Shown piece after piece: positions 1 to 64,000 of a stretch of 64,000 nt of DNA (positions within the stretch are counted from its first letter, which is position 1; each line of letters starts with the position of its first letter). Position numbers and translations under genes: made by a program. The notes beneath the pieces were generated by a model. The model saw only the letters and a program-made list of their open reading frames with translations, was not told the origin of the DNA and searched no databases. The stretch is from Candidatus Enterousia sp. (GTDB lineage Bacteria; Pseudomonadota; Alphaproteobacteria; Rs-D84): the NCBI GenBank assembly GCA_045539815.1, contig JAZQGC010000010.1, positions 27,583 to 91,582 on the forward strand. The letters run 5' to 3'.

Positions 1-874
1 AACCTTGTTCGTATAATTTTTGTGCGGCACTCATTGTGCGTTTTGATGCAAAGTATAATTTGCGTGCTGCTTCTTGTTGTAATGTTGATGTTGTAAATGG
101 TGCGGCTGGTTTTCTGGTTGTTTTTTTCTTGTCCAGGTTAATAACCGTTGCGCCAACCACAGGTGTACCAATTTTTGATAAAATATTATCAATTTGTACC
201 TTGTTTTCAATTGACATTTTATCAATTTTTTTGCCATCAAATTTATTCAGCATCGCCTTGAAAGACGCGGATTCTGTCGTACACACAGATTCCAACGACC
301 AATATTCAACAGGCTTAAAATCTTCTATTTCTTTTTCGCGGTCAACCACCAATTTTACCGCCACAGATTGCACGCGTCCGGCAGATTTACCCAGGTTTCT
401 GCGCCACAGCAATGGTGATATACCAAACCCAATCAGGTAATCCAATGCGCGTCTGACCAGATATGCATCAACCAAATTTGTATCTATTTCGCGTGGTTCT
501 TCTATTGCTGCCTGGACTGCTTTTTTTGTAATTTCATGAAATGCGACACGATAAACTTTTTTATCTTTTAATAATTTTTTATTTTTTAAAATATCCAGCA
601 AATGCCATGCGATGGCCTCTCCTTCGCGGTCAGGGTCGCTTGCCAGATAAACAGCATCTGCTTTTTTTAATTCATCTGTAATTAATTTAATTTGTTTTTC
701 TTTGCCGGGCATAATTTGCCATTTCATTGCGAAATTATTATTGGTATCAACACTGCCGTTTTCAGGAACTAAATCACGCACATGCCCAACAGATGCGATA
801 ACACGCCACCCATTACCCAGATATTTTTCAATAGTTTTTGCTTTTGATGGTGATTCAACAATTAACAGATTCAT
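1..874 (-). CDS. topA: DNA topoisomerase I, N-terminal portion (gene continues beyond window start)
   Basis: Absent from the ORF track because it runs off the window. My minus-strand translation from ATG 874-872 gives MNLLIVESPSKAKTIEKYLG...VYLASDPDREGEAIAWHL...GRVQSVA (Toprim ESPSKA and DxDxEGE motifs). Confidence 0.9.
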   Translation of the reverse strand, partial: MNLLIVESPSKAKTIEKYLGNGWRVIASVGHVRDLVPENGSVDTNNNFAMKWQIMPGKEKQIKLITDELKKADAVYLASDPDREGEAIAWHLLDILKNKKLLKDKKVYRVAFHEITKKAVQAAIEEPREIDTNLVDAYLVRRALDYLIGFGISPLLWRRNLGKSAGRVQSVAVKLVVDREKEIEDFKPVEYWSLESVCTTESASFKAMLNKFDGKKIDKMSIENKVQIDNILSKIGTPVVGATVINLDKKKTTRKPAAPFTTSTLQQEAARKLYFASKRTMSAAQKLYEQG

Positions 875-878
875 AATT

Positions 879-2027
879 TCAGCTTCCTTTGGCAGATAAT
901 TGTTGGTCTTTGTGAATATATGCATTTTGGCACAAACCAAACCCAAACATCAAGGATAACAAACTGCTGCCGCCAAAAGACATTAATGGCAACGGAACCC
1001 CAACGGTTGGCAATAAACCCAAGACCATGGAGATATTTATAAAATAATAAACAAAAAAGTTCAACATAAAACCAAAACAAATCAGTTGTCCGAATCTGTT
1101 TCTGCATTTTTTTGCAGCCCAGAACAGCATAATTACAATCCAAGTATATATTACTAACAAGCCAAAAGCCCCAATAAATCCCAGTTCTTCGCCCAGCATC
1201 GTAAATATAAAATCAGTTTGTTTTTCTGGCAAGAAAGATTGTTGTGATTGGGACCCTTGCATAAAACCTTGGCCGGTCATTCCGCCACTGCCAAATGCAA
1301 TTTTTGCCTGATTAATTTGATAACCTGCGCCATGAATATCACCATCTGGGTTCAAAAAAGTAATAATTCGTCCGCGTTGATAATCATGCAGCCCCCCAAA
1401 CCATACAACAGGTGCCGCCATTAATCCCAGAATTGCTGCGATAATAAACCATTTTTTATTTGCACCAACAATATAAAAAATCCCCACAGTAATCATACCC
1501 AGTGATAACGCAGTACCTAAATCAGGTTGTGCAACAATCAGCCCAAACGGTATCAGTAATAATAACATTGGTGTCAGATAATTTTTAAATTGTCCCAATT
1601 CCACGGAATTAAACCATGCGAAATAACGGGCCAGTGCCAACACCAGTGCAATTTTAATTAATTCTGATGGTTGTATATGAAAGAATCCCAGATTCAGCCA
1701 TCTTTGTGCGCCCATACCGGTATGTCCAACAAATGTAACCAATACAATCATAATCAGCGCAATTGCATATATTAAATATGCAGATTTAATCCATGTTTTA
1801 ATATTTGTAAATGCCGCGAAAAAGAATACACCAAATCCCAAAATAATTTTGGTTAATTGTGATAATGCATACGGTTTCCAATTTCCGCCACCCGCAGAAT
1901 ACAGCATCAATATAGATATTGCCAACACCATACACATTGGCACAAAAATACCCCACGAAAAACGCCCCAGTTTTTCCGAGAACAGCATCATATTTGCATT
2001 TGAAACGCGTGTTTGTTGTTTTGCCAT
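879..2027 (-). CDS. rodA: SEDS-family peptidoglycan glycosyltransferase RodA
   Basis: 382-aa polytopic membrane protein with FtsW/RodA-like segments (PSELIKI, PEKQTDFIF, GVPLPLMSFGGSS). Lies directly downstream of PBP2. Confidence 0.9.
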   Translation of the reverse strand: MAKQQTRVSNANMMLFSEKLGRFSWGIFVPMCMVLAISILMLYSAGGGNWKPYALSQLTKIILGFGVFFFAAFTNIKTWIKSAYLIYAIALIMIVLVTFVGHTGMGAQRWLNLGFFHIQPSELIKIALVLALARYFAWFNSVELGQFKNYLTPMLLLLIPFGLIVAQPDLGTALSLGMITVGIFYIVGANKKWFIIAAILGLMAAPVVWFGGLHDYQRGRIITFLNPDGDIHGAGYQINQAKIAFGSGGMTGQGFMQGSQSQQSFLPEKQTDFIFTMLGEELGFIGAFGLLVIYTWIVIMLFWAAKKCRNRFGQLICFGFMLNFFVYYFINISMVLGLLPTVGVPLPLMSFGGSSLLSLMFGFGLCQNAYIHKDQQLSAKGS

Positions 2028-2031
2028 ATTT

Positions 2032-3801
2032 TTATTCTTTCAGTAATCCTTGCATAACTTTTGCTGCGGTTTTTGCGGCCGGTCCACTGGAACCAGAATG
2101 TTCTGTGATAACACAAATTGCGTATTTTGGTTTATTTGTTGGTGCGTATCCGACAAACAAACCGTGGTTTCGCATACTCCATTTTAATTGTTCATTGGTC
2201 AGAACACCCTTGGCACGTTCTGCCTTGGAAATACTGCGCACCTGTGAAGTACCAGTTTTTCCCCCCATATATTTTCCATTTACATTTATTGCGCTGCCAC
2301 TGGCGGTACCACCTTTTTTTGTAACCTGTTCCAGTCCATTTAAAACAGCCTTGATATTTTTTTGTTGTAATCCCAGTTTATCAAATTTTGGTTTTTGTTC
2401 ATTTTTTATCAGTCGTGGGATAATGTTTTTATTTGATGCGGTTCGTGCCATCATCACCGCCAATTGCAGGCAATTTGTTAAAATAAATCCCTGGCCGATA
2501 CCGGAAATAATTGTATCGCCATGCAGCCATCGCGCCCCTGTTTTTCGTTCCTTCCAGTATCTGTCTGGCATTATTCCGGCCATTTCGCGCGAAAGTATAT
2601 CATCCATATATTTTTCCGTCAGCCCCAGTTTTTTTGCCATTTCTTTGATTGCGTCGATACCGATACGCAACGCGATTTGATAAAAATAAATATCGCAAGA
2701 ATGTTTTAATGCGCCTGCTAAATCAACATATCCGTGTCCGTGTTCTTCCCAACAGTGGTATCTTCTGTCGCCATAGTCCCAATATCCTGGGCAATATATT
2801 TTTTCAGATGGTGTTATTGCCCCTGCTTCCAGTGCGGCCAACGCGACAACGATTTTAAATGTGGAACCGGGCGGATATAAACCTTCGACAGATTTATTCA
2901 TAAATGGTTTTGCTGTATCGTTTCGCAGGCTGTTTATATATTCATCACCATCATCTTGCGAGAACATATTTGGATCAAAACTGGGGGTTGAAACCATTGC
3001 CAAAATATCACCTGATTCTATATCCAGAACGACCCCGCATCCTGATCGGTGTGCGGTTAACGCGTCGTATAATGTTCGTTGTGCAACATCATTAATTGTT
3101 GTGTTCAGGTTATTTCCAACAACAGATGGAATAAATTGTGATTTATCTTCGCCTGTTACGCGTCCGACGGCGTTTGTAATCATTACTGTTTGTCCGGCTT
3201 TACCCTTCATCAGATTATCGAATTTTTTTTCTAATCCGGTGATACCTGTTGTCAAGAAAGGCGCGTTATGCACAGGTTTATCGGGCGTTCCGACATATCC
3301 AAAAATTTGTGCCCCGGCCGGCCCCAGTTCATACACGCGTGCAAAACCGCTTTCCACATGCAACCCCGCCATGTTTTTTGCCTGTAATTTTGCCAATGTT
3401 TTCCAATCTGTATTTTCACTGACCAGTACGGGTTGGAACTTCATTTGTTTTTTTATTTTTTCGCGAATTCTCTTAACTTTTTTAGGTTTCAGTTTTAAAT
3501 CACTTGTAACTGTTTCAACCAATTCTTCTATATTTTTTGCTTCTTCTGGTATGATATAGATTCTGTATATCGGCATATCACGGGAAATAGGCACACCATT
3601 ACCAGACATTATTTTTCCGCGTTCAGGTGTATTTATCTGAATACGGAAAGAATTCCTTTCACTTTTTTGTTTGTATTCGTGATAGTTAAATAATTGCATC
3701 TGCAACATTCGCACAATTAATACAGATGTTAAAAACGCGCCTGTACCCAAGAATAATGCACTGCGTCTGTCAAATGTTCTGGCCACTTCGGTATCAATCA
3801 T
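2032..3801 (-). CDS. mrdA: penicillin-binding protein 2 (elongasome transpeptidase)
   Basis: 589 aa with an N-terminal TM. Class B PBP motifs STFK (GSTFKIV), SCD and KTGT (GGKTGTSQV). Sits in mreC-mreD-mrdA-rodA order. Confidence 0.9.
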   Translation of the reverse strand: MIDTEVARTFDRRSALFLGTGAFLTSVLIVRMLQMQLFNYHEYKQKSERNSFRIQINTPERGKIMSGNGVPISRDMPIYRIYIIPEEAKNIEELVETVTSDLKLKPKKVKRIREKIKKQMKFQPVLVSENTDWKTLAKLQAKNMAGLHVESGFARVYELGPAGAQIFGYVGTPDKPVHNAPFLTTGITGLEKKFDNLMKGKAGQTVMITNAVGRVTGEDKSQFIPSVVGNNLNTTINDVAQRTLYDALTAHRSGCGVVLDIESGDILAMVSTPSFDPNMFSQDDGDEYINSLRNDTAKPFMNKSVEGLYPPGSTFKIVVALAALEAGAITPSEKIYCPGYWDYGDRRYHCWEEHGHGYVDLAGALKHSCDIYFYQIALRIGIDAIKEMAKKLGLTEKYMDDILSREMAGIMPDRYWKERKTGARWLHGDTIISGIGQGFILTNCLQLAVMMARTASNKNIIPRLIKNEQKPKFDKLGLQQKNIKAVLNGLEQVTKKGGTASGSAINVNGKYMGGKTGTSQVRSISKAERAKGVLTNEQLKWSMRNHGLFVGYAPTNKPKYAICVITEHSGSSGPAAKTAAKVMQGLLKE

Positions 3802-4250
3802 TTATAAATCCTTTTGATTAATGCCGTTGTTGGCAGATACATTGCGCACAATACCAAGAACAACCATGCGCCACGAAATAAATTCAATAATGTAAAATCT
3901 GAAAACACTTGGATTAGTATCGCGCCACCAATGAAGACAGAAAACGAGAAAATACCATCCATATCCAATCGTGTTAAATCGATAATATTTTGAAAACCGT
4001 TAATTGCATAAAACAGGCAATACATCGCCACCCAAAAACAAACTGTTTCAAATTTATAATCTATGACAAAACACATCAATATTGAAAACACAGGAAACCA
4101 ATTAACAGGTTTTACAAAAGAACAAAAGAATATTGGAATCAGTGCCAATATTCCACCGGGATTCCAAAAAGGTACAGATAAACGCCACAATCCCACCGTC
4201 AACAAGAACGGAAAAGCAATTCGCAGAAAGAATATAATTTTGTTCTTCAT
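3798..4250 (-). CDS. mreD: rod shape-determining protein MreD (by position and hydrophobicity)
   Basis: 150-aa all-hydrophobic multi-TM protein between mreC and mrdA, with 4-nt overlaps on both sides. Confidence 0.6.
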   Translation of the reverse strand: MKNKIIFFLRIAFPFLLTVGLWRLSVPFWNPGGILALIPIFFCSFVKPVNWFPVFSILMCFVIDYKFETVCFWVAMYCLFYAINGFQNIIDLTRLDMDGIFSFSVFIGGAILIQVFSDFTLLNLFRGAWLFLVLCAMYLPTTALIKRIYK

Positions 4251-5071
4251 TTATATTTATTTTGTTGTGCGTCGAATTTTAAAACCATCACACGCGACAG
4301 TTTTGATATTGGTGTTATTTTTACATCTGTATCATCAATCATTTCGCCCACAATCAGTCCTGCGGGCAGAATACCAGAAATATTACTGGTAACCAATTTT
4401 ATTCCCGCAGACGGTTGAAATTCAGGGTCACTGAAAAATCCCATTGTTGGTGTATCAGAACCATTGCCTGTCATAAAACCATATACTTCGGATCCGACAA
4501 CACGCACAGCAATATTTGTATCTGAATCAGTCAATGCCCGTACGCGTGCAAAATCGGATGCCACATCAATCACCATCCCAACCAATACCATATCAGTACT
4601 GGTAACAACCATCCCTTGTTCAATACCGTTTTTTATACCACGGTTAATAATAAAAGTCTTGTGTCCCAATACGCTGTTGTCGTGAATAATATCTGCGATA
4701 ATAATATCTTGTGGTTTTGATTTTATTAAATCCAGTTCTTGGGCCAGTTTTTGATTTTCTTTGATTGCGATATCACACGCGTATTTATTTACCAATGCCT
4801 CGTCTAATCTGGCGCGTAATTCTTCGTTTTCTGTGCGCAGGCTGGATATTTCTGAAATATTATCAATTGCGCTGCCAACGGCACGAATTGGCCAGGTAAC
4901 GACATCCCCGACCCATTGTGCGACGGGCACCACAACATGGGATAAAGCGTTCATAATTCTGTAATCTGGTTTTGCAATCATTATATATATGAACAGTACG
5001 GGTAAAACCGCGGCAGCGGCGGCAGCCTTGATAATTTTATGTATTTTGGAAGATGGTTTTGTCTGGCTCAT
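4247..5071 (-). CDS. mreC: rod shape-determining protein MreC
   Basis: 274 aa: N-terminal TM, coiled coil (LRTENEELRARLDEAL), then a beta-rich C-terminal domain. Synteny with mreD-mrdA. Confidence 0.8.
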   Translation of the reverse strand: MSQTKPSSKIHKIIKAAAAAAVLPVLFIYIMIAKPDYRIMNALSHVVVPVAQWVGDVVTWPIRAVGSAIDNISEISSLRTENEELRARLDEALVNKYACDIAIKENQKLAQELDLIKSKPQDIIIADIIHDNSVLGHKTFIINRGIKNGIEQGMVVTSTDMVLVGMVIDVASDFARVRALTDSDTNIAVRVVGSEVYGFMTGNGSDTPTMGFFSDPEFQPSAGIKLVTSNISGILPAGLIVGEMIDDTDVKITPISKLSRVMVLKFDAQQNKYK

Positions 5072-5212
5072 GTCAAACCACTTTAATCTGAAAAAAACGG
5101 ATATTCAATAAAAACTTGATTTTTCTGTTATTTATGTCAGAATTAACATCAGTCAAAGTGGCAAGGCATTGCCATCAGGCTATAAAAATACCTAGAAACA
5201 AGAGGATATAAA

Positions 5213-5416
5213 ATGCCAAAATTAAAAACAAAGTCGTACTTGAAAAAGCGTGCGTCTATGACTGCAACTGGTAAAATCCGTGTTGCACGTAACTCTCACA
5301 AGAAGCTGTTGCGTAAAAAATCTGCCCGTGCAAACAAGGCAGGTGCAAAACCACAGTACTTAAACGATAACATGGTTGGACAGGCAAAAATCCTGGCCCC
5401 ATATGGTTTGAAATAA
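5213..5416 (+). CDS. rpmI: 50S ribosomal protein L35
   Basis: MPKLKTKSYLKKR..., a 67-aa basic protein upstream of rplT. AGAGGA Shine-Dalgarno sequence upstream. Confidence 0.9.
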   Translation: MPKLKTKSYLKKRASMTATGKIRVARNSHKKLLRKKSARANKAGAKPQYLNDNMVGQAKILAPYGLK

Positions 5417-5434
5417 GCAAGGGGGTAACAGGTC

Positions 5435-5803
5435 ATGGCAAGAGTAAAACGCGGAACAACCGTTAAACAAAAACATAACAAGATTTTGGCGCGCGCCAAA
5501 GGTTATTTGGGCCGTCATCACTCAACATATCGCGCAGCACGTGAAAAAACAGAAAAAGCAGGACAGTACGCATATCGCGACAGACGCGTTAAAAAACGTG
5601 AATTTCGTTCATTGTGGATTGTTCGTATCAATGCTGCTGTACGCGCAAATGGTATGACATACAGCCAATTCATGAATGGTTTAAAGAAAGCAGGCGTTGC
5701 ACTGGACCGCAAGGTTCTGGCCGAAATGGCATATGCAGGCGATGCAAATTTTGCCACATTGGTTGAAACAGCAAAACGATTTATTTCTGCCGAAGCTAAA
5801 TAA
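5435..5803 (+). CDS. rplT: 50S ribosomal protein L20
   Basis: [18 protein letters not shown]...[22 protein letters not shown] is the typical L20 sequence. Confidence 0.95.
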
Positions 5804-5837
5804 TACCTTGTCGGCAGGTATATGTTTTGTAATAATG

Positions 5838-5870
5838 AAAGCCGACAATTGACGGCTTTTGTTCTTTTAA
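5838..5870 (+). terminator. intrinsic terminator / attenuator hairpin between rplT and pheS
   Basis: AAAGCCG-ACAATTGA-CGGCTTT followed by TTGTTCTTTT. Its 5' arm (GCCGACAA, 5841-5848) is also perfectly complementary to TTGTCGGC at 5808-5815. Confidence 0.55.
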
Positions 5871-5891
5871 GTTATATGTAAGGTAAAAGTT

Positions 5892-6839
5892 ATGCAAGAA
5901 AAAATAAAAAATATAAATACACTGGAAGAATTGCAGGTCTTGTACACCGCAACATTTGGAAAAAATGGCACAATGACCGCGCGTTTAAAAGAAATGAAAA
6001 ATCTGGATAATGATGCGCGTGCAGCATTAAATCTGGAAAATCAAACATTGCGTGAATTGTTTAAAATGCGTCAGACAGAAATTGAAAACGCGGTATTGAT
6101 GGCTGGATTACAGAAACAAAAATTGGATGTATCGTTAAATCCAATGCCTGAAAATCGTGGTACATTACATCCATTGACACAAAGTTTATCTGAAATTGCA
6201 GCAATTCTGGAATCGTTTGGTTACAAAATGTACACCGGTCCAGAAATCGAAGATGATTGGCATAACTTTACCGCATTGAATACACCGATGCATCATCCGG
6301 CCCGTGACATGCAAGACAGTTTCTTCTTGGAAAACGGCAATGTTTTGCGTACCCAAACATCTGCGATTCAAATTCGTGCGATGGAACGTGATGGTGTTCC
6401 GATTAAAATGTTTGGTGTTGGATCTACTTATCGCAAAGAAATGGATGCAACACACAGTCCTATGTTTGGTCAAATCGAAGGTTTATATGTTGATAAAAAT
6501 GTTACTATGTCCGATTTATTGGCAGATGTTCGTGCATTTTTATCAAAATTCTTTGGCATTGAAAACATAGAATTGCGTATTCGTCCATCTTATTTCCCAT
6601 TTACAGACCCCAGCATTGAAATTGATATGAAGTGGAAAAATGATAAATGGTTGGAATTGATGGGTGCGGGTATGGTTCATCCAAATGTATTGCGTAATTG
6701 CGGTATAAATCCTGATGAATACCAAGGTTTTGCATTTGGCTTTGGTTGGGACAGATTGGCAATGTTAAAGTATGGATTGAACGATATTCGCCAGTTCTAT
6801 GATAATGATGTTCGTTGGTTACGCAGCGCAGGATTTTAA
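5892..6839 (+). CDS. pheS: phenylalanine--tRNA ligase alpha subunit
   Basis: 315 aa with class II aaRS core motifs (HPARDMQDSFF, RTQTSAIQIR, GAGMVHPNVL...GFAFGFGWDRLAM). Followed by pheT. Confidence 0.95.
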   Translation: MQEKIKNINTLEELQVLYTATFGKNGTMTARLKEMKNLDNDARAALNLENQTLRELFKMRQTEIENAVLMAGLQKQKLDVSLNPMPENRGTLHPLTQSLSEIAAILESFGYKMYTGPEIEDDWHNFTALNTPMHHPARDMQDSFFLENGNVLRTQTSAIQIRAMERDGVPIKMFGVGSTYRKEMDATHSPMFGQIEGLYVDKNVTMSDLLADVRAFLSKFFGIENIELRIRPSYFPFTDPSIEIDMKWKNDKWLELMGAGMVHPNVLRNCGINPDEYQGFAFGFGWDRLAMLKYGLNDIRQFYDNDVRWLRSAGF

Positions 6840-6854
6840 TACGGGGGTACAGTT

Positions 6855-9158
6855 ATGAAATGGACACTTGATTGGTTACAAGAATATTTAAAAACAGATG
6901 CGTCTGCACAGGATATATCTGACACATTAACGCGTATCGGATTGGAAATCGAAGATATGCAGTCTCCGATATCGCCGATTGCTGCAAAAATCGTTGAATG
7001 TCGGGCGCATGAAAACAGCGACCATTTACATGTTTTACAGGTTGACGATGGGGCTTCGACCCTGCGTCAGATTGTCTGTGGCGCACCAAATGTACGCGTG
7101 GGCCTGGTATCTGCGCTGGCGACGCCTGGGTGTGTAATTGGTGGACATGAAATTCAGTCTGGTAAATTGCGTGGCGTTTTATCAGATGGTATGATGTGTT
7201 CTGGCAAAGAACTGGGTATAAACGATGACCACAGTGGAATTATCGAATTGCCAAGTGATACAGTTGTTGGAACACCCGTACTTGAAACAAAAACAGTGTT
7301 TGACGCGGGTATTACCCCAAACAGACCAGACTATTTGTCTGTACGCGGTATTGCGCGTGATTTGTCTGCGGCGGGTATTGGCGAATATATTGCACCAAAC
7401 GACACACCGTTCAACAGTGTTTCTGGAAATCGTCAGGTTATATTAAAAACAGATAAATGCCGTGCATATAAATTCATTGAAATACATGACATTACCGTTA
7501 ACCCCAGTGATAAAAAAATTGCATCAAGACTTGCTGCGATTGGTATAAATCCGAAAAATGCGCCGGTTGATGCAACAAACTATATCTGTTATGACATGGC
7601 GCAGCCAATGCATTGTTTTGACGCAGACGAAATCAATGGTGATATTACCGTGCGTCAGGCACAGAACGGTGAAAAATTTACAGACTTGTTCGGCAACGAA
7701 CACGAATTGTTGGATACAGATGTTGTTATTGCAGACGCGTCCGGTATTTTGGCACTGGCGGGTGTAATCGGTGGCGCGCGCGGTTCAACAACAGAAAATA
7801 CAAAAAACATAATATTGGAATCTGCGTACTTTGATGCGGTATCTGTTCGTAAATCTGCGAAAAGATTGGGTATATCAACAGACGCATCTTATCGGTATGA
7901 ACGCGGTATTGATCCAACAATAACGGGTGTGGCGGCACAGTATGCGGCTGATATTATTATGTCTGCATGTGGTGGTAATATTGTTTGTGCGGTTGCGGCG
8001 GGTTCAGACACACCAACAAATATTGCAATAGAATATACACCTGATTATTTTGTAAAGAAAACAGGCGTTGAAATGTCTTGTGATACCCAGCGTGATATAT
8101 TGATTAAGTTGGGATATGTTGTTGATGACTCATCAGAAACATGGATTGTAACACCACCTTCTTTGCGTGTGGATGTTTCTATCCCAGAAACGATTGTGGC
8201 GGATTTATTGCGTATACATGGTTATGATAAAATTGCAACTGCCAAGAATCATACATATGGCGAAGTATCAGGTCATGATATGTTTGAAACAAATATCAAA
8301 ACATTACTGGCGTCACGCGGATTAAACGAATGTCGTTCGTTTGGTTTTGGAAACAGTCAAATTGAAAAGATATTGTCTGACAGGCCAATAATACCGGTTT
8401 CAAATCCGATTACCGCAGACTATGACACAATGCGAAATAGTTTGTTGTTTGGTTTATTGTATGCGGTTACGAATAATGAAAAGCGCGGTTACCCAGATTT
8501 AAATTTATTTGAACTAGGTACAGTGTTTGATGGTGATATGCCATGTCAGCAACATACACAAATCGCGATTGTTCGCACGGGCAGCAATTCACCAAAACAT
8601 TGGACCGGCCGCAGTCGTGATGTTGATATATATGATATCAAGGCTGATTTAATCGCATTAATGCAGGGGCAACGATTCACTGTTTCAACGGAAAATGCAC
8701 CATTATGGGCACATCCTTACAGATATGGCGCATTGTACCAAGGTAAAAAGAAAATCGCAGAATTTGGTGAATTACATCCATCTGTTGCCAAGAAGTTGCG
8801 TATAAAAACAAATGTTGTTATCGCAATTGTCGAAGATATTCAAAATCTGCCTGCAAAACGCGGTGGAAAATCGCCTGTGTTATCAGAATTTCAACCAATA
8901 ACACGTGATTTTGCGTTTATTGTTGATGTTGATACACCATCAGAAAAATTAACATCTGTCGCACAAAGCGCAGACAGTCGTATAACAAATGTAATTGTTT
9001 TTGATTCATTTGATATGAACGATGGCAAAAAGTCTATTGCGTTTACAATAACGATTCAACCAACAGACAACATGTCAGATTCAGATTTACAACAAATCCA
9101 ATCTGTGGTAATTGCGTCTGTTGAAAAGAAATGTAATGCAACGATTCGCGATAAATAA
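6855..9158 (+). CDS. pheT: phenylalanine--tRNA ligase beta subunit
   Basis: 767 aa with an N-terminal tRNA-binding (Trbp111/EMAP-like) domain (HLHVLQVDDG...IVCGAPNVRVG), B3/4, B5 and a C-terminal FDX-ACB-like end. Confidence 0.95.
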   Translation: MKWTLDWLQEYLKTDASAQDISDTLTRIGLEIEDMQSPISPIAAKIVECRAHENSDHLHVLQVDDGASTLRQIVCGAPNVRVGLVSALATPGCVIGGHEIQSGKLRGVLSDGMMCSGKELGINDDHSGIIELPSDTVVGTPVLETKTVFDAGITPNRPDYLSVRGIARDLSAAGIGEYIAPNDTPFNSVSGNRQVILKTDKCRAYKFIEIHDITVNPSDKKIASRLAAIGINPKNAPVDATNYICYDMAQPMHCFDADEINGDITVRQAQNGEKFTDLFGNEHELLDTDVVIADASGILALAGVIGGARGSTTENTKNIILESAYFDAVSVRKSAKRLGISTDASYRYERGIDPTITGVAAQYAADIIMSACGGNIVCAVAAGSDTPTNIAIEYTPDYFVKKTGVEMSCDTQRDILIKLGYVVDDSSETWIVTPPSLRVDVSIPETIVADLLRIHGYDKIATAKNHTYGEVSGHDMFETNIKTLLASRGLNECRSFGFGNSQIEKILSDRPIIPVSNPITADYDTMRNSLLFGLLYAVTNNEKRGYPDLNLFELGTVFDGDMPCQQHTQIAIVRTGSNSPKHWTGRSRDVDIYDIKADLIALMQGQRFTVSTENAPLWAHPYRYGALYQGKKKIAEFGELHPSVAKKLRIKTNVVIAIVEDIQNLPAKRGGKSPVLSEFQPITRDFAFIVDVDTPSEKLTSVAQSADSRITNVIVFDSFDMNDGKKSIAFTITIQPTDNMSDSDLQQIQSVVIASVEKKCNATIRDK

Positions 9159-9164
9159 AAATGT

Positions 9165-9198
9165 TCAAAAAAGGCCGGTAAACACCGGCTTTTTTTTT
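9165..9198. terminator. bidirectional intrinsic terminator (pheT / nth convergent)
   Basis: A-tract, then GCCGGT-AAAC-ACCGGC, then T9. Confidence 0.7.
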
Positions 9199-9199
9199 G

Positions 9200-9856
9200 T
9201 TATTTTTTATTGGCGTTACACCATTTTGCAACGGGGCATTTTTCACATGCTGGACGCAGGGCCTTGCAAAAATACCGGCCATGCAACACCATCACATGAT
9301 TTACAATCGGGTGATATTTTTTTGGGATTTTTTTTATCAGTTTTGCTTCGACTTTTTCGGGTGTATTATCAGATTCATCGACCCAACCATATCGATGCGC
9401 ATTTCTGAAAACATGTGTATCGACACCGATGTTTGGCGCGCCCCATAAAACATTAGAAACAACATTTGCGGTCTTTTGTCCAATACCTGGCAATTTCATT
9501 AATTCATCACGATTATGATATTTTTCTGGGAATTTATCGGTCATATTTTCTGTCACCAGCCGTTCGGCCAATGCGATAATATTTTTTGCCTTGTTATTAA
9601 AGAACGAAATTACTTTGATATGTTCTTTCAGCCCATCGGTTCCCAATTTCAACATTTTTTGTGGTGTTGGGGCCACGCGAAATAATTCGGGCGTTACCTC
9701 GTTTACTTTTTTATCTGTTGCCTGGGCAGATAAAATGACCGCCACCGCAAAGTTAAATTCGTTTGTGTGATACAGTTCCGACCGAATTGACATATCAATT
9801 ACGGCCGGAACATTTCCAAAATACCTTTGCGGTGTCAGCGACATTTTATCTAGCAT
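9200..9856 (-). CDS. nth: endonuclease III
   Basis: 218 aa with the HhH-GPD motif (LPGIGQKTANVV) and a C-terminal 4Fe-4S cluster loop (CKALRPACEKCPVAKWC). Confidence 0.9.
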   Translation of the reverse strand: MLDKMSLTPQRYFGNVPAVIDMSIRSELYHTNEFNFAVAVILSAQATDKKVNEVTPELFRVAPTPQKMLKLGTDGLKEHIKVISFFNNKAKNIIALAERLVTENMTDKFPEKYHNRDELMKLPGIGQKTANVVSNVLWGAPNIGVDTHVFRNAHRYGWVDESDNTPEKVEAKLIKKIPKKYHPIVNHVMVLHGRYFCKALRPACEKCPVAKWCNANKK

Positions 9857-10055
9857 TGTCCTTTTTAAGCAGTAGTTTATTTTGCTTGTCTATAACTGCA
9901 TGCATAAATTTAATCTGTGCTTCTGTCATCGGATCCGATACAAGAATTTTGTGTTCACATTGTTCGTCTGGGCACATGCACATACCGTGTTGTGATTGCT
10001 GCGAGCAGCGTTCAGAGAAATTACTGCAATATGTTTTTGTTTTTAAGCAAATCAT
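9846..10055 (-). CDS. small Cys-rich hypothetical protein (69 aa)
   Basis: ORF wedged between the ileS stop (3 nt spacer) and the nth start (11-nt overlap). Has 6 Cys in the first 33 aa (C3, C10, C17, C26, C28, C33). No family recognised. Confidence 0.35.
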   Translation of the reverse strand: MICLKTKTYCSNFSERCSQQSQHGMCMCPDEQCEHKILVSDPMTEAQIKFMHAVIDKQNKLLLKKDNAR

Positions 10056-10058
10056 TTT

Positions 10059-13000
10059 TTACACCTTTTTTACAGATAATGACAGATTGTATCCATCTAT
10101 TTCAGTATTGTATTCACCATCACCAGATACGATTTCAACAATCAATGCATCACGCATAATACGATTTTTATGCTGTTCAATTGCGCTTGCCAACGCAGGG
10201 TCTGCATTGTATGTCAAAACGATTCGGTCTGACACATCCAGTCCGGCAGATTTACGCGTGTCTTGGATAAAGCGCAACGCATCATTTGCCAAGCCTTCGG
10301 CAATCAGTTCTGCGTTTAATTCTGTATCCAGTACAACAACGGCTGTATTATCTGGCAGTGCGGCCCCGGTAATACCGTCTTTAACCGTCAGGCGATTTTC
10401 AAATTCATCGCTGTTCAGTTCGTATCCGCCCGCCAATAATTTATCGCCTGTGATTTGATATTCATTGCGTTTTACGGCCGGGATAATATCTTTTAACGCC
10501 CCGCCCAAACGTGCGCCAATTTTTGGTGTAATCAGGTACACAAAACTGTCTGCAACATTTGAAATATCAGAATCAAATTTAACAGATTTAACATTTAATT
10601 CGTCTTTGATAATTTCTGCGTATTCTGGCATATTTGCGCCCGCCACAGTCAAAGAATTTAATGGCAATCGATTGCGCAGTTTGTATTGTTCGCGCAACTG
10701 TTTTCCGGTTGAAACGATTGCCTGTACGCGGCGCATATCTTCGACGATTTTTGCATCAAATTCATCAGCAACCGGCCAATCTGTTAGATGCACAGATTCA
10801 TTACCTGTTAAATTGCGATAGATGTATTCAGATATAAATGGCGCAAATGGTGCCAATACTTTGCACAGCCCGATCAGTACTGTATACAATGTATCAAATG
10901 CATCTTGTTCTTCGTCCCAGAATCGTACACGTCCGCGTCTGATATACCAGTTGTTTAATATATCCAAGAATCGAACAAATTCTTTGACTGCCACATCTGG
11001 TTTATATTCATCCAACGCAGATTTTACATTTGTTGTCAGAACACTTAATTCTGCCAATATGTATTTATCCAGCGCATTATCAGAATTTTCAATCTGTTTT
11101 GCGGTTATATTACCTGCGTTTGCATACAGGGTAAAGAAGTGGTATGCGTTCCACAACGGTGTTTGAATTGTTTTTGTTGATTCTGTAAACACTTTACCAT
11201 CTTTATCAACAGGCACAGGTTCTGCCTTCATAAAGTTTGACCCCAATATAAACAAACGTATTGCATCCGCGCCGTATTGTTCGATTTGTTCTGTTGGGTC
11301 AACAAAGTTGCGCAATGATTTCGAGAATTTCTTTTTATTTTCATCAACAATCATACCATTTGCAGAAACAGACATAAATGCTGGCTTATCAAACAACGCT
11401 GTTGCCAATACCATCAAAGAATAGAACCATCCGCGTGTTTGGTCTTGTCCTTCGATAATATAATCAGCGGGGAAAGATGTTTCAAATTTATCCTTGTTTT
11501 CAAACGGATAATGCAACGATGCCCATGGCATAGACCCTGATTCTACCCAGCAATCCAATACATCGCTTATACGGGTCCAACCATCTTTTGTCAGTTTATC
11601 CAATGTTGGGCGATGCAGGTCATCAACCGGAACCCCAAAGAATTCTTCCAGTTCTGCGATTGAACCAAATACTTTGAATTCGCCGTTCTTTTCCCAGATT
11701 GGCAATGGCATACCCCAGAAACGGTTTCTGGATATGGACCAAGGACGGGCATTTTCAATCCAAGAACGGAATCTTTCGCCAGCCGATGTCCAGTTTACCA
11801 TTGCATTATTTGCCAACAGTTTATCTTTGATTTTTGGCACATCGATATACCAAGAATCTGTTGCGCGATAAATCAGTTTTTGTTTACTGCGGTCACCAAA
11901 TGGATAACTGTGCTTATACTGTTCTTTTTTGACCAGTTTACCATTTGTTTTTAACCAATCCAGAATGCGTGGTGTTGCATCAAAAATGTTTTCGCCGGCA
12001 AAATCCGTCACTGTTTCATCAAAGTTGCCATAGTCATCAACATTTAACAAAACAGGAAAATGTGGGTCAACATTTTTTGCCGCCCAAAAGTCGTCTGCAC
12101 CATATGCTGGCGCGATATGAACAATACCTGTACCATCGCTGTCGGATACATAGTCTGCCGGTATTACCTGGAATAATAAATCAGACTGTCCTGCATAATA
12201 TGGGAACAGTGGTGTATAATGTAATCCGGCCAATTCAGCCCCCATTACACGACCAATTTCTGTCGCATTTGCGAATTGTTTTTCATATGCCTTTAATCTG
12301 GATTCTGCGATTACATATACCGCCCCGTCTTCATCTTGCATACGCAGATATTCCATATTTGGATTAACCGCCAATGCGCTGTTTGCAGGCAGTGTCCATG
12401 GTGTTGTTGTCCATGCGATAACACGGTCGCCATTTTCCAATTCGAACCAAACTGTTACGGCGTCATCAACAATTTCACGATAGTCCTGTGATGCTTCGGA
12501 ATTAGAAACCACCGTACCGTTTACCCAGTCATATGGATTAACGCTGTAATCTTTGTACAACAAACCCTTGTCATACAAAGACTTTAATGTCCACAGCATA
12601 GATTCCATATAGTTTTTATTCATTGTTTTATAACCGTATTCGTCGCCAATTTTTACCCAGCGTCCCATACGTGTAATAAAACGATTCCATTCATTTGTAT
12701 ATGTCATAACATCTGTGCGACACATATCACAGAAAGCGGTGATACCTTCTTCTGCGACAATATTTTTGGCGGTTCTGCCCTGCTTTTTTTCAACAGAATT
12801 TTCTGCGGGCAACCCATGGCAATCCCAACCCAGTTCACGGTTAACAAATCGTCCGTTCATTGTCTGAAAGCGCGAAATCATATCTTTTACCACGGTTACG
12901 CCCAGGTGTCCCCAGTGTGGTGTACCATTTGCAAATGGGGGGCCGTCAAAGAAACTAAAAGGCCGTCCAGATTTTGTTTTGTCCAATGCTTTATCAAAAG

Positions 13001-13082
13001 TATTATTTTCACGCCAGTATTCCAACACTTGTTGTTCCAGTGTCGTAAAATCTGCGCGTATATCCGTTTTTGGGTATGCCAT
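10059..13082 (-). CDS. ileS: isoleucine--tRNA ligase
   Basis: 1007 aa with class I motifs PPFANGTPHWGHL (HIGH-type) and KFSKSLRN (KMSKS). CP1 editing region present. Confidence 0.95.
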   Translation of the reverse strand: MAYPKTDIRADFTTLEQQVLEYWRENNTFDKALDKTKSGRPFSFFDGPPFANGTPHWGHLGVTVVKDMISRFQTMNGRFVNRELGWDCHGLPAENSVEKKQGRTAKNIVAEEGITAFCDMCRTDVMTYTNEWNRFITRMGRWVKIGDEYGYKTMNKNYMESMLWTLKSLYDKGLLYKDYSVNPYDWVNGTVVSNSEASQDYREIVDDAVTVWFELENGDRVIAWTTTPWTLPANSALAVNPNMEYLRMQDEDGAVYVIAESRLKAYEKQFANATEIGRVMGAELAGLHYTPLFPYYAGQSDLLFQVIPADYVSDSDGTGIVHIAPAYGADDFWAAKNVDPHFPVLLNVDDYGNFDETVTDFAGENIFDATPRILDWLKTNGKLVKKEQYKHSYPFGDRSKQKLIYRATDSWYIDVPKIKDKLLANNAMVNWTSAGERFRSWIENARPWSISRNRFWGMPLPIWEKNGEFKVFGSIAELEEFFGVPVDDLHRPTLDKLTKDGWTRISDVLDCWVESGSMPWASLHYPFENKDKFETSFPADYIIEGQDQTRGWFYSLMVLATALFDKPAFMSVSANGMIVDENKKKFSKSLRNFVDPTEQIEQYGADAIRLFILGSNFMKAEPVPVDKDGKVFTESTKTIQTPLWNAYHFFTLYANAGNITAKQIENSDNALDKYILAELSVLTTNVKSALDEYKPDVAVKEFVRFLDILNNWYIRRGRVRFWDEEQDAFDTLYTVLIGLCKVLAPFAPFISEYIYRNLTGNESVHLTDWPVADEFDAKIVEDMRRVQAIVSTGKQLREQYKLRNRLPLNSLTVAGANMPEYAEIIKDELNVKSVKFDSDISNVADSFVYLITPKIGARLGGALKDIIPAVKRNEYQITGDKLLAGGYELNSDEFENRLTVKDGITGAALPDNTAVVVLDTELNAELIAEGLANDALRFIQDTRKSAGLDVSDRIVLTYNADPALASAIEQHKNRIMRDALIVEIVSGDGEYNTEIDGYNLSLSVKKV

Positions 13083-13108
13083 AACAAAATGCTCCGTTTT
13101 TTTATATT

Positions 13109-13130
13109 AAAAAAAGGCGCCACGCGCCCC
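13109..13130 (-). terminator. intrinsic terminator inside the ileS 5' leader (attenuator)
   Basis: Minus strand GGCGC-GTG-GCGCC (13128-13116) plus T7 (13115-13109), 26 nt upstream of the ileS ATG. Confidence 0.6.
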
Positions 13131-13156
13131 AGCCACCGCAGAAGCGCAGTTGCCGT

Positions 13157-13189
13157 TTATTTAATAATAATTATTGTTTGTGTTTTCAT
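13157..13189 (-). CDS. putative Ile-rich leader peptide MKTQTIIIIK
   Basis: ATG AAA ACA CAA ACA ATA ATT ATT ATT AAA TAA, with four consecutive Ile codons. Located between a promoter and the leader terminator of ileS. Confidence 0.45.
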   Translation of the reverse strand: MKTQTIIIIK

Positions 13190-13197
13190 CACGACAG

Positions 13198-13226
13198 ATT
13201 CTACACCGTATTTTTTGAAAATGCAA
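13198..13226 (-). promoter_or_regulatory. sigma70-type promoter for the ileS leader
   Basis: TTGCAT (13226-13221), 17 nt, TAGAAT (13203-13198). The leader ATG lies 8 nt after the -10, so the leader mRNA is leaderless or nearly so. Confidence 0.5.
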
Positions 13227-13279
13227 GTATTGTCTTTACAGCTTAATAAAAGATAATGTTGTGAAATCTTGTAAAAGAT

Positions 13280-13307
13280 AAAAAATCCCCGTCTGGGGAT
13301 TTTTTTT
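13280..13307 (-). terminator. intrinsic terminator after tRNA-Thr
   Basis: ATCCCC-GTCT-GGGGAT flanked by an A-tract and a T-tract. Confidence 0.7.
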
Positions 13308-13312
13308 ATTTC

Positions 13313-13388
13313 TGGTGCCGGTGACAGGACTTGAACCTGCGACCCCCTCATTACGAATGAGATGCTCTACCAGCTGAGCTACACCGGC
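13313..13388 (-). tRNA. tRNA-Thr (anticodon CGU), CCA encoded
   Basis: Reverse complement is GCCGGTGTAGCTCAGCTGGTAGAGCATCTCATTCGTAATGAGGGGGTCGCAGGTTCAAGTCCTGTCACCGGCACCA. It folds as a cloverleaf with anticodon loop TTCGTAA. Confidence 0.9.
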
Positions 13389-13418
13389 ATGTGCCACGAC
13401 TATAAAACATTATACAAA

Positions 13419-13497
13419 CAAATACCAGCAGTTTTTTAGCGCAGTTTGTTAACGTTTTCATACAATTTGCATTTGATAAAATCACAATATGGTTTAT
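13419..13497 (-). repeat. repeat R1, copy a (3' end of the ACP-like ORF plus 17 nt)
   Basis: 79 bp, 75/79 identical to 14072-14150, in direct orientation. Confidence 0.9.
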
Positions 13498-14005
13498 CTG
13501 TATTATTTTCTTGTTTTGGCATATAGCACGGTCTTTCCATCAATTTACAGAATGGTTGATTTTTAACAGTTATGCAAAAACCTGGGTGTTTTATTGTTGG
13601 TTTGTTTGTGTGTTCTTTTGCCTCAGGTTTTAAAACAACAGCTGTACGCTTGTCTTCATGAATATTTAAATTTGATTTTAAGATCTGTTCAAAAACAGGA
13701 ACTTCTTGCTTGTTTTTACGAGCTCTTGAATTGGATTTGTTAAAATTAGATTTATTCCCATTGATATTATGAGTTTCTATAGCCTTTACCATTTCTGAAA
13801 AAGAATAAGAACTATACTTTTCCTCGTCTATGTGGTCGATTCCAAATTCTTTTTCGATATCGAATGACAGTCCAAGTGTGTCCAGGGAATCCAAACCGAT
13901 TTCAAAAAGAAAATTTTGTTTGTTTTTATGTTCTTCCAGTGTTTCAGTACTTATCTCGTATTTCTCTAATAAAATTGTTTTTAATTTTGATTCGACGTTG
14001 CTCAT
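13436..14005 (-). CDS. acyl-carrier-protein domain fused to a low-complexity linker and a Cys-rich C-terminal tail
   Basis: N-terminal ~80 aa has the ACP signature EIGLDSLDTLGLSFDIEKEFGI (DSL phosphopantetheine-attachment serine). This is followed by NGNKSNFNKSNSRARKNKQ and then a tail with 5 Cys (C-x9-C-x6-C-x15-C-x4-C). Confidence 0.6.
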   Translation of the reverse strand: MSNVESKLKTILLEKYEISTETLEEHKNKQNFLFEIGLDSLDTLGLSFDIEKEFGIDHIDEEKYSSYSFSEMVKAIETHNINGNKSNFNKSNSRARKNKQEVPVFEQILKSNLNIHEDKRTAVVLKPEAKEHTNKPTIKHPGFCITVKNQPFCKLMERPCYMPKQENNTDKPYCDFIKCKLYENVNKLR

Positions 14006-14067
14006 TTTTTTATGCCTTTATCTTGCGCATTACGACCATAATACCTGCGGGTGTCATACCCGGGATT
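14005..14067 (-). repeat. repeat R2, copy a (pseudo-copy of the mnmG 3' end)
   Basis: 63 bp, 62/63 identical to 14592-14654. Encodes the last 18 codons of MnmG plus the stop but has no upstream ORF. Confidence 0.9.
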
Positions 14068-14071
14068 AAAG

Positions 14072-14150
14072 CAAATACCAGTAATTTTTTAGCGCAGTTT
14101 GTTAAAGTTTTCATACAACTTGCATTTGATAAAATCACAATATGGTTTAT
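14072..14150 (-). repeat. repeat R1, copy b (out-of-frame relic of the ACP-like ORF tail)
   Basis: Still encodes KPYCDFIKCKLYENFNKLR-stop, but in the -1 frame relative to the upstream ORF. Confidence 0.9.
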
Positions 14151-14153
14151 TCT

Positions 14154-14507
14154 CTATTTTATTTTTTGTTGTACATAAGACAACATAGATGAATTATATT
14201 TTGTTCTTTCTTTCATTGCTGTACGTGCAACAGCTTTATTTAATTCTTCTTTTATTATATTAACCATATAATCTTGTTTTAATACCAAGGTGTTTAAAGT
14301 ATTTGAGGTTGCTTCTATTATGATTTCATTTTTGTCTGTTAAACGTACAACATAATCGTTTGTTTCAAAAGTACTATCGTTTATTTTTTTCGCGCCAGAC
14401 ACACGTAATAAAGAACAAAACAAAGATAATAATTCTTTTTCTTTTTGTTTAGATTCTTGTATTAATTTTTTTTGTTTCTTTTTATTTTTCTTATATTGAT
14501 TGTGCAT
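14154..14507 (-). CDS. hypothetical Lys-rich protein (117 aa from ATG 14507; the track ORF extends to 14558)
   Basis: MHNQYKKNKKKQKKLIQESKQKEKE..., with an AAGGA Shine-Dalgarno sequence 9 nt upstream of ATG 14507. No recognisable family. Possibly frameshifted (see findings). Confidence 0.4.
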   Translation of the reverse strand: MHNQYKKNKKKQKKLIQESKQKEKELLSLFCSLLRVSGAKKINDSTFETNDYVVRLTDKNEIIIEATSNTLNTLVLKQDYMVNIIKEELNKAVARTAMKERTKYNSSMLSYVQQKIK

Positions 14508-14591
14508 ATATTTGTCCTTTTTTTTTATATTGCAAATATAATTACACAAAAACAACAAACGTCAAGTTTTTTTTTGTCAGGTTTCTTATAC

Positions 14592-14654
14592 TTTTTTTAT
14601 GCCTTTATCTTGCGCATTACGACCATAATACCCGCGGGTGTCATACCCGGGATT
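14592..14654 (-). repeat. repeat R2, copy b (genuine 3' end of mnmG plus 5 nt)
   Basis: See R2 copy a. Confidence 0.9.
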
Positions 14655-16240
14655 CTTGACAGGTCTGCAATATTTTCTGGGCGTGTTGCAGTCAGTTTTT
14701 CAATCAATTCATTTGTCAGTCCTGGCAACCCAGTATATTGAAAATCGTGTGGAATTTTTAAATCAGCATCGCGTTTGTATGCGGCGATTTCGCGTTCATT
14801 TCGTGCAATGTATCCGGCATAGAATTTATCGTTTTGTTCAATAATATCTTTTTTAATAGTGTATATTTTATCAAACCATTGTTGTGTGCACAGCCCCAAA
14901 TCAACCCCGATTTTCCCCAGTCGTGCAATTGCATTATCTGCGCGCAGGCTTAATCTGTATTCTGCGCGTGATGTAAACATGCGGTATGGTTCATCAACCC
15001 CCAGTGTTGTTATGTCATCAATCAGAACACCAATCATTGCATTTGTTCGGTCCAGAATCAGCGGTTCTGAATTTAATGCGTATGCGGCGGCATTTGCGCC
15101 CGCGACCAGACCCTGGGCGGCGGCCTCTTCATATCCGGATGTACCGTTAATTTGTCCCGCAAAGAACATATATGGTAAATCTTTGCTTTGCAGTTTATCG
15201 TTCAATGCGCGTGCATCAATTGCATCGTATTCAATTGCATATCCGTATCGTACAATTTCTGCATTTTCAAGCCCCGGGATTGTACGAATCCATTTGTCTT
15301 GGATATCTGCGCCAAAGCTGGTTGATATCCCATTTGGATAAATTAAATCACTGTCCCAGCCTTCGGGTTCCAAGAACACGTGATGTGATATATGTTCTGG
15401 GAAACGCATAACTTTGTCTTCCAGACTGGGGCAATATCTGGGTCCTGTGCCCCGAATATCGCCGTTATACATTGGTGCGTTTTTTATATTTTCGCGAATA
15501 ATATCGTGTGTTTCCTGTGTTGTGTGTGTGATATAACAAACGCTGTCATATTTGTTGTTTTTATCCCCCCCTGCGAACCAATCGTGTGGCGCGTCGCCCG
15601 GTTGAATTTCGCATACAGAAAAATCAATAGATTCACGTTTTATACGTGCAGGTGTCCCTGTCTTTAATCGCAGTATTTTAAATCCGGCCCTTTGTAAAAC
15701 GCCCGATATGTTTTTGTCATTATCTTGGTATGTTCCATCGTCTTGCAGGCGTCCAGACGGGATTTTTTCGCTGCCGCGTGTAACAACCCCTTCCAGGAAC
15801 GTCCCGGTTGTCAGAACAATTGCATCTGCGCAATATTTATCATTGATTGTTTTTTCTTCTATATCAAATGTTTTAACTGCTTCAAAAACAACATCTAAAT
15901 TGTCATATTCGCCCAGAATATCAACAACGGCATTATGATATAAATTTCTGTCAATTTGTGCGCGCAGTGCCTGGGTTGCGGCACCGTGTGTTGCGTTCAG
16001 CGTGCGCCAGTGTATCCCAGAACGGTCTGCGGCGCGTCCCATTACACCACCCAGCGCGGTTATTTCTGCAACCATTTGTGATTTCCCGGGGCCACCAATA
16101 CTTGGGTTACAAGACAACGCACCCAAATCAGATTCTGCCTGGGTTAACAGCAGTGTTTTTGCACCACGACGCGCCGCCGCTGCTGCTGCTTCGACACCGG
16201 CATGCCCACCACCAATAACAATGACATTATACTTTTGCAT
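14597..16240 (-). CDS. mnmG: tRNA uridine 5-carboxymethylaminomethyl modification enzyme MnmG (GidA)
   Basis: 547 aa (short form) with an FAD-binding N-terminus (VIVIGGGHAGVEAA) and GidA family blocks (GPRYCPSLEDK, FFAGQINGTSGYEEAAAQG). Confidence 0.95.
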   Translation of the reverse strand: MQKYNVIVIGGGHAGVEAAAAAARRGAKTLLLTQAESDLGALSCNPSIGGPGKSQMVAEITALGGVMGRAADRSGIHWRTLNATHGAATQALRAQIDRNLYHNAVVDILGEYDNLDVVFEAVKTFDIEEKTINDKYCADAIVLTTGTFLEGVVTRGSEKIPSGRLQDDGTYQDNDKNISGVLQRAGFKILRLKTGTPARIKRESIDFSVCEIQPGDAPHDWFAGGDKNNKYDSVCYITHTTQETHDIIRENIKNAPMYNGDIRGTGPRYCPSLEDKVMRFPEHISHHVFLEPEGWDSDLIYPNGISTSFGADIQDKWIRTIPGLENAEIVRYGYAIEYDAIDARALNDKLQSKDLPYMFFAGQINGTSGYEEAAAQGLVAGANAAAYALNSEPLILDRTNAMIGVLIDDITTLGVDEPYRMFTSRAEYRLSLRADNAIARLGKIGVDLGLCTQQWFDKIYTIKKDIIEQNDKFYAGYIARNEREIAAYKRDADLKIPHDFQYTGLPGLTNELIEKLTATRPENIADLSRIPGMTPAGIMVVMRKIKA

Positions 16241-16968
16241 TAAAATCTTCCCATACCACCATTTACATGCAAAACCTGTCCGTTGATATACGCGGCTTCA
16301 TCGGATGCCAAGAACACGCATGCATTTGCAATATCTTCTGGTTCGCCAAAACGACCGGCTGGAATCTGTGCCAGATAATTTTTCTTTAATTCTTCGGGCA
16401 AGACATCGGTCATTGGTGTTTTTATAAATCCTGGTGCGATTGCATTTGCGGTGATACCGCGTGATGCAACCTCGGCTGCGATTGATTTTGTCATTGCAAT
16501 CATACCACCCTTGCTTGCGGCATAGTTTGCCTGACCTGGGCCACCGATTGTGCCGATTATAGACGCCATATTAATAATGCGTCCGAAACGATTTTTCATC
16601 ATTGGCATAATTACCGCGCGGCACATTTTGAAACAAGAACGCAGATTAGTATTCATAACATCATCAAATTGTTCATCTGTCATGCGCATTAATAATGTAT
16701 CTTTTGTGATACCAGCGTTGTTGATAAGAATATCAATTTTTCCGGCCTGTTCGATTGTTTCCATAACCAGTTCGACTGCCCCACCTTCGGCGGATAAATC
16801 GCATGGGATTTTAATATAACCATCCCCAAATTCTGCGTCCATTTTTGCAGTATTACGACCAGACACAACCACAGTTGCCCCTGCTTCCTTCATTTTTTTT
16901 GCGATTTGTATACCGATACCACCTGTGGCGCCAGTAATTAATGCGACTTTACCTGTTAAATCAAACAT
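16240..16968 (-). CDS. fabG: 3-oxoacyl-ACP reductase
   Basis: 242-aa SDR with TGATGGIG, NNAG and YAASKGG motifs. Its stop overlaps the mnmG start (TAATG). Confidence 0.9.
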   Translation of the reverse strand: MFDLTGKVALITGATGGIGIQIAKKMKEAGATVVVSGRNTAKMDAEFGDGYIKIPCDLSAEGGAVELVMETIEQAGKIDILINNAGITKDTLLMRMTDEQFDDVMNTNLRSCFKMCRAVIMPMMKNRFGRIINMASIIGTIGGPGQANYAASKGGMIAMTKSIAAEVASRGITANAIAPGFIKTPMTDVLPEELKKNYLAQIPAGRFGEPEDIANACVFLASDEAAYINGQVLHVNGGMGRF

Positions 16969-16969
16969 A

Positions 16970-17845
16970 TTATATCTCCAATTTATGTGCGGTTATTTTA
17001 TCTGTAATTCGTGAACACAATCCGGTCAATACATTACCAGGACCGACTTCTGTCATTTCTGTGATACCCATATCTGCCATGTTCAAGACACTTTCACGCC
17101 AACGCACGCCATGTGTCATTTGATAAACCAGTGCGTCTTTTATTTCATTAACATCTGTTATTGGTGAACATGTTTTATTTGAAATCAATGGAACGATTGG
17201 TGTTTTCATATCAACATTATCCAACGCTTTTTTCATTGCATCTGCTGCAGGTTGTTGAATTCTGCAATGTACGGGCACAGACAATGCCAATGGCATTGCG
17301 CGTTTTGCACCCTGTTCTTTGGCCATGTTCATCGCTGTTTCAACGGCGTTTTTTTCGCCAGAAATAACAACCTGGCCGGCACTGTTATCATTTGCAACAT
17401 CACAACCGGCCTCATCGCAGATTTTTTTCAATGTATCAATATCCATACCCAGAACAACAGCGGTTAAACCATGTCCCACGGGCACTGCGGTTTGCATTGC
17501 GTTTCCGCGTGCGCGCAATAATTTTGCGGTGTCCCCCACAGACAATGCGCCCGCGGCGCACAGCGCGGTATATTCACCCAAAGAATGTCCTGCGACATAT
17601 TCTGGGATTATCGCACCACTGGCGCGCAACATCGCAATAGATGTCGCCATAATTGCCGGCTGAACATTTGCTGTCAGTGTTAAATTTTCCATTGGGCCAT
17701 TAAAAATAATATCGGACAGTTTTTCACCCAATGCGCTATCAACTTCGTCAAACACGGCACGTGCTGCGGCATTGTTTTCATATAAATCTTTGCCCATACC
17801 AACGACCTGTGCGCCTTGACCTGGGAATACGAATACAGATGACAT
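16970..17845 (-). CDS. fabD: malonyl CoA-ACP transacylase
   Basis: 291 aa with FPGQGAQ and the GHSLGEY active-site motif. Confidence 0.9.
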   Translation of the reverse strand: MSSVFVFPGQGAQVVGMGKDLYENNAAARAVFDEVDSALGEKLSDIIFNGPMENLTLTANVQPAIMATSIAMLRASGAIIPEYVAGHSLGEYTALCAAGALSVGDTAKLLRARGNAMQTAVPVGHGLTAVVLGMDIDTLKKICDEAGCDVANDNSAGQVVISGEKNAVETAMNMAKEQGAKRAMPLALSVPVHCRIQQPAADAMKKALDNVDMKTPIVPLISNKTCSPITDVNEIKDALVYQMTHGVRWRESVLNMADMGITEMTEVGPGNVLTGLCSRITDKITAHKLEI

Positions 17846-17874
17846 ATTATACCTTTTTATTAAACATATTGTGA

Positions 17875-18414
17875 TTATACTTTGCGTATACTAAATTCGC
17901 AACCACAATAATTCTGGCGATAAAAATCAGATTCACGATTTGTTTGTATACGCAGATTTTCATCCCATTTTATGGGCATATACATAATATTGTCACATAC
18001 ATTTTCTGCGGCGTTATCCACCTGGGTTTGGTTTTTATGACGCGATACGCCCAATACACTGGCAACTGCGTTATAGCCATTTTCGCGGGCAAATTTTACT
18101 GCGCGACGAAAACGGTATTCAAAGCACAGACTGCAACGTGCCCCACGTTCAGGTTCTGTTTCGTATCCGCGAACAGCATCACGCCACGCGTCATGGTCAT
18201 ATTCCAGAACGGCATATTTTGCGCCCAAACTTTCACAGTATTTAATCTGTTCCTGCATGCGTTTTGTATATTCTGATTCTGGGAAAATATTTGGGTTATA
18301 AAACAACACGATAAAGTCATCGATATTATCGATTTGTTTTTCGGCCAACTGCCTGATTGCACCCGCCGAACACGGCGCACAACAAGACAACAAAACAACG
18401 CGTAATCCGGACAT
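17875..18414 (-). CDS. queH: epoxyqueuosine reductase QueH (DUF208 family)
   Basis: 179 aa with LLSCCAPCS, RCSLCFEYRF and YCGCEFS cysteine motifs characteristic of QueH. Confidence 0.75.
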   Translation of the reverse strand: MSGLRVVLLSCCAPCSAGAIRQLAEKQIDNIDDFIVLFYNPNIFPESEYTKRMQEQIKYCESLGAKYAVLEYDHDAWRDAVRGYETEPERGARCSLCFEYRFRRAVKFARENGYNAVASVLGVSRHKNQTQVDNAAENVCDNIMYMPIKWDENLRIQTNRESDFYRQNYCGCEFSIRKV

Positions 18415-18419
18415 TTTTA

Positions 18420-18707
18420 TTACATTTGATAAGATGCTTCACGTACTTTTTGTATCAGTCGCAACGCGTCATTTATTTTTTTTGTTGTCAGTTCAATATT
18501 TAATACGGGTTTTTTGCGTTTATAATGATATCTTGCGTTTGAAAAGATATGCGTGATACCGTGAACGACTGTACAGCGTTTTGGATTTTTGCAATTCTTT
18601 TTACAGTTTGCGCATAATATAACAGTGCTAAGAACCGTTTCTGGATTTTTTTTATTCAGTTCGTATGTTCCAACGACACGAATCATCCGCATTGAATTAT
18701 TCATCAT
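18420..18707 (-). CDS. hypothetical basic protein (95 aa) with a CxxCxxxCxxxxxC cluster
   Basis: ATGA overlap with the metG stop and 5 nt upstream of queH. Contains CANCKKNCKNPKRC. No family recognised. Confidence 0.35.
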   Translation of the reverse strand: MMNNSMRMIRVVGTYELNKKNPETVLSTVILCANCKKNCKNPKRCTVVHGITHIFSNARYHYKRKKPVLNIELTTKKINDALRLIQKVREASYQM

Positions 18708-20692
18708 TTGTATTCATCCCCAATGTTATAAGATGCGTCCAGTTCAATAATTTGTGTGTCATCGTCATTTACGCCGATTTCTGCGCCGCTGCACATCATG
18801 CCGAACGATTCGATACCTGCAACAGTGCGCTGGGCCAATGGTTTTTTTACACCTGGTAATTTTGCACCAACTGGCGCCAAAACCCCACGCAAACCCACGC
18901 GTACATTTGGCGCGCCACATACGATTTGAACATTTTCATCGCCGCCCGTGTTCACAGACAGAATATGCAAATTATCGCGTTCTGGGTGATTTTTTACATC
19001 AACAATTTCTGCGACGGTCAGTTTTGGTGAATTATCGACTTGTTTTGGTGTGTACTTTTCGGTCAGTTCTGCAATCTTGGCATCATCGATACGATTGAAC
19101 AAGTTTTCCGGCACGATAAATTCATCGCCATCATTAATACGATGTTCGTATGATTTTGGCCAAGACAAATCATGTGCGTTTACAAAAACATTTTGCATTT
19201 TTTCTGCGGCACTTGGGATTATTGGCGCAGACACGCGTGCAAACAAATCAATCATTTGCATACATTCATTTAATACAGCCCCTGCCCCTGCTATATCGCC
19301 ATTTTTAATCATTGCCCATGGTTCCATTTTGGTCATATATTCATTTGCAATTGCGTATAAACCGCGCAGTGCCGCGATTGATTTACGGAATTCACATGCT
19401 TCCAATGCAGATGTTAATTCAGATATTTTTTCATTGATTTGTGATTCCAGTTCTGGATTTTTTTCACCAGCGTTTGGAACGTTATTACCAAAATTTTTCT
19501 GTGTTAATTTGCAAACGCGTGATACGAAATTTCCAAGCATTCCGTTCAGGTCTTTGTTAACAATATCTGCGAAACGTGCAACTGTAAAATCTGTATCATC
19601 TGTTTCTGGTGCGCTTGCCATCAGTGCATAACGCCAGCAATCCGCGGGTGCATCATTGATTGCCTCGTTCAAGAATATTCCGTTACCTGTTGATTTTGAA
19701 ATCTTGGCACCATTAAAATTCAAGAAATTAAATCCCTTTAATATATCAACTGTTTTCCAGTTATCGTTCATCGCCAATTCTTGGGCGGGGAAAAATATAG
19801 AATGGAACGATACATTATCTTTGGCCATAAATTGGGCATATTTTACATCGTCACCACCATGCCACCAATCGGCCCAGTTTTCATTTGCCGCCTGAGATAT
19901 TGAAACATATCCCCATGGCGCATCGAACCAAACATAGAATACTTTGTTTTCATAACCTGGTTTATTAACAGGAATCCCCCATTTTAAATCGCGTGTGATT
20001 GGGCTGTCGTGCAAACCTTCTTCCAGCCATTTATTTGCGATTGCCAATGCGGTTTTTGACCATCCGACGCGTGAATCAATCCATGCGCGTAATTTATCCT
20101 GCATGGCGCTGGTTTTGAAATACAAGTGTTTTGTTTCGCGCATTTCAACAGGCGATGTTGGATCGACTGCACTGTGTGGGTTTATTAATTGTTCTGGTTC
20201 CAGTGTTGCGCCACATTTTCCGCATTCGTTACCATATGCCCCGTCAAAACCGCATTTTGGGCAAGTGCCGATAACATATCGGTCTGCCAGAAACATATTT
20301 TCGTTAATTGAATATGGTTGCATAGATGCTTTTTCAACAATCATATTTTCTTGTTCCAGACGCAAGAATAACGCTTGGATTAAATCCTGGTGTTTTTGTG
20401 TATGTGTACGGCCATATATATCAAATGACAAATTAAAGTCGCGAACAGATTGTTCGTGTGCCTGACGGTATTTATCAACATATTCTTCCACGGGCATATT
20501 TTCTTTTCTGGCACCGACTTCGCTGGTTGTACCGTGTTCATCAGCCCCGCAAACATATAAAACATCACGCCCCATTGCGCGACAAAAGCGCGCATAAACA
20601 TCCGATGGTAACCAGCATCCAACCAAATGTCCAATATGCAAATTGTTGTTAACATACGGTAATGCAGATGTAATTAAATATTTTTTTGCCAT
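18704..20692 (-). CDS. metG: methionine--tRNA ligase with a C-terminal tRNA-binding domain
   Basis: 662 aa with HIGH (NNNLHIGHL), KMSKS (KISKSTG) and a Zn-knuckle (CPKCG...CGKCG). The C-terminal Trbp111-like domain (HILSVNTGG...IVCGAPNVRVG) parallels the pheT N-terminus. Confidence 0.95.
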   Translation of the reverse strand: MAKKYLITSALPYVNNNLHIGHLVGCWLPSDVYARFCRAMGRDVLYVCGADEHGTTSEVGARKENMPVEEYVDKYRQAHEQSVRDFNLSFDIYGRTHTQKHQDLIQALFLRLEQENMIVEKASMQPYSINENMFLADRYVIGTCPKCGFDGAYGNECGKCGATLEPEQLINPHSAVDPTSPVEMRETKHLYFKTSAMQDKLRAWIDSRVGWSKTALAIANKWLEEGLHDSPITRDLKWGIPVNKPGYENKVFYVWFDAPWGYVSISQAANENWADWWHGGDDVKYAQFMAKDNVSFHSIFFPAQELAMNDNWKTVDILKGFNFLNFNGAKISKSTGNGIFLNEAINDAPADCWRYALMASAPETDDTDFTVARFADIVNKDLNGMLGNFVSRVCKLTQKNFGNNVPNAGEKNPELESQINEKISELTSALEACEFRKSIAALRGLYAIANEYMTKMEPWAMIKNGDIAGAGAVLNECMQMIDLFARVSAPIIPSAAEKMQNVFVNAHDLSWPKSYEHRINDGDEFIVPENLFNRIDDAKIAELTEKYTPKQVDNSPKLTVAEIVDVKNHPERDNLHILSVNTGGDENVQIVCGAPNVRVGLRGVLAPVGAKLPGVKKPLAQRTVAGIESFGMMCSGAEIGVNDDDTQIIELDASYNIGDEYK

Positions 20693-20718
20693 TTTTACTG
20701 TGTCCTTTGCCTGTGTTT

Positions 20719-20748
20719 AAAAAAAATAGACGCCAACGGGGGCGTCTA
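20719..20748 (-). terminator. intrinsic terminator inside the metG 5' leader (attenuator)
   Basis: Minus strand TAGACGCC-CCCGTT-GGCGTCTA plus T8, 26 nt upstream of the metG ATG. Confidence 0.7.
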
Positions 20749-20774
20749 CCGATTCCCGTTGATTATTTCTATGA

Positions 20775-20798
20775 TTAAATTTGCATTCGTATCATCAT
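20775..20798 (-). CDS. putative Met-rich leader peptide MMIRMQI
   Basis: ATG ATG ATA CGA ATG CAA ATT TAA. Too short for the ORF track. A TAAAAT -10-like hexamer (20809-20804) lies 5 nt upstream. Confidence 0.4.
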   Translation of the reverse strand: MMIRMQI

Positions 20799-20807
20799 AA
20801 TTAATTT

Positions 20808-20845
20808 TATCCTGTGTTTTTATTTATGGTGGGTGGTATTGGACT
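20808..20845 (-). repeat. direct repeat copy A: duplicate of the tRNA-Val 3' end (19 nt) plus 16 nt of downstream flank
   Basis: tatcctgtgtttttat-tta-tggtgggtggtattggact versus 20955-20991 tatcctgtgtttttat-tg-tggtgggtggtattggact. Confidence 0.9.
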
Positions 20846-20954
20846 GGTCTTGCGACCGCACAGGCGCAAATCGGCGGTGCCGACCGCGATACCCCCGTAT
20901 CGCTTTTGCTGGTTGTCGAACCAACACTGTTGGTTCTTCGTCCAATAAAAACGA
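20846..20954 (-). other. 109-nt GC-rich, hairpin-rich insert between the tRNA-Val 3'-end repeats (function unknown)
   Basis: Minus strand contains GAACCAAC-AGT-GTTGGTTC, GCGATAC-GGGG-GTATCGC, TCGGC-ACC-GCCGA and GGTC-GCAA-GACC. It is much more GC-rich than its surroundings. Confidence 0.4.
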
Positions 20955-20991
20955 TATCCTGTGTTTTTATTGTGGTGGGTGGTATTGGACT
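20955..20991 (-). repeat. direct repeat copy B (overlaps the genuine tRNA-Val 3' end)
   Basis: See copy A. Confidence 0.9.
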
Positions 20992-21049
20992 CGAACCAAC
21001 GACCTTTACGATGTCAACGTAACGCTCTAACCAACTGAGCTAACCACCC
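20973..21049 (-). tRNA. tRNA-Val (anticodon GAC), CCA encoded
   Basis: Reverse complement is GGGTGGTTAGCTCAGTTGGTTAGAGCGTTACGTTGACATCGTAAAGGTCGTTGGTTCGAGTCCAATACCACCCACCA. It folds as a cloverleaf with anticodon loop TTGACAT. Confidence 0.9.
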
Positions 21050-21062
21050 ATAAAGCCAAATG

Positions 21063-21090
21063 ATTATAACAAAGAAAAATCTAAATGCAA
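21063..21090 (-). promoter_or_regulatory. strong sigma70-type promoter for tRNA-Val
   Basis: TTGCAT (21090-21085), 16 nt, TATAAT (21068-21063). The tRNA 5' end lies 13 nt downstream. Confidence 0.6.
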
Positions 21091-21127
21091 ATAATAAATA
21101 TGTTCGCGCGTTATTTAGATTTATTTG

Positions 21128-21559
21128 TTATTTTACTTTTTTTATTTGTTCATATATGTTTGCATATTTATCAGGAAACAAAGTTTGCCCAAATGTCTCG
21201 GACATAAAACTGTTACAGCATTTTCCATTTTGCATATTTCTTAAACACGTTTGAAAGCATTGGTCTGGGGTCATATTTGTTGTTTGTCTTTTTGTGTTAT
21301 TACAGTGCATGCACTTTGGTTTATCGATATACACATCCATTATGCTTTGATATGTTTTGTCGTGTTTTGATACTTGGTATACGGTATTGATTACAACATC
21401 GATTTTATCGCCATAGCATATGTTGTTTGTTGGTGTGATTTGCCCGATTTTTTCTAATAATTCATGTGCTGCATCTGTTGATATTTCTGGTCCAAACGGT
21501 GTTGCATCAGAATTATATTGGTTGCGCAAAAAAAATATCTGTGACAGTTTTTCAATCAT
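21128..21559 (-). CDS. hypothetical Cys-motif protein, paralog 2 (143 aa)
   Basis: C-terminal half aligns with the neighbouring ORF through the motif DQC-x3-C-x6-G(K/R)C-x9/10-(I/F)G-x2-LFP-x-(K/M)Y. Confidence 0.5.
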   Translation of the reverse strand: MIEKLSQIFFLRNQYNSDATPFGPEISTDAAHELLEKIGQITPTNNICYGDKIDVVINTVYQVSKHDKTYQSIMDVYIDKPKCMHCNNTKRQTTNMTPDQCFQTCLRNMQNGKCCNSFMSETFGQTLFPDKYANIYEQIKKVK

Positions 21560-21566
21560 ATTATGA

Positions 21567-21983
21567 CTATTTTATTTTTTCATACATTTCAGGAAATAAC
21601 TTTATTCCAATTGTATTTATTATTTGTGCATCTGTACATCTGCCGGCAGATATACTGTTGCTGCACATTTTTGCGCATTGGTCTTGTGATATGATATCAA
21701 TTGGTGTGTCGTTTGATATGCATGTCATTTTGACTGGTTTTTTTGTATCTATTATCAGTTGTTGTTCTGTTGCAGGACCATATTCTGTTTCTATTGTATG
21801 TGTATCACGATATATATTTATACTGTTCATATAACAACAGGTTTTATCAAATTTATATTGTTTTGCTGCATCGATTAATTCTTGTGCCAGTGTTTCTGAT
21901 ATTCTTTTTTTCAGTTTGGCATGACCCAGAACATCACCCAGATTACATTTTATATATACATTAATGTCTTTTTTTTCATGCAT
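21567..21983 (-). CDS. hypothetical Cys-motif protein, paralog 1 (138 aa)
   Basis: SQDQCAKMCSNSISAGRCTDAQIINTIGIKLFPEMYEKIK aligns with TPDQCFQTCLRNMQNGKCCNSFMSETFGQTLFPDKYANIYEQIKKVK in the downstream ORF. Confidence 0.5.
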   Translation of the reverse strand: MHEKKDINVYIKCNLGDVLGHAKLKKRISETLAQELIDAAKQYKFDKTCCYMNSINIYRDTHTIETEYGPATEQQLIIDTKKPVKMTCISNDTPIDIISQDQCAKMCSNSISAGRCTDAQIINTIGIKLFPEMYEKIK

Positions 21984-22017
21984 TTTCTACGCTCTTATTT
22001 TTTTATGTGCAAAGCGT

Positions 22018-22045
22018 ATCTTAGCACGATTGTCTGTCCAGTCAA
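22018..22045 (-). promoter_or_regulatory. sigma70-type promoter for the paralog pair
   Basis: TTGACT (22045-22040), 16 nt, TAAGAT (22023-22018). Confidence 0.5.
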
Positions 22046-22061
22046 GTGTTGTATAAAAAAA

Positions 22062-22087
22062 TAAAAACCGGTAATTCACCGGTTTTT
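22062..22087 (-). terminator. intrinsic terminator after accC
   Basis: AACCGGT-AATTC-ACCGGTT with a T-tract. Confidence 0.7.
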
Positions 22088-22090
22088 GTA

Positions 22091-23431
22091 TTACTTCAAG
22101 AATTTTTCCAACCATTTATTATCAAAGTTTAATTGTTTAACATCTTTGTTTGCCAACAGTTTTCGTTGCAAAGGTATTGTTGTTTTTACGCCTTCGATAA
22201 CAAATTCGTCCAATGCGCGTGTTGCACGCATTATACATGCGGGTCTGTTTTGTGCATGTACAATTAATTTTGCAATCATTGAATCGTATGTTGGTGGGAT
22301 TGTGTATCCTGTGTATACAGCGCTGTCTACGCGCACGCCCAGTCCGCCAGATGGCGCATACAATGAAATTTTTCCTGGGTTTGGCATAAATGTTTCTGGG
22401 TCTTCTGCATTTATACGAAATTCAATTGCATGTCCATTTGGTATAACATTTGATTGCGTATACCCCAGTTTTTCACCCGCGGCCACCCTGATTTGTTCAC
22501 GAACCAAATCGATGCCGTATACCATTTCTGTTACGGGATGTTCGACCTGTAATCTGGTATTCATTTCCAAGAAATAGAAATTACCGTCTTCGAACATAAA
22601 TTCAAATGTTCCTGCATTTGTGTATCCCATTTTTTTTGCGGCGTTTTTACAGATTTCAATCATATCGTCGCGTTGTTTTTGGGATAATATTGCGGCGGGG
22701 CATTCTTCCATAATCTTTTGATTGCGTCTTTGCAACGAGCAATCACGTTCACCGAAAATAACAACATTTCCATGCTTGTCACCCAAGACCTGGAATTCGA
22801 TATGTCTGGGGTGTGTTAACAGCTTTTCCATATACAGTGTTCCGTCGCCAAACGCGGACAGTGCCTCGTTCTTGGTCAGTTGAAAAGCCTCGTGCATTTC
22901 TTGTTCGCATGTAACTGGTCGCATACCGCGTCCGCCACCGCCAGCCGCAGCTTTCAGCATAACAGGATATCCGATTTTTTGCGCTGTATCCAGTGCCACT
23001 TCCAGTGTTTCGACGGCGCCATCAGAACCCGGTACCACGGGCAATCCACATTCTATTGCGGTTTTTTTTGCATTAACCTTGTCGCCCATTTTTGTAATCA
23101 TTTCTGGCGCGGGTCCAATCCATATCATACCGTGTTGTTCAACCTTGGCTGCAAAATCCGCGCGTTCAGACAAGAACCCATAACCTGGGTGTATTGCATC
23201 TGCGTTTGTCAGTAATGCCGCGGTTAATATTGCGGATTCATTTAAATAAGAATCCTTGGCTGGTGCGGGTCCGATACATACGGATTCGTCTGCCAGTTGT
23301 ACATGCATTGCATCTTTGTCTGCGGTTGAATATATTGCGACGGTACGAATACCCATATCGCGACATGCGCGAATTACACGCAGTGCAATTTCACCGCGGT
23401 TTGCAATTAATACTTTTTTTATTTGTGACAT
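22091..23431 (-). CDS. accC: acetyl-CoA carboxylase biotin carboxylase subunit
   Basis: 446 aa with an ATP-grasp fold (KAAAGGGGRGMR, EMNTRLQVEHPVTE). Downstream of accB. Confidence 0.95.
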   Translation of the reverse strand: MSQIKKVLIANRGEIALRVIRACRDMGIRTVAIYSTADKDAMHVQLADESVCIGPAPAKDSYLNESAILTAALLTNADAIHPGYGFLSERADFAAKVEQHGMIWIGPAPEMITKMGDKVNAKKTAIECGLPVVPGSDGAVETLEVALDTAQKIGYPVMLKAAAGGGGRGMRPVTCEQEMHEAFQLTKNEALSAFGDGTLYMEKLLTHPRHIEFQVLGDKHGNVVIFGERDCSLQRRNQKIMEECPAAILSQKQRDDMIEICKNAAKKMGYTNAGTFEFMFEDGNFYFLEMNTRLQVEHPVTEMVYGIDLVREQIRVAAGEKLGYTQSNVIPNGHAIEFRINAEDPETFMPNPGKISLYAPSGGLGVRVDSAVYTGYTIPPTYDSMIAKLIVHAQNRPACIMRATRALDEFVIEGVKTTIPLQRKLLANKDVKQLNFDNKWLEKFLK

Positions 23432-23436
23432 TTTGA

Positions 23437-23883
23437 TTATTCGATAATAACAAGTGGTTGATCAAACTCAACAGCGGCACCATCTGACACTAAAATTTCT
23501 TTGACGACACCATCTTTATCAGATTTGATTGGGTTAAATGTTTTCATTGCCTCTACCAATGCGACTGTATCACCGGCCTTGACCGATGCACCAACAGTTA
23601 CAAAAGTGTTTGCGCCCGGTTCTGGTGCCAGATATACAACCCCAACCATTGGCGATTTTAACAAGTGACCACATAATGGTTTTTCTGTGCTGGTAACACA
23701 TTCCACCTTGGATTCAGTAATATTTGCGTTTGAAACAGTTGTGGCCGCAACGACCTGTTGTTTTGATAAATGAATATGTTTACGATAAACGCCGAACAAA
23801 AATTGGCGTTCTAATTCCAGTTCTGTAATACCCATATCATCCATGATTTTTGACATAGATTCAACGGTTGCACGAAATGACAT
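23437..23883 (-). CDS. accB: biotin carboxyl carrier protein
   Basis: 148 aa with the biotinyl-lysine motif LVEAMKTFN. Confidence 0.9.
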   Translation of the reverse strand: MSFRATVESMSKIMDDMGITELELERQFLFGVYRKHIHLSKQQVVAATTVSNANITESKVECVTSTEKPLCGHLLKSPMVGVVYLAPEPGANTFVTVGASVKAGDTVALVEAMKTFNPIKSDKDGVVKEILVSDGAAVEFDQPLVIIE

Positions 23884-23951
23884 TTTTTATCCTTATGTTA
23901 ATTTTTTCTATTTCGCATATAATATAAATTGTATCATATTAACAGGCTTTG

Positions 23952-24188
23952 TCAAGGCACAGGGTCATATCCGCACCCGCCACCCGGCCTGCATCGTATT
24001 ATGCGTTTTATCCCCATCCATCCGCCACGAACAACGCCGTATTTTAGTATTGCTTGTTTTGTGTATTCGCTGCATGTTGGTGTAAAACGGCATGCCGCCC
24101 TGCCCCCGATAAGCGGTGAAACAGCACACTGATAGCAATTTATCAATGCGACAGATATTTTTTTAAACCAGGGCTTTCTTTTATGCAT
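23952..24188 (-). CDS. yidD: membrane protein insertion efficiency factor YidD
   Basis: CRFTPTCSEY and CRPGGGCGYDPVP motifs. Overlaps the rnpA stop by 8 nt. Confidence 0.85.
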   Translation of the reverse strand: MHKRKPWFKKISVALINCYQCAVSPLIGGRAACRFTPTCSEYTKQAILKYGVVRGGWMGIKRIIRCRPGGGCGYDPVP

Positions 24189-24558
24189 CTAATTGTTGTT
24201 TACGCATGTAATGCAGGGCTTTTTTCATTGCAGTACGCCCAGATGTTCTGTCTGCGTCCAGTATTGATCTGCGTGCGACAAAAACATAATCCCAATCTGG
24301 TCGCATAAATTTGTCGTTGTGCGCAATCCAGTCGCGCAACAGTCTTTTTGCACGGTTTCTGTCCACAGCGTGTTTAAATGTGCGTTTTGTGACAATTAAT
24401 CCGTATTGTGGATTATCAGGATTTTTTGCCATTTTTGCGCGCACTAAAAAATATGCGCTTTTTGCGCACGGGCAAGAATCGGCGGTTTTAAAATCAACAT
24501 GTTTTTTTATTGTGTCTCGCATAATGGGCATATAATAGCATAATATATTATAAATCAA
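24181..24558 (-). CDS. rnpA: ribonuclease P protein component
   Basis: GLIVTKRTFKHAVDRNRAKRLLRDWI is the typical RnpA basic core. The true start is probably an internal Met (24531 or 24522). No rpmH immediately upstream. Confidence 0.8.
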   Translation of the reverse strand: MIYNILCYYMPIMRDTIKKHVDFKTADSCPCAKSAYFLVRAKMAKNPDNPQYGLIVTKRTFKHAVDRNRAKRLLRDWIAHNDKFMRPDWDYVFVARRSILDADRTSGRTAMKKALHYMRKQQLDA

Positions 24559-24635
24559 ATAAATTTGTTGGGTTTTCTTGATTTTTTAAATATCGTGATT
24601 TATAGTGCAAAAAAACGAATTTTTTATGGGGTTAA

Positions 24636-25688
<1,053 letters not shown>

Positions 25689-25717
25689 AAAAAGAACCGC
25701 CAAACGGCGGTTTTTTT
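25689..25717. terminator. bidirectional intrinsic terminator (mreB / infC convergent)
   Basis: A-tract, then AACCGCC-AAAC-GGCGGTT, then T7. Confidence 0.7.
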
Positions 25718-26264
25718 ATTTTACTGGTGCAACAATAATGGATTTTGTTCGTTCGTCTGGTTTAGACTTTGATTCCATTGTACCTTTGTCACCAATTAAT
25801 TCCATAACACGCGCAAATAATTCTGGGACTGCATCTTTACCGCGTGCCAAGACTTTCTTGGACCCCCTGGTCATAACAGAAATTTTAACTTTGTTGCCCT
25901 CTTCCAAGAATTCAAAAACCTTTTTCAATTTGATATTTAAATCATTTTCTTCAATAAAGGGTTTTACCCAAACTTCTTTTAATTCGATTGTTTTTTGGTT
26001 TTTGCGTGCTTCTGATGCGCGTTTTTTTTGTTCGTATTTGAATTTACCATAGTCCATAATTTTTGCAATTGGCACTGGACCATTTGCGTTCATTTCAACC
26101 AGGTCTAATCCGTCTTCTTCTGCCATTTGCAATGCTTTTGCGGTCGGCATTACGCCCAGATTTTGGCCATCTGCACTAATTACTTGAACTGATTTTGCAA
26201 AAATCCGGTTGTTTATACGCGGACCTGCGTCGCGACGATTATCACGATTAAATGTTGGTTTAAT
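25716..26264 (-). CDS. infC: translation initiation factor IF-3, ATT start codon
   Basis: The track ORF starts at an internal Met (26150). The same frame continues upstream to ATT at 26264-26262, preceded by AAGGAG: I-KPTFNRDNRRDAGPRINNRIFAKSVQVISADGQNLGVMPTAKA... is the typical IF-3 N-terminal domain. Confidence 0.85.
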   Translation of the reverse strand: MKPTFNRDNRRDAGPRINNRIFAKSVQVISADGQNLGVMPTAKALQMAEEDGLDLVEMNANGPVPIAKIMDYGKFKYEQKKRASEARKNQKTIELKEVWVKPFIEENDLNIKLKKVFEFLEEGNKVKISVMTRGSKKVLARGKDAVPELFARVMELIGDKGTMESKSKPDERTKSIIVAPVK

Positions 26265-26304
26265 TGTAGGCTCCTTTGTTACAATATGCGAAAATTATTA
26301 ACTA

Positions 26305-27069
26305 TTATTCGTCACTTTTCAAGATATTTTGAACATTTTGTAATGCGTTCCAAACATCTCGTTTTGCGGCGGGCTTTAAAATCAAATAATTTGGGTGATA
26401 TATTGGCACAAAAATAATATTATTATCCATTGTTACGGGGACGCCGTGTGATTTTGCCAGATTTATATTTTGCATTTCTGTTGCCGGCAATGTCCCCAGG
26501 GATAAAATAACCTTGGGTTTTATCAGTTCTATTGCCTTGTTTACAAACGGTCGCGCCATATCCAGTTCTGTGCGTGATGGTGTTCTGCCACCTGGGGTTC
26601 GCCAGAAAATCATTGGCACAATGGATACTTGGTTGCGCCCCAGACCAATTGCCCCCAGCATTTTATCCATTAAATCCCCGGCTGTTCCGGTCAGTATTTG
26701 TCCTGATGCATCGTCATCACTGCTGGGGATATCTGTCAGAATCAACATTTTTCCATTGCCGACATGTGGTAGAACGGTGTTTGTTGCGCTGGTACGCAGT
26801 GGGTGGTTAAATTCTGTTATCATGCGTTTCAGCGATTCCATGTCGGTTGGTCTGTCTGCCATCGCGCGCACAGTTTCAACAGATATTGTTTGTACGGGTG
26901 CGATTGGCGGCACCAGATTTGCCTGGGTTTTCAGTATTTCGTTCAGATTATTATTTTGTTGTGTACCAGCGGGCTTGTTTTGTTGAATATTTTTCGTGGT
27001 TATTGGCGTTTCTGCCAGTTCCCACTTGACGCCGGCTAATTCCAAATCGCGTAACGCTTGAAAGGGCAT
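26305..27069 (-). CDS. uracil-DNA glycosylase superfamily (family 4-like) protein with degenerate active-site motifs
   Basis: Colinear with family 4 UDG blocks (AGDLMDKMLGAIGL, WRTPGGRTP, HPNYLILKPAAKRDVW), but motif A reads LTDIPSSDDD and the Fe-S cysteines are absent. Start taken at Met 27069 (track ORF extends to 27123). Confidence 0.6.
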   Translation of the reverse strand: MPFQALRDLELAGVKWELAETPITTKNIQQNKPAGTQQNNNLNEILKTQANLVPPIAPVQTISVETVRAMADRPTDMESLKRMITEFNHPLRTSATNTVLPHVGNGKMLILTDIPSSDDDASGQILTGTAGDLMDKMLGAIGLGRNQVSIVPMIFWRTPGGRTPSRTELDMARPFVNKAIELIKPKVILSLGTLPATEMQNINLAKSHGVPVTMDNNIIFVPIYHPNYLILKPAAKRDVWNALQNVQNILKSDE

Positions 27070-27146
27070 AATTTTGTTTCCTTGATTTTTTAACTGTTTT
27101 ATTGTACAATACAGCACGAGCAACAGAAACTCAAGGGAGTATTTTC

Positions 27147-27560
27147 ATGAAAATAAAAAACTTTGCTTTGTTGGCAGGCGTTGCTGGCTTGCTGGCTGCT
27201 TGTGGCGGTTCGGTTGTTGAACCTGCTGATTTGAATGACCAACGTGTATTCTTTGGTTTTAATTCTGCTGAAATCTCAGAAGATGCAGAAAACAACCTGT
27301 TGGGTCAGTCTTTGTATATGAAAAACCACGAAGATGTAAAAATCCAAATTGCTGGTAACTGCGACGAACGTGGTTCAACAGAATACAACTTGGCATTGGG
27401 TGCACGTCGTGCAAACGCTGCGAAACAAGTTTTGGTAAAAGATGGTATTGATGCAAAACGTATCTCTACAATCTCTTATGGCAAAGAACGTCCATTGGTC
27501 CAGGGTTCTGGCGAAGAAGTTTGGAAATGGAATCGTAACGCCACAACAACAGTTAAATAA
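27147..27560 (+). CDS. pal: peptidoglycan-associated lipoprotein (OmpA-like domain)
   Basis: MKIKNFALLAGVAGLLAAC lipobox, plus NCDERGSTEYNLALGARRANA. The track ORF begins 45 nt upstream at 27102. Confidence 0.85.
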   Translation: MKIKNFALLAGVAGLLAACGGSVVEPADLNDQRVFFGFNSAEISEDAENNLLGQSLYMKNHEDVKIQIAGNCDERGSTEYNLALGARRANAAKQVLVKDGIDAKRISTISYGKERPLVQGSGEEVWKWNRNATTTVK

Positions 27561-27580
27561 TAATTGTTGAAAAAAAGTAT

Positions 27581-27610
27581 AAAAACACCGGTAAATACCG
27601 GTGTTTTTTT
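27581..27610 (+). terminator. intrinsic terminator after pal
   Basis: ACACCGGT-AAAT-ACCGGTGT plus a T-tract. Confidence 0.75.
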
Positions 27611-27638
27611 GTTGGAATTTGGGTTGTTAATAAAATAT

Positions 27639-27669
27639 AAAAAATGCCGGTGTTTACCGGCTTTTTTTT
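27639..27669 (-). terminator. intrinsic terminator after parB
   Basis: GCCGGT-GTTT-ACCGGC flanked by A- and T-tracts. It is an inverted version of the neighbouring pal terminator. Confidence 0.75.
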
Positions 27670-27676
27670 GTGTTTT

Positions 27677-28564
27677 TTATTTAACCAATTTTTCAACCAG
27701 TTCAAACAATTGTGTGCGTGTTGCAAAAGACAGTGTTATTTGCCCTGCCCCGCCCCGTCGTTCAGACAGTTTTGCGGATACGCCCAACGCGCCGGATATT
27801 TTCTTTTCTATATCGCGGACGGTTGCAGAATCAATTGTTTTTTGAATGTGTTTTCTGGTGTTTTTTGCGCGTGGTGCGTTTTTTACCAGTTTATCTGTAT
27901 CTGCCACACTCATGTTATTGGCGATTATTTGATGTGCGATTTCTTCGGGGTTTTCTGCGACTGCGATTGTTCGTGCGTGCGACGCAGATATACGACCTTC
28001 GTTAACCAGTGTTTGCACTGATGCTGGTAACGTGGTCAGGCGCAACATATTTCTGATATAACTTTCAGATTTTCCAATCAATCTGGCAACATCAGGTAAT
28101 TCATAGTCACAACATTCCATCAGATTTTTGTATGCGTCTGCTTCTTCGATTGGTGTCAGGTTTTCGCGTTGGACATTTTCAATCAGTGCAATTTCCATCG
28201 CGTTGTTGTTGTCGATACTTTTTACCAATGCCGGTATTTCATTCAGTCCGGCCAGCTTTGATGCGCGAAAGCGTCGTTCGCCAGCAACAATTTCGTATAT
28301 ATACGGCTTGTTTTTTACACTGCGTAATAATATTGGTTGTAAAACCCCTTTTTCTTTTATGGACGCGGCCAGGTCGGCCAATTCTGCATCTGTAAAGTTT
28401 TTTCTGGGTTGGTCTGGGTTTGCGCCAATTTGCGCCAATGGTATTTGTTTGACAACGACGCGTTCGTTTGGTGTTAACAGGGATATATCAGGGATTGTTC
28501 CGCGTGCTGCTTGCAGGTCTGCTAATCCGCGTCCCAGTCCAAATTTATTTGCCATTTGTATCAC
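27677..28564 (-). CDS. parB: chromosome partitioning protein ParB
   Basis: FGLGRGL N-terminus, ParB box (IVAGERRFRA) and an HTH region. Overlaps parA by 20 nt. Confidence 0.9.
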   Translation of the reverse strand: MIQMANKFGLGRGLADLQAARGTIPDISLLTPNERVVVKQIPLAQIGANPDQPRKNFTDAELADLAASIKEKGVLQPILLRSVKNKPYIYEIVAGERRFRASKLAGLNEIPALVKSIDNNNAMEIALIENVQRENLTPIEEADAYKNLMECCDYELPDVARLIGKSESYIRNMLRLTTLPASVQTLVNEGRISASHARTIAVAENPEEIAHQIIANNMSVADTDKLVKNAPRAKNTRKHIQKTIDSATVRDIEKKISGALGVSAKLSERRGGAGQITLSFATRTQLFELVEKLVK

Positions 28565-29327
28565 CTTCGGTTCTGTTTACAACTTCGGTTGCGACGCGCA
28601 GGTACGCCTGGGCGCCGCTAGAATTAAAATCATAGAACAGGGCGGGTTTGCCGTGGCTTGGGGCCTCGGACACTCGTACATTTCTGGGGACAACGGTTGT
28701 GAATACTTTGTTGCCAAAAACATTGCGTACATCGTCGTCGACGGCGCGTGTTACATTGTATCTGCGTTCGTACATTGTCAGCAGGACGCCCAATATGTCC
28801 AATTTTGGATTCCATTTTTCTTTCACGATTGCGATGGTATCTGTTAATTGTTGTACACCTTCCAGGGCAAAGAATTCGCATTGCAGTGGTATTATAACGC
28901 TGTCTGCCGCGGTTAATGCGTTTATTGTCAGGTATCCCAATGCGGGCGGACAGTCCAGCAAGATGTAATCATAGTGTTCTGCGATTTGTTGTAATGCGTC
29001 GCGCAGGCGAAATTCGCGATTTTCCATATCTAACAGGTCTATGTCTGCGCCGGCCAGTGCCTGGGATGATGGCAGTATATGCATGTTTGGTACAGCAGTT
29101 GTCAAGATGTTGTCTGTGATGTTTGCAGTGCCCATAATAACGCCGTAAATACTTTGTTTATGTGATGCGCGGACGAACCCCAGTCCGGTGCCTGCGTTGC
29201 CTTGTGGGTCTAAATCGATTAATAATACACGCTTTTTTATTGCAGCCAAAGATGCGCCGATATTTATTGCGGTTGTTGTTTTCCCAACGCCACCTTTTTG
29301 GTTTGCAAATGCAATAATTTTTACCAT
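28545..29327 (-). CDS. parA: chromosome partitioning ATPase ParA
   Basis: Deviant Walker A NQKGGVGKTTT. 260 aa. Confidence 0.9.
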   Translation of the reverse strand: MVKIIAFANQKGGVGKTTTAINIGASLAAIKKRVLLIDLDPQGNAGTGLGFVRASHKQSIYGVIMGTANITDNILTTAVPNMHILPSSQALAGADIDLLDMENREFRLRDALQQIAEHYDYILLDCPPALGYLTINALTAADSVIIPLQCEFFALEGVQQLTDTIAIVKEKWNPKLDILGVLLTMYERRYNVTRAVDDDVRNVFGNKVFTTVVPRNVRVSEAPSHGKPALFYDFNSSGAQAYLRVATEVVNRTEGDTNGK

Positions 29328-29433
29328 TTCCTACCCTTCTTGTTTTTTTAAAGAATATAAAAACATATTTGTTCAGTCAAGGTTTTATTGTTTTTGTTGA
29401 TAAAAACACAGTAAAATCAAAAAATTAAAGTTT

Positions 29434-29449
29434 AATTTCATGTGAAATA
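29434..29449. promoter_or_regulatory. parS-like inverted repeat upstream of parA
   Basis: AATTTCATGTGAAATA versus consensus TGTTTCACGTGAAACA (12/16 match, one mismatch in the TTTCACGTGAAA core). Confidence 0.3.
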
Positions 29450-29481
29450 AGATTTTTTTATAAAAATGTTAATAAAAACAC

Positions 29482-29512
29482 AAAAAAATACCGGTGTTTA
29501 CCGGTGTTTTTT
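29482..29512 (-). terminator. intrinsic terminator after rsmG
   Basis: ACCGGT-GTTT-ACCGGT with an A7 tract (T7 on the minus strand). Overlaps the rsmG stop codon. Confidence 0.75.
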
Positions 29513-30068
29513 ATATGAATTTTACTGTAATTATGAATCCGTCACCCGTTTTTGATGGGGTTAATTCATATTTGAACTTATATTTATGTTTTGCATCGGA
29601 AATTTCGGATTCGATTTCCCGGCCTTTTAACAGAAAAAGCCGGCAATTTGTTTTTGCGACATAGTCCATAATTTTGGTCAGTGATGCAAATGCGCGCGCC
29701 GTGAATACAGTTGTTTTTTTATTCAGTTTGTTGTCTTTTATAAAATTTTCGACGCGTCCATGATATACTGTCAGATTGTCCAACCCCAGTTCTTGTTTTA
29801 CAGCAGACAAAAATGCAACTTTTTTACCAATTGATTCAATGCAAGTCACATTCCAACCCAAAATTGCCAGCACAACCCCCGGAAAGCCGGCGCCACTGCC
29901 CAAATCGATTATGTTTACATCGCGTGGCAGAATATCGGCCAGTTGTGCCGAATCGGCAAAGTGACGATTTTTGATATCGTTTAAAGTGCTGGGCGCGACC
30001 AAATTCATTTTTTTTGACCAGTCGCGCAACAGTTTTTCATACTGTTCGAATTTGACATTATTGCTCAT
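29511..30068 (-). CDS. rsmG: 16S rRNA m7G527 methyltransferase RsmG (GidB)
   Basis: 185 aa with the SAM motif IIDLGSGAGFPGVVLAI. Upstream of parAB. Confidence 0.9.
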   Translation of the reverse strand: MSNNVKFEQYEKLLRDWSKKMNLVAPSTLNDIKNRHFADSAQLADILPRDVNIIDLGSGAGFPGVVLAILGWNVTCIESIGKKVAFLSAVKQELGLDNLTVYHGRVENFIKDNKLNKKTTVFTARAFASLTKIMDYVAKTNCRLFLLKGREIESEISDAKHKYKFKYELTPSKTGDGFIITVKFI

Positions 30069-30089
30069 AAGCGCTATTGTAACATAATC

Positions 30090-31709
30090 ATGAAGAAAAT
30101 AGAAAGTTTATTTATCGGCGCCAGTTTATTTTTTATTTTATTGGTTGTCGGTGTGGTGTTGTATCGTTTTGTGGCCATCCCGGGCCAGGGTGGGGCGGTA
30201 TATAATTTTCCTGAATCCAAGTATGGTTCTTTTTTGGCTGCCCAGCATGCGATATATTCAAATGATTTTGAATCTGCGGTTCGTTTTATGGATGTTTTAT
30301 CAGATGTTGAATATCCTGTGGTTTCTAATTCGCGTATTTTATCTGAATTTTTATCTGGGCGCATGCCGTCAGATGTGTCTGTTTTAAAAGAAGACAAGGG
30401 GATTTCTGCGCGTTTTATTTACGATGCATATTTGGTTCAAAATAAACAGTGGACCGAATTTCATGCGCGTCATAAAAACGACAAGTCTGCATTGACTGCG
30501 CCGTTTCGTATATGGTCTGCGATTGCCAACGATTGGCGCACAAATACATTAAAGTATATTGATGGCCTGGCAACTAACGAGGCATGGAAATCATTTGTAC
30601 GCGGTCAAATCTATGCCCAGTTGGGTGATGTTGACCAGGCAGCCCGGCATTTTGCGATGGTTACAACAGATTTTATGAATATAAATGATTATATGTATAT
30701 AATGTCTTTTTATCGTCATCACAACAAGACTGAATTGGCAGATTTATTATATCAGAATTTTACATCGCGTCCTGCGGGGATGTTTTTATCGGATTATGAT
30801 AATATTCCTGATTGGTCGATTTACAGTGGATATGAAAACGCGTTGGCGTTCAGTTTGTTGCAAACAGTATCGCACACCCAGGTATTGATGTATTCTGATA
30901 TGGCGGTATTAATGTTGCGTTTTGCGCAAATTATTGCCCCAGAATTGGCGGCGACAAATAATGTTGTCGATTATTATTTGGGGCAGTATATGTTCAATAA
31001 TTCTGGGGACGGTTCGCGCTTTTTTAAAAATGTCGGTTCATCCAGTCCGTTTTATTTATTTGTTGCGTTGCGTACTTTTGAACAGACAGGGGATGCAGAT
31101 GTATTAAAGCGTGCAGTATCAGAATATCCATTATTTGTTCCTGCGGTGAACAAGTTGGTTGGTTATTATATTCGTACAGGCAATCGTTCGGGCGCATTGG
31201 ATGTTATTCGTCGTGCGTTGTCTGTTGACAGTTTGGACACATCGGGCAGGGCATTTTTTATAAAAAGCAGGGCGCAAATACATTATGCGTTTGGTGATTT
31301 TGATGCGGCGCAGGCAGACATTCGTACCGCATCTGATGTGCTGGCGCCAGATGCAGAAATTGTCGCGTTACAGGCCAAGATTTGGGCCGCACAACAGCGT
31401 GAAATTGAAAACGCGTATAAATATGCAATGACTTTGGTTACGCAAAATCCTGCGGATATAATGGCGTGGGACACATTGGGTGTTGTTGTTGCTGCGCGTG
31501 AAGGGGTGGATGCGGCGCTGGATTTATTATCGCGTGTTGGTGATGTATCTGTAACACATTCTGAATTATTTATGCACATTGGGGACATGTATGCGTCCAA
31601 GGGCGATGTTAACGCGGCCCGCGCCGCATATATGCGTGCAATTGATTTGTCTGATGATGGATTGATAGTTGTCCCTGAAATTGAAAGAAAACTAAGGAAG
31701 CTAAAATGA
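30090..31709 (+). CDS. membrane-anchored TPR-repeat protein
   Basis: 539 aa with an N-terminal TM (LFIGASLFFILLVVGVVL), followed by TPR-like A/Y/L periodic repeats. Confidence 0.6.
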   Translation: MKKIESLFIGASLFFILLVVGVVLYRFVAIPGQGGAVYNFPESKYGSFLAAQHAIYSNDFESAVRFMDVLSDVEYPVVSNSRILSEFLSGRMPSDVSVLKEDKGISARFIYDAYLVQNKQWTEFHARHKNDKSALTAPFRIWSAIANDWRTNTLKYIDGLATNEAWKSFVRGQIYAQLGDVDQAARHFAMVTTDFMNINDYMYIMSFYRHHNKTELADLLYQNFTSRPAGMFLSDYDNIPDWSIYSGYENALAFSLLQTVSHTQVLMYSDMAVLMLRFAQIIAPELAATNNVVDYYLGQYMFNNSGDGSRFFKNVGSSSPFYLFVALRTFEQTGDADVLKRAVSEYPLFVPAVNKLVGYYIRTGNRSGALDVIRRALSVDSLDTSGRAFFIKSRAQIHYAFGDFDAAQADIRTASDVLAPDAEIVALQAKIWAAQQREIENAYKYAMTLVTQNPADIMAWDTLGVVVAAREGVDAALDLLSRVGDVSVTHSELFMHIGDMYASKGDVNAARAAYMRAIDLSDDGLIVVPEIERKLRKLK

Positions 31710-32569
31710 AAACAGGTGTAATTGGTGCGGGCGCATGGGGAACTGCGTTGGCAATTGTTTCTGCGAACAGTGGTAATGATGTTGTTTTATGGTCATATGA
31801 TGGCGAGTACAAGCATTTTGAAGATGTTGATTTTCCACAAAATATAAAAATTTCGCGTGAAATGTCTGATTTGACAGATGTGGACACATGGTTGATTGTT
31901 ACGCCTGCGGCGTATTTCCGTTCGACATTGTCTGTTGCGGCACAGTTTTACAATGGACAACCCATTATTATTTGCACCAAGGGCGCAGAAAGTTCAACCG
32001 GAAAATTCATGTCCGAAGTATTGCGCGATGTTCTGCCGCAATGTAAAAATTTCGGTGTTTTATCGGGGCCACAATTCGCGGCCGAGGTTGCACGCGGTTG
32101 TCCCACAGGTTCCACATTGGCGGGCAATTACGTTGCAATTTCTGCGGGGCAGGCTGCATTAAGTAAACTGTATTTAACCCCCACCAGCGACATTGTCGGG
32201 GCGGAAATTTGTGGTGTTGGCAAAAACGCTGCGTCTTTGATATCTGGTTATAATACGGTTGCCGCCAGTGGTGAAAACGAACGCGCATTAATCTTTACGC
32301 GTGTTTGGAACGAGGTTGTTGATTTGGGTTTGGCGTCTGGTGCGGATGTCAGAACGTTTTTGGGTCTGTGTGGTGTTGGTGATTTATTTTTATCAGCGAC
32401 CAGTCCAACCAGCCGTAACTTTTCTGGTGGAATGTCTATTGCACGTGGCGAAGTGCCACTCGGCACGGTCGAGGGTATTTATGCCTTGTCAGGTTTAATT
32501 GAACGCGCCAAGACCCTGGGGGTATCAACACCTGTTTTATGCGAGATGAAGGAAAAATTAAATATATAA
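31706..32569 (+). CDS. gpsA: NAD(P)H-dependent glycerol-3-phosphate dehydrogenase (short form)
   Basis: MKTGVIGAGAWGTALA Rossmann N-terminus, plus GPQFAAEVA and GVGDLFLSATS blocks. 287 aa. Confidence 0.8.
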   Translation: MKTGVIGAGAWGTALAIVSANSGNDVVLWSYDGEYKHFEDVDFPQNIKISREMSDLTDVDTWLIVTPAAYFRSTLSVAAQFYNGQPIIICTKGAESSTGKFMSEVLRDVLPQCKNFGVLSGPQFAAEVARGCPTGSTLAGNYVAISAGQAALSKLYLTPTSDIVGAEICGVGKNAASLISGYNTVAASGENERALIFTRVWNEVVDLGLASGADVRTFLGLCGVGDLFLSATSPTSRNFSGGMSIARGEVPLGTVEGIYALSGLIERAKTLGVSTPVLCEMKEKLNI

Positions 32570-32580
32570 AACAAATACAA

Positions 32581-32610
32581 AAAGACACCGGCATTTGCCG
32601 GTGTTTTTTT
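32581..32610. terminator. bidirectional intrinsic terminator (gpsA / Yip1-like convergent)
   Basis: ACACCGGC-ATTT-GCCGGTGT plus T7. Confidence 0.75.
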
Positions 32611-33205
32611 AAACTAAACACGCCAATGTCGCGCCAGTATTTTTTAACATAAACCAGCCGATTCGATAATCTGTTGCATATATCGTTCCGATAAACAGTG
32701 CCAATATTGCAATAACCATTATTACATAAGAACGCTTGCCGCGCATGCAATACAGCGATATGTTGTAAAACAAGAATAATATATATGCATCAACCAACAG
32801 ACTGATAATCCACATAGATGTACAATTAAACGCCAACGCATTTAAAACCAGTATCACCGGATATATAAAGAATATGGATGCCAATCCTTTGATTGCAATT
32901 TCCCAGTCGCGTTCGCCACCTGTTATTTCTGATACCAACATCATCAGACCGCCCATTACGAATAATAATGTGACCGCCAGCACAGGAACAATAATAATCG
33001 CAGTAAATATTGAACCAAATGTTATTGTCGCGCCACCAACCAGACGTATTACCAGTACCAAAATACCACCCAACAATCCGTATAAAAACGCCTTTAACAT
33101 AGATTCTTCCAGGTTTCCATCTGCCACAATTTTTGTAAAATATCGTTTTGGATTAACGATTACATTGCGAACATGTGTAAAAGCATTTTTTATTTTTTTC
33201 TTCAT
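32609..33205 (-). CDS. Yip1-domain-like multi-pass membrane protein
   Basis: 198 aa with a soluble basic N-terminus (NPKRYFTKIVADGNLEESMLKAF) followed by 5 TM segments, a Yip1/DUF1282-like architecture. Confidence 0.45.
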   Translation of the reverse strand: MKKKIKNAFTHVRNVIVNPKRYFTKIVADGNLEESMLKAFLYGLLGGILVLVIRLVGGATITFGSIFTAIIIVPVLAVTLLFVMGGLMMLVSEITGGERDWEIAIKGLASIFFIYPVILVLNALAFNCTSMWIISLLVDAYILFLFYNISLYCMRGKRSYVIMVIAILALFIGTIYATDYRIGWFMLKNTGATLACLV

Positions 33206-33271
33206 TGCGTCGCCCTTTATTTGATTATTTATATTTTTGCTTTATAATTACAAAAAATCAACGGAAAAAAA

Positions 33272-34615
33272 ATGATAAAGATAACAATTGCCGGACGTCC
33301 AAATACTGGTAAGTCCACATTATTTAATGCCCTGACGGGTACGCGTGACGCGTTGGTTCATGACCGACCCGGGGTAACGCGCGACACAATCAGTGGTGTA
33401 TTTCGTAATCGACCATATACGCTGTATGACACGGCGGGGCTGGAAAATGCGCGTTCTGGGATTGCGTTGGATTCAACAAATATGGCGATTGACGCCATTT
33501 CATCCAGTGATGCTGTTTTATTTGTTGTTGATGGTCGTGTTGGTCTGACCAATGAAGACCTGGATTGGGCGCGTTTGGTTCGCCGCAAGACACGTGCGCC
33601 AGTATTATTATTGGTTAACAAAAGCGAATCGGACAAGCGTTTATCAAATGTGCATGATTTTTACAAATTGGGTTTTGGTGAACCGGTTTTAATATCAGCA
33701 GAACACAAACGTGGATTTGATTTGATTTATGATTTTTTGGATCGTGTTTCTGGGATTGATATGGATGGGGATATGCCGACGCAATCTGATGTGCAATCTG
33801 ATGGGCGTATTAAAATTGCGATATTGGGTCAGCCAAATGTTGGAAAGTCGACATTTGTAAATCGTGTTTTGGGTGAAAAACGCCAGATTGTTATGGATGC
33901 ACCTGGGGTTACGCGTGACACGGTCAAGATTCCAACGCGTTTTTATGGTCGTGATATTGTTTTAATGGATACTGCGGGCTTGCGTCGCAAGGCGGGGGTT
34001 ACAGATGATGTTGAAACATTATCTGCATTAAAATCATTGGATGCCATTGACAAGGCTGATGTTGTTATTTTAATGGTGGATGCCACCAGAAACATTGAAA
34101 ATCAGGCATTGGGTATTGCATCGCGTGTATATAATGCGGGTAAAATATTGTGTGTGGCGTTAAACAAATGGGATTTGGTTGAACCGCAATTACGGGACGA
34201 AAAGTTATTAAAATTAAAACATCAGTTTTCTAATTCTTTTCATCAGATTATAAAGCCAATGATTTTGGCAGTGTCTGCTGAAACGGGTACTGGTGTTCAG
34301 AATATGTTCCGCAGAATTTACGAACAATGGGATATATCTATGGCCCAGGCACCAACCAGTTTAATAAACAGAATTATTGAAAAATTGGTTAATGACCGCC
34401 AACCGCCATTATCACGGTTAAAGCGTCCGATGAAAATAAAATTTGCGCGTCAAACGGGGCGCCATCCGATGCGTATTACGATAAATGTTGGTGGCGCGTC
34501 AGATATCCCAGAATCATATACGCGTTATTTGCGTCGTGGTTTGGCGACTGCGTTAAAATGGGAACATCTGCCGATTGTGATTGAATACGACAAGGCAGAA
34601 AATCCATATGAATAA
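33272..34615 (+). CDS. der: ribosome-associated GTPase Der (EngA)
   Basis: Two tandem GTPase domains (GRPNTGKST ... DTAG ... NKSE; GQPNVGKST ... DTAG ... NKWD) and a KH-like C-terminus. Confidence 0.95.
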   Translation: MIKITIAGRPNTGKSTLFNALTGTRDALVHDRPGVTRDTISGVFRNRPYTLYDTAGLENARSGIALDSTNMAIDAISSSDAVLFVVDGRVGLTNEDLDWARLVRRKTRAPVLLLVNKSESDKRLSNVHDFYKLGFGEPVLISAEHKRGFDLIYDFLDRVSGIDMDGDMPTQSDVQSDGRIKIAILGQPNVGKSTFVNRVLGEKRQIVMDAPGVTRDTVKIPTRFYGRDIVLMDTAGLRRKAGVTDDVETLSALKSLDAIDKADVVILMVDATRNIENQALGIASRVYNAGKILCVALNKWDLVEPQLRDEKLLKLKHQFSNSFHQIIKPMILAVSAETGTGVQNMFRRIYEQWDISMAQAPTSLINRIIEKLVNDRQPPLSRLKRPMKIKFARQTGRHPMRITINVGGASDIPESYTRYLRRGLATALKWEHLPIVIEYDKAENPYE

Positions 34616-34639
34616 ATACCGGCGTTTGCCGGTGTTTTT
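34614..34639 (+). terminator. intrinsic terminator after der
   Basis: ACCGGC-GTTT-GCCGGT plus a T-tract. Confidence 0.7.
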
Positions 34640-34698
34640 ATGGTGTTGCAGATGTTTTTTTTGCGTGTTATAATGCCCTTGTTACAAGAGAATGTTTC

Positions 34699-35421
34699 AT
34701 GAAGAAAAAATCAGAAATAATTATATCTTTACAGGATATAAATAAAAGTTTTCCGCTGGAATTAGGTGGCGCACAACAGGTTTTATTTGACATTAATTTT
34801 GACATAAAGTCTGGTGAGTTTGTTGCGATTATGGGGCCGTCTGGTTCTGGTAAATCAACATGTATGAATATTATTGGCGCATTGGATACACCGTCGTCTG
34901 GGATTTATCAATTATATGGGCGTGATGTTACGGGGCTGTCTGCGGACGAATTGGCGACTGTCAGAAATGAACATATTGGATTTGTTTTTCAACAGTTTAA
35001 TTTGTTGCCAAAGCGCAGTGTTCTGGACAATGTTATGTTACCTTTAATGTACCGCGGCATGCCGATGGAAGAACGTATTCGTCGTGCACGCGATATGTTG
35101 CGTCGTGTTGGTTTGGAAAAATTTGAATCATATTTACCGACACAGTTATCAGGCGGTATGAAACAGCGTGTTGCGATTGCGCGCGCGTTGGCGGGCAATC
35201 CTAAATTAATTTTGGCTGACGAACCCACGGGTGCGTTGGACAGTAAAATGGGTAACGAGATATTACAGTTCTTTAAACAGCTGAACCAGGAAATGGGTAT
35301 AACAATTGTGATGATTACACATGAATTTGATATTGCCAAATACGCAGACAGATTGATTCATATTCGTGATGGTCGTATCAATTATGATGGCCGTGTTCCG
35401 CGCGATGACCGTAATTTATAA
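34699..35421 (+). CDS. ABC transporter ATP-binding protein (MacB/LolD type)
   Basis: Walker A GPSGSGKST, signature LSGGMKQRVAIARAL, Walker B LILADEPTGALD. Confidence 0.85.
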   Translation: MKKKSEIIISLQDINKSFPLELGGAQQVLFDINFDIKSGEFVAIMGPSGSGKSTCMNIIGALDTPSSGIYQLYGRDVTGLSADELATVRNEHIGFVFQQFNLLPKRSVLDNVMLPLMYRGMPMEERIRRARDMLRRVGLEKFESYLPTQLSGGMKQRVAIARALAGNPKLILADEPTGALDSKMGNEILQFFKQLNQEMGITIVMITHEFDIAKYADRLIHIRDGRINYDGRVPRDDRNL

Positions 35422-35439
35422 TCAGGGCAGGGGGGATTT

Positions 35440-36657
35440 ATGACATTTAATGATATTTTAAAAGAATCTTGGTTATCAATCAGTGGCAACAAAATACGTT
35501 CTTTTTTAACTGTTTTGGGTATTATTATTGGTGTTATGGCCGTTGTGATAATGGTCGCCGTTGGCGAGACTGTACAAAAACAAATCACGGACCAGTTTTC
35601 ATCGCTGGGGACAAATACAATAATGATACGCGCTGGCGCGGCGCAAAGCGCGGGTGTACGCACGGGAAATCGTCACACATTAACAATCCAAGACGCAGAA
35701 TTTATTGGTAAATTGCCAGATGTTATGGCTGTAACTCCTGTTCAAAATGGGGCGGCACAGGTAATTTATGGTAATAAAAACTGGGCGACATCGATGGTTG
35801 GTGTATATCCAGACTATACAACGGTTCAAAATGTTGAAATTGAATATGGGACATTTTTTGATAATTCTGCGGTTCGTAATGCGTCAACCTATGCGGTTAT
35901 TGGACCAGAAACGGCCCAGGAATTAGGTTTACCAACCAACCCCGTGGGCGAGGTTATTCGTATTCAAAATACGCCATTTGTAATTATCGGTGTAACCAAG
36001 GCCAAGGGCGATTCTGCCATGGGCAGCCAGGATGATATGGTAATTATTCCAATAACAACATTGAAAAAGCGTTTACAAGGGTCGCGTTTTCCAAATTCTG
36101 TTAATATGGTTGCATTAAAGTTGTTTGCAGATTCTGATAACACCATGGCTATCGAGCAGATGACAGCATTATTGCGTCAGCGTCATCGTCTGAAAGATGA
36201 TGTTGAGGATGATTTCCAGATTATGGATATGAAGCAAATTATGGAAACAATGAATACTGTAACGGGATATTTAAAATTGTTATTAATTGCGATTGCGGCG
36301 GTGTCGCTTTTGGTTGGTGCGATTGGCATTATGAATATGATGTTGGTATCTGTGGCCGAACGCACGCGTGAAATCGGTATACGCAAGGCGATTGGTGCGC
36401 GTGAACGCATGATAATAATTCAATTTTTATCAGAATCTGTTTTAATATCTTTCATCGGTTCGATGATTGGTTTGGTAATTGGTGTTGGTTTATCCCAGGG
36501 CGTTGGCAGATTTATATTGGGTTATAATGTTCCGTTCAGCATATGGCCGGTTGTGTTATCTGTATCTGTTGCTGTAATTGTTGGGTTGTCGTCTGGGGTT
36601 ATGCCTGCGATGAAGGCGGCGAAATTAAATCCGATTGACAGTTTGCGTCATGAATAA
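35440..36657 (+). CDS. ABC transporter permease, MacB/FtsX family
   Basis: 405 aa: TM1, a ~230-aa periplasmic domain, then 3 C-terminal TMs containing ERTREIGIRKAIGA (FtsX-like). Confidence 0.8.
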   Translation: MTFNDILKESWLSISGNKIRSFLTVLGIIIGVMAVVIMVAVGETVQKQITDQFSSLGTNTIMIRAGAAQSAGVRTGNRHTLTIQDAEFIGKLPDVMAVTPVQNGAAQVIYGNKNWATSMVGVYPDYTTVQNVEIEYGTFFDNSAVRNASTYAVIGPETAQELGLPTNPVGEVIRIQNTPFVIIGVTKAKGDSAMGSQDDMVIIPITTLKKRLQGSRFPNSVNMVALKLFADSDNTMAIEQMTALLRQRHRLKDDVEDDFQIMDMKQIMETMNTVTGYLKLLLIAIAAVSLLVGAIGIMNMMLVSVAERTREIGIRKAIGARERMIIIQFLSESVLISFIGSMIGLVIGVGLSQGVGRFILGYNVPFSIWPVVLSVSVAVIVGLSSGVMPAMKAAKLNPIDSLRHE

Positions 36658-36687
36658 AATAACCGCCGTTTGGCGGTTGTTTTTTTA
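36655..36687. terminator. bidirectional intrinsic terminator
   Basis: AACCGCC-GTTT-GGCGGTT plus a T-tract. Confidence 0.7.
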
Positions 36688-38004
36688 TTTTTTCTTGGTT
36701 GCTTCTTTGATTGCCTTGTACCATTTTGATACTGTATCTTTGGAACTGGAATACATTTGATGCAAATCTTTTTGCAGGTTACTGCCCAGTTCATGGGAAA
36801 TTTTTCCACCCCAATCCTGTGCGCGTTCATTTGCTGTTTTTGCAATCCACCATGTCAGCGCCGATATCAGCACAATAATCCATACGCTGTTATTGTTTAA
36901 TGTTGGTGTGTTATTTGCCATATCTACGGTGATTATTGTTGATAACAGTGCGGTACACACGGCGATAATAATAGACATTGAAACAAAGTATAATGCGGCA
37001 TTAATAAATCGTTCTATTTGGACTTTCAAAGATTCTGCGCTGAACAATTTAATAAAACCGTTAAATATATTTCCTGCGATACCCTTGTAACTTGTTTTTC
37101 CAACTGTTTCTGCAATCGCCGTAAAAGGCAACATGATTATCCCCAAAAACAGGTCTGCGATAACCCCGAATGCCACAAAAGCAAATTTCCACGCCAGGTA
37201 AATAAAACCTGTAACAAATCCGATACCGGTCAGAAATGTAAATGCACTTTTACCGATACCCTGTGTTATCCAACCCCATCCGGCAGAAATCGCGGTATAG
37301 CAAAATCCAGACAATCGTGTTGGAACGCACATGATATTTGCTGCGCTGGCCGGGTCTAACAGATTATTTTTTGATATATGTAATGTTGCATATTCATGAA
37401 TTGCCTGGCATGTATCGGGCAGACTGACCCCGGCGGTTGTGCTGACTGCGTCCAGGATAATATCTGCGATATAAGTCCCCAGAAACATTATTGGTGATAT
37501 CACCATCATAAACAGCTTGGCCGGGCCAATGGTTAACACGCTGGTCCATATTGCGACTTGCAGTCCTTTTTTTGCAATTTCTATTAATTTTTCTTTGGCG
37601 TTACTGTCGCCGCGAATAATTGTGTATGCTTCGAACGCAATCCAGAATCCATATGCGATAATGATAAACATTATTACAAAACGCACCAATGATTTATCCA
37701 GCACATCTGCAACAAAAGAAAAAGCGTTCATAAATGCCAATCCGACTTTGGCTTCGATTGGTACATAATTTTCAACCAGTTGTTCTTTGGTTTGTGTGTA
37801 CATTTGATTAAAATCATATGTCAAACTGGACAAGAACCGTTGTCTGTTGTTTTCTGTGGTCCACGAACCAAAATCGCCAATATTTGCCATGCCGACATCT
37901 GTTCCCGCTGTCAGGTTAGATGTCGCCCCCCACGCGCCAGACGCAACAAATACAGCAAATACTGCGATAATAATTTTTGATAAAAATTTCTTTAATATAT
38001 TCAT
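36685..38004 (-). CDS. VirB6/TrbL-like type IV secretion membrane protein, paralog (439 aa)
   Basis: Signal peptide MNILKKFL...ASGAWG, at least 6 TM segments, a central Cys-containing loop, a TM-Pro segment (IIMLPFTAIAE) and a Lys-rich C-terminus. Last gene of a 4-gene overlapping paralog operon. Confidence 0.5.
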   Translation of the reverse strand: MNILKKFLSKIIIAVFAVFVASGAWGATSNLTAGTDVGMANIGDFGSWTTENNRQRFLSSLTYDFNQMYTQTKEQLVENYVPIEAKVGLAFMNAFSFVADVLDKSLVRFVIMFIIIAYGFWIAFEAYTIIRGDSNAKEKLIEIAKKGLQVAIWTSVLTIGPAKLFMMVISPIMFLGTYIADIILDAVSTTAGVSLPDTCQAIHEYATLHISKNNLLDPASAANIMCVPTRLSGFCYTAISAGWGWITQGIGKSAFTFLTGIGFVTGFIYLAWKFAFVAFGVIADLFLGIIMLPFTAIAETVGKTSYKGIAGNIFNGFIKLFSAESLKVQIERFINAALYFVSMSIIIAVCTALLSTIITVDMANNTPTLNNNSVWIIVLISALTWWIAKTANERAQDWGGKISHELGSNLQKDLHQMYSSSKDTVSKWYKAIKEATKKK

Positions 38005-39458
38005 TATTTTTTGCCGATTCTATCAATTACCTTTTTTGTCAGGTCGATTGGTGCGTTAAAAGCTTGTTTTCCTAAATCGTGCAACCAATTACCGTATTCA
38101 AAGAATTGGTCGTCTTTGTTTGGTTTTAAACCCGCCAGTAATTTATCTACCTTGGGGCTAAGCGCATAGAAATACAGCAAGAACAAACATCCCATCATCA
38201 ACATAAATTCCCATGCGTTATCCAAGAAATCAAATGCATCTGGATATTGTCTTTCTACTTCGGCCCTGCGCGCGGTAAAGCAGTTTTTAAATTTTTCCGC
38301 ATCCATTTCACCATCGGCCAGCGCCACAGATTCACATGTTGAAAATACATTCATCACGGACAGTGTTTGTGCATCTGGATTTTGTGGTGTCTGTCCCATC
38401 ATTGGTGGTAATATTGCGCTGTATCCATCGTTTGGTCCCGGGAAAAATGTATCTGCCGCATAAGATACCGTTGCATACACAATCAGAACTTTTAATGTTA
38501 TTGCGACTATTTGTACGGCGGACCTGACCAGAATATCGATTGCGCGTGTTAATAATCCGCTGGCCAGTTTCCATGTTCCTTCAAATGCTGCCGCCCCCAG
38601 AAATAACGGCAGGAATATTATCAAGAATATTAATTTAAATATAATACTCAGAATTTGAAACGCCAAATCAAAACCAATCAGCAAGAACATTAAAACCAGC
38701 GCCAATCCAGAAATCCATGTTAATATGCCTGCGCCCATCCCCAGCCATGCATAATTCATCAGTGCAAATCCGCCTGCGGCCCCCGCCAACATAACACTGT
38801 TGATATTTCCCATAACACACATAAATGGTTGCAGTATTGGGTTTAGTATATCTTTGGATTTATCTGATGTTTTTTCCATTGCATAACATTTTGTGGCATC
38901 ACTGACCCCGGTTGCGGCCATTGATAATTCCGCCCCGACATACATCACAGGTGTAATTGTTATTTGTGTTACGGTTTTCAGCGCACTTGTTCCCCCCATG
39001 CCGATTGCGCCGATTAATGTTCCAACAATCATCAGTCGTAATGCCAGTTTCCAAACCTTGTCAAACCAGCCCTTGAACGCTAATTTTTTTTCCTTTTTAT
39101 CCAATGTTGTTGTTGTCTTGGCCGCGTCAAACAGATATTGCCCGGTATGTATAAACAAGAATATTCCAAACCCAACAACCATCAGTATCCACAGGTTATC
39201 CAGCATTGCTGTCCAAAATTTTTGTGTTGCATCACCCAGCACATAGAATAAATCTGCAATATATTTACATAAAAAGCACCCATTTGCAGATGCGATATCG
39301 CCATTTTGTACACCAATTGCGACCATAAAATTATCCAAACTGGTGTATGTTAACGCGGCCCCACCCAGCGCAGCAGATAAATACCATACCCCCAATCCCA
39401 ATGCGATAACCCACATCAGTATTTTTGCACCCAGTAAAATAAGGTTTTGTTTCAGCAT
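38004..39458 (-). CDS. VirB6/TrbL-like type IV secretion membrane protein, paralog (484 aa)
   Basis: Polytopic, with CFLCKYIADLF near the N-terminus and FLPLFLGAAAFEGTWKL, which resembles the TrbL/VirB6 P..F...T..W region. 1-nt overlaps with both neighbours. Confidence 0.5.
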   Translation of the reverse strand: MLKQNLILLGAKILMWVIALGLGVWYLSAALGGAALTYTSLDNFMVAIGVQNGDIASANGCFLCKYIADLFYVLGDATQKFWTAMLDNLWILMVVGFGIFLFIHTGQYLFDAAKTTTTLDKKEKKLAFKGWFDKVWKLALRLMIVGTLIGAIGMGGTSALKTVTQITITPVMYVGAELSMAATGVSDATKCYAMEKTSDKSKDILNPILQPFMCVMGNINSVMLAGAAGGFALMNYAWLGMGAGILTWISGLALVLMFLLIGFDLAFQILSIIFKLIFLIIFLPLFLGAAAFEGTWKLASGLLTRAIDILVRSAVQIVAITLKVLIVYATVSYAADTFFPGPNDGYSAILPPMMGQTPQNPDAQTLSVMNVFSTCESVALADGEMDAEKFKNCFTARRAEVERQYPDAFDFLDNAWEFMLMMGCLFLLYFYALSPKVDKLLAGLKPNKDDQFFEYGNWLHDLGKQAFNAPIDLTKKVIDRIGKK

Positions 39459-40657
39459 TATTTATCTGTCTTTTTTTCTTCTGTTTTTCCGCCATTGACG
39501 ATTGTTTTACCAACAGTAACCGCATTATCAAATGCTTTTTTGGTCAGTGTCATCATATCATTAGCGAACTGATCGCCATATTTTGTATTTTCTTCTACAT
39601 TAAATGCAGACAAGACCATTTTTGTAACCTGGGGTATTTGATCGAATATATAATTTAGTACATATACCAACGCAACACAACCAATCAATGTCATTGCGTA
39701 CAGATTATCCGTGTTTAAATCGTCTGCGTATATCTGTCCGCTGGTGATTGCGTCCATCAGTGAATTTATATTTGCATCTGGTGCAGAAAAGAATTTTGCG
39801 ATTATCACCATGATAACAGTATATGTTAATACCACAGACCCCAATGTAACAATTGCATTTATCAGGTTTTTAATTTGACCGATACCAACATTTTTACCCA
39901 ATCCCCCAATCCATTTTGGAACATGTTCTGCCCCAGAAAAAGGTATTGTTATCAATGATACCGGGAAAAAGAACGCAAAGAACGCCATTGCAATGATTGC
40001 ATCTGCAAAATAACAACAATATTTAAAGAATATCTTCAAGAATCCCCACGCAATATACATCCCAATAATAAACAACAGTACATGTTTGATAAAGTTTCCA
40101 ATTCCCAATAACGCCCCCCATGAAAACGCGTTATCCATAACCGCAATCCCCAGTTTCATATAAGACTGGAATTGGGTAATTGTTGTTTTCATCAGCATTA
40201 TTATTTTATCGCGCAGTTCTGGTCTGAAAAAACCATCTTCATCCAATTCTTGTGGTTCATAAGTTACGATATCATTTACTGTATCATCATCGGAATTTAT
40301 CATTGTTTGTGAATACAGCAATGTTATTTCTGCCACAGGTTCAAATGTAACAGTTGTTATAAATCGTGGTAATCCAACCCCAAATCCCAACAGGGTTAAC
40401 GCCACAACGGCAGATATAATCACACGCACCACAGATTTTTGTAAAAACGGATCGGGCGCACCCTTTTTCATATTTTGAAAAACGGCATTAAAAACAAATG
40501 CGGTAAACATAAACGCGAACGCAATAACACAGACCTGTCCAAATGTTTCATATACTGATGCGGCGGCGTTTGATATTATTTCAAACAGCTTATCAAATAC
40601 TGCGCACCCCCAGCATTGGACATTGTCTTCTATCAAAGAATTTATCCATGTGTTCAT
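39458..40657 (-). CDS. VirB6/TrbL-like type IV secretion membrane protein, paralog (399 aa)
   Basis: Polytopic, with CWGCAVFDKLF near the N-terminus, FFFPVSLITIPFSG and a Lys-rich tail. Confidence 0.5.
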   Translation of the reverse strand: MNTWINSLIEDNVQCWGCAVFDKLFEIISNAAASVYETFGQVCVIAFAFMFTAFVFNAVFQNMKKGAPDPFLQKSVVRVIISAVVALTLLGFGVGLPRFITTVTFEPVAEITLLYSQTMINSDDDTVNDIVTYEPQELDEDGFFRPELRDKIIMLMKTTITQFQSYMKLGIAVMDNAFSWGALLGIGNFIKHVLLFIIGMYIAWGFLKIFFKYCCYFADAIIAMAFFAFFFPVSLITIPFSGAEHVPKWIGGLGKNVGIGQIKNLINAIVTLGSVVLTYTVIMVIIAKFFSAPDANINSLMDAITSGQIYADDLNTDNLYAMTLIGCVALVYVLNYIFDQIPQVTKMVLSAFNVEENTKYGDQFANDMMTLTKKAFDNAVTVGKTIVNGGKTEEKKTDK

Positions 40658-41922
40658 TTTTTCTTAAACCATCCTGTTGCGTCTTTGATTTGTTTGCCCA
40701 TATTTTTTGCACCTTGCCACAAAGCGTTTGTATCGCCAACCACATTTTTATACAAACCATCCATCCCAGAACCAACATATTTTTCCAGTTGTTTCTTGGT
40801 CATATCAAATATTTTGAACATCAAATAAAATGTCAGTATTGCCGAAATCCACATAACGGAATGTTGTCCAAATCCCATTGCGCTTTGTGCAACCTGTGGC
40901 ACGTTTGATGATGCAAATCCGCCTGCGCTGACAACAAATACGGACGAATTCCATTGGAACAGTGCCTTGATTATTGCCACATTTATTGACAATATAAACG
41001 CGCACGCAATCATTGTAACAATCAGTTGTTGTAATGCCTTGGTAATACCGCTGAATGCGGGCCAAATATCAAACCATTTATCGCTGGATTTAAATACATA
41101 TGTCAGAACATAGAACGGATACAGTATTATCTGCATACCGAAATTAAATATGCCTTGAATAATCAACAGCGCCATAAATATATTGCAAGACACAAATGTA
41201 AACACCAAAATAATCCCTGTTATAATATTCATAAAGTCTTCGCCGCCATGCGGTAACAGGGTCATTAACCCGCGTAATCCATTTGTTATAAAATCAAAAC
41301 CGCGCTTAATAACCTGGTTGTTTGCATGTGACAAGTCTGCCACAGGTTGTGTCAAGAATTCGCAAGATTCTGGGGAAATCCATGCTTTTTTTACAATATC
41401 TTCCGGACATTCTACCTTTTTTGTTGACACATCTATTCCGTTAATATTTTCTATGATATGGTTTGTGTAAATTGCACCGAATTCCAGAAACGGATTAATT
41501 AACCATTGCGTCAGATACACCGGTTTCAGTTGTAATAATACCAGTGCCGCGATAACTGCGCGTAATCCTGGTTTTAATACATTTTCAAATATTTTTGTGC
41601 CTGCGACGGGTTTGTCTCCGAAATTATCACCCCCAGACATTCCAAATGCCGACGCCCAACTTTTTGGAATATACAGCTTTACCAGATACAGCACGATACT
41701 TATCCCCAGAAAAGACCAAACGAATACATATATTATACCGTCGCCGTTTCCGACAAAGTATTCATACATACCTGTTGCAACCATCATCAGCGCATCCAGT
41801 ACCATTGGTACAAACGGTGACAGGTCCAGCGCATCAATAATATTTTTGGCGCACGCAACAGATGGCATGAAAAACATTGCGCATATAATCAGACGACAAA
41901 ACAGTTTTTTCAGTAAATTCAT
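40654..41922 (-). CDS. VirB6/TrbL-like type IV secretion membrane protein, paralog (~422 aa)
   Basis: Start taken at MNLLKKLF... (signal peptide ending SVACA). The track ORF extends to 41949. Polytopic, with ILYPFYVLTYVFKSSDKWF. Confidence 0.5.
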   Translation of the reverse strand: MNLLKKLFCRLIICAMFFMPSVACAKNIIDALDLSPFVPMVLDALMMVATGMYEYFVGNGDGIIYVFVWSFLGISIVLYLVKLYIPKSWASAFGMSGGDNFGDKPVAGTKIFENVLKPGLRAVIAALVLLQLKPVYLTQWLINPFLEFGAIYTNHIIENINGIDVSTKKVECPEDIVKKAWISPESCEFLTQPVADLSHANNQVIKRGFDFITNGLRGLMTLLPHGGEDFMNIITGIILVFTFVSCNIFMALLIIQGIFNFGMQIILYPFYVLTYVFKSSDKWFDIWPAFSGITKALQQLIVTMIACAFILSINVAIIKALFQWNSSVFVVSAGGFASSNVPQVAQSAMGFGQHSVMWISAILTFYLMFKIFDMTKKQLEKYVGSGMDGLYKNVVGDTNALWQGAKNMGKQIKDATGWFKKK

Positions 41923-41955
41923 TCTCTCGTAAATAATTATCTTTATCAATTATAT

Positions 41956-41975
41956 CACATTTGTTTCAAAATGTG
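41956..41975. promoter_or_regulatory. 7-bp inverted repeat in the divergent VirB6-like promoter region
   Basis: CACATTT-gtttca-AAATGTG, centred in the 67-bp spacer between the divergent paralog genes. Confidence 0.3.
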
Positions 41976-41989
41976 GTATACTTAAAGCA

Positions 41990-43288
41990 ATGAATCGGTT
42001 AAAAAAATTTTGGATTGTATTTTTGTCTTTTTTGCCGTGTGCATCTGGCGCGGCGGTGCCTTTTTTGGTTGCCGGTGTTGCGGGTGTTGGTGTAATTGCC
42101 GGTTTTTCAATATATCGTTCTTCTGTTCCGGTCAACATGGCGGACGCGTATAAGTTTTTTTCCAGTTGTTGGTCGTGTCAGATGTTTTCTGATATTATGG
42201 CGACAATGTCTGGCCTGTTGCCCCGCGTTTACAGTGCGTTGGGACATACAATTGTCCCGTTTGCAATAATGTTAACTGCCGTATGGTTTGCGTGGACATT
42301 ATTAAGCAGTTTTATGAATTCTTCGATTGAAAAACCATGGAGTATATCTGAAAAGTTTGGTGTTCATGTATTAAAGTTGGGGTTTATATGCGCATTATTG
42401 GTTGCGCCATTGCCCAGGATTTTAACAGATGTTGCCATTGAGCCGATATTTAATATTGGTTTGTCTTTGAATCGTATGGCGGTTCATGATGATGGTTTTG
42501 ATGCGTGTGTTGTTGCGACCGCGTTGGCGGACCCTGTATCGGTTGATACGCGTGCCGCAGAATCTGGCGCGTATTCACCCAAATTGCGCCATAATCTGAC
42601 ATGTGAATTGGCGGGTGTGCATCAGCTGACAGGTATGGGGATGACTGTTGGGTGGACAATGATAAATATGTCATTTGACGCTGATTACATGCACAAAATT
42701 ATGTGGGATATTCCAATATTTCCAAATGTTCCGATGTTTTTTGTCGGTGCATTGGTTTTGATATTATTTTTTATGGCATTGATACCTGTCCCATTATATT
42801 TCTTAGAGGTATTTATAAAATTATCAATGGATTTAATAATGTTGCCATTGATGTTGTTGGGCTGGTTATTTTCTGGTTGGAAAATTTCATTGGCTGGTGC
42901 GGGCAAAACGATTCGTCAGATAATAGACGATGTTGTGTCTGCGTCGCTTGGGATTGCGATGACTGGTATTTTTGTATCTTTTGCGATAATGTTTTTAAAT
43001 GCTGTGTTTGGTGATTGGGCGGGGTCCAGTACACTGGTTGCGGCGTTAAGTTCTGGCGAATCGCAAGGCGCCAAGATATTAATGGATGCATTAATGTTAC
43101 GAAATGATAATTTGATAACAATTATCATGATGGGTATATTTATTGCGATGTTTATGACATCGATACCTGCGCTGGTAAAGTCTTTATTCAGCGTTCAGAT
43201 TTCCACAGATTTTTATAACAAGGTTGAAAGCAACCTTAAAATCATTACTGAAAATGCCAAAAAATGGTACGAATCGTTAAAAAAATAA
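41990..43288 (+). CDS. VirB6/TrbL-like type IV secretion membrane protein, divergent fifth paralog (432 aa)
   Basis: MNRLKKFW... signal peptide, CWSCQMFSDI motif, polytopic, IMLPLMLLGWLFSGWK, Lys-rich tail. Confidence 0.5.
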   Translation: MNRLKKFWIVFLSFLPCASGAAVPFLVAGVAGVGVIAGFSIYRSSVPVNMADAYKFFSSCWSCQMFSDIMATMSGLLPRVYSALGHTIVPFAIMLTAVWFAWTLLSSFMNSSIEKPWSISEKFGVHVLKLGFICALLVAPLPRILTDVAIEPIFNIGLSLNRMAVHDDGFDACVVATALADPVSVDTRAAESGAYSPKLRHNLTCELAGVHQLTGMGMTVGWTMINMSFDADYMHKIMWDIPIFPNVPMFFVGALVLILFFMALIPVPLYFLEVFIKLSMDLIMLPLMLLGWLFSGWKISLAGAGKTIRQIIDDVVSASLGIAMTGIFVSFAIMFLNAVFGDWAGSSTLVAALSSGESQGAKILMDALMLRNDNLITIIMMGIFIAMFMTSIPALVKSLFSVQISTDFYNKVESNLKIITENAKKWYESLKK

Positions 43289-43356
43289 AAAATCAAGCAG
43301 TTTATTTAACCTGGGCCCCTTTTTTATATATTCCGAATCTGATATAATTCATAGCG

Positions 43357-43866
43357 ATGAAAAAGTTTCCGATTCTTTACTGGCCACGCAAAACCAAGGG
43401 TGATGAAGAATATCAGCTCTCGCGCAAGGTTATAAATAACCAGGTTGGGGTTATGCCTGATGTTTGCACAGAAGATATTGATATATCTGCGTTTTTATCA
43501 TCGCATCCTGATGCGGTTATATATTATCCTGTTTTTTGTGGTTCCACGGGGTGGTGGGGCGAATTATTGGGCGGTAATGCGGTTGTCTGTGATAAATTGA
43601 TAATATCATCTGAATGTCAATTGATGGTCATTAAATCCAAGGATAATACAAAATTAAATGGCAAGAATCAGCTGTTGGCTGCGGAAATATACCCCAGCAG
43701 CGGTTTTTTTAAGAAGATGAATTCTTCGATTGCGACAATTACGGATATGTTGGCAACGGACACTGGGACGATATTGGCATTATTTTCTGGGCACAGTTCA
43801 TCCCAGTTTATAAATGTGTTGGAATCGACTGGGAATTCATATCTTGGTTGCATTGGTCGATATTAA
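43357..43866 (+). CDS. hypothetical protein (169 aa)
   Basis: ORF only, with no recognisable motifs. TATAAT at 43343-43348 lies 8 nt upstream of the ATG, with no Shine-Dalgarno sequence. Confidence 0.4.
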   Translation: MKKFPILYWPRKTKGDEEYQLSRKVINNQVGVMPDVCTEDIDISAFLSSHPDAVIYYPVFCGSTGWWGELLGGNAVVCDKLIISSECQLMVIKSKDNTKLNGKNQLLAAEIYPSSGFFKKMNSSIATITDMLATDTGTILALFSGHSSSQFINVLESTGNSYLGCIGRY

Positions 43867-43880
43867 AATGTTATTATTGC

Positions 43881-43908
43881 TTGATTTCTGTAAAAATATT
43901 TGTATAAT
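43881..43908 (+). promoter_or_regulatory. sigma70-type promoter for rpmE
   Basis: TTGATT, 16 nt, TATAAT. Confidence 0.55.
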
Positions 43909-43938
43909 TCGCGGGCTAAAATAAAAAAGGTAAGAACA

Positions 43939-44151
43939 ATGAAACAAGGAATTCATCCTGAATATCATGAAATCAACGTCACCAGAACGGACGGAAAAAC
44001 AATAAAAATGTATTCTTCTGTCAAGAAAGACTTGGTTTTGTCTACTGATAATTTGAATCATTCTGCATGGACAGGTCAGCGTTCAAATGCCGCGGAAAAG
44101 GGGAAGCGTGCATCCAAATTTAACAAGAAATTTGCTGGGTTTAAATTTTAA
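43939..44151 (+). CDS. rpmE: 50S ribosomal protein L31 (no Zn-ribbon CxxC)
   Basis: MKQGIHPEYHEINVTRTDGKT..., with an AAGGTAAG Shine-Dalgarno sequence upstream. The track ORF starts 39 nt earlier. Confidence 0.85.
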   Translation: MKQGIHPEYHEINVTRTDGKTIKMYSSVKKDLVLSTDNLNHSAWTGQRSNAAEKGKRASKFNKKFAGFKF

Positions 44152-44181
44152 GTTTAACTTAAATTTCATGGGGGTTGCGAC

Positions 44182-44886
44182 ATGGATCTGTTGATAAAAG
44201 GTTCAACCGAGTTAAACAAGATGTTTATGGCGTTACAACGTACTGCATCTGGTTTGCGTCGCGATTTTGGAGAGGTGGAAAACCTGCAACAGTCTTTGCG
44301 TGGTGCACGTGATTTTGTGCACAAGGCTGCGAACAGAATCGAAGAAAGTATTTTATCGGACCTGTTGTTGGTTCGTCCGGCGGCTGGTTTGTTGACGCCA
44401 AATGTATCGCGTGCCGGCGACGGTCGTGATGAATTTGTTTTGGCGTTGTCTGGTGCTTCTAATTTTGTTCGTGGTAATCCGCATTTTGCGATATCTTTGG
44501 CATTGCGTTCCAACGATGAAACCAAGATTGCGTTAATTTATTCCCCGATTGATGAACGTTTATATTACGCGGAATCTGGTCGTGGTGCGTATGTTTTTTC
44601 TGCGTTCCATTCGGCCAAGATAAAGGTTTCTAATTTATCAGAAGCGTCCGAATTAACGGTTGCATATAATACATCTGATGCGCGCCCATTGATTGGTTCT
44701 GTGCGTCGTACTGGTTGTCCTGCGTTGGATTTGGCGTGGGTTGCCGCGGGCAAGTTTGATGCGTTTGTTTCTGATCCGTTGGATTTTGCAGAAATTGCCG
44801 CGGGCGATTTAATCATACGCGAAGCTGGCGGTACAATTGAAATGATGGCGGACTTGGTTGCGTCAAACGGTAAAATAGAATTATAA
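44182..44886 (+). CDS. inositol monophosphatase/SuhB-family protein with degenerate metal-binding motifs
   Basis: Colinear with E. coli SuhB (NFVRGNPHFAISLAL; RRTGCPALDLAWVAAGKFDAF; AAGDLIIREAGG). However, EE is replaced by PN, DPLDGT by ALSGAS, and the WD motif is lost. Confidence 0.65.
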   Translation: MDLLIKGSTELNKMFMALQRTASGLRRDFGEVENLQQSLRGARDFVHKAANRIEESILSDLLLVRPAAGLLTPNVSRAGDGRDEFVLALSGASNFVRGNPHFAISLALRSNDETKIALIYSPIDERLYYAESGRGAYVFSAFHSAKIKVSNLSEASELTVAYNTSDARPLIGSVRRTGCPALDLAWVAAGKFDAFVSDPLDFAEIAAGDLIIREAGGTIEMMADLVASNGKIEL

Positions 44887-44910
44887 AAATCCGGCATTTG
44901 CCGGATTTTT
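44885..44910 (+). terminator. intrinsic terminator
   Basis: ATCCGGC-ATTT-GCCGGAT plus a T-tract. Confidence 0.7.
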
Positions 44911-44970
44911 AATTGAAAATATGATTTTTATTTTGTATCTTAACAAGACATATATTCATAGGGGAAAAAT

Positions 44971-45165
44971 ATGGACGAAACAAAATTGTCTTTTGAAGAA
45001 GCATATAAACAATTAACTGATTTGGTAAAAAAAATGGAATCTGGCGAATTGCCATTGGCTGATTCTGTCGCGGCATACGAACAGGGGATAAAATTAAAGG
45101 CTTACTGTGAACAGTTATTAAAAGAAGCTGAATTAAAAATAGAAACCCTGAAAGTAAATGCGTAA
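44971..45165 (+). CDS. xseB: exodeoxyribonuclease VII small subunit
   Basis: 64 aa. FEEAYKQLTDLVKKMESGELPLADSVAAYEQGIKL is the typical XseB helix hairpin. Confidence 0.85.
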   Translation: MDETKLSFEEAYKQLTDLVKKMESGELPLADSVAAYEQGIKLKAYCEQLLKEAELKIETLKVNA

Positions 45166-45196
45166 TTAATAACATAATATAAAAACGGATTTTGTT

Positions 45197-47719
45197 GTGG
45201 CGGAAAAAAGTAAATTGACCCCTGTTATGCAACAGTATGTGGATATGAAGGCTGAAAATCCAGATGCGTTGTTAATGTTTCGTTTGGGGGATTTTTATGA
45301 ATCTTTTTTTGAAGATGCGAAAATAATAAGTTCTGTATTGGGATTGGTTTTGACTGCGCGTGGGACCGATGCAGACGGTGTCAGTATCCCGATGTGTGGT
45401 ATTCCGTGGCATGCGGCGGATAATTATTTTGGTCGTCTTGTTCGGGCCGGGCACAAGGTTGCATTGGTTGAACAAATGGAAACCCCCGCCCAGGCCAAGG
45501 CGCGTGGACATAAATTTATCGATCGTCAGGTGGTCCGTGTTTTGACATCGGGAACATTGACAGATGAAAACTTGTTAACACCAAAAAATTCTAATTTTTT
45601 AATAGCTGTATCACCGTTATCTGGCGGAAAATACGATATTGCAGGATGTGATATTTCAACAGGTGAATTTTTTGTTGGTCAAACCAAGGATTTGATTGAT
45701 GACCTGGTTCGGATATCCCCGGCCGAGGTTATATTTCCTTTTTCATCAGCCGAAGAAAAAAATATTATGACCGTGCGTTCTATGTTCAAGTCTTCGCCTG
45801 TGTATGAAAAACTGTATCATCGCAGTGATATTGACATGGTTGTTTCGCGTGTTTTTGGTGGTGCGGTTGATGCGGGTGCGGTTATAACTGACACAGATTG
45901 TGCGATATGTTTGTTGGCGGGATATTTATTTAACACCCAACGCGATGCCACGATAACATTTCGTGCGCCGTATACATTTAAGTCTGGGCGGCAGTTATTG
46001 ATTGATTCTGCAACATGGAAAAGTTTGGAAATAGATGCGCCAATCAACGACGGCGGTGTATGTTTAATTGATGTTCTGGATGAAACCTGTACGGCGGCCG
46101 GTGCGCGTAAATTGCGTTCGTATTTGCGTAATTTATCTGGTGATGCGTCCCAGATTATATCGCGTCAAAAACATGTTTCGCATTTTGTATCCAATCCAGA
46201 TGTTATGTCGTCTGTATCCAACATGTTATCTGTGATACCTGATGTTGGTCGTTCTTTGTCCAGATTATTATCTGGTCGTGGCACACCGCGCGATATGCGT
46301 TATATCCAAGAATTTTTATCTGCGTTACCACGCGCCCAGATTTTATCTGCGCGTTTGGATTCTGACTTTGCACAGCGTTTTGCGTCTGTTCGCACACACA
46401 GTGATTTATCAGACAAATTGGCGCGTGCGCTGGCAGATGAATTACCGACTTTTTTCCGTGATGGCAATGTAATTCGTGATGGTTTTGATGTGTCTTTGGA
46501 TAACATGCGTGGTTTATCGCATGGCGCGCGTGAAACGATTGCGGCATTACAATCTGAATATATATCGCGCACATCCGTTAATACATTAAAGATAAAGTAT
46601 AATAATATCCTGGGATATTTTATAGAGGTTCCATCGGCCCGCGCAGATGCGCTAATGTCGCCTGATTCTGGTTTTATTCATCGCCAGACAATGGCGGGCA
46701 ATATGCGATTTACAACTGCGCGCTTGATTGATTTGGATAACGATGTGCGCAGTGCCGCGGAAAAGGCCGCCGGCATCGAATCCGAAATCATAAATTCTTT
46801 TATATCAGAAATTCGTGATATTGCAGACGATTTATTATCAACGGCTGATTTATTGGCGGATATTGATGTTTGGTTATCATTGTCGTTGGTTGCATCTAAA
46901 TACGATTGGGTGTGTCCGGTGATAACAACAGATTGTTCGTATGATGTTGTTGGTGGTCGTCATCCTGTGATTGAGTCTGTATTGCGTTCACGGGGCGATA
47001 ATTTTGTAAAAAACGACTGTAATTTAAATATAAAATCTATTGCGTTATTGACGGGGCCGAACATGGCGGGTAAATCGACATATCTGCGCCAGAATGCGAT
47101 AATTATAGTATTGGCGCATCTGGGATCATTTGTTCCGGCAACGCGTGCAACGATTGGTGTTTGTGACCAGTTATTCAGTCGTGTTGGTGCGTCTGATAAT
47201 TTGGCGGCGGGGCAGTCTACCTTTATGGTGGAAATGAGCGAGACTGCAAATATCTTAAATCGTGCAACCAAACAGTCTTTTATAATATTTGATGAAATTG
47301 GGCGTGGGACTGCAACCTATGATGGTATGGCGATTGCCCAGGCTGTTTTAGAATTTTTGGATAATATGCAACCGCGAACATTATTTGCGACCCATTACCA
47401 TGAATTAACTGCGTTGGCGCAGGGTGGTCATTTGTCGCATGTTGCGTGTTTAACGATTGATGTTCGTGAACATAACAATGATATAATATTTATGCACAAA
47501 ATTGTTGCAGGCGTGGCAAATCGGTCGTATGGTATCCAGGTGGCAAAAATGGCTGGTATGCCCGAATCGGTTGTTTCGCGTGCAGAATGTGTTTTAAATT
47601 CGTTGGAATCAAATTCGATAACAAAATCATCTGTGATTCAATCAGAAAATAAAAAACCAACACGTCAGAAATCTTGCGTGTCCGATTCTTTACCGCCACA
47701 GTTAAATTTATTTGGATAA
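45197..47719 (+). CDS. mutS: DNA mismatch repair protein MutS (GTG start)
   Basis: 840 aa with TPVMQQY...FRLGDFYE at the N-terminus, Walker A GPNMAGKST, and STFMVEMSET. Confidence 0.95.
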   Translation: MAEKSKLTPVMQQYVDMKAENPDALLMFRLGDFYESFFEDAKIISSVLGLVLTARGTDADGVSIPMCGIPWHAADNYFGRLVRAGHKVALVEQMETPAQAKARGHKFIDRQVVRVLTSGTLTDENLLTPKNSNFLIAVSPLSGGKYDIAGCDISTGEFFVGQTKDLIDDLVRISPAEVIFPFSSAEEKNIMTVRSMFKSSPVYEKLYHRSDIDMVVSRVFGGAVDAGAVITDTDCAICLLAGYLFNTQRDATITFRAPYTFKSGRQLLIDSATWKSLEIDAPINDGGVCLIDVLDETCTAAGARKLRSYLRNLSGDASQIISRQKHVSHFVSNPDVMSSVSNMLSVIPDVGRSLSRLLSGRGTPRDMRYIQEFLSALPRAQILSARLDSDFAQRFASVRTHSDLSDKLARALADELPTFFRDGNVIRDGFDVSLDNMRGLSHGARETIAALQSEYISRTSVNTLKIKYNNILGYFIEVPSARADALMSPDSGFIHRQTMAGNMRFTTARLIDLDNDVRSAAEKAAGIESEIINSFISEIRDIADDLLSTADLLADIDVWLSLSLVASKYDWVCPVITTDCSYDVVGGRHPVIESVLRSRGDNFVKNDCNLNIKSIALLTGPNMAGKSTYLRQNAIIIVLAHLGSFVPATRATIGVCDQLFSRVGASDNLAAGQSTFMVEMSETANILNRATKQSFIIFDEIGRGTATYDGMAIAQAVLEFLDNMQPRTLFATHYHELTALAQGGHLSHVACLTIDVREHNNDIIFMHKIVAGVANRSYGIQVAKMAGMPESVVSRAECVLNSLESNSITKSSVIQSENKKPTRQKSCVSDSLPPQLNLFG

Positions 47720-47734
47720 AATGGAATAAGAAAA

Positions 47735-48142
47735 ATGATTGATAAAAACAGTGTTTTAATACAGTCTAATATGAACAAAGATCGTTGTGGCAATAATGTG
47801 ACGGTTGTCCATGACAGAAAATCATATGATAAATATATATCACAATATTTTAATAACCAGGCGCTGGCAGATTATTTATTTCCGGTTTTTGTCTTGCGCA
47901 GTTATGCGGGCGGAACGGCGTCTGTTGCATCAGAAGTGCTAAGGTTTATTGTTGCAAACAGTTACGATACCGATAAAGAAAACGGCAAGGTTTATGCCGT
48001 TAATACATACGAAGGCGCGCGTATTCAAATACCGTCTGATTACAAGATTATAAATCCTGCGGGCTGGCAGATATATCCACAAAAACGCACAATGGTCCTG
48101 GAAGACGTATACAGATTTGTGTGCAGAAATTTACACAGATAA
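47735..48142 (+). CDS. hypothetical protein (135 aa)
   Basis: ORF filling the mutS-truB gap. No recognisable motifs. Confidence 0.35.
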   Translation: MIDKNSVLIQSNMNKDRCGNNVTVVHDRKSYDKYISQYFNNQALADYLFPVFVLRSYAGGTASVASEVLRFIVANSYDTDKENGKVYAVNTYEGARIQIPSDYKIINPAGWQIYPQKRTMVLEDVYRFVCRNLHR

Positions 48143-48146
48143 TACC

Positions 48147-49025
48147 ATGCAAACACCGTCGGGCTGGATTATATTGGACAAAGACAGCGGACTGTTTTCC
48201 AGAACGGCGGGTGGGCGTATTGCGCGTATGTTGGGAACAAAAAAGTACGGCCATATTGGAACATTGGATCCGATGGCGACTGGTGTTTTGCCAATCGCGA
48301 TTGGCGATGCGACCAAAATGATACCGTTCATAGAAGATGTAAATTCCCATACAAAAGAATATTTGTTTTCATGTCAGTTTGGTTTTGAAACCAATACATT
48401 GGATATCACGGGTGTTGAAACTGCGCGAAATGATATTATTCCATGTGAATCAGATGTTATTTCCGTGTTGTCTGATTTTGTTGGCAAAATAAAACAGATT
48501 CCGCCCCAGTATTCCGCGGTGCATGTTAACGGTAATCGTGCATATGATGTCGCGCGTCGTGGTTGTACAATTGATATTCCCCCGCGTGATATTCAGATAT
48601 TTGAACTGGAATATTTGGGGATTGTTGATAAATCGTGGCAATTTCGTGTCTGTTGCAGTCGTGGTACCTATGTTCGTTCATTGGCGCGCGACATTGCGCA
48701 CAGGTGTAATGCATTGGCGACGGTTGATATGATACGGCGCACACGAACAAATGGTTTTGATATAAAAGATTCAGTAAAACTTGATTTTTTAGAAAAAGTA
48801 TTTAATAATAGTGGAAATTTCGGGGATAACCTGAAATCGGTTGATTTTGGACTGGGGGACATTCCGGTTCTGAATCTGGCTGATAAAGACGCAAGTTTTT
48901 ATAAAAATGGTGGCTTTATCAAGACGGATGCGGCCCATGGCATGTATCGTGTTTATACTGGCGATATTTTTGTTGGTATTGGCATGGTCTGTGACGGCGT
49001 GTTGCGTCCACAAAGAACAATTTAA
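48147..49025 (+). CDS. truB: tRNA pseudouridine-55 synthase
   Basis: [10 protein letters not shown]..., with the catalytic [13 protein letters not shown] motif. Start taken at MQTPSGW (track ORF begins at 48117). Confidence 0.9.
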
Positions 49026-49042
49026 AACAAAGGAAAAAAACA

Positions 49043-49315
49043 ATGTCCATTACAAAGACAAAAAAATCTGAATTGATTCAGGCTTACAAAATATCTGATA
49101 AAGATAATGGTGGTTCCGTTGAATCCCAGGTTGCTGTTTTAACAGAACGCATCCGCAATTTGACAGAACATATGAAGGCTAACCACAAAGACAATCATTC
49201 AAAACGTGGTTTGTTGTTGATGGTTAATCGTCGTAAAAAACTGTTGGCCTATATCAAGAAGCGTAACGTGGAAGATTATGAAGCTTTGATTAAAAAGCTG
49301 GGTCTGCGTAAATAA
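49043..49315 (+). CDS. rpsO: 30S ribosomal protein S15
   Basis: 90 aa with [33 protein letters not shown]. Confidence 0.95.
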
Positions 49316-49342
49316 AAAATCCCGCGTTTTGCGGGTTTTTTT
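49314..49342. terminator. bidirectional intrinsic terminator (rpsO / virD4 convergent)
   Basis: A-tract, then CCCGC-GTTTT-GCGGG, then T7. Confidence 0.7.
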
Positions 49343-51584
49343 ATTGTGTAATTTCGCGTACCTTTTTTGTTTTCGCGTCATATATGCGTGGTTGTCCTTC
49401 GTAATGCAACGCATGATGATGTTTTGGTATCATATATTCTGGAATTGGCGATGCGCGTTCCATTTTGACCTTGTCGTTGAGTGCGATTTGTATTTTATTT
49501 TTGCGCAAGAAGTGCCATTCACCATCGGCCTCAATCGGTCTGTTATAGTATCCCTGGTACAGCACGATTTGTCGTGCATCTGGCAGTGTCATTAAATCCA
49601 TTGGTGAAAACAAGTCTTCTTCTTTGTCGACTTCGATTTCTTTGCCGTCTGGTCCTTTTTCCTTCTTTTTTGTTTTTTTCTTGCCAATCATGCGTGTGAA
49701 TTTTTCAGCAGTTGCCGGGTCATTAACACGCAATATAATCTTGGCGGCAGTATTTGCGATAATTGTTTCTGCGGCCTTGTCGCCGTATTTATCCTGAATC
49801 TGACTGATGTCCTGCCCGACAATCAGATACGATACCTTTTGTCCGCGTCCAACTGCGGGGCCTTGAACGATGGCTTCCAGTTTGTTCATAGTTGGCATTT
49901 CGTCCAATACGAACAACGCAGGATATGGTCCCAACTTTTTTCCATGATTTGTTTTTTCTGGTGGATTCGCAATCAAGAAATTAGACAACAGTTCAATGAA
50001 CATACTGGTGATTGGTTTAAATGCCGGCGCATCGGCAACATTCATTGACAGATATATTGTAATCGGTTTGATTTTTCCATCTGTTGGGTCGACCATACCG
50101 CGCATATCGCTGAAATGGATGTCAGAATGTCGCGTATGTTTGTTTACTGCGGGGTGTCTGAAAATGTTTAATCCTGCGTTCATGGTTGACATAATAGAAC
50201 CGCGTTCCTTGTCCGGCGTGTTTGCCAGGTTGATAAATGCAGAAATAGCATCATCGTTATAGGAATATAATCTGGCTTCGTTAACAGCGGCGTTCAAGAA
50301 ATCTTTCATTGGGTCGGCCATCATAACCATTTGGTCGCCTTGTTTTTTTCTTTCTTCCAGGTCGTTTGCGACCTTTAATTGACCTTCTACGTACCATGCC
50401 AAGAACATTGGGATTGATGCCTCGGCCCCGTGCCACTCTGCGGGCAGTCCACCCCATGTACCGACATGGACATAATTATCCAGTGTCAGTTCGCCGCGTT
50501 GTAATGCCGCCATTGCAGCGTATGCGTTCGGGTCTGATGACATTGTCATATAGTAATCCATCAACACGACGGCGTCCTGTTCGTCAAATGTGCCGTTTTG
50601 CAGTCGGTTATAGAAATAGTCGTTCGCCTTGGCGCGTTCGACCTTGGAAATTATAAAGTTTATATATCCTGTTAATGCTGCGCGCGCCGTATTTGACCAG
50701 TGTGGGTCTTTGGCGTTTTCTTCAATAATAGTATTCACGATAACTTGAATATATGTACTGCGTTCTTCGATTGTTGTCGGCATGTTTTCCGGGGACAGCG
50801 GATTCCACGCAGGATAATATATTCCGTTTTCTGGTTCGTCTGGTGCTGCCCAGTTTAATATAAATACTGGTCCAACCGTTGCGCGATATCCAGATGTATC
50901 GCGGTCCAGTTCTGGTTTAGGGTCGTTTATAATCATTGAAACATTATCGCACCCCAAGATTGTCGGTATAACGACACCTTGTGTTTTACCGGTACCAGCG
51001 GGCGCCAATAACAACGCAGACAGGCATGTATCCATTTTTAATGGTTTGCCTTTGAAATACCCCAATACCATCATAAATCCGCCAAACAGCCCTTCGTTAT
51101 TCTTGTGGTCTGATTTCATTTTTTTGATATCGTTGGCATTTGCCTTGCGCGAAGATTTTTCGTCAAATTTATCTTTTGAGTGCGGATTGATTTCATCTGT
51201 CATTGTTGCATCGGCCAAGAAGTAGTACGCAATAACCGGTAACAGTGGTGTTATGCATGCAATGTCTGGTCGTAATATACAGCGTATAAGCCAATCTGGA
51301 ATTTGCGCCAACACAGACATCCCAAGTGTGTTAATTGCCTGGTGAAAATATATCCATATCCAATGCTTGGTTGCGGGTGACCAACCGTAACGCCATATTT
51401 GTTCAATTGGAAACGCGCACGCGACCAACAATGCGGCAATCAGCCATACAATTATTGTCCATCGTATGGACCAAAATTCGCGTGCCAGTGGTGTTTTTTC
51501 GTGTTCTTTATAGGCCTCGGACCGGAAAATACTGATTCCTTTGCCTTTGCCCGACATTGATAAAAAGTTGAATTTAGCTGCCAT
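49341..51584 (-). CDS. virD4: type IV secretion coupling protein VirD4/TraG family
   Basis: 747 aa with N-terminal TMs, Walker A LLLAPAGTGKTQGVVIPT, Walker B-like LFVLDEMPTMNKLE, and a TraG/VirD4-type all-alpha insert. Confidence 0.85.
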   Translation of the reverse strand: MAAKFNFLSMSGKGKGISIFRSEAYKEHEKTPLAREFWSIRWTIIVWLIAALLVACAFPIEQIWRYGWSPATKHWIWIYFHQAINTLGMSVLAQIPDWLIRCILRPDIACITPLLPVIAYYFLADATMTDEINPHSKDKFDEKSSRKANANDIKKMKSDHKNNEGLFGGFMMVLGYFKGKPLKMDTCLSALLLAPAGTGKTQGVVIPTILGCDNVSMIINDPKPELDRDTSGYRATVGPVFILNWAAPDEPENGIYYPAWNPLSPENMPTTIEERSTYIQVIVNTIIEENAKDPHWSNTARAALTGYINFIISKVERAKANDYFYNRLQNGTFDEQDAVVLMDYYMTMSSDPNAYAAMAALQRGELTLDNYVHVGTWGGLPAEWHGAEASIPMFLAWYVEGQLKVANDLEERKKQGDQMVMMADPMKDFLNAAVNEARLYSYNDDAISAFINLANTPDKERGSIMSTMNAGLNIFRHPAVNKHTRHSDIHFSDMRGMVDPTDGKIKPITIYLSMNVADAPAFKPITSMFIELLSNFLIANPPEKTNHGKKLGPYPALFVLDEMPTMNKLEAIVQGPAVGRGQKVSYLIVGQDISQIQDKYGDKAAETIIANTAAKIILRVNDPATAEKFTRMIGKKKTKKKEKGPDGKEIEVDKEEDLFSPMDLMTLPDARQIVLYQGYYNRPIEADGEWHFLRKNKIQIALNDKVKMERASPIPEYMIPKHHHALHYEGQPRIYDAKTKKVREITQ

Positions 51585-51640
51585 AATGGTATTATTATAA
51601 CATAAAAAAGGTGTTTTATAAATCAGGAAATAATAAAATT

Positions 51641-52297
51641 ATGAAAAATATTCCAAGAATTTTCGTCGGCGATAATGTTGATACGGGGATGGTTTTGCCT
51701 GTTTCGCGTGAAGTATCGCATTATTTGTCGCGTGTTATGCGAACAAACAGTTGTTTGGTTTTTGGGGGTGGTTATGAATTTAATGCGGTCTTGTCAGATG
51801 ATAAGTCTGCGTTAATTGTTGGTGCAAAAACAGATCATGCGGATCCGTCTAACAATATTACATTGATGTTTGCACCGATAAAAAGAACGGATGATTTGTT
51901 GAATATGGCGACACAGATGGGTGTTGCGTGTTTTCAGCCTGTTATAACCCAGCGAACAAATGCCAATCGTATAAACTGGGCGCGTATGAACAAGATTGTT
52001 GTTGAAAGTGCAGAACAATCAAATCGTAACAGTGTTCCCCAGATTTTACCAGCGGTTAAATTTTCAGACCTGGATTTGTCAGGTGTTGTTTTTGCGGACG
52101 AGCGTGCCGCCCATGGTCGTGATGTGTCGGATGAAATTGATGATGTAAAATATTTATTGGTTGGTCCCGAAGGTGGTTTTTCAGATTCTGAATTTGATGC
52201 GTTGGATTGCGCTGGGGCGCGTGGTATATCATTGGGACGCACAATTTTGCGTGCAGAATTGGCGGCGTCTGTTGCAATTGCACGGGTGGTGAAGTAA
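51641..52297 (+). CDS. rsmE: 16S rRNA m3U1498 methyltransferase RsmE
   Basis: MKNIPRIFV..., with a C-terminal SPOUT knot (LLVGPEGGFSDSE...ISLGRTILRAE). The track ORF starts 30 nt earlier. Confidence 0.8.
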   Translation: MKNIPRIFVGDNVDTGMVLPVSREVSHYLSRVMRTNSCLVFGGGYEFNAVLSDDKSALIVGAKTDHADPSNNITLMFAPIKRTDDLLNMATQMGVACFQPVITQRTNANRINWARMNKIVVESAEQSNRNSVPQILPAVKFSDLDLSGVVFADERAAHGRDVSDEIDDVKYLLVGPEGGFSDSEFDALDCAGARGISLGRTILRAELAASVAIARVVK

Positions 52298-52995
52298 TGG
52301 GAATCAGACTTGCAAAATATTTATCGGACTCGTCCGTTGCGTCGCGTCGTTATGCCGAAGACATGATACGTGCGGGTCGTGTGTGTGTAAATGGTGTTGT
52401 TGTTGATACGCCTGTGTTTTTTGTTTCAGATGGCGATGTTGTTACATTGGATGGTAATGAAATTGCCGCGCGACACAGTACAGACCTGTATATGTTTCAC
52501 AAGCCTGTAAATACGATGACGACATTGCGTGATCCTGATGGGCGCAAAACAATATATGATTGTTTACCTGACAGTTTCAAGAATTTAAAATATGTGGGTC
52601 GTTTGGATTTTAAGACCACAGGATTGTTATTGCTGACAAACGATGGTGATTTGGCGCGTCGTTTAACATTGCCTTCGTCTGGGATTTTACGCACATATAT
52701 TGCAACGGTTGATTGCATAGATATGTCGGGCATTGCGCGTGCGCGTCGTGGTGTAACGGTTGATGGTGTTCGTTATGCGCCGATGGATATATCTGTTATT
52801 GATTCTTCTAATTTGCGCGTAACAATCAGCGAAGGAAAAAAGAACGAGGTCAGAATAGTCTTGCGTTCATGTGGATGTCCTGTGCGCAGATTGCACAGGA
52901 TTTCGTTTGGTGATATTCAATTGGGTGATTTGCCTGTTGGTAAAATTTGTAAGCTGTCACAGAAAACAATTGACGCAATGTTAAAAAAACTCTAA
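52297..52995 (+). CDS. RsuA/RluB-family pseudouridine synthase with an S4 domain
   Basis: MGIRLAKYLSDSSVASRR (S4 domain), plus the catalytic VGRLDFKTTGLLLLTNDGDL. Its ATG overlaps the rsmE stop (TAATG). Confidence 0.85.
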   Translation: MGIRLAKYLSDSSVASRRYAEDMIRAGRVCVNGVVVDTPVFFVSDGDVVTLDGNEIAARHSTDLYMFHKPVNTMTTLRDPDGRKTIYDCLPDSFKNLKYVGRLDFKTTGLLLLTNDGDLARRLTLPSSGILRTYIATVDCIDMSGIARARRGVTVDGVRYAPMDISVIDSSNLRVTISEGKKNEVRIVLRSCGCPVRRLHRISFGDIQLGDLPVGKICKLSQKTIDAMLKKL

Positions 52996-53025
52996 TATTC
53001 AATTATTCAAGGAAGGGAGTTTTAT

Positions 53026-54057
53026 ATGAAAAAAACATCTGCTGGCAAGGGATTAAATACAAGAAAAGGCGCAAAACTGCGTCCTGTGGCGTCCAAGACG
53101 ACAATAAAACAGCCGCGTGCCAAGACATGTTCTGGTGCATGGTCTGTATCAATTTATATCTATTGGTTTATAATTTTGTTCTTTATTGCTGCGACATTTT
53201 ACATTTTGGGACGCAGTCATAATATGCAAACAAATGTATCTGTTGCACCAATTACAGAAGAGGTTTTATTACAAGCCGCTGATTATTATGAAACAGGTAA
53301 ACAAAAATTAACATCCGGTCAGATTGAAGAAGCGATATCTGATTTAAGTGCTGCAATTGATGGTGGGGCCGCGTCTGTTGATACATATATCCTGCGTGGC
53401 GAAGCGTATATGCAGTCTGGTAATTATCGTGATGCGATGGCTGATTTTAATGCGGCCTTGGCAAAAAATCCTGCGAACCCGGTTGCGTATTATGATCGTT
53501 ATCTGTTGAATTCCAGATTGGAAGATTATAATTCTGCGTTAAGCGATATTAATAACGCCTTGGCGGCCAGCACCAAGAACCCCAGCCCAATTTTGCAAAT
53601 GCGTGATTTGTATGCAAAGCGTGGCCAGTTGAATTTGTGGTTGAAAAACTGGGAAGGGGCGGTTGCAGATTTTACAAATTCGTTGGCACGCCCAGAAGGT
53701 ACAGTTGATGCAAATGTTTATGCAGATCGTGCCGAAGCATACACTGCGTTGGGTAAATATGCAGACGCGATAAACGATTATTCATCTGCGGTACGCGTTA
53801 TATCTGAACAGATTCAGGGTGCTGTATCTTCTGATGAACGCGAATCTTTGTCCAGCAGCGCAATGGGTTATTTTGAAAAATCGGCTGCGTTGAATCTGAA
53901 TTTGGGTAATATAGATGCCGCGCGTACTGATTTGGAATCGTCATATGCGATTGCGGTTGCGTTGGATGATACGGACAGTGTTGCGCGTTTACAGGCTTTG
54001 ATTACAGATTTAAATCGTCCTGTATCAGAAACTGTTTCCGCAACAGTGGCACAATAA
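53026..54057 (+). CDS. membrane-anchored TPR-repeat protein
   Basis: 343 aa with a basic N-terminus, one TM (IYIYWFIILFFIAATFYIL), then TPR repeats (YILRGEAYMQSGNYRDAMADFNAALAKNPANP...). Confidence 0.6.
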   Translation: MKKTSAGKGLNTRKGAKLRPVASKTTIKQPRAKTCSGAWSVSIYIYWFIILFFIAATFYILGRSHNMQTNVSVAPITEEVLLQAADYYETGKQKLTSGQIEEAISDLSAAIDGGAASVDTYILRGEAYMQSGNYRDAMADFNAALAKNPANPVAYYDRYLLNSRLEDYNSALSDINNALAASTKNPSPILQMRDLYAKRGQLNLWLKNWEGAVADFTNSLARPEGTVDANVYADRAEAYTALGKYADAINDYSSAVRVISEQIQGAVSSDERESLSSSAMGYFEKSAALNLNLGNIDAARTDLESSYAIAVALDDTDSVARLQALITDLNRPVSETVSATVAQ

Positions 54058-54069
54058 TTATTTCAGAAA

Positions 54070-54098
54070 TAAAAAACGCCCGTTTGGGCGTTTTTTTT
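54070..54098 (+). terminator. intrinsic terminator
   Basis: ACGCCC-GTTT-GGGCGT plus T8. Confidence 0.75.
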
Positions 54099-54109
54099 GT
54101 TGTTTTTAT

Positions 54110-54137
54110 TTGCAAAGCTTTAAATATGTTTTATAAT
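54110..54137 (+). promoter_or_regulatory. sigma70-type promoter for pnp
   Basis: TTGCAA (54110-54115), 16 nt, TATAAT (54132-54137). Confidence 0.6.
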
Positions 54138-54144
54138 TTTGTCG

Positions 54145-54209
54145 GCGAAGGTGAATTATTCTTTTGTGCATCTGTGTTCAGGGTGCAGAAACGAATGATT
54201 TTTCTTCGC
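54145..54209 (+). promoter_or_regulatory. long imperfect hairpin at the 5' end of the pnp leader (RNase III-type autoregulatory stem candidate)
   Basis: GCGAAGGTGAATTATTCTTTTGTGCATCTG ... CAGGGTGCAGAAACGAATGATTTTTCTTCGC. Hand pairing gives about 26 pairs (including G-U) over 29 positions, starting about 7 nt after the -10. Confidence 0.5.
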
Positions 54210-54247
54210 AATCATTAAATTAACTTTTATAATTATGGAGAAAATAA

Positions 54248-56410
54248 ATGGTTTTTGGTTTATTTAAAAAAGACGCAAAATTAAACAATCCAATTGTTGT
54301 TGAAATTCCATATGGCGATACCACATTGCGTTTGGAAACGGGCCGTATGGCAAAACAAGCAAATGGTTCTGTTTTGGCAACAATGGGTGAAACAATGGTT
54401 TTGGCAACCGTATGTGCAGAAAAATCTGCTGTCGAAGGTCAGGATTTCTTTCCTTTGACTGTTGATTACCAAGAAAAGTTCGCATCTGCGGGTCGTATTC
54501 CTGGATCACGCGACAGACGCGAAGGCAAGGCATCAACCGCAGAAACATTGACTGCGCGTTTGATTGACCGTCCAATTCGTCCATTATTCCCAGAAACATT
54601 TAAGAACAAGGTTCAAATTATTGCCCAGGTATTTTCATACGATAAAAAGAATCAGCCTGATATTTTGGCAATGATTGCATCGTCTGCGGCGTTGGCGTTA
54701 AGTGGTGTTCCGTTCCAGGGGCCAATTGGTGCGGCGCGTGTCGGTTTTGCAGATGGTAAATATATCTTGAATCCGTCCAAGAAAGCGGTTGAAGATTCCG
54801 AAATGGATTTGGTTGTTGCTGCGACCAAAGACGGTGTTTTGATGGTTGAATCTGAAATCGGGGAATTAGACGAAGCAACTGTATTGGGTGCGGTAAAATT
54901 TGGTTTTGATGCACAACAGGCAGTTATCGCCGCGATTAACGAATTGGCAGACAAGGCTGGCAAAGAACGTTGGGAAACACCTGAAAAAACAGCTGAACAA
55001 ATCGCAATGGAAGAAAACTTTGAAAGTTTTGCCGGCGATATTGAATCTGCATTGCAAATCAAAGAAAAATTGACACGGTTGGAAACATTGGCGTCTATTC
55101 ATGCGTCTGCAAAAGAACGCATCCCAGAATTGTTCCCAGAAACAACACGTGCACAATCTACATTGGAATCATGGGCGGACGAGGTTATTGAAAACCTGAC
55201 GGCGCGTATCATGCGTGGCAATATCTTGGCGGGCAAACCGCGTATTGACGGTCGTGATAACAAGACTGTTCGTCCAATTGAAATTGAATTGGGTGTATTG
55301 CCACGCGCGCATGGTTCTGCGTTGTTCACACGTGGTGAAACCCAGGCATTGGTATCATTAACATTGGGCGGTGGCAAAGATGCGTTACCAATCGAATCTT
55401 TGGACGGTGCCGAAGAACGCGACTTTATCTTGAACTATAATTTCCCGGGTTATTCTGTTGGCGAATGCAAGGGGTTAAAATCCCCAGGTCGTCGTGAAAT
55501 TGGTCACGGTAATTTGGCATGGCGTGCGGTTCATCCAATGGTACCAAGTCGCAGTGAATTTGATTATGTGATTCGTATTGTATCTGACATCTTGGAATCA
55601 AATGGTTCTTCGTCAATGGCGACCACATGTGGTGCAACATTGGCAATGATGGACGGCGGTGTTCCAATGAAGCGTCCTGTGGCCGGTATTGCAATGGGAT
55701 TGATTAAAGAAGGTGATGATTACGCAATCTTGACAGATATCTTGGGCGACGAAGATCACTTGGGCGATATGGACTTCAAGGTAACAGGTACAGACCAGGG
55801 TGTAACAGCATTGCAGATGGATATTAAAATCACATCTATCACATTTGAAATCATGGAACGTGCACTGGCCCAGGCAAAAGATGGCCGTATGCATATCTTG
55901 GGTAAAATTGACAAGGCTATTAAAAAGCCGCGCACAAAATTGTCTGAATATGCCCCACAAAGCTATGCAATGAAAATTAATCCGGACAAGGTTCGTGATG
56001 TTATCGGCAAGGGCGGCAGTGTTATTCAGGCTTTGACACGCGAAACAAATACCCAAATTGATTTGTCTGATGATGGTTCTATTAAAATCATGGCGGTATC
56101 CAAAGAAGATGCAGACGCGGCAATCGCACGCATCAAAGATATCGTTGCAGAACCAGAAGTTGGCCAGATTTACAAGGGTACAGTATCTGGTATGAAAGAC
56201 TTTGGTTTGTTCGTAAAAATTATGAACGGATTCGAAGCAATGGTTCATATCTCTGAAATTACTGGTGAACGTTTGGCAAAAATAGAAGATGCCAAAATCA
56301 AAGAAGGCGATACCGTTTATGTTCGTTTCTTGGGTGCCGATAAACGCGGTAAAACACGTATGTCTATGGTTGGTATCGACCAGAAAACAGGTGCTGAAAT
56401 CAAGAAGTAA
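54248..56410 (+). CDS. pnp: polyribonucleotide nucleotidyltransferase (PNPase)
   Basis: 720 aa with two RNase PH domains (FPLTVDYQEKFASAGRIPG; DEDHLGDMDFKVTGT) plus KH and S1 domains. Confidence 0.95.
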   Translation: MVFGLFKKDAKLNNPIVVEIPYGDTTLRLETGRMAKQANGSVLATMGETMVLATVCAEKSAVEGQDFFPLTVDYQEKFASAGRIPGSRDRREGKASTAETLTARLIDRPIRPLFPETFKNKVQIIAQVFSYDKKNQPDILAMIASSAALALSGVPFQGPIGAARVGFADGKYILNPSKKAVEDSEMDLVVAATKDGVLMVESEIGELDEATVLGAVKFGFDAQQAVIAAINELADKAGKERWETPEKTAEQIAMEENFESFAGDIESALQIKEKLTRLETLASIHASAKERIPELFPETTRAQSTLESWADEVIENLTARIMRGNILAGKPRIDGRDNKTVRPIEIELGVLPRAHGSALFTRGETQALVSLTLGGGKDALPIESLDGAEERDFILNYNFPGYSVGECKGLKSPGRREIGHGNLAWRAVHPMVPSRSEFDYVIRIVSDILESNGSSSMATTCGATLAMMDGGVPMKRPVAGIAMGLIKEGDDYAILTDILGDEDHLGDMDFKVTGTDQGVTALQMDIKITSITFEIMERALAQAKDGRMHILGKIDKAIKKPRTKLSEYAPQSYAMKINPDKVRDVIGKGGSVIQALTRETNTQIDLSDDGSIKIMAVSKEDADAAIARIKDIVAEPEVGQIYKGTVSGMKDFGLFVKIMNGFEAMVHISEITGERLAKIEDAKIKEGDTVYVRFLGADKRGKTRMSMVGIDQKTGAEIKK

Positions 56411-56416
56411 GGATTT

Positions 56417-56776
56417 TTGATGAAGACTGAACAATTAAATTGGACGGACAAAGATTGGGCAACCCATATGGGTTGCCTTGTTCAGGAAGTTCCTGGCATC
56501 AGACGGTTAATCGCAGAACGTTTTTTTCCAGGAATTGCACAAGATAAAACAACGGGTAAATATAATTTTGTTATGACAAAATTGTACGAAAGCATGTCTG
56601 GTACGAAACGCGTTGTGCCAATGGTATCAAGTACGAAAATGTTTTCAACTTTTGAGTCTGCGGCAATCCACGCAAATAATGAAATTATTCCTTTGTTGGA
56701 ATTTAATAAGTTTTGGGCCCAGGCACTGGGGGTTCCAGAACGTGCATTACAAATGTTACATGTAAAGGAGAAATAA
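56417..56776 (+). CDS. hypothetical protein (119 aa)
   Basis: ORF tightly packed between pnp and ybaB. No recognisable motifs. Confidence 0.4.
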   Translation: MMKTEQLNWTDKDWATHMGCLVQEVPGIRRLIAERFFPGIAQDKTTGKYNFVMTKLYESMSGTKRVVPMVSSTKMFSTFESAAIHANNEIIPLLEFNKFWAQALGVPERALQMLHVKEK

Positions 56777-56777
56777 A

Positions 56778-57077
56778 ATGGATATGGAAAGCTTAATGGC
56801 CCAGGCGGCAGAATTGCAAAGCAAGGTTGCCGCAGCCCAGGAAAAACTGGGGTCCACTGTTGTCAAAGGGTTGGCATCGGGCGGCAAGTGCATTGTTGAC
56901 ATGACATGCAAATATGACATGTTGAAAATCGTTATTAATCCAGATATTTTGTCATCTGGTGCCGATGCGGTTGCAGATGCAGTTTTGTCTGCGGTCCAAG
57001 ATGCAAAAAGCAAAGCAGACAAGGTTATTGATGAAGTAATGTCTGCGGCAACGGCGGGTATGCCACTGCCAAAATAA
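56778..57077 (+). CDS. ybaB: nucleoid-associated protein YbaB/EbfC
   Basis: 99 aa. MAQAAELQSKVAAAQEKL...GGKCIVDMTCKYDMLKIVINPD is the typical YbaB fold signature. Confidence 0.8.
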   Translation: MDMESLMAQAAELQSKVAAAQEKLGSTVVKGLASGGKCIVDMTCKYDMLKIVINPDILSSGADAVADAVLSAVQDAKSKADKVIDEVMSAATAGMPLPK

Positions 57078-57103
57078 TAAAACCGCCAATTGGCGGTTTT
57101 TTT
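57078..57103 (+). terminator. intrinsic terminator
   Basis: AACCGCC-AATT-GGCGGTT plus a T-tract. Confidence 0.7.
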
Positions 57104-57158
57104 GTTATGGTATCTATGCCTTGAAAAGTGCAAAGTTATATTTTATACTGCACATGAT

Positions 57159-58217
57159 ATGAGAATTTTAAACAAATATTTTTCGCGTCAGTTAATATCG
57201 ATATTTATAATGTTGTTATTGATTTTGACTGGTTTGGCATGGATGATGCAGATTATGTCCATGATGAAAATGCTGTTAAAATATGGTATTGATTTGGGTG
57301 ATTTCTTGGGGTTGACATCATTAATGATACCATTTATTGCATCGATAATAATTCCATTTGTTTGTTTTATTTCCGTTGTGTTTGTTTACAACAAAATGAT
57401 TTCTGATAACGAGGTTACGGTTATGGCCGCATCGGGGCTGTCGCCATGGCAAATTGCGCGACCTGCATTGAAATTCAGTGTTGTGTTAATGGTGATAAAT
57501 TTGGTTTTAAATTTGTGGATTGTGCCATCTACCCAGGCCAGATTTTATGATATGCAGTGGAATTTAAAGTACGGTATGGCGCATATGAAATTGCAAGAAA
57601 GTTCTTTTACGGAAATCTCGGATGGTTTGGTTGTATATGTGGACAAGGTTGCCGATCATGATTTAAGCCAGGTTATGCTGTCTGATATGCGAAATGCGGA
57701 TTCACCCAGTATGATTTTTGCAGAAAAGGGTAAATTGGTATCAACTGTCCGTGGTCTGTCCTTGGTCATGACAAATGGTGCATTGCAATCGTCGGGAAAT
57801 CAGACGATTATGGGCACATTTGAAACATTTGATATGGATTTAAATGTTGCAGATAATGGCGGTAACAATTCGTTTCGTGTTCGTCGTATATCAACATTGG
57901 ATTTGTTAAGGGTTGTCTTTGATGCGGAAACAAAAAAACAACAAAAATTAATTTTGACAGAATTAAGTTCTCGTTTTATCAGTCCTGTTATGAATATTAT
58001 TTTGGCGATGTTATGTGCAACGATTTTATTGCGGTCCAGTCTGTTGCGTCGTCGTGCCAGTTTTGCGCCTGCGATGGCTGTTGGGTCGATGGCGTTGGTT
58101 ATGGCGTTGTATATGTCTGGTTCAAATATGGTGTCCAGTTTAACTGACTTGGCGATATTATCAGGATTGGTTGCATTGTTGTTTATTGGAATATTTGCGG
58201 TGTTAATCAAGAAATGA
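57159..58217 (+). CDS. LPS export ABC permease, LptF/LptG (YjgP/YjgQ) family
   Basis: MRILNKYFSRQLISIF..., with 6 TMs and a central periplasmic beta-jellyroll region. Directly upstream of lptD. The track ORF starts at 57090. Confidence 0.75.
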   Translation: MRILNKYFSRQLISIFIMLLLILTGLAWMMQIMSMMKMLLKYGIDLGDFLGLTSLMIPFIASIIIPFVCFISVVFVYNKMISDNEVTVMAASGLSPWQIARPALKFSVVLMVINLVLNLWIVPSTQARFYDMQWNLKYGMAHMKLQESSFTEISDGLVVYVDKVADHDLSQVMLSDMRNADSPSMIFAEKGKLVSTVRGLSLVMTNGALQSSGNQTIMGTFETFDMDLNVADNGGNNSFRVRRISTLDLLRVVFDAETKKQQKLILTELSSRFISPVMNIILAMLCATILLRSSLLRRRASFAPAMAVGSMALVMALYMSGSNMVSSLTDLAILSGLVALLFIGIFAVLIKK

Positions 58218-60226
58218 AAAATATAAAACTGGCATTTGTATTGTGTTTATTGTCTGGCGCGTCATATGCGCTATCTGTTGACATTAAAGAACCGCGTACA
58301 ATCGTTGCGGATAAAATTGAATATGATATAAAATCAGAATCGATAAAAACATCGGGCGATACAGAAATTACAAATAAATCTGGCCAGCGTATGACCCTGA
58401 CGGATACTTATATTTCGCAACAGGGTAAACAATTGTCTGGTGAAGATATTCAAATATGGTTGGGCCAGCATGTTTATGTTCAGTCTGATAATATAACGCG
58501 TGATGGTGAAATAACAATCGCCCGTGACGCAGAATTTACAGCGTGCGCAAATTGTGACAGTTATGGCGATGCCTGGACCGTGTACTCCAGGAAGATAATA
58601 CATGATATGGATTCGCGCATGCTGGAATTTTACAGTCCTGTATTATATGCATACGATTTGCCTGTGTTTTGGTTTCCTTATTATGAAATGCCGGACCCTG
58701 GTGTAAAGTACAAGACGGGATTTTTAATGCCTGATTTTGAATCAACGAACAAGATGGGAACACAAATAAATATTCCTTTTTATTGGTCCATATCAGACAG
58801 ACATGACATTACATTTATTGCATCTTATTTGACCCAAGAAAACCCACTGTTTCAGATAGAACATCGTTTAAACGCGCCGCATTCTGAATATCGTACCCGT
58901 GGTTCTTTTACGCATAATCGTGCGGGTGAAAATCGTTGGCATATATTTAATGATGATGTTATTGAATTGGGTGAATACGCGCGTGCGACGATATTTTTGG
59001 AACGCACATCTGACAAGACTTATTTGCAGAAATATGGTTTTTATAATGACCAACCATATTTGGATTCCGGCGCAAAATTAGAACTGTTCGGACAAAGCAG
59101 TTATGTTGTTGCAGACGCACACATATTCCAAGAACTGCGCGATGCATCAGGAATATATTCTGCGACAGATGGTGACATTTTACCAAATATTCGTGCTGTA
59201 CATCAGACTGCGCCGTTATTTGGTGAAACATATGCGAATTTTGGTGCAGATATATTGGGGATTTCTGGTGATGGTACTGCGTCCCAGCGTATGATTGGCG
59301 AAGCGCGCCTGACAACACCGTGGACATTGTGGGGTGGCAACAGATTAACGACCAGTGTTTCTGCGCGTTATGACTTATATCATTTTGATAATACAGAAAT
59401 GATAAACGCGCAAACATATTCTGGATTAAAGAATCGTTTTGTCCCCAGTGCATATCTGGAATGGGGACTGCCATTATTCAAGCCAACAGATACCTGGACC
59501 CAGGTTATTGAACCGCGTGCCAGAATTACATTTATGCGTCACATGGATAATCAAGAATTGGCGTTAAATAATGATTCTGCGGGCAGTATTTTAACAGATT
59601 CAACATTATTTTCAGACAGTCGTTTTTCTGGATATGACTTATGGGAAAATGGAACATACGCCGATTATGGTGTTCGGTGGTCTGCATTTCACGAAGACGG
59701 CGATACATTTGAATTATTTTTGGGACAGTCTTATGATTTTATAGACCGTCCATCAATTGATTTAAACAGTGGTTTTCATAATGGTTCGTCAGATTATGTT
59801 GGTCGTATCAGTTATAATAATATGAAATGGTTTGGTGTATCTTCGCGTTTTCGTTTGGACAATCAAGACTTTGCATTGCGTCACATGGAATCGACTGTAA
59901 ATATTGGCAGTGCGCGTAATTTCTTTAATATTGGTCATATTTGGTCAGAAAATTTAACGCCTGATTTTATACTGCACAGTGATATTAACGAAGCAGTTAT
60001 TGGCGCGGGTGTTCAATTAACAGACAGGTTATCAGCGCGTTGGAATGCGATTTACAATATGACATACGGTGAATTTCAACGTCATGGTGGTGGTTTATTT
60101 TATTCGCATCCTTGTTATTATTTGTCGATTGAATATCGTCGTGATAATGCGGTCAAGGAAGATTATGTTGGGACAACGACTTTTCAATTCAGATTTGGTA
60201 TGGCAATCGAAGGTCAAAGATATTAA
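58214..60226 (+). CDS. lptD: LPS-assembly outer membrane protein LptD
   Basis: 670 aa with a signal peptide, an OstA-like N-domain, FTAC...YGDAW, YKTGFLMPDF and INIPFYWSISDRHDITF blocks. Confidence 0.85.
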   Translation: MKNIKLAFVLCLLSGASYALSVDIKEPRTIVADKIEYDIKSESIKTSGDTEITNKSGQRMTLTDTYISQQGKQLSGEDIQIWLGQHVYVQSDNITRDGEITIARDAEFTACANCDSYGDAWTVYSRKIIHDMDSRMLEFYSPVLYAYDLPVFWFPYYEMPDPGVKYKTGFLMPDFESTNKMGTQINIPFYWSISDRHDITFIASYLTQENPLFQIEHRLNAPHSEYRTRGSFTHNRAGENRWHIFNDDVIELGEYARATIFLERTSDKTYLQKYGFYNDQPYLDSGAKLELFGQSSYVVADAHIFQELRDASGIYSATDGDILPNIRAVHQTAPLFGETYANFGADILGISGDGTASQRMIGEARLTTPWTLWGGNRLTTSVSARYDLYHFDNTEMINAQTYSGLKNRFVPSAYLEWGLPLFKPTDTWTQVIEPRARITFMRHMDNQELALNNDSAGSILTDSTLFSDSRFSGYDLWENGTYADYGVRWSAFHEDGDTFELFLGQSYDFIDRPSIDLNSGFHNGSSDYVGRISYNNMKWFGVSSRFRLDNQDFALRHMESTVNIGSARNFFNIGHIWSENLTPDFILHSDINEAVIGAGVQLTDRLSARWNAIYNMTYGEFQRHGGGLFYSHPCYYLSIEYRRDNAVKEDYVGTTTFQFRFGMAIEGQRY

Positions 60227-60245
60227 AAACAAAGGAAGGTAAATA

Positions 60246-61076
60246 ATGAAACTGTTTAAACTGTTTTGCATTTTTGCGTGTGCGTTATTTTCTGCGCCTG
60301 CATATTGCGCCAGTGTTGTTGCGTCAATTAATGGCACCCCGATAACAGATACAGATGTTACTTTGCGAACCCAGTTAATGGCGCGCCAGGGCCAAACATC
60401 AACCGATAATCGCCGTGTTGCATTACAAAACATTATTGACGATAACATCAAGATTGCATATGCGACAAACTTTAATGCCGTGCCAGACGATAAAACAGTT
60501 GATGCGGAATTAAAGAAACTAAATTTGGGCGAAGATATTTCTGCCAGCGAATTAGAAATGGCGCGTTCTGCATTGCGTGCAGAAATTGCATGGCAAATAA
60601 TTGTGGCGCGTACTGTTTTGCCGACAGTTGATATTTCTGCCGAAGATATTAATTCTGAAAAAACAGAATTGGCGCGTGAACATGGCCTGCCAATAGAAGT
60701 AACAATGATTCGTTTAATGGATGTTCCATCAGATGTTGTTGCGCGTCTGACAAAACCAAAATCATGTGATGGCGCAATTGAAATGGCAGAATCTTATGGT
60801 GGTGTTCCGCAACAGTTTACTGTTATGCAATATGACCTGTCGCCCGATGTTCGTGCACAGATTGCATCGTTACCGAATTTGACTTGGTCACCGGCCAAGG
60901 ATGGTACTGTCTTGTTGGTTTGCAGTACGCGCAAAACAGATGAATACAAAGACCTGGATTCCATAATCAAACAAAACGCAATGTATAAACAAGCAATGTT
61001 CTTGGCCGACCAACAGTTAAAACAACTGCGTCGCAAAGCAGTCATTGTTATAAACGACGACAGATATAAATTATGA
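60246..61076 (+). CDS. SurA N-terminal-domain periplasmic chaperone-like protein (no PPIase domain)
   Basis: Signal peptide, then VVASINGTPITDTDV.... 276 aa. Conserved lptD-surA synteny. Confidence 0.55.
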   Translation: MKLFKLFCIFACALFSAPAYCASVVASINGTPITDTDVTLRTQLMARQGQTSTDNRRVALQNIIDDNIKIAYATNFNAVPDDKTVDAELKKLNLGEDISASELEMARSALRAEIAWQIIVARTVLPTVDISAEDINSEKTELAREHGLPIEVTMIRLMDVPSDVVARLTKPKSCDGAIEMAESYGGVPQQFTVMQYDLSPDVRAQIASLPNLTWSPAKDGTVLLVCSTRKTDEYKDLDSIIKQNAMYKQAMFLADQQLKQLRRKAVIVINDDRYKL

Positions 61077-62185
61077 AAAAGATTTTATTTAATTTAACAG
61101 ACGCAGCGTTGGAACAATTTATAATCGAATTGGGCCAACCAAAATTTCGTGCAAAACAAATTCGCCAATGGTTGGACCGTGGTGCGCCAGATTTTGCATC
61201 TATGAAAAACATACCGGATGTTTTGCGGACACAGCTGGACAGTGTTGCGCAAACATTGCCTGTGCGTATTGTGAAAAAATTAGAATCCACAGATGGCGAA
61301 ACAACCAAATTTTTATTGGAATTGCATGACGGCGAACAAATTGAATGTGTTTTAATGCGCACAACATACGGCAACAGTGTTTGTGTCAGTTCCCAGGCAG
61401 GCTGTGCAATGGGGTGTAAATTCTGTGCCAGTACTTTATTGGGTTTAAAAAGGAATCTGACATCAAACGAAATTTTTTCCCAGATTTTGGTTGCCCAGTG
61501 GGAATTGCGTCATGATAATTTTTCTGAACGTCCAATTCGTCCAAATGGCGACGCAAATAATAACGATGTTTCACATATTGTTATTATGGGTACTGGCGAA
61601 CCGTTACAGAATACAGAAAATGTAATTGATTTTATCGAGCGTGCAAATTCTCAGATGGGAATTGGTTGGCGTCGAATAACGGTTTCTACATGTGGTATCG
61701 TACCCGGGATTGACAGATTAATACAATGGGGGCGCCCAATTAATCTGGCAATTTCTTTACATGCGCCCACAGATGAATTACGCAGTCAAATAATGCCAAT
61801 AAATAATAAATATAAAATTGCAGATGTTATGGATGCGGCGTGGCGTTTTACAGACACCCATAATCGTCAGTTGATGATAGAATATATCTTGTTGGGGCGT
61901 CCAGACGAAAACAACGAAACAGTTTTATATAATGCAACGCCTGAATATGCAGAAAAATTATCTGAATTATTACAGGGTAAAAATTGTATGGTTAATCTGA
62001 TTCCATGGAACGCTGTTGATGAACGTGATTTTGCGTCGCCATCTGGCAATGCCGTGCACCGGTTCCAAGATGTATTAATTAAAAATGGAATACATACGCG
62101 TATTCGTCGCGAGCGTGGAACAGACATTGGTTCTGCATGCGGTCAATTGCGCCTAAATAATGCGAAAAATAAAAAGGGTATATAA
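61073..62185 (+). CDS. rlmN: 23S rRNA/tRNA m2A methyltransferase RlmN (radical SAM)
   Basis: FRAKQIRQWL N-terminus, CxxxCxxC (GCAMGCKFCAS), and C-terminal GSACGQL. Confidence 0.9.
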   Translation: MKKILFNLTDAALEQFIIELGQPKFRAKQIRQWLDRGAPDFASMKNIPDVLRTQLDSVAQTLPVRIVKKLESTDGETTKFLLELHDGEQIECVLMRTTYGNSVCVSSQAGCAMGCKFCASTLLGLKRNLTSNEIFSQILVAQWELRHDNFSERPIRPNGDANNNDVSHIVIMGTGEPLQNTENVIDFIERANSQMGIGWRRITVSTCGIVPGIDRLIQWGRPINLAISLHAPTDELRSQIMPINNKYKIADVMDAAWRFTDTHNRQLMIEYILLGRPDENNETVLYNATPEYAEKLSELLQGKNCMVNLIPWNAVDERDFASPSGNAVHRFQDVLIKNGIHTRIRRERGTDIGSACGQLRLNNAKNKKGI

Positions 62186-62187
62186 AG

Positions 62188-62943
62188 ATGAATCTAAGAT
62201 ATATAACATGTTCTGATCCGCGTGAATCTATTATATTAAGTGATATGATTAGCGTGTTAAATCTGTCGCCCTTGGTTGAAATTGGTATGCAGGCCAGTCC
62301 TGGTCCAATGTCATCGGGCAACCCCAGAAATGAATGGTTTAATGCGTTATTAAAACATGTTGTAAACACAAACAGGCCGTCAAATATTGCGGTGCATGTT
62401 AATTATGATTGGTGTGATGCATTGTGTTCCGGTGGTGCCATGCCAGATGAAATTGCAAAATGGATGAAGATGCCAAACTTTAATGGTTCTGCCCCTGCGA
62501 TTCGTCGTTGGCAGTTAAACATTGGTGATGGTACCGGTAAATTTAAACCGGATGCAATTGCGCGTCTGATAAAGGATAATCCCAGACATGAATTTATTTT
62601 TCCGTATAATAACCGTGTTGCAGACAAGATATCAGCGTTACATAAAACAGGTGCAAATTTTTCTTTGTTATATGATTCTTCATATGGTTATGGTGTGTTG
62701 CCAGATGCCTGGTATCCACCGGTGTATGAATCACATCCAATGGGATACGCGGGCGGATTATCGGCAGACAATGTAACAAAAAACTTAAATAAAATATCGG
62801 CTGTTTTACCCCAGGATTATAAAACATGGATTGACGCCGAAGGCAGATTGATGAAAGAAGATACGCGTCATTGGGATGTTAATGCGGTAATGTGTTATAT
62901 CAAGCACGCATTAATGTTCAATGATTCACAGCGGTCGCATTAA
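62188..62943 (+). CDS. hypothetical TIM-barrel-like protein with a TrpF (phosphoribosylanthranilate isomerase)-like C-terminal signature
   Basis: LYDSSYGYGVLPDAW...MGYAGGLSADNV...WIDAEGRLMKEDTRHWDVNAV resembles the TrpF D..G.G..(F)DW...LAGGL..(E)NV...(G)vDv.SGvE...G.KD pattern. Confidence 0.35.
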   Translation: MNLRYITCSDPRESIILSDMISVLNLSPLVEIGMQASPGPMSSGNPRNEWFNALLKHVVNTNRPSNIAVHVNYDWCDALCSGGAMPDEIAKWMKMPNFNGSAPAIRRWQLNIGDGTGKFKPDAIARLIKDNPRHEFIFPYNNRVADKISALHKTGANFSLLYDSSYGYGVLPDAWYPPVYESHPMGYAGGLSADNVTKNLNKISAVLPQDYKTWIDAEGRLMKEDTRHWDVNAVMCYIKHALMFNDSQRSH

Positions 62944-62971
62944 AAAAAAACCGGCGTTTGCCGGTTTTTTT
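62942..62971. terminator. bidirectional intrinsic terminator
   Basis: A9, then ACCGGC-GTTT-GCCGGT, then T7. Confidence 0.75.
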
Positions 62972-64000
62972 ATGGTCTGGGACCACGCATTGGATTCATA
63001 TTTGTTTTGTTTTCTGTTTTTAATCCTGTTTTTCCAACAATGATTTTATCGCCGATTTTCAATTCTTTTGATATGATTTCTGTTTCTGTTGCGGTTGACA
63101 GTCCCTTGCTGAATGGAATTACGATTACTTCGCCATCGCGCAACAATACCAAATGAGATGCAGGTGTGGCCCCATTTGCATCATCTAAAATATTTTTAAA
63201 GCTGCGAACCAGAAAGGCCGAATTTGTTGCCTTCCATACATTGTCGCGTTCGGAAATAATAATTGTAACGAATGCGGTCATCCCTGGCATTAATCGCAGG
63301 TCTGTATTATCAACATCGATTACCACGGTGTATACCACAACATTAGATGTTGTTGTTGGGGACAGTCTGATTTGTCGAACGATACCGTTAAATGTTTCTG
63401 TTGGGTATGCGTCAACGGTAAAAGTAACTGTTTGTCCTTCTTTTATAACGCCAATATCTGCTTCGGATACAGCGGTTTCGATTTGCATTTTTGTCAGGTC
63501 TTCGGCAATTTCAAACAGGTCTGGTGTTTGAAACGAAGCGGCCACAGTCTGACCGATGTCTACTTTTCTGGATATTACGGTTCCATCAACTGGCGAAGAA
63601 ATCGTTGCGTACCCCAGGTTTGTAACGGCGCGTTCATATTGTGATTGCATGCGTTTAACAGATTGTTCTGCCTGTTCGTATGATGTTTGTGATTGTTCCA
63701 GTTCTGCGCGTGCAATCATATCACCTGCGTACAGCATTTTGTTGCGTTCGTATTCATTTTTTGCAAAGTTTCGCTGTGATATTGCACTGTCCAGGGATGC
63801 TTTGGCTTCGTCAACCGACGCCTGTAAAACTGACGGTTCGATTGTTAATAATATATCGCCTTTTTTTACCTTGGAATTAAAATCCACATACAGGTTATCG
63901 ATTGTTCCTGATACCTGTGAACCAACATTAACTGTATTTACAGGTTGTATTTCACCGGTTGCGCTGACGACCTGGCGCAGGTCCCCCCGTGTAATATTTA
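62970..64000 (-). CDS. HlyD/MacA-family periplasmic efflux adaptor (5' end beyond the window)
   Basis: The reading frame stays open upstream of the track Met (63887) to the window edge (...GEIQPVNTVNVGSQVSGTIDNLYVDFNSKVKKGDILL). Shows the lipoyl, coiled-coil hairpin and beta-barrel pattern. Confidence 0.8.
   Translation of the reverse strand, partial: NITRGDLRQVVSATGEIQPVNTVNVGSQVSGTIDNLYVDFNSKVKKGDILLTIEPSVLQASVDEAKASLDSAISQRNFAKNEYERNKMLYAGDMIARAELEQSQTSYEQAEQSVKRMQSQYERAVTNLGYATISSPVDGTVISRKVDIGQTVAASFQTPDLFEIAEDLTKMQIETAVSEADIGVIKEGQTVTFTVDAYPTETFNGIVRQIRLSPTTTSNVVVYTVVIDVDNTDLRLMPGMTAFVTIIISERDNVWKATNSAFLVRSFKNILDDANGATPASHLVLLRDGEVIVIPFSKGLSTATETEIISKELKIGDKIIVGKTGLKTENKTNMNPMRGPRP

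Follow-up and report, generated by a model that had tools for sequence, protein, structure and literature searches.

The window, by which we mean the whole 64,000-nucleotide stretch of DNA analyzed here from the gut bacterium Candidatus Enterousia sp., carries on its minus strand an ileS gene (13082-10059; 10059-13095 when its Shine-Dalgarno sequence, GGAG at 13095-13092, is included). The gene encodes a type-2 (MupA/MupB-like) IleRS of 1007 aa, and this ORF scores 763.7 bits against the ileS model TIGR00392 (cut-off 621.4). Further upstream on the same strand lies a tRNA-Thr(CGU) gene (13388-13313) with a bidirectional terminator (13305-13280) recovered by a terminator scan; the two together (13280-13388) end just upstream of the promoter of the ileS leader. 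This putative promoter is sigma-70-like (13198-13226): TTGCAT (13226-13221) and TAGAAT (13203-13198) are separated by a 17-nt spacer, and 8 nt further on follows the ATG of a short open reading frame on the minus strand (13157-13189; ATG AAA ACA CAA ACA ATA ATT ATT ATT AAA TAA, encoding MKTQTIIIIK). Codons 6-9 of this mini-ORF, AUA AUU AUU AUU (13163-13174), are the presumed sensor codons. An intrinsic terminator (13109-13129) lies between the mini-ORF and ileS. The promoter, the mini-ORF, the terminator and the ileS ATG at 13082 had been placed on the minus strand by a sequence-only reading of the window, and the window sequence bears out every feature that it described at its coordinates.

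The promoter scan did not list the promoter because it matches the consensus at just 8 of 12 positions. The same layout, TTGnnn-17-TAnnnT at 7-8 nt ahead of the mini-ORF ATG, is found in 39 of 44 promoter-type loci among relatives. Since the promoter ends 8 nt from the mini-ORF ATG, we predict a transcript that is leaderless or almost leaderless.

Across relatives the mini-ORF follows the pattern M-x4-IIII-x-stop; it is 10 codons long in all 68 loci of the Candidatus Enterousia clade, as well as in every one of 105 further full elements. Among 105 distinct sequences it starts with ATG in 102 and with GTG in one; 103 have their stop at codon 11, the remaining two being five-Ile variants whose register is off by one codon. 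All three types of stop codon are used. The Ile run (four, rarely five codons) is constant as Ile with the single exception of a Val at Ile1; changes in its codons are confined to third positions (AUA/AUU/AUC), and 111 of 113 sequences use AUA for the first Ile. Within the variable codons 2-5 not one in-frame stop was observed, against 8.4 +/- 2.6 expected (0 of 5000 shuffles); the two remaining frames hold 15 and 5 stops at these codons. Conservation and the deficit of in-frame stops thus mark out a small leader ORF of the kind that leader-peptide attenuators have, and with four Ile among 10 codons ahead of ileS the ORF shows the cognate-codon enrichment of such systems. On these comparisons the mini-ORF is kept open by selection, and its ORF signatures point to translation.

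An Ile-run mini-ORF with a terminator was sought upstream of ileS in relatives, and the element was found directly upstream of the gene in 68 of 68 Candidatus Enterousia-clade loci. It was found at none of 89 outgroup ileS loci, which include type-2 IleRS loci from mixed phyla gathered via a search with the IleRS of Oceanicaulis (L070); this stepping-stone search for type-2 IleRS genes had no Caulobacter among its matches. The covariance model yields one match per locus, exclusively in the ileS leader, and a genome-wide pattern scan returned 105 full elements, with ileS as the next gene in 104 and a contig end cutting the remaining one. No second copy was found in the window or ahead of genes other than ileS. 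Nor were other leader-peptide attenuators found within the 64-kb window; the rplT-pheS spacer contains no Phe-run ORF, and pheS is here without a pheM-like leader.

On the single window sequence, the element could be due to chance: the window holds five copies of ATHATHATHATH where 3.9 are expected, so that the Ile run is not unusual on one sequence, and the fold of the window leader has a z-score of just -1.85, which is not statistically unusual on its own. It is the comparative evidence that makes the element convincing. Because it is conserved across more than 120 distinct relatives, it is not a product of chance, and its presence in every sampled relative makes a real amino-acid-sensing switch very probable, one of a classical kind not yet described for ileS.

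The terminator consists of a GGGCGC/GCGCCU stem (13129-13115) with a GUG loop, followed by seven U's (13115-13109), and its core, GGCGC-GTG-GCGCC plus T7 (13128-13109), was recovered independently by the terminator scan. In alignments of relatives 98.7-99.0% of its cells are paired and two pairs covary; the mean stability is -11.7 kcal/mol, and termination is predicted at this site. The antiterminator helix P2 (13121-13149, minus strand) pairs CUGCGCUUC (13149-13141) with GGGGCGCG.G (13130-13121), with a 2-bp GC/GC mini-stem in its loop. P2 has 9-10 bp, is part of both the minimum free energy (MFE) fold of the window leader and the RNAalifold consensus, and amounts by itself to -16.0 kcal/mol; 96.6-97.5% of its cells are paired, with compensatory changes at three pairs. 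The pairing of TGCGC (13148-13144) with GCGCG (13127-13123), noticed in the sequence-only reading, is real, though merely the core of this longer helix, and since the helix has 9-10 bp, the concern voiced there that it is short falls away. The 3' strand of P2 is the 5' arm of the terminator, so that the two helices are strand-sharing alternatives, as attenuators have. The common strand covaries with each partner, in three-way fashion at columns 36/58/69 (loci L013 and L031) and columns 34/60/67 (L060). The strong conservation of the element leaves few covariation events, and several of them probably trace to single ancestors.

The core idea of a translated Ile-run leader with a terminator and a competing helix, and without a T-box, is therefore strongly supported by the comparative data: the ORF has an invariant length, start, stop and Ile run, codons 2-5 vary yet stay free of stops in frame, terminator and competitor covary on their shared strand, and a search of the leader strand for Rfam families, T-box included, gave none (cmscan, Rfam 15, E<=10). 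On the plus strand, the sole match to Phe_leader (RF01859; 13194-13309) reaches 31.5 bits against a gathering threshold of 55 and covers the tRNA terminator region, and a sub-threshold match to HPnc0260, likewise on the strand opposite the leader, lies over the tRNA terminator; neither was retained.

The mechanism first proposed, with two states, is too simple. It omits a third conserved hairpin, 1:2 (13131-13154, minus strand; GGC.ACUGC / GCGGU.GCU, loop GCUUCU), whose 5' strand lies 3 nt past the stop codon; the outer A-U helix P0, described below, was likewise absent from it. Per-sequence folding predicts 1:2 in 64 of 64 distinct leaders (-10.6 +/- 1.4 kcal/mol), starting 2-5 nt downstream of the stop codon, and its topology is unchanged in ten variants with z-scores from -0.8 to -3.4. 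Paired cells make up 85.7% in A3 and 79% in A4, and one pair is seen as UG, CG and UA. Column-wise covariation of 1:2 is weak because its register varies; a 5-bp inner version, which was discarded, shows no covariation beyond conservation, and the support for the hairpin comes from per-sequence folding. On this modeling 1:2 is a candidate anti-antiterminator and possibly a pause hairpin.

The outer helix P0 (13105-13166, minus strand), taken from the RNAalifold consensus, pairs UAUUAAA (13166-13160) with UUUAAUA (13111-13105). Its 5' strand is made of the last base of Ile3, Ile4 and the Lys codon, its 3' strand of the end of the U-run and AAUA, and it can be extended by pairing of the stop-codon AA with earlier U's. 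Of its cells 97.6% are paired. Ile4 AUA is compensated by UUUUAUAA in 28 of 28 sequences, and further independent compensations join Ile4 AUC with G and codon-10 GAA with UUUUUC. P0 can coexist with both conformers; as it extends beyond the U-run, the full helix forms only in read-through RNA. A further helix, P1 (GGC 13154-13152 with GCC 13118-13116), is part of the window MFE, but many of its cells are unpaired or register-shifted across species, and we treat it as optional. Before P0 is transcribed the two conformers are near-isoenergetic (-23.5 vs -20.6 kcal/mol), and once P0 is included the gap is 0.18 +/- 2.9 kcal/mol. The spacing from stop codon to P2 differs by 6-9 nt among species, which counts against the attenuator model given below; ileS follows the element 36-58 nt past region 3 in relatives.

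These folds were related to the position of a ribosome by folding with ribosome footprints masked, for which E. coli pheM and trpL served as calibration; the model recovers the known logic of both leaders, best at footprints of A+12 to A+14. For the ileS leaders it predicts the terminator as the default without a ribosome. At A+12 to A+14 the probability of the terminator, P(T), is about 0.8 with the ribosome at Ile1-3; it lies at 0.73-0.50 for Ile4 and at 0.24-0.43 for codon 10, and is back at 0.85-0.98 once the stop codon is reached. The switch towards the antiterminator thus opens only with the ribosome at Ile4 or codon 10. The barrier from 1:2 to P2 (computed with findpath, which leaves out pseudoknotted intermediates) is about 13-14.5 kcal/mol without a ribosome, 10.1 (A+12) or 8.2 (A+14) kcal/mol with the ribosome at Ile4, and about 6 kcal/mol at codon 10. 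A pure equilibrium reading, in which an Ile stall anywhere frees the competitor, was rejected on the P(T) found at Ile1-3: a stall there does not by itself free the competitor, because its 5' strand is already tied up in 1:2, the first hairpin to form. In this folding, the earlier expectation that a ribosome stalled on the Ile run would release the competing strand would hold for Ile4, with codon 10 opening the switch too, and not for Ile1-Ile3. Since stalls at Ile1-Ile3 are predicted to act the same as no ribosome, the model assigns no direct structural part to three of the four strictly conserved Ile codons, which speaks against it.

From the comparative data and the modeling together, we consider it reasonably probable that a ribosome-mediated (leader-peptide) transcription attenuator adjusts ileS transcription to how much charged tRNA-Ile is available. 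The short transcript would begin at or beside the AUG of the 10-codon ORF M-x4-Ile-Ile-Ile-Ile-x-stop, and the RNA downstream would adopt one of two mutually exclusive states. In state T, 1:2 would conceal the antiterminator 5' strand, leaving the GC hairpin and U-run to form and transcription to stop before ileS; in state AT, the antiterminator 5' strand would pair with the terminator 5' arm as P2, and polymerase would continue into ileS. As 1:2 would form first, termination would be the default. Opening the switch would need the leading edge of the ribosome inside the base of 1:2 with P2 uncovered, which would be the case while the A site contains Ile4 or codon 10. At the stop codon a ribosome would cover the base of P2 as well, with termination as the outcome. 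Under a shortage of Ile-tRNA, ribosomes would dwell in the Ile run and occupancy of Ile4 would rise, giving more read-through and more IleRS, a homeostatic feedback as for E. coli pheST. P0 would close the entire switch and, once transcribed, shift the balance by ~3 kcal/mol in favor of the read-through fold, and its A-rich strand would be masked by any ribosome on the ORF. The host genomes are smaller than 1 Mb and lack amino-acid biosynthesis (PMC12306168).

The sign of regulation in this model hinges on the assumed footprint, 2-3 nt deciding the outcome at the stop codon. The proposal that a ribosome parked there masks the competitor holds at A+12 to A+14 and does not hold at the shorter mask of A+8 to A+11, where, in 58-81% of leaders, a ribosome at the stop makes P2 more probable than the terminator. 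The leader might then work in the opposite sense, as a sensor of completed translation: termination would again be the default, only a ribosome past the four Ile codons, at codon 10 or the stop, would melt 1:2 and leave P2 free, and efficient decoding of Ile would be needed for read-through, so that a shortage of Ile-tRNA or a lack of translation would lower ileS transcription, in a race between a paused polymerase and the ribosome. With 1:2 always 2-5 nt past the stop, a terminating ribosome would always melt it; the high barrier without a ribosome fits this sense of operation, and all four Ile codons as well as the fixed ORF length would gain a role as a timing device. We nevertheless regard the inverse sign as unlikely. 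It amounts to positive feedback on an essential synthetase, to which every characterized aaRS control that we know of (T-box, pheST attenuator, thrS) runs contrary; the footprint that serves trpL and pheM best restores the terminator at the stop; and the placement of the P2 5' strand at the edge of a terminating ribosome would be unneeded.

It is also conceivable, though very improbable in our view, that nothing is sensed: the terminator would be a constitutive partial terminator of the tRNA-Thr unit, P0-P1-P2 a structure that stabilizes or processes the 5' end of the ileS mRNA, and the mini-ORF incidental or untranslated. In 11 of 68 relatives tRNA-Thr does abut the element without a terminator of its own, its 3' end lying 10-20 nt from the mini-ORF with both promoter and terminator absent between them; the complete P0 is restricted to read-through RNA, and the MFE fold of the window leader consists of the long hairpin. 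The tRNA in the window has its own terminator, however, and such an arrangement would leave unexplained the invariant four-Ile run, the fixed 10-codon frame with its conserved ATG and stop, the absence of in-frame stops among variable codons, and the existence of two mutually exclusive helices that both covary. We give hardly any credence to a structure that binds a factor in trans, with the conserved GGCGGUGGCU loop and the hairpins recognizing uncharged tRNA-Ile (as a mini T-box) or IleRS (as in thrS-like autoregulation) and the Ile codons serving as RNA sequence: the loop segment GCGGUGGCU is almost invariant, the Ile codons show unusual conservation at their third positions, and the loop holds UGGC, which we take, as a lead only, to resemble the UGGN acceptor-binding motif of T-boxes, but the leader, at ~80 nt, has neither Stem I nor a specifier loop, cmscan gave no match to that riboswitch class (defined by Stem I with a specifier codon, the T-box sequence and an antiterminator bulge for the tRNA acceptor end), 1:2 pairing explains the conservation of the loop, UGGC would require a G73 discriminator that is normally absent from bacterial tRNA-Ile, and the deficit of in-frame stops indicates translation.

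As a probable leader-peptide attenuator, the element most invites comparison with E. coli pheM-pheST, where a short ORF rich in cognate codons likewise precedes a synthetase gene and a terminator is paired with a competing helix. In the footprint model, too, only the 3'-most regulatory codons of pheM open the switch and the stop codon restores the terminator. There is no sequence homology between the two. The pheM ORF is 14 codons long, its Phe codons are dispersed, and it is preceded by a normal 5' UTR; its distance to the terminator arm is 49 nt as against 27 nt in the ileS leader, and its terminator is restored at the stop at every footprint from A+8 to A+16, in the ileS leader only from A+12. 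With the trp, his, thr and ilv leaders of Proteobacteria the element shares regulatory codons, alternative 1:2, antiterminator and 3:4 hairpins, a U-run terminator and, as in superattenuation, a predicted default of termination without translation. In contrast to these, it would regulate a synthetase, in a genome without Ile biosynthesis; its regulatory codons precede region 1 instead of falling inside it; its ORF is probably leaderless, and there is an extra closing helix, P0. Its antiterminator also reuses the 5' strand of 1:2 (1:3 rather than 2:3 pairing), and through this shared strand the productive window for the ribosome is only about two codons in the model. The B. subtilis pyr leader offers a further parallel, with three successive exclusive hairpins and an outcome at the terminator that depends on whether the first is stabilized or melted; there the protein PyrR stabilizes the first hairpin, whereas for the ileS leader we propose that the leading edge of the translating ribosome acts as effector.

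To our knowledge, control of synthetases takes the form of T-boxes, protein autoregulation and, in the single classical case of pheST, a leader peptide. If our reading is true, ileS would be a second, independent leader-peptide attenuator, and the solution would recur among synthetases. The strict conservation spans an entire uncultured order-level lineage with genomes below 1 Mb, and such an attenuator would have outlasted extreme genome reduction in which protein regulators disappear. With its probably leaderless ORF, a 5' strand in two competing helices and a closing helix between A-tract and U-tract, the element could be a natural model for the read-out of ribosome position. The covariance model lets annotators flag a small ORF and regulatory RNA that gene callers overlook, and the element is a possible marker of Ile starvation in gut metatranscriptomes. 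Taken with all its particulars, the claim to novelty seems to us evenly poised: ileS would have its first demonstrated leader-peptide attenuator, in a minimal form, with a leaderless 10-codon ORF, a three-hairpin switch in which anti-antiterminator and antiterminator share their 5' strand, a read-through window of about two codons (Ile4 and codon 10) and a covarying outer helix that ties the coding A-tract to the terminator U-tract, kept by over 120 alphaproteobacterial species that depend obligately on a host or partner (<1 Mb, no Ile biosynthesis) as one of few gene-specific regulators. What is reportedly a survey of aaRS attenuation, by Lopatovskaya et al. in 2010, may hold an earlier prediction for ileS.

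The statement in the sequence-only reading that no leader-peptide attenuator of ileS had been described is nearly right: an uncharacterized 'ileS leader CDS', CCNA_03934, is listed for Caulobacter crescentus, where it was used as a negative control only (Schrader et al. 2014, PMC4117421). Like the mini-ORF, it is a small ORF upstream of ileS in an alphaproteobacterium, in that case translated according to ribosome profiling (PMC4117421); the Caulobacter record in that study is 2910 nt (PMC4117421). T-box riboswitches of ileS are known from Firmicutes and, as a translational type, from Actinobacteria (PMC1262725). They regulate the same gene in response to the same presumed signal, the charging of tRNA-Ile, but bind uncharged tRNA directly and do not require translation. 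Among our outgroups, the Actinomyces locus L077 shows a T-box-like GGGTGGTACCGCG sequence.

The ileS gene of the window (ORF 10059-13082, minus strand, ATG at 13082; TIGR00392 match of 763.7 bits) is preceded on the same strand by the promoter-like boxes TTGCAT (13226-13221) and TAGAAT (13203-13198), spaced by 17 nt. Eight nucleotides further lies a mini-ORF (13189-13157) that reads ATG AAA ACA CAA ACA, then the Ile codons ATA ATT ATT ATT, then AAA TAA. It is followed by a GC hairpin with seven U (13129-13109), also recovered by a terminator scan. All features claimed by the sequence-only reading were thus found on the minus strand at their coordinates. By itself, the single-window evidence is not compelling: 64 kb contain 5 matches to an Ile-run pattern where 3.9 would be expected, and the minimum-free-energy fold of the leader, which contains the antiterminator helix (P2), has a z-score of only -1.85. 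No Shine-Dalgarno sequence is visible before the mini-ORF, and the promoter-like boxes stop 7-8 nt 5' of its ATG in 39 of 44 loci; we infer a leaderless or nearly leaderless start. Upstream, a tRNA-Thr(CGU) gene (13313-13388, minus strand) has its own bidirectional terminator (13305-13280), and the leader has a promoter of its own. Conservation extends to the gene order (tRNA-Thr(CGU), then the leader, then ileS). Eleven of the 68 relatives (L017, L022, L027, L030, L033, L034, L038, L040, L048, L064 and L069) have a distance of only 10-20 nt from the tRNA 3' end to the mini-ORF and lack both promoter and terminator in this gap; in these loci the attenuator terminator may end the tRNA transcript too, and ileS expression would then be expected by read-through and processing.

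Relatives were retrieved with the IleRS protein (77 loci), and 68 of these belong to Candidatus Enterousia or to related alphaproteobacterial MAGs from the gut (IleRS identity 70-93%). The sequence-only reading had proposed a search for a conserved Ile-run mini-ORF with terminator 5' of ileS; the element is present directly upstream of ileS in 68/68 clade loci, while the mini-ORF is found in none of 89 outgroup ileS loci. A covariance model derived from the family has exactly one match per clade locus, always the ileS leader, and a single match across the 64-kb window. When 185,579 species genomes were scanned by pattern, at least 120 matches were obtained. Among the matches listed, 105 are full elements: in 104, ileS begins 36-58 nt after the conserved GGCUGGGGCG, and in the remaining one the contig end interrupts. 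Also among the matches listed, L214 proves to be a true element whose GTG start places it outside the strict pattern, and twelve others are chance matches within unrelated genes. N-terminal IleRS identity among the carriers listed goes down to 52%. The host lineage is the GTDB order Rs-D84, in which amino-acid biosynthesis is absent and genomes stay below 1 Mb (PMC12306168). Full-scoring copies also occur in a MAG labelled Paludibacteraceae (L184, 5469-5556, 85.6 bits) and a bin labelled Bacteroides fragilis (L241, 6479-6567, 84.3 bits); both contigs probably stem from the Enterousia clade and ended up in Bacteroidota genomes through mis-binning. One copy (L217, 2494-2581) lies on a closed 0.96-Mb chromosome of the lineage (OZ007020.1, 958,618 bp, labelled circular), the genome best suited for a full census of leader peptides and regulators.

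The coding signature was assessed on 105 distinct elements anchored by structure. Five codons 5' of the Ile run, 102 have ATG and one GTG; a stop directly follows codon 10 in 103, and the other two are five-Ile variants with the register off by one codon. Stop codon usage among 123 distinct elements is TAA 114, TAG 5 and TGA 4. Variation in codons 2-5 is free, with 68 distinct versions, yet no in-frame stop occurs there, against 8.4 +/- 2.6 expected and zero reached by 0/5000 shuffles; 15 stops occur in the +1 frame and 5 in the +2 frame. The 10-codon length is never altered by insertion or deletion, either in clade loci or in the full elements among the matches listed. Ile codons change at third positions only: 111 of 113 sequences open the run with AUA, and the later codons are mostly AUU, so that both tRNA-Ile isoacceptors, AUA decoding included, would presumably be read. 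These third positions (window 13163-13174, minus strand; all relatives) are nearly invariant yet outside every predicted helix. Selection on codon choice (for both isoacceptors or for slow wobble decoding), not on the amino acid alone, is suggested. In L214 (2341-2428, minus strand), GTG replaces ATG and the rest of the element is intact; leaderless initiation is usually described as requiring AUG, which makes this start notable if the ORF is leaderless.

Helix support was scored on model-fitted alignments of 64 and 96 distinct sequences. The terminator is paired in 98.7% and 99.0% of cells, respectively, with two covarying pairs. P2 is formed by CUGCGCUUC (13149-13141) and GGGGCGCG.G (13130-13121), and 97.5% and 96.6% of its cells are paired; it is longer than the short alternative helix that had been regarded as the weak point. 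The strand common to P2 and the terminator covaries with both partners, as in the three-way change G-to-A, C-to-U, G-to-A at columns 36/58/69 (L013 and L031) and 34/60/67 (L060). Two further elements had escaped the sequence-only reading. Per-sequence folding predicts an upstream hairpin, 1:2 (GGC.ACUGC / GCGGU.GCU, 13154-13131, minus strand), which starts 2-5 nt 3' of the mini-ORF stop and hides the first bases on the 5' strand of P2. All 64 distinct leaders are predicted to form 1:2 (-10.6 +/- 1.4 kcal/mol), and its topology is kept across ten sequence variants (z-scores -0.8 to -3.4); as sub-clades differ in register, covariation in fixed columns is weak. The outer closing helix, P0, joins a stretch running from the final base of Ile3 through Ile4 and codon 10 into the stop (13166-13160) with the distal U-run and AAUA (13111-13105, minus strand), with 97.6% of cells paired. 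Mutually independent compensations are seen: Ile4 AUA always occurs with UUUUAUAA (28/28), Ile4 AUC is matched by G, and GAA at codon 10 by UUUUUC. Since codon 10 encodes K, R, E, Q, G or I while P0 pairing is mostly kept, it appears constrained by RNA pairing rather than by the residue.

Taken alone, P2 comes to -16.0 kcal/mol and the terminator to -11.7. For RNA up to the U-run, 1:2 plus terminator reaches -23.5 kcal/mol versus -20.6 for the P2 state, and in 56 of 64 leaders it is the terminator state that has the lower energy; over the whole leader including P0, which is compatible with both states, the two are isoenergetic (0.18 +/- 2.9 kcal/mol). Because 1:2 is transcribed first and the nested path from 1:2 to P2 has a barrier of 13-14.5 kcal/mol without a ribosome, RNA free of ribosomes should terminate by default, much as classical leaders do in superattenuation.

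Ribosome positions were modelled by masking the RNA to n nt 3' of the A-site codon (A+n) and computing the terminator probability, P(T). In this model, E. coli pheM (P(T) 1.0 at early positions, 0.03-0.19 with the last Phe codons in the A site and again 1.0 at the stop) and trpL (dips at W10, W11 and R12) behave as they are known to, with best agreement at A+12 to A+14. At these masks, mean P(T) in ileS leaders is about 0.8 with Ile1-Ile3 in the A site, 0.73-0.50 with Ile4, 0.24-0.43 with codon 10 and 0.85-0.98 with the stop; the barrier from 1:2 to P2 falls from 13 to 10.1 (A+12) or 8.2 (A+14) kcal/mol at Ile4, and codon 10 brings it down to about 6. In the model, the proposal that a ribosome stalled on Ile codons frees the competitor would therefore hold for Ile4, but not for Ile1-Ile3. 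Its counterpart, termination with a ribosome at the stop codon, is likewise recovered at A+12 to A+14, whereas at A+8 to A+11 such a ribosome favours P2, and the same element could then possibly regulate with the opposite sign. The folding results at A+12 to A+14 support homeostatic attenuation with the 3'-most Ile codon as the putative effective sensor, as is predicted for the 3'-most regulatory codon of pheM. The model assigns Ile1-Ile3 no direct structural role; one possibility is that a ribosome at any point of the ORF covers the A-rich P0 strand, the partner of the U-tract.

The element is real, strongly conserved and cis-regulatory. Neither a T-box nor any other Rfam family matches it, and it shares the sequence-level characters of the trp/his/pheST class and would work alike, in keeping with the earlier preference for a leader peptide over a T-box. 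It is best filed among the leader-peptide attenuators, with some unusual anatomy. We consider it likely that the element is a ribosome-dependent attenuator, and hold the full statement, homeostatic sign included, with moderate confidence. No description of an ileS leader-peptide attenuator was found in the literature searched; the earlier claim of novelty stands to this extent, qualified by an uncharacterised Caulobacter 'ileS leader CDS (CCNA_03934)' from ribosome profiling (PMC4117421), the nearest precedent.

Elsewhere in the window, the order rpmI-rplT-pheS-pheT (5213-9158, plus strand) is as in E. coli. No pheM-like leader at pheS was found in the window: the 88-nt rplT-pheS spacer has no Phe-run leader, only a weak hairpin with a T-rich tract, plus an ORF of 19 codons, two of them for Phe. 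A 189-aa ORF immediately 5' of the tRNA (13436-14005, minus strand) is acyl carrier protein-like in its first ~80 residues; all its scores are under curated cut-offs (best 35.7 bits versus 92-106), and its C-terminal ~110 residues have no assignment. The C-terminal domain of the MnmG (GidA) homologue (14597-16240, minus strand) appears divergent or shortened, because the protein, at only 547 aa, matches just profile positions 1-470 of 616.

Follow-up and report, generated by a model that had tools for sequence, protein, structure and literature searches.

At one locus of a Candidatus Enterousia sp., two open reading frames with no resemblance to each other lie within near-identical flanks, and the question is how this arrangement arose. 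The stretch of DNA analyzed (64,000 nucleotides, hereafter the window) belongs to a gut alphaproteobacterium with a small genome; the genomes of Candidatus Enterousia-like organisms, of the order Rs-D84, are smaller than about 1 Mb (PMC12306168). The reading favored here, to which we assign a probability of roughly 0.6, is that of a tandem array of single origin, in which one old duplication was followed by ordinary homologous recombination, with no dedicated cassette system.

The interval between mnmG and tRNA-Thr consists of short gene units (469-654 nt), arranged head-to-tail and with constant ends. On the minus strand, mnmG (ending in repeat R2) is followed by orf117, R1', R2', the ACP-like gene, R1 and tRNA-Thr, the order given in the original prediction for this DNA. 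The two copies of R2 (63 nt) are identical at 62 positions, and their coordinates and derivation from the mnmG end are as first described. The repeat R1 was likewise present, although somewhat longer than the 79 nt previously reported: it spans 82-83 nt, enclosing the earlier core, and positions 13416-13497 and 14069-14150 agree at 77 of 82 sites (94%), with five differing positions. Each repeat has two copies in the 64 kb, where shuffled sequences would be expected to have none. The two enclosed bodies, as claimed, show no mutual similarity by blastn, tblastx or HMM comparison, and the antisense peptide said to be common to two plus-strand ORFs is indeed in the ORF list. Orthologues of mnmG are present in the related loci L001-L009 and L081-L089, and the geometry of R2' and the ACP-like gene is the same as that of mnmG and the ACP gene in L084 and L085. 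In species that do not carry the ACP-like gene, homology begins at ∼13437-13440; the TATAAT-bearing region before tRNA-Thr is a putative promoter.

Table 1. Features of the locus, with positions numbered from the first nucleotide of the window
Feature	Position	Strand	Description
mnmG	14597..16240	-	547 aa, intact; Pfam GIDA 1.5e-141, SAM_GIDA_C 5.8e-19; 3' end is the source of R2
R2 (genuine copy)	14592..14654	-	final 18 codons of mnmG, stop and 5 nt; left end of unit 1
Body of orf117 unit	14151..14591		441 nt
Promoter-like site upstream of orf117	14538..14565	-	TTGACG, 16 nt, AATTAT, with TG; consensus match only
orf117	14154..14507	-	117 aa; lineage-restricted ORFan, body of unit 1
R1'	14068..14150	-	non-coding remnant of the ACP-like 3' end (20 codons and stop) with 22 nt of tRNA-Thr-upstream sequence; ends at the joint
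Novel R1'/R2' joint	14067..14068		...GGTATTTGCTTT/AATCCCGGGTATGAC..., the same in every array found
R2'	14005..14067	-	non-coding copy of the mnmG 3' end; native 4-nt spacing and AAAGG Shine-Dalgarno-like motif before the ACP-like ATG
Body of ACP-like unit	13498..14004		507 nt
ACP-like gene	13436..14005	-	189 aa, body of unit 2; PF00550 at 22.7 bits (cut-off 20.8)
R1 (genuine copy)	13416..13497	-	final ∼20 codons of the ACP-like gene, stop and ∼20 nt
Conserved tRNA-Thr upstream region	13389..13437	-	contains TATAAT; duplication breakpoint directly 5' of TATAAT
tRNA-Thr(CGT)	13313..13388	-	conserved right-hand anchor of the locus
Recombination tract	13050..14650		96-100% identical to L081; housekeeping flanks ∼88% (100-nt windows)

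The number of units is polymorphic among close relatives. A single unit occurs in L082-L085, where the ATG of the ACP-like gene lies 4 nt past the mnmG stop codon, and a Logan contig from run X26 has the exact one-unit form, jumping 588 nt from 14004 to 14593. Two units were found in the window and in L081, L086 and L090-L093. Three copies of R2 and three R2-bounded ACP-like paralogs were detected in L087-L089 (three samples), together with a fourth ACP-like paralog bounded by a duplicated tRNA-Thr; in L087 the whole tRNA was duplicated along with an ACP-like gene. The units of L087 are ACP-like paralogues of one another, whereas in the window homology over the whole unit fails, the body of orf117 being unlike that of the ACP-like gene. 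Since the ACP-like gene follows mnmG by 4 nt in all of the one-unit relatives, it is, to judge from gene order, the resident gene of the locus and not an alternative allele. The proposal of a swappable site, which called for a comparison of related strains, was borne out in that the flanks are constant while both the number (one, two or three, plus one) and the content of the units differ; the description as a variable array with constant flanks holds. The part of that proposal that envisaged a fresh insertion of a circularised allele fared less well, as discussed below.

The boundary between the units was compared with the loci of the single-unit relatives, in which R1 reads ...TATTTGCTTT/TATAAT. 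In this comparison R1' extends to 14068, so that the joint between 14068 and 14067 is free of any spacer, and the 4-nt gap formerly placed at 14068-14071 disappears. The joint (...GCTTT/AATCCC...) is identical base for base in the window, L081, L086, L087 (twice) and L089 (twice), and L090-L093 are colinear over it. It is present in all of the arrays and absent from the one-unit loci L082-L085. In three lineages the same joint connects different bodies, namely orf117 and ACP189, ACP128 and ACP189, and ACP189 and ACP134. No microhomology was found between its parental sequences in the aligned copies. The identity of the joint in all arrays implies that it arose once and was then inherited or spread, with no independent circularisations.

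Exchange of the locus between lineages is also apparent. Among L081-L089, compared segment by segment, the ACP-like gene is 94-100% identical across lineages, in contrast to only 75-90% for fabD, fabG, mnmG and ileS, which indicates that the locus moves by homologous recombination through its conserved flanks. The comparison of the window with L081 (Table 1) indicates that the entire array moved as one recombination tract of 1.6 kb, bounded by crossovers in mnmG and close to where ileS begins. Both R2 copies of the window carry a window-specific ...GGCATAA ending, while the L081 copies differ at ∼6 positions; the likeness of R2 and R2' is taken as a probable sign of gene conversion. A difficulty for the favored reading is that flank identity is 92-100% even though no alignment of the bodies can be made; gene conversion or recent exchange is then required, and the support for either is only indirect.

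From these observations we infer the following order of events. The ancestral locus would have comprised mnmG, 4 nt, a single ACP-like gene and tRNA-Thr. A single illegitimate end-join would then have duplicated a segment of which one boundary, 63 nt before the unit end, falls within the 3' end of mnmG and the other is 22 nt beyond the stop codon of the ACP-like gene, thereby creating the joint. With R2 at the start and R1 at the end of each unit, the repeats would allow recombination to change the number of units, giving one, two or three; unequal homologous recombination and gene conversion between them would gain, lose and homogenise units. The bodies would be altered by divergence and by mosaic recombination among paralogues and alleles. 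Between diverged lineages, the whole locus would be transferred by double-crossover homologous recombination in conserved anchors, i.e., the mnmG 3' end on one side and tRNA-Thr or the ileS 5' end on the other, with no involvement of a dedicated recombinase. In slot 1 of the window, nearly all of the ACP-like body would have been replaced by orf117 and its own upstream region. The route by which orf117 entered is likewise inferred, and, as a point against the favored reading, one further event that was not observed has to be assumed to place it between R2 and R1', either a pair of illegitimate joins or import of an allele absent from the sampling.

The principal alternative, that of the original prediction, is a Campbell-type insertion, in which a linear R2-orf117-R1 fragment from a strain with a single orf117 allele was circularised and integrated by a single crossover into a resident R2-ACP-R1 locus, so that 14067/14068 would be the circle junction. 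This model predicts exactly the observed order (A-X-B-A-Y-B, with direct repeats of the homologous segment), and the one-unit relatives are available as possible recipients. The insert can be delimited in two equivalent ways, by R2 and R2' around orf117 and R1', or by R1' and R1 around R2' and the ACP-like gene. Moreover, R1' shares more with R1 copies from other lineages (97.6% identity to L083) than with the R1 of the window itself (94%), as would fit a foreign unit 1. However, the identical joint connects different pairs of bodies in L087-L089 and was therefore not made by this event. Neither a circle nor a donor allele was observed: all of the orf117-carrying contigs read have the two-unit order, and none has the single mnmG-orf117-R1-tRNA allele, although unitigs cannot separate circles from arrays. 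In addition, a single crossover would be inefficient over homology as short as 63-83 nt, and the tract common to the window and L081 has the array travelling as a block via double crossover. We consider such an insertion to be rather unlikely as the source of the arrangement in the window. The founding duplication itself could equally be explained by a Campbell insertion, the topology of which is the same as that of unequal crossing-over.

Improbable as well is that the R2-body-R1 units constitute a selected, diversity-generating cassette locus of genome-reduced gut symbionts, in which modules are shuffled and are exchanged between species at one fixed site, possibly with the aid of an unrecognised recombination activity. 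The modules would be the several ACP-like N-domains, the Cys-rich tail and the orf117-like domain, serving, for example, an interaction or contingency function.

An integron-like, site-specific system appears very improbable. In integron arrays, gene units are separated by attC sites, which in some chromosomal arrays are almost identical, the repeats of Vibrio cholerae being an example. In the present case recombination would take place at the R1/R2 composite of ∼146 nt, with the R2-body-R1 units excised and inserted by an unlinked recombinase. The short single-gene units, the identical and conserved boundaries, the unrelated contents, the strain-variable number and the exchange across diverged lineages all recall such arrays. 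In contrast to integrons, the boundaries are duplicated coding ends of neighboring genes (for R2, simply the 3' end of the mnmG coding sequence; for R1, the corresponding end of the ACP-like gene with tRNA-upstream sequence), most of the bodies are mutual paralogues, and neither an intI gene nor an attC-like folded site is present. An attC-like structure was rejected on folding of single-stranded 14005-14150, which yielded no hairpin signal on either strand (z of 0.00 and -0.20 versus shuffles), and an inverted repeat covering the composite was likewise absent. Neither integrases nor transposases were detected among the Pfam-scanned ORFs at 0.9-25.7 kb of the window or among the neighborhood genes of L081, all of which were housekeeping genes or small ORFs lacking a Pfam match; the earlier statement that the window lacks a recombinase gene is upheld for ∼12 kb around the locus. 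The second type of unit in L087, bounded by copies of tRNA-Thr, fits homology-driven events better than site-specific ones. A tRNA-targeting integrative island was also rejected, as the window contains a single tRNA-Thr, no partial copy and no integrase.

All of the evidence comes from metagenome assemblies and unitigs. The two-unit order is repeated in an NCBI MAG (L081) and in the ENA contigs L086 and L090-L093, and the joint recurs in further assemblies and unitigs, which come from at least four independent studies. That an assembler had joined two strain variants of one locus head to tail, a concern raised in the original prediction and one that mixed-strain samples, Logan contigs ending at the repeats and the overlapping ends of the L093 contig (as an assembly-graph cycle would give) might encourage, deserves almost no credence, since the arrangement recurs in independent assemblies, R1 and R1' differ at their five positions, and Logan contigs from runs X1, X2, X3/X4 and X7 span the joint, which forms its own unitig in these runs at a depth near that of both bodies. 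Scans of metagenome_contigs with the joint and with the R1 pattern gave no matches, exact-sequence look-ups of the ACP-like protein, orf117 (two possible starts) and MnmG of the window gave no record, and the tRNA was the only match in a plasmid blastn search. Two odd joints in X2 (13677 to 14603 and 14134 to 13545) were interpreted as further paralogues or as variants with linker deletions. Signs of transcription are sparse: a contig from X25, a run flagged as possibly RNA, covers only the ACP-like body.

In classical bacterial gene duplication and amplification, as in Salmonella and E. coli, tandem arrays grow and shrink by unequal homologous recombination. The array described here shares with them the head-to-tail units with one novel junction, the variation between one, two and three units among close relatives, the flanks homogenised by gene conversion and the lack of need for a dedicated enzyme. 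It differs in that its units are very short, with bodies diverged past alignment and one of them an unrelated ORFan, and in that the arrays are stable in several lineages rather than transient amplifications. Merodiploids formed on transformation of Streptococcus pneumoniae, demonstrated experimentally, carry duplications of 100-900 kb between IS-derived repeats, which arise as homologous DNA recombines by way of alternative pairing, with unequal crossing-over; they too are repeat-bordered tandem duplications with two different gene versions, whereas the unit in the window is ∼0.6 kb and its repeats are gene ends (PMC3784515). The locus does not reveal a new recombination mechanism. It is rather a clear case from nature in which a single illegitimate duplication yields portable homology, upon which ordinary recombination mimics a cassette system. 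In a small genome it is one of few plastic spots, which expands, shuffles modules and crosses lineages that are 10-25% diverged in housekeeping genes; this plasticity suggests that the ACP-like/Cys-tail family, and perhaps orf117, are likely to be accessory or interaction genes.

The products of the array are probably accessory and fast-evolving. The ACP-like protein combines an N-terminal acyl-carrier-protein fold bearing an LDSLD motif, a disordered, indel-prone linker and a conserved Cys-rich tail of ∼50 aa. Its AF2 model has a pLDDT of ∼90 for residues 1-83, with helices at 3-83, and below 50 beyond. It resembles the acyl carrier proteins (PF00550, AcpP) in the four-helix fold of its N-terminal ∼80 aa, in the DSL serine motif and in the position of its gene beside fabD and fabG; identity to E. 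coli AcpP is 32% over 79 aa. Unlike AcpP, it has the disordered linker and five Cys in its conserved tail, belongs to a multi-copy, fast-evolving family and matches the NCBIfam ACP models only below their cut-offs, scoring ∼36 bits with the AcpP equivalog (cut-offs 92-106 bits). The family forms 12 clusters. The window copy (GLDSLD) and the 128-, 164- and 189-aa types retain the D-S-L serine, which is replaced in the 134-aa type (LDDID, LDDLD). Because some paralogues thus lack the attachment serine, the ACP-like products are probably scaffold proteins, distinct from the housekeeping AcpP. Two proteins are mosaics: P0003 (of L083) joins a 134-type N-terminus to a 189-type remainder, and P0012 a 128-type N-terminus to a 189-type linker.

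The protein encoded by orf117 is far more restricted. It forms one 90% cluster of eight members among 5.8e9 proteins, and HMMER retrieved only itself and one weak match from 1.8e9 representatives. No match was found in Pfam, PHROGs, PADLOC or NCBIfam, or by tblastn against phages and plasmids. Its AF2 model (pLDDT 71; a helix, five strands and a helix) gave no fold match in the PDB at E<=0.001. An alternative TTG start at 14558 would extend the product to 134 aa; the promoter-like site upstream is one of a number in the region not above that expected from shuffles. A decayed or frameshifted ACP-like origin was rejected, as blastn, tblastx and the family HMM on six frames matched R1' only. The product may be remotely related to the domain fused to the ACP-like domain in lineage D: comparison with the C-domain of the 233-aa ACP fusion and with P0039-41 gave shuffle z values of 3.2-5.2, together with a BLASTP E of 0.03 and an hhalign probability of 0.6%. 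The gene was encountered in slot 1 of two-unit arrays alone, and the seven orf117 differences that distinguish the window from L086 are all nonsynonymous.

Between mnmG and tRNA-Thr lies an array that is polymorphic and whose flanks are constant. On the minus strand of the window, its elements run in the order fabD, fabG, mnmG (ending in the repeat R2), a spacer, the 117-aa ORF orf117, the second repeat copies R1' and R2', an ACP-like gene (ending in the repeat R1), tRNA-Thr(CGT) and ileS. The two direct repeats of the original prediction, together with this order, were recovered by a repeat search, shuffles and ORF, domain and tRNA calls. Both R1 and R2 occur in two copies, no more, in the 64-kb window, where none are expected from shuffles, and R1 differs from R1' at five positions. 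Judging from sequence, R2 and R1 clearly derive by duplication from the coding ends of both adjacent genes. The GC content across both small genes is 25-33%, versus ~42% in the flanks, and their bodies, earlier described as unrelated, shared no similarity that blastn, tblastx or a six-frame search with a family HMM could detect. Directly downstream of tRNA-Thr, before ileS, is a bidirectional terminator-like hairpin with an 11-pair stem (13280-13305).

Features of the window and mnmG to tRNA-Thr intervals in more distant species (loci L001-L003 and L005)
Feature	Sequence	Position	Strand	Description
tRNA-Thr(CGT)	window	13313-13388	minus	between R1 end and ileS
R1	window	13416-13497 and 14069-14150		82 nt; 94% identical (repeat search)
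ACP-like ORF	window	13436-14005	minus	R1 at its end
R2	window	14005-14067 and 14592-14654		63 nt; 62/63 identical (repeat search)
orf117	window	14154-14507	minus	separated from mnmG by 85-nt spacer
mnmG	window	14597-16240	minus	R2 at its end; preceded by fabD, fabG
AccC	window	22091-23431		
Interval	L001	5987-6455		~550 nt, without ACP-like gene; small opposite-strand ORFs
Interval	L002	6379-7473		~1.2 kb with 364-aa ORF
Interval	L003			38 nt
Interval	L005			~90 nt

In four loci of closer relatives (L082-L085), one ACP-like gene (169, 189, 142 or 134 aa) begins 4 nt past mnmG, and R1 and tRNA-Thr come next. The R2'-ACP junction of the window has exactly the geometry of this mnmG-ACP junction; therefore, the ACP-like gene is the resident, and the 587 nt of orf117, R1' and R2' are the addition. 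A Logan contig of sequencing run X26, in which 588 nt are skipped (14004 to 14593), likewise has the one-unit form, and its ACP-like gene is closely related. Loci from three samples (L087-L089) read mnmG[R2], ACP128, R1|R2, ACP189, R1|R2, ACP134, R1, tRNA-Thr, ACP164, R1, tRNA-Thr (ACP-like types being named by their length in aa), with three copies of R2, four of R1 and two of tRNA-Thr. The duplicated tRNA-Thr(CGT) genes lie at 4107-4182 and 4831-4906 of L087, with ACP164 between them, and likewise in L088 and L089. The tRNA-bounded repeat of L087, at least 300 nt long and 91% identical, covers the ACP-like C-terminal region, R1 and the tRNA, and this segment is therefore a second kind of tandem unit. 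Thus, the locus is a head-to-tail array of 1, 2 or 3 units, plus the tRNA-bounded kind, depending on the lineage. The proposal of a variable site with constant flanks is borne out by one unit in L082-L085 and X26, two in L081, L086 and L090-L093, and three or more in L087-L089.

Among GTDB species representatives, those with the best-matching MnmG (78-79% identical) were uncultured gut Alphaproteobacteria, including Candidatus Enterousia, a group with genomes of less than ~1 Mb (PMC12306168). Among more distant species the size and cargo of the interval differ, so that variability is a general property of the region between mnmG and tRNA-Thr.

All copies of R1 and R2 were aligned with their surroundings. 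Unduplicated R1 runs ...GGTATTTGCTTT|TATAATG..., in which lies the TATAAT of tRNA-Thr, and genuine mnmG runs ...CTGTCAAG|AATCCCGGG..., while all array joints read ...GGTATTTGCTTT|AATCCCGGG..., with neither spacer nor microhomology. The identical joint occurs between orf117 and ACP189 (window, L081, L086), and both between ACP128 and ACP189 and between ACP189 and ACP134 (L087, L089). This arbitrary breakpoint is the same in every array, and the joint was therefore formed once; such repetition is not expected from independent circularisations. The earlier reading of a 4-nt joint as the junction of this particular circle fails, since there is no spacer and the same joint separates different pairs of bodies. 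No excess single-strand structure was detected in the R1'|R2' composite (z 0.0 and -0.2). A 42-aa minus-strand ORF (14010-14138) crosses R1' in a frame other than that of the ACP-like gene, continues into R2' in the frame of mnmG, and ends in ...IPGMTPAGIMVVMRKIKA; pieces of it were annotated by gene callers in L092 and L093, and almost certainly this ORF is just a side effect of the joint.

Compared with the window, L082 and L084 are 75-78% identical in fabD, fabG, mnmG and ileS; for the ACP-like gene and R1 the figure is 94-98%. In L081, the housekeeping genes are 82-90% identical, and one tract of 96-100% identity (~14650 to ~13050) takes in the whole array, beginning in the mnmG 3' end and reaching the start of ileS; therefore, the array is transferred as one piece, through double crossovers in the conserved sequences on either side. 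A second L081 tract of 96-100% identity, at 9700-10800 (ileS 3' end and downstream), lies in flanks that are otherwise ~85-90% identical, so that mosaic recombination is frequent among these lineages and extends beyond the array locus. Within the window, R2 and R2' share the window-specific ending ...AAAGGCATAA, suggesting gene conversion between copies; in L081 the two R2 copies differ at ~six positions. The window's R1' resembles its own R1 less than it does the R1 of other lineages. Protein P0003 (L083) joins a 134-type N-terminus to a 189-type remainder, and protein P0012 a 128-type N-terminus to a 189-type linker, mosaics indicative of recombination between paralogues and alleles.

In the best-supported account, a single illegitimate duplication would have copied a unit comprising the mnmG 3' end, the ACP-like gene and 22 nt. 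Copies of R1 and of R2 would then have undergone unequal homologous recombination and gene conversion, by which the unit number shifted and the flanks were homogenised. The bodies would have diverged and exchanged segments as mosaics, one of them being replaced by orf117, and the whole locus would have spread between lineages by homologous recombination. These four steps match classical tandem-duplication dynamics, and in holding different gene versions the array resembles the merodiploids that arise by transformation in S. pneumoniae, which carry two different versions of a gene (PMC3784515). The original prediction invoked a Campbell-type single crossover of a circularised R2-ORF-R1 fragment into a resident R2-ORF-R1 locus. 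Such a crossover predicts the observed topology, which is also that of the four-step account, and is possible as the founding event. For the present two-unit state, however, it is contradicted by a joint common to arrays with different bodies, by the absence of a donor allele among the orf117-carrying contigs examined and by the transfer of the array as a block. As had been noted, no recombinase was found, here among the ORFs scanned at 0.9-25.7 kb of the window or the genes called in the neighbourhood of the L081 copy. The locus adds a further example of a known process, here affecting an uncharacterised gene family of a reduced genome; that it is a diversity locus under selection, in which modules are shuffled, is improbable.

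The ACP-like family comprises 12 clusters at 90% identity and is confined to this clade. Residues 1-83 are confidently modelled as an ACP fold (pLDDT ~90), the Pfam PP-binding match is just over the cut-off, and identity to E. coli AcpP is 32%. The linker is disordered and indel-prone, and the tail of ~50 aa is nearly invariant, with five Cys (HPGFCITVKNQPFCKLMERPCYMPKQENNTDKPYCDFIKCKLYENFNKLR). The gene order in the window is fabD-fabG-mnmG-ACP-like (13436-17845), and many bacteria have the order fabD-fabG-acpP; no other acpP was found in the 64-kb window by tblastn with E. coli AcpP as the query. The 134-aa type lacks the phosphopantetheine-attachment serine, with LDDLD or LDDID in place of LDSLD (L085 4001-4405; L087 3655-4059), and is the only copy at the site in L085, which makes it unlikely that the family is the housekeeping AcpP.

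The ORFan orf117 forms one cluster of eight members. A full HMMER search against 1.8 billion representatives yielded nothing beyond this cluster except one weak repeat match, and there was no family in four libraries, no match in phages or plasmids and no fold match in the PDB. A single-sequence model (helix, five strands, helix; pLDDT 71), an in-frame 6-nt indel in L081 and a promoter-like site upstream suggest that orf117 is a real gene. The window and L086 differ at 7 nucleotides of orf117, every one of them a nonsynonymous change, which gives no sign of purifying selection. In every orf117-carrying contig examined, it occupies slot 1 of a two-unit array. Directly downstream of tRNA-Thr in L085 (4646-5347) and L083 (927-1649) is a gene for a 233-240-aa protein, the N-terminal half of which is ACP-like (45% identical to ACP164, E=3e-27); its C-terminal ~110 aa also occur as stand-alone proteins of 118-123 aa (P0039-41). 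End-to-end alignment of orf117 with P0039, of equal length, gave z = 4.9-5.2 (2000 shuffles), and homology was unconfirmed by BLASTP (E=0.03) and hhalign (probability 0.6%). As a lead only, orf117 may be a remote homologue of the C-domain of this fusion, in which case it would be a module of the same gene system, and not foreign DNA.

An assembly artefact, against which the original prediction had advised a check, is ruled out by the differences between R1 and R1', by the same two-unit arrangement in the NCBI MAG L081 (GCA_045629645.1) and the ENA contigs L086 and L090-L093, and by Logan contigs of independent gut metagenomes that cross the R1'|R2' joint (run X2 record 13; X3/X4 record 21; X1 records 6, 7; X7 record 16) at a depth similar to that of both bodies. 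Contig L093 (614 nt) begins with TTT plus R2 (1-66) and ends inside R2' (585-614), and its ends overlap; this is the expected product of an assembly-graph cycle (R2 = R2') and alone is no evidence for a circle. Low-depth Logan contigs of run X2 contain other joints: 13677/14603, a diverged mnmG end plus 30 nt resembling the ACP-like linker, and 14134/13545, equal to a 63-nt in-frame deletion within the Cys-rich region. Both probably represent additional paralogues, or variants carried by co-occurring strains.

Follow-up and report, generated by a model that had tools for sequence, protein, structure and literature searches.

Organization of the metG leader

The methionine--tRNA ligase gene metG (18704..20692, 662 aa; NCBIfam NF001100, E = 9e-169) is located on the minus strand of the window, that is, of the whole 64,000-nt stretch of Candidatus Enterousia sp. 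DNA that was analysed, and is preceded by a leader that appears to regulate it. All the features described below are read on the minus strand. The first of them is a promoter for tRNA-Val, TTTGCA-17-TATAAT (21063..21091), which was recognized in a promoter scan with 10 of 12 matches and a TG extension. It is followed by the tRNA-Val(GAC) gene (20973..21049), which in most relatives lies directly 5' of the leader. In this species only, the two are parted by a structured insertion of 143 nt (20830..20972), mentioned here as context, whose last 18 nt duplicate the 3' end of tRNA-Val. No other promoter-like site was found by the promoter scan between the tRNA-Val promoter and metG, and in this genome the metG leader is probably transcribed from the tRNA-Val promoter, a possibility that a preliminary description of this DNA had already raised as a caveat.

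The leader itself contains a Shine-Dalgarno-like AGGA (20810..20813) located 11 nt 5' of the first ATG of a mini-ORF, ATG ATG ATA CGA ATG CAA ATT TAA (20775..20798; MMIRMQI*), in which CGA-ATG (20789-20784) represents the family-invariant core, separated by two freely varying codons from the stop (20777-20775). An A/U-rich spacer of 13 nt (20762..20774), which in the family measures 13-17 nt and is free in sequence but constrained in length, leads to the 5' strand of an alternative (antiterminator) helix, (U)CAACGGG (20755..20762, with CAACGGG at 20761-20755). An intrinsic terminator (20719..20750) comes next, with a stem of 8-10 pairs (TAGACGCC/GGCGTCTA; 10 pairs if it is extended with G.U), a loop CCCGUU and a U8 tail, corresponding to a T8 run at 20726-20719. 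The 3' strand of the alternative helix, CCCGUUG(G) (20733..20740, with CCCGTTG at 20740-20734), is made up of the terminator loop and the top of the 3' arm, CCCGTTG being, as had been pointed out, the loop plus the first G of that arm. The rest of the metG 5' UTR (20693..20718) bears its own Shine-Dalgarno-like AGGA at 20706-20703.

The mini-ORF, a TAAAAT hexamer, the 13-nt spacer, CAACGGG, CCCGTTG, the stem and the T8 run were all found at the positions assigned to them in the preliminary description. Some of the interpretations made there need to be revised. The TAAAAT hexamer (20809-20804, 5 nt 5' of the mini-ORF) had been taken as -10-like, but it was not called by the promoter scan, has no -35 and is not conserved in the relatives, which bear a Shine-Dalgarno-like AGGA at the same position; it was discarded as a promoter. 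The distance of 26 nt from the T-tract to the metG ATG, which had been stressed as common to the metG and ileS leaders, is indeed shared by both genes in the window, but the corresponding metG distance ranges from 16 to 29 nt in the relatives, and the equal spacing is a coincidence.

Conservation of the module and its link to metG

A module with the conserved core ATG-CGA-ATG-YAN-NNN-stop, an A/U-rich spacer of 13-17 nt, YRRCGGG, CCCGTTG, a covarying stem and a T-run was found directly 5' of metG in 42 out of about 57 genomes that belong to the Candidatus Enterousia clade, a group of gut Alphaproteobacteria, and the same location was observed for 26 out of 26 pattern matches in metagenomes. 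The module is represented by 55 distinct sequence versions, every one of them immediately 5' of metG. The comparison with relatives that the preliminary description had proposed as a check rendered both the mini-ORF and the CAACGGG/CCCGTTG complementarity in all these versions. CCCGTTG is invariant in every copy found, but the search patterns themselves required it. With a covariance model, no other copies were detected in the window and about 360 kb of related loci, and no more divergent versions were found in the relatives that do not have the motif.

The Enterousia clade, including its deepest branch, carries the module, which is absent from the outgroup. It has been lost in at least nine lineages, so that it is dispensable. 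In most genomes it is housed in the 3' trailer of tRNA-Val, and in at least five clades the whole module is found behind a dedicated promoter with no tRNA. When this one leader sequence was shuffled, a perfect 7-nt complement to the hairpin appeared in 0.3-0.7% of the shuffles. The decisive evidence is the comparative one, and it indicates that the metG leader module is a real, conserved control element and not a product of chance. It also supports the view that a translated mini-ORF with a cognate Met codon, a competing helix and a strong terminator together constitute one conserved, metG-specific module.

Evidence for translation of the mini-ORF

That the mini-ORF is translated is well supported by its pattern of conservation. 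The start codon is ATG in 59 out of 59 contexts, and a Shine-Dalgarno-like motif is present 3-15 nt upstream, usually about 10 nt 5' of the mini-ORF, in about 37 of the 48 relatives that have no close -10 (background, 10%). In 11 contexts belonging to at least five clades, a perfect TATAAT is located exactly 6-7 nt before the ATG with no Shine-Dalgarno motif, and the bases between TATAAT and ATG are unrelated among them, an arrangement that implies leaderless starts. The ORF has a fixed length and its stop a fixed position (TAA 54 times, TGA once). At codon 4, a first base T is always found as TAY (16/16) and a first base C mostly as CAR (33/39), a pattern (Fisher p = 2.5e-9) that extends over at least six clades and that represents avoidance of an in-frame stop. 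Finally, the AUG at codon 3 is invariant whereas codons 4-5 drift, and in at least five lineages the ATG has been duplicated in frame just upstream.

The peptide encoded in the family has the core M-R-M-x-x and shows no conservation past MRM. The preliminary description had put forward that three of the seven codons are Met codons, which holds in this species, but what the family retains is the start codon and a single internal AUG that never varies; the additional Met and Ile codons of the window mini-ORF are lineage-specific. The content in cognate codons, with one invariant internal AUG and extra AUGs in at least five lineages, is far lower than that of classical leaders. The CGA codon is a rare Arg codon in this genome (42 of 619 Arg codons) and is nonetheless invariant in the mini-ORF.

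It may be observed in this regard that the "cognate codon" argument hangs on a single invariant triplet.

Alternative helix, terminator and ribosome position

In the terminator stem, five pairs show compensatory changes among the relatives. The alternative helix, of 8-9 bp, is kept in 55 out of 55 versions with only wobble-compatible changes (C to U, A to G), and in 50 of them the nascent RNA has this helix as its minimum-free-energy structure. Its conservation, together with its overlap with the loop and top pairs of the terminator, bears out the earlier proposal that the CAACGGG/CCCGTTG helix and the terminator are mutually exclusive. No double compensatory changes were found in this helix among the copies compared, and its support thus comes from conserved complementarity and not from covariation. 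The invariance of the helix could also reflect recognition by something besides the partner strand.

The spacer measures 14.8 +/- 1.1 nt, and its constrained length and free sequence fit a mechanism that depends on the position of the ribosome. The preliminary description had assumed that a ribosome reaching the stop codon covers CAACGGG. The unpaired gap between the stop and the first pair of the helix is, however, 12-16 nt in all 55 versions, and established footprint and toeprint data indicate that a ribosome at a stop codon protects only about 10 nt downstream, so that simple occlusion of CAACGGG fails as an explanation. In the trp attenuator, a gap of about 5 nt beside the stalled ribosome is tolerated. 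No anti-antiterminator or pause hairpin (1:2) over the ORF was predicted by RNAalifold, and CAACGGG is as accessible in the nascent RNA as in shuffled controls (mean z = +0.1). When the ORF and the spacer were examined for pairing with CAACGGG, a weak UCUU:GGGA pairing, present in some sequences and absent in the window, was considered as an anti-antiterminator and rejected, accessibility being as in the shuffles. Because an anti-antiterminator is missing, the metG leader does not correspond to a classical trp-type attenuator with three hairpins.

Other synthetase genes in the window

The claim that a second synthetase gene has a leader rich in its own amino acid has been substantiated, since the ileS leader (13190-13109, minus strand), with the peptide MKxxxIIIIK, is conserved in relatives. 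Its mini-ORF of 10 codons contains four consecutive Ile codons, the stop is located 8-10 nt before the antiterminator strand, and there are additional competing pairings, features that make this leader a classical attenuator. In a third synthetase operon of the window, pheST, a terminator precedes the ATG by 30 nt, and no Phe-rich ORF was found at this locus. The genome-wide class of synthetase leaders that had been suggested is supported only in part, by metG and ileS, whereas pheST has the terminator and lacks the ORF.

Proposed mechanism

It is fairly probable, in our opinion, that the metG leader is a minimal, two-state, ribosome-dependent transcription attenuator of the leader-peptide type. 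The transcript would start at the tRNA-Val promoter in this genome, and at a dedicated promoter exactly at the AUG in some relatives, and would carry a five-codon ORF in which only AUG-CGA-AUG is fixed. During transcription, (U)CAACGGG would pair with CCCGUUG(G) while the 3' arm of the terminator is still to be made and, since the upper part of the terminator hairpin cannot form together with this helix of 8-9 bp, the RNA polymerase would read into metG. When Met-tRNA, both initiator and elongator, is plentiful, a ribosome would initiate, pass the AUG at codon 3 and reach the stop, at a fixed distance 5' of the helix; the terminator would then prevail and transcription of metG would be cut off. 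Under a shortage of MetRS activity or methionine, the ribosome would either not initiate or stall with its A site on the AUG, 9 nt before the stop position, and in both cases the alternative helix could form and more MetRS would be made. The rare CGA in front of the sensing AUG probably makes that step slower or more sensitive. We infer the direction of the regulation and the identity of Met-tRNA as the signal and, above all, the way in which a ribosome located 12-16 nt upstream would tip the balance between helix and terminator; the most likely outcome is that more MetRS is made when charged methionine tRNA runs short.

A more specific version of this mechanism can be offered only tentatively. 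The leader may be a two-state sensor of charged methionine tRNA that operates mainly through the ability of a ribosome to initiate on, and to get past the third codon of, a five-codon, sometimes leaderless ORF, with a single AUG sensitised by CGA and no anti-antiterminator. It would read the charging of both initiator and elongator tRNA, unlike all classical leader peptides, and would form part of a lineage-wide set of synthetase leaders (metG, ileS).

Alternative explanations

Some of the conservation in the mini-ORF is at the level of nucleotides. Conservation extends to the YA that follows the AUG and to the third position of CGA, which fits a 3-bp hairpin, UGC-GAAU-GYA, and hence a constraint acting on the RNA; this hairpin is predicted by RNAalifold, and a C/U change in it keeps the pairing. 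Moreover, the two strands of the alternative helix are invariant, in contrast to the free covariation of the terminator stem, and ribosome geometry does not explain how the helix is controlled. These observations would be expected if a trans-acting factor or ligand (MetRS, another protein, methionine or SAM) read the RNA by binding the invariant AUGCGAAUGYA hairpin and/or CAACGGG/CCCGUUG, thereby choosing between terminator and antiterminator, with the ORF being incidental or secondary. We consider this unlikely. An element acting only as RNA needs neither the preserved stop (as TGA in one case), nor the avoidance of in-frame stops, nor the recurrent ATG duplications, and otherwise unrelated contexts maintain either a Shine-Dalgarno-like motif or a -10 at the exact leaderless distance. 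The hairpin has just 3 bp and about -1.7 kcal/mol, and it is broken in the window even though the overlapping ORF is intact there. In addition, the conserved blocks are separated by 25-30 nt of unconstrained sequence and no aptamer fold is therefore evident, no mimic of a CAU anticodon is present, and no riboswitch or T-box of Rfam was matched even at E <= 10.

The location of the module in the 3' trailer of tRNA-Val in most genomes could also mean that it insulates metG from tRNA-Val, or terminates part of the transcription between them, with a read-through that is constitutive or follows the general status of translation, through the loading or stalling of any ribosome, and not methionine in particular. 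At one related locus, a plain terminator alone is found between the two genes, terminators lie about 30 nt before the next ATG elsewhere in the genome, as in the case of pheS, and the Met codon of the mini-ORF is single; besides, general ribosome stalling is sensed by attenuators with short uORFs such as those in the leaders of antibiotic-resistance genes. There is, however, little probability that this is the function of the module, since in the clades with a dedicated promoter and no tRNA, at least five, the terminator can act on metG alone. An insulator would account neither for the invariance of the codon-3 AUG next to drifting codons, nor for the repeated gain of extra in-frame AUGs, nor for the exclusive link to metG, and the sister case of ileS, with its four Ile codons, also speaks against it. 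It is highly improbable that the module serves chiefly to produce a terminated RNA of about 80 nt, with the mini-ORF at its 5' end, that acts in trans as a small or dual-function RNA like Sinorhizobium rnTrpL/peTrpL with metG control as a side effect, since in spite of its Hfq-type look (an A-rich, ARN-like spacer and a terminator with a U8 tail) and of the alphaproteobacterial precedent of attenuator-derived small RNAs that begin at an AUG, every copy lies directly 5' of metG and none stands alone, conservation of the peptide ends at MRM, no target or seed region was identified, and an attenuator is itself compatible with the small-RNA reading.

Several other candidates were considered and set aside. 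A search of Rfam with the whole window at gathering thresholds, and with 20600-21250 at E <= 10, rendered only two tRNAs and noise, and T-boxes, SAM riboswitches (SAM-II, SAM-V, SAM-SAH and others) and known leader families were discarded for lack of a match. A SAM-type aptamer was also rejected in view of the unconstrained sequence between the conserved blocks, as was a MetRS operator mimicking the anticodon arm of tRNA-Met, no conserved CAU being found in any loop. A second ORF after the GGGA of segment 2 would have a frame that is not conserved, the C-run varying from 4 to 8. By inspection, the invariant AUGCGAAUG is not complementary to the metG ribosome-binding site, the U-tract or either arm of the terminator, and covariation in these arms contrasts with an ORF that does not change. 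A pairing between CAACGGG and the T arm of the upstream tRNA-Val does not agree with the presence of the module without a tRNA in at least five clades. MRMxx resembles the E. coli 23S "E-peptide" MRMLT, which we take to be a coincidence.

Implications

The control of metG genes outside the Firmicutes, where T-boxes are found, is poorly understood, and no metG leader peptide or attenuator was found described in the literature searched. If a ribosome-dependent attenuator is indeed at work here, with five codons and one sensing codon, no natural attenuator of its type would be smaller. Since translation also starts with methionine, the element could reveal a coupling of synthetase supply to translation initiation. 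Its awkward geometry would make it a good test of how far from the ribosome RNA folding can be swayed, and nature provides variants for comparison, including Shine-Dalgarno-led and leaderless forms, spacers from 13 to 17 nt and repeated clean losses of the whole module. The use of leader-peptide attenuation on synthetase genes by uncultured gut Alphaproteobacteria would also be useful for the annotation of thousands of metagenome-assembled genomes.

Comparison with known systems

Within the same lineage, the ileS leader has the same arrangement as that of metG, namely (tRNA gene), mini-ORF, alternative helices, terminator and synthetase gene, but with its 10 codons, four of them for Ile, its shorter gap and its extra pairings it makes the metG element appear much more reduced. 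The short-uORF attenuators of antibiotic-resistance genes identified by Term-seq (vmlR, lmo0919) respond to drug-stalled ribosomes by means of an anti-antiterminator that overlaps the uORF. They share with the metG leader a very short uORF, a terminator/antiterminator switch and ribosome stalling as the trigger, whereas in the case of metG the nature of the regulated gene, the invariant AUG and the parallel with ileS point to sensing of tRNA charging. The T-boxes of Firmicutes metS/metG genes also induce the synthetase in response to uncharged tRNA with a terminator/antiterminator output, but they read that tRNA directly, with no ribosome, through a long Stem I, a specifier loop and a UGGN bulge. 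The metG leader, about 80 nt long, has none of these T-box features, with no match to RF00230 and an antiterminator with neither a bulge nor a conserved UGGN.

A ribosome-mediated choice between antiterminator and terminator is common to the metG leader and to trpL, including trpL/rnTrpL of S. meliloti. The S. meliloti trpL attenuator RNA begins at the AUG of the leader ORF (PMC7298713), and the same arrangement is found in at least five Enterousia clades with TATAAT 6-7 nt before the ATG. On the other hand, trpL contains Trp codons in a tandem of two or three and forms the classical hairpins 1:2, 2:3 and 3:4, and precedes a biosynthetic operon and not a synthetase gene. No sequence similarity was found between trpL and the metG leader, and the Rfam Trp_leader family gave no match.

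Attenuators are known 5' of pheST and have been predicted 5' of trpS and leuS in Streptomyces (PMC1262725). The E. coli pheST leader (pheM) resembles that of metG in having a short ORF with cognate codons, a terminator before the synthetase gene, a competing antiterminator and a homeostatic logic. Leaders of the pheST, trpS and leuS type, however, have at least 14 codons, several of them cognate, compared with five codons and one internal AUG in the metG leader. In pheST-type leaders, the RNA is organized in three or four segments with a 1:2 anti-antiterminator or pause hairpin, which the metG leader does not have, and the stop adjoins or sits inside the antiterminator strand, whereas in the metG leader it is located 12-16 nt before the helix. 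The best reading of these likenesses and differences is that the metG leader belongs with the attenuators of the pheST and trp types, of which it would be a variant with a minimal two-state form.

Organization of the metG leader

The window belongs to an uncultured alphaproteobacterium of the gut, a Candidatus Enterousia species, and its methionine--tRNA ligase gene, metG (662 aa, 20692-18704), lies on the minus strand, as do all the elements preceding it. A sigma-70 promoter (TTTGCA-17-TATAAT, 21091-21063), graded good in a promoter scan, is followed by tRNA-Val(GAC) (21049-20973), a GC-rich insertion of 143 nt that ends by repeating 18 nt of the tRNA 3' end (20972-20830), an AGGA motif (20813-20810), the mini-ORF (ATG ATG ATA CGA ATG CAA ATT TAA, 20798-20775), an A/U-rich spacer of 13 nt, CAACGGG (20761-20755), the hairpin (GG)TAGACGCC-CCCGTT-GGCGTCTA(TT) with T8 (20750-20719 overall), and 26 nt with a Shine-Dalgarno motif before the metG ATG. 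The coordinates of the preliminary description were all correct when read on the minus strand, and CAACGGG and CCCGTTG (20740-20734) are exact complements, as it had claimed. A 7-nt complement to the hairpin arose in 0.3-0.7% of trials in shuffles of the window's leader; a chance origin of the module is excluded.

The 143-nt insertion (20830-20972, minus strand) shows very strong secondary structure (MFE -53.5 kcal/mol, z = -4.2). In a relative's locus (L001:2207-2333), a more complete copy starts with the tRNA-Val acceptor 5' strand GGGTGGT and folds into four hairpins closed by an acceptor-like stem, with the end ACCACCCACCA and its own terminator. No Rfam family matched either copy, and the insertion represents either a tRNA-like RNA gene not described before or what is left of an element integrated into the tRNA. 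The locus of a strain 98% identical to the window (L048) differs sharply from it only in the 15 nt that follow the second tRNA 3'-end copy (20815-20829; L048:2868-2882), and the flank of this copy in the window now resembles that of the first (TAAATAAAAACACAGG vs CTTTTAATTACAGG), which suggests gene conversion between these repeats. An ORF for a VirD4/TraG-like type IV coupling protein (49341-51584, minus strand) is a hint that this part of the contig holds a conjugative or integrated element.

Conservation and specificity of the module

A MetRS protein scan with one genome per species rendered 78 loci, of which ~57 belong to the Enterousia clade (MetRS identity 64-100%); a more distant group (47-49%) was used as outgroup. 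The module arrangement was found directly upstream of metG in 42 of the Enterousia-clade loci, always between a promoter and metG. Searching 241 million metagenome contigs for the exact pattern gave 26 matches, all 26 immediately upstream of an ORF with a MetRS-like start, and a covariance model built on the 42 aligned leaders detected no copies besides these, with a single one in the window and none in motif-less relatives or in the outgroup. On the MetRS tree, the module extends throughout the Enterousia clade, including its deepest branch, and is absent from the outgroup; at least nine clean losses have each left a plain promoter and UTR. Judged by these sequence comparisons, the module is conserved and occurs with metG alone.

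Family patterns were drawn from 55 distinct leader versions. The ORF consists of one or two ATG codons, CGA ATG YAN NNN and a stop codon (TAA in 54 versions, TGA in one), with the inserted ATA found only in the window species. It is followed by a spacer of 13-17 nt (14.8 +/- 1.1 nt), A/U-rich and free in sequence; the helix 5' strand YRRCGGG, mostly CAACGGG, otherwise TAACGGG, TGACGGG or CAGCGGG; a linker of 12-21 nt, terminator 5' arm included; the invariant helix 3' strand CCCGTTG; and the 3' arm, the T-run and 16-29 nt to the metG ATG, so that the 26-nt spacing said to be shared with the ileS leader is not conserved. The peptide is M(M)(I)RM[Q/Y/H]x, in which only Met-Arg-Met is fixed. The proportion of three Met codons in seven, noted previously, thus holds for the window but is a local elaboration, the family core having one internal AUG.

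Translation of the mini-ORF

Several independent lines of evidence favour translation of the mini-ORF. Of 48 contexts with either tRNA-Val or a long 5' UTR in front of the module, ~37 carry AGGA, GGGA or GAGG 3-15 nt (mostly 9-11) before the ATG, the same spacing as for metG itself; applied to random ATGs of the window this test scored 10%, and applied to 31 long ORFs it scored 55%. In 11 further contexts, drawn from five or more separate clades, no Shine-Dalgarno motif is present and the ATG is preceded, at a distance of exactly 6 or 7 nt, by a perfect TATAAT; the bases in between are unrelated from context to context. In these, the transcript would begin at the A of the AUG and the ORF would be leaderless, a start for which the Sinorhizobium trpL attenuator provides a precedent (PMC7298713). 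The mRNA of a 432-aa ORF at 41990 (plus strand) is a further leaderless candidate; the ORF lacks a Shine-Dalgarno motif and has TATACT 7 nt ahead of its start codon, which would fit leaderless starts in the Enterousia lineage.

The mini-ORF has ATG as its start in every context, 6 nt invariably separate CGA-ATG from the stop, and the stop codon is kept. Codon 4 is TAC or TAT in 16/16 versions when it starts with T, and CAA or CAG in 33/39 when it starts with C; this choice of codons avoids the in-frame stops TAA and TAG (Fisher p = 2.5e-9 with no phylogeny correction; at least six clades). An additional in-frame ATG directly upstream has been gained in at least five lineages, and in the window a third ATG copy has decayed to ATA with the frame kept. 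Every position of codons 4 and 5 varies, so that the peptide itself is not the selected product; drifting peptide sequences are usual for leader peptides. A factor- or ligand-binding RNA would account for the invariance of the module at the nucleotide level but for none of this coding signature, and we regard it as improbable. A non-specific or constitutive leaky terminator is likewise unlikely, being contradicted by the clades with dedicated promoters and by the invariant AUG. That the leader product is a trans-acting small RNA, which would be compatible with an attenuator, is very improbable, nothing having been found in its favour.

RNA structures

The terminator shows compensatory double changes at five stem pairs, its 5' arm variants (GACGCC, GATGCC, GACACC, GACGTC and GGGCGCC) each having a matching 3' arm, and it is the minimum-free-energy fold of the isolated window leader. 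The alternative helix, (U)CAACGGG:CCCGUUG(G), comprises 8-9 bp with the flanking G.U and C-G pairs and is maintained in 55/55 versions. Its sole variation, C to U and A to G, is wobble-compatible, and each strand is extended by one base in the TGACGGG clade. No classical double compensatory change was found in this helix among the 55 versions, so that its support comes from conserved complementarity and not from covariation. Both structures compete, because the helix takes the terminator loop and the top one to three pairs. In nascent RNA up to CCCGUUG, the alternative helix is the minimum-free-energy structure in 50/55 versions (~ -10 kcal/mol, vs ~ -17 kcal/mol for the complete leader).

RNAalifold also proposed a 3-bp hairpin, UGC-GAAU-GYA, across codons 1-4. 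Such a hairpin would account for the conservation of "YA", yet its stability is marginal (-1.7 kcal/mol) and it is broken in the window. There was no sign of a third, anti-antiterminator structure in nascent RNA, in which CAACGGG has the same accessibility as in shuffled sequences (mean z = +0.1) and, in the window, is 95% unpaired. The ribosome-free leader is therefore expected to adopt the alternative helix, with read-through.

Proposed mechanism

Ribosome-dependent attenuation is the best-supported explanation, and a fairly probable one, because the module joins a translated cognate-codon ORF, a competing helix and a terminator. Termination would need a ribosome that initiates and then reaches the stop codon. 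If Met-tRNA ran short, either initiation (through fMet-tRNA) or AUG decoding at codon 3 would be blocked; in both cases no ribosome would be at the stop and metG transcription would increase. CGA is rare among Arg codons here (42/619), yet invariant in the mini-ORF. It is decoded by inosine:adenosine wobble, which slows the next decoding step in other systems, and may sensitise the single AUG.

The unpaired gap between stop and helix is 12-16 nt (13-14 nt in 41/55 versions), and a spacer length so tightly kept argues that ribosome position is likely to matter. The geometry is the weak point of this model. When the stop codon occupies the A site, the ribosome shields ~10 nt past the stop; therefore, 2-5 nt would remain free before the helix, and the earlier proposal that this ribosome covers CAACGGG does not hold. 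The terminating ribosome would have to disfavour the alternative helix in another manner, candidates being ribosome-hairpin-polymerase crowding, fraying at the helix base, or post-termination ribosome behaviour.

Other synthetase leaders in the window

The ileS gene (13082-10059, minus strand) is preceded by a promoter, a leader ORF (MKTQTIIIIK*, with four consecutive Ile codons; leader at 13109-13190, minus strand), alternative helices and a terminator, in this order. An MK-x3-IIIIK* leader is present in 4/4 relatives for which this region was available (loci L008, L014, L081 and L091), in the last of them directly after tRNA-Thr and without its own promoter. With a stop-to-helix gap of 8-10 nt, classical in comparison with that of the metG module, it is by its sequence a conserved classical Ile attenuator of a synthetase gene, and thus strengthens the prior for the metG element.

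The pheST genes (5892-9158, plus strand) lie after rplT, and a terminator (AAAGCCG-ACAATTGA-CGGCTTT, 5836-5861, plus strand) is located 30 nt before the pheS ATG. In the rplT-pheS gap (5800-5892, plus strand), GTCGGC, ~8 nt past the rplT stop, is complementary to GCCGAC of the terminator, and a 19-codon ORF (MFCNNESRQLTAFVLLSYM*) passes through the latter; no Phe-rich ORF was found in this region, which may be a translation-coupled attenuator of pheST. The suggestion of a leader class common to synthetase genes is thus partly borne out, by the conserved ileS leader but not by pheST, and its extension to every aaRS gene is not established.

Comparison with known systems

The metG leader matched no Rfam family, either at gathering thresholds over the window or at E <= 10 at 20600-21250, and no report of a metG leader peptide was found in the literature. 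Among synthetase genes, E. coli pheST is an established case of leader-peptide attenuation, and attenuators of this type have been predicted for Streptomyces trpS and leuS (PMC1262725). The kind of attenuation is therefore already known, but five features set the metG module apart from the classical design: an ORF of five codons, a single codon for sensing, an RNA with two states, a stop codon far from the helix, and leaderless alternative forms.
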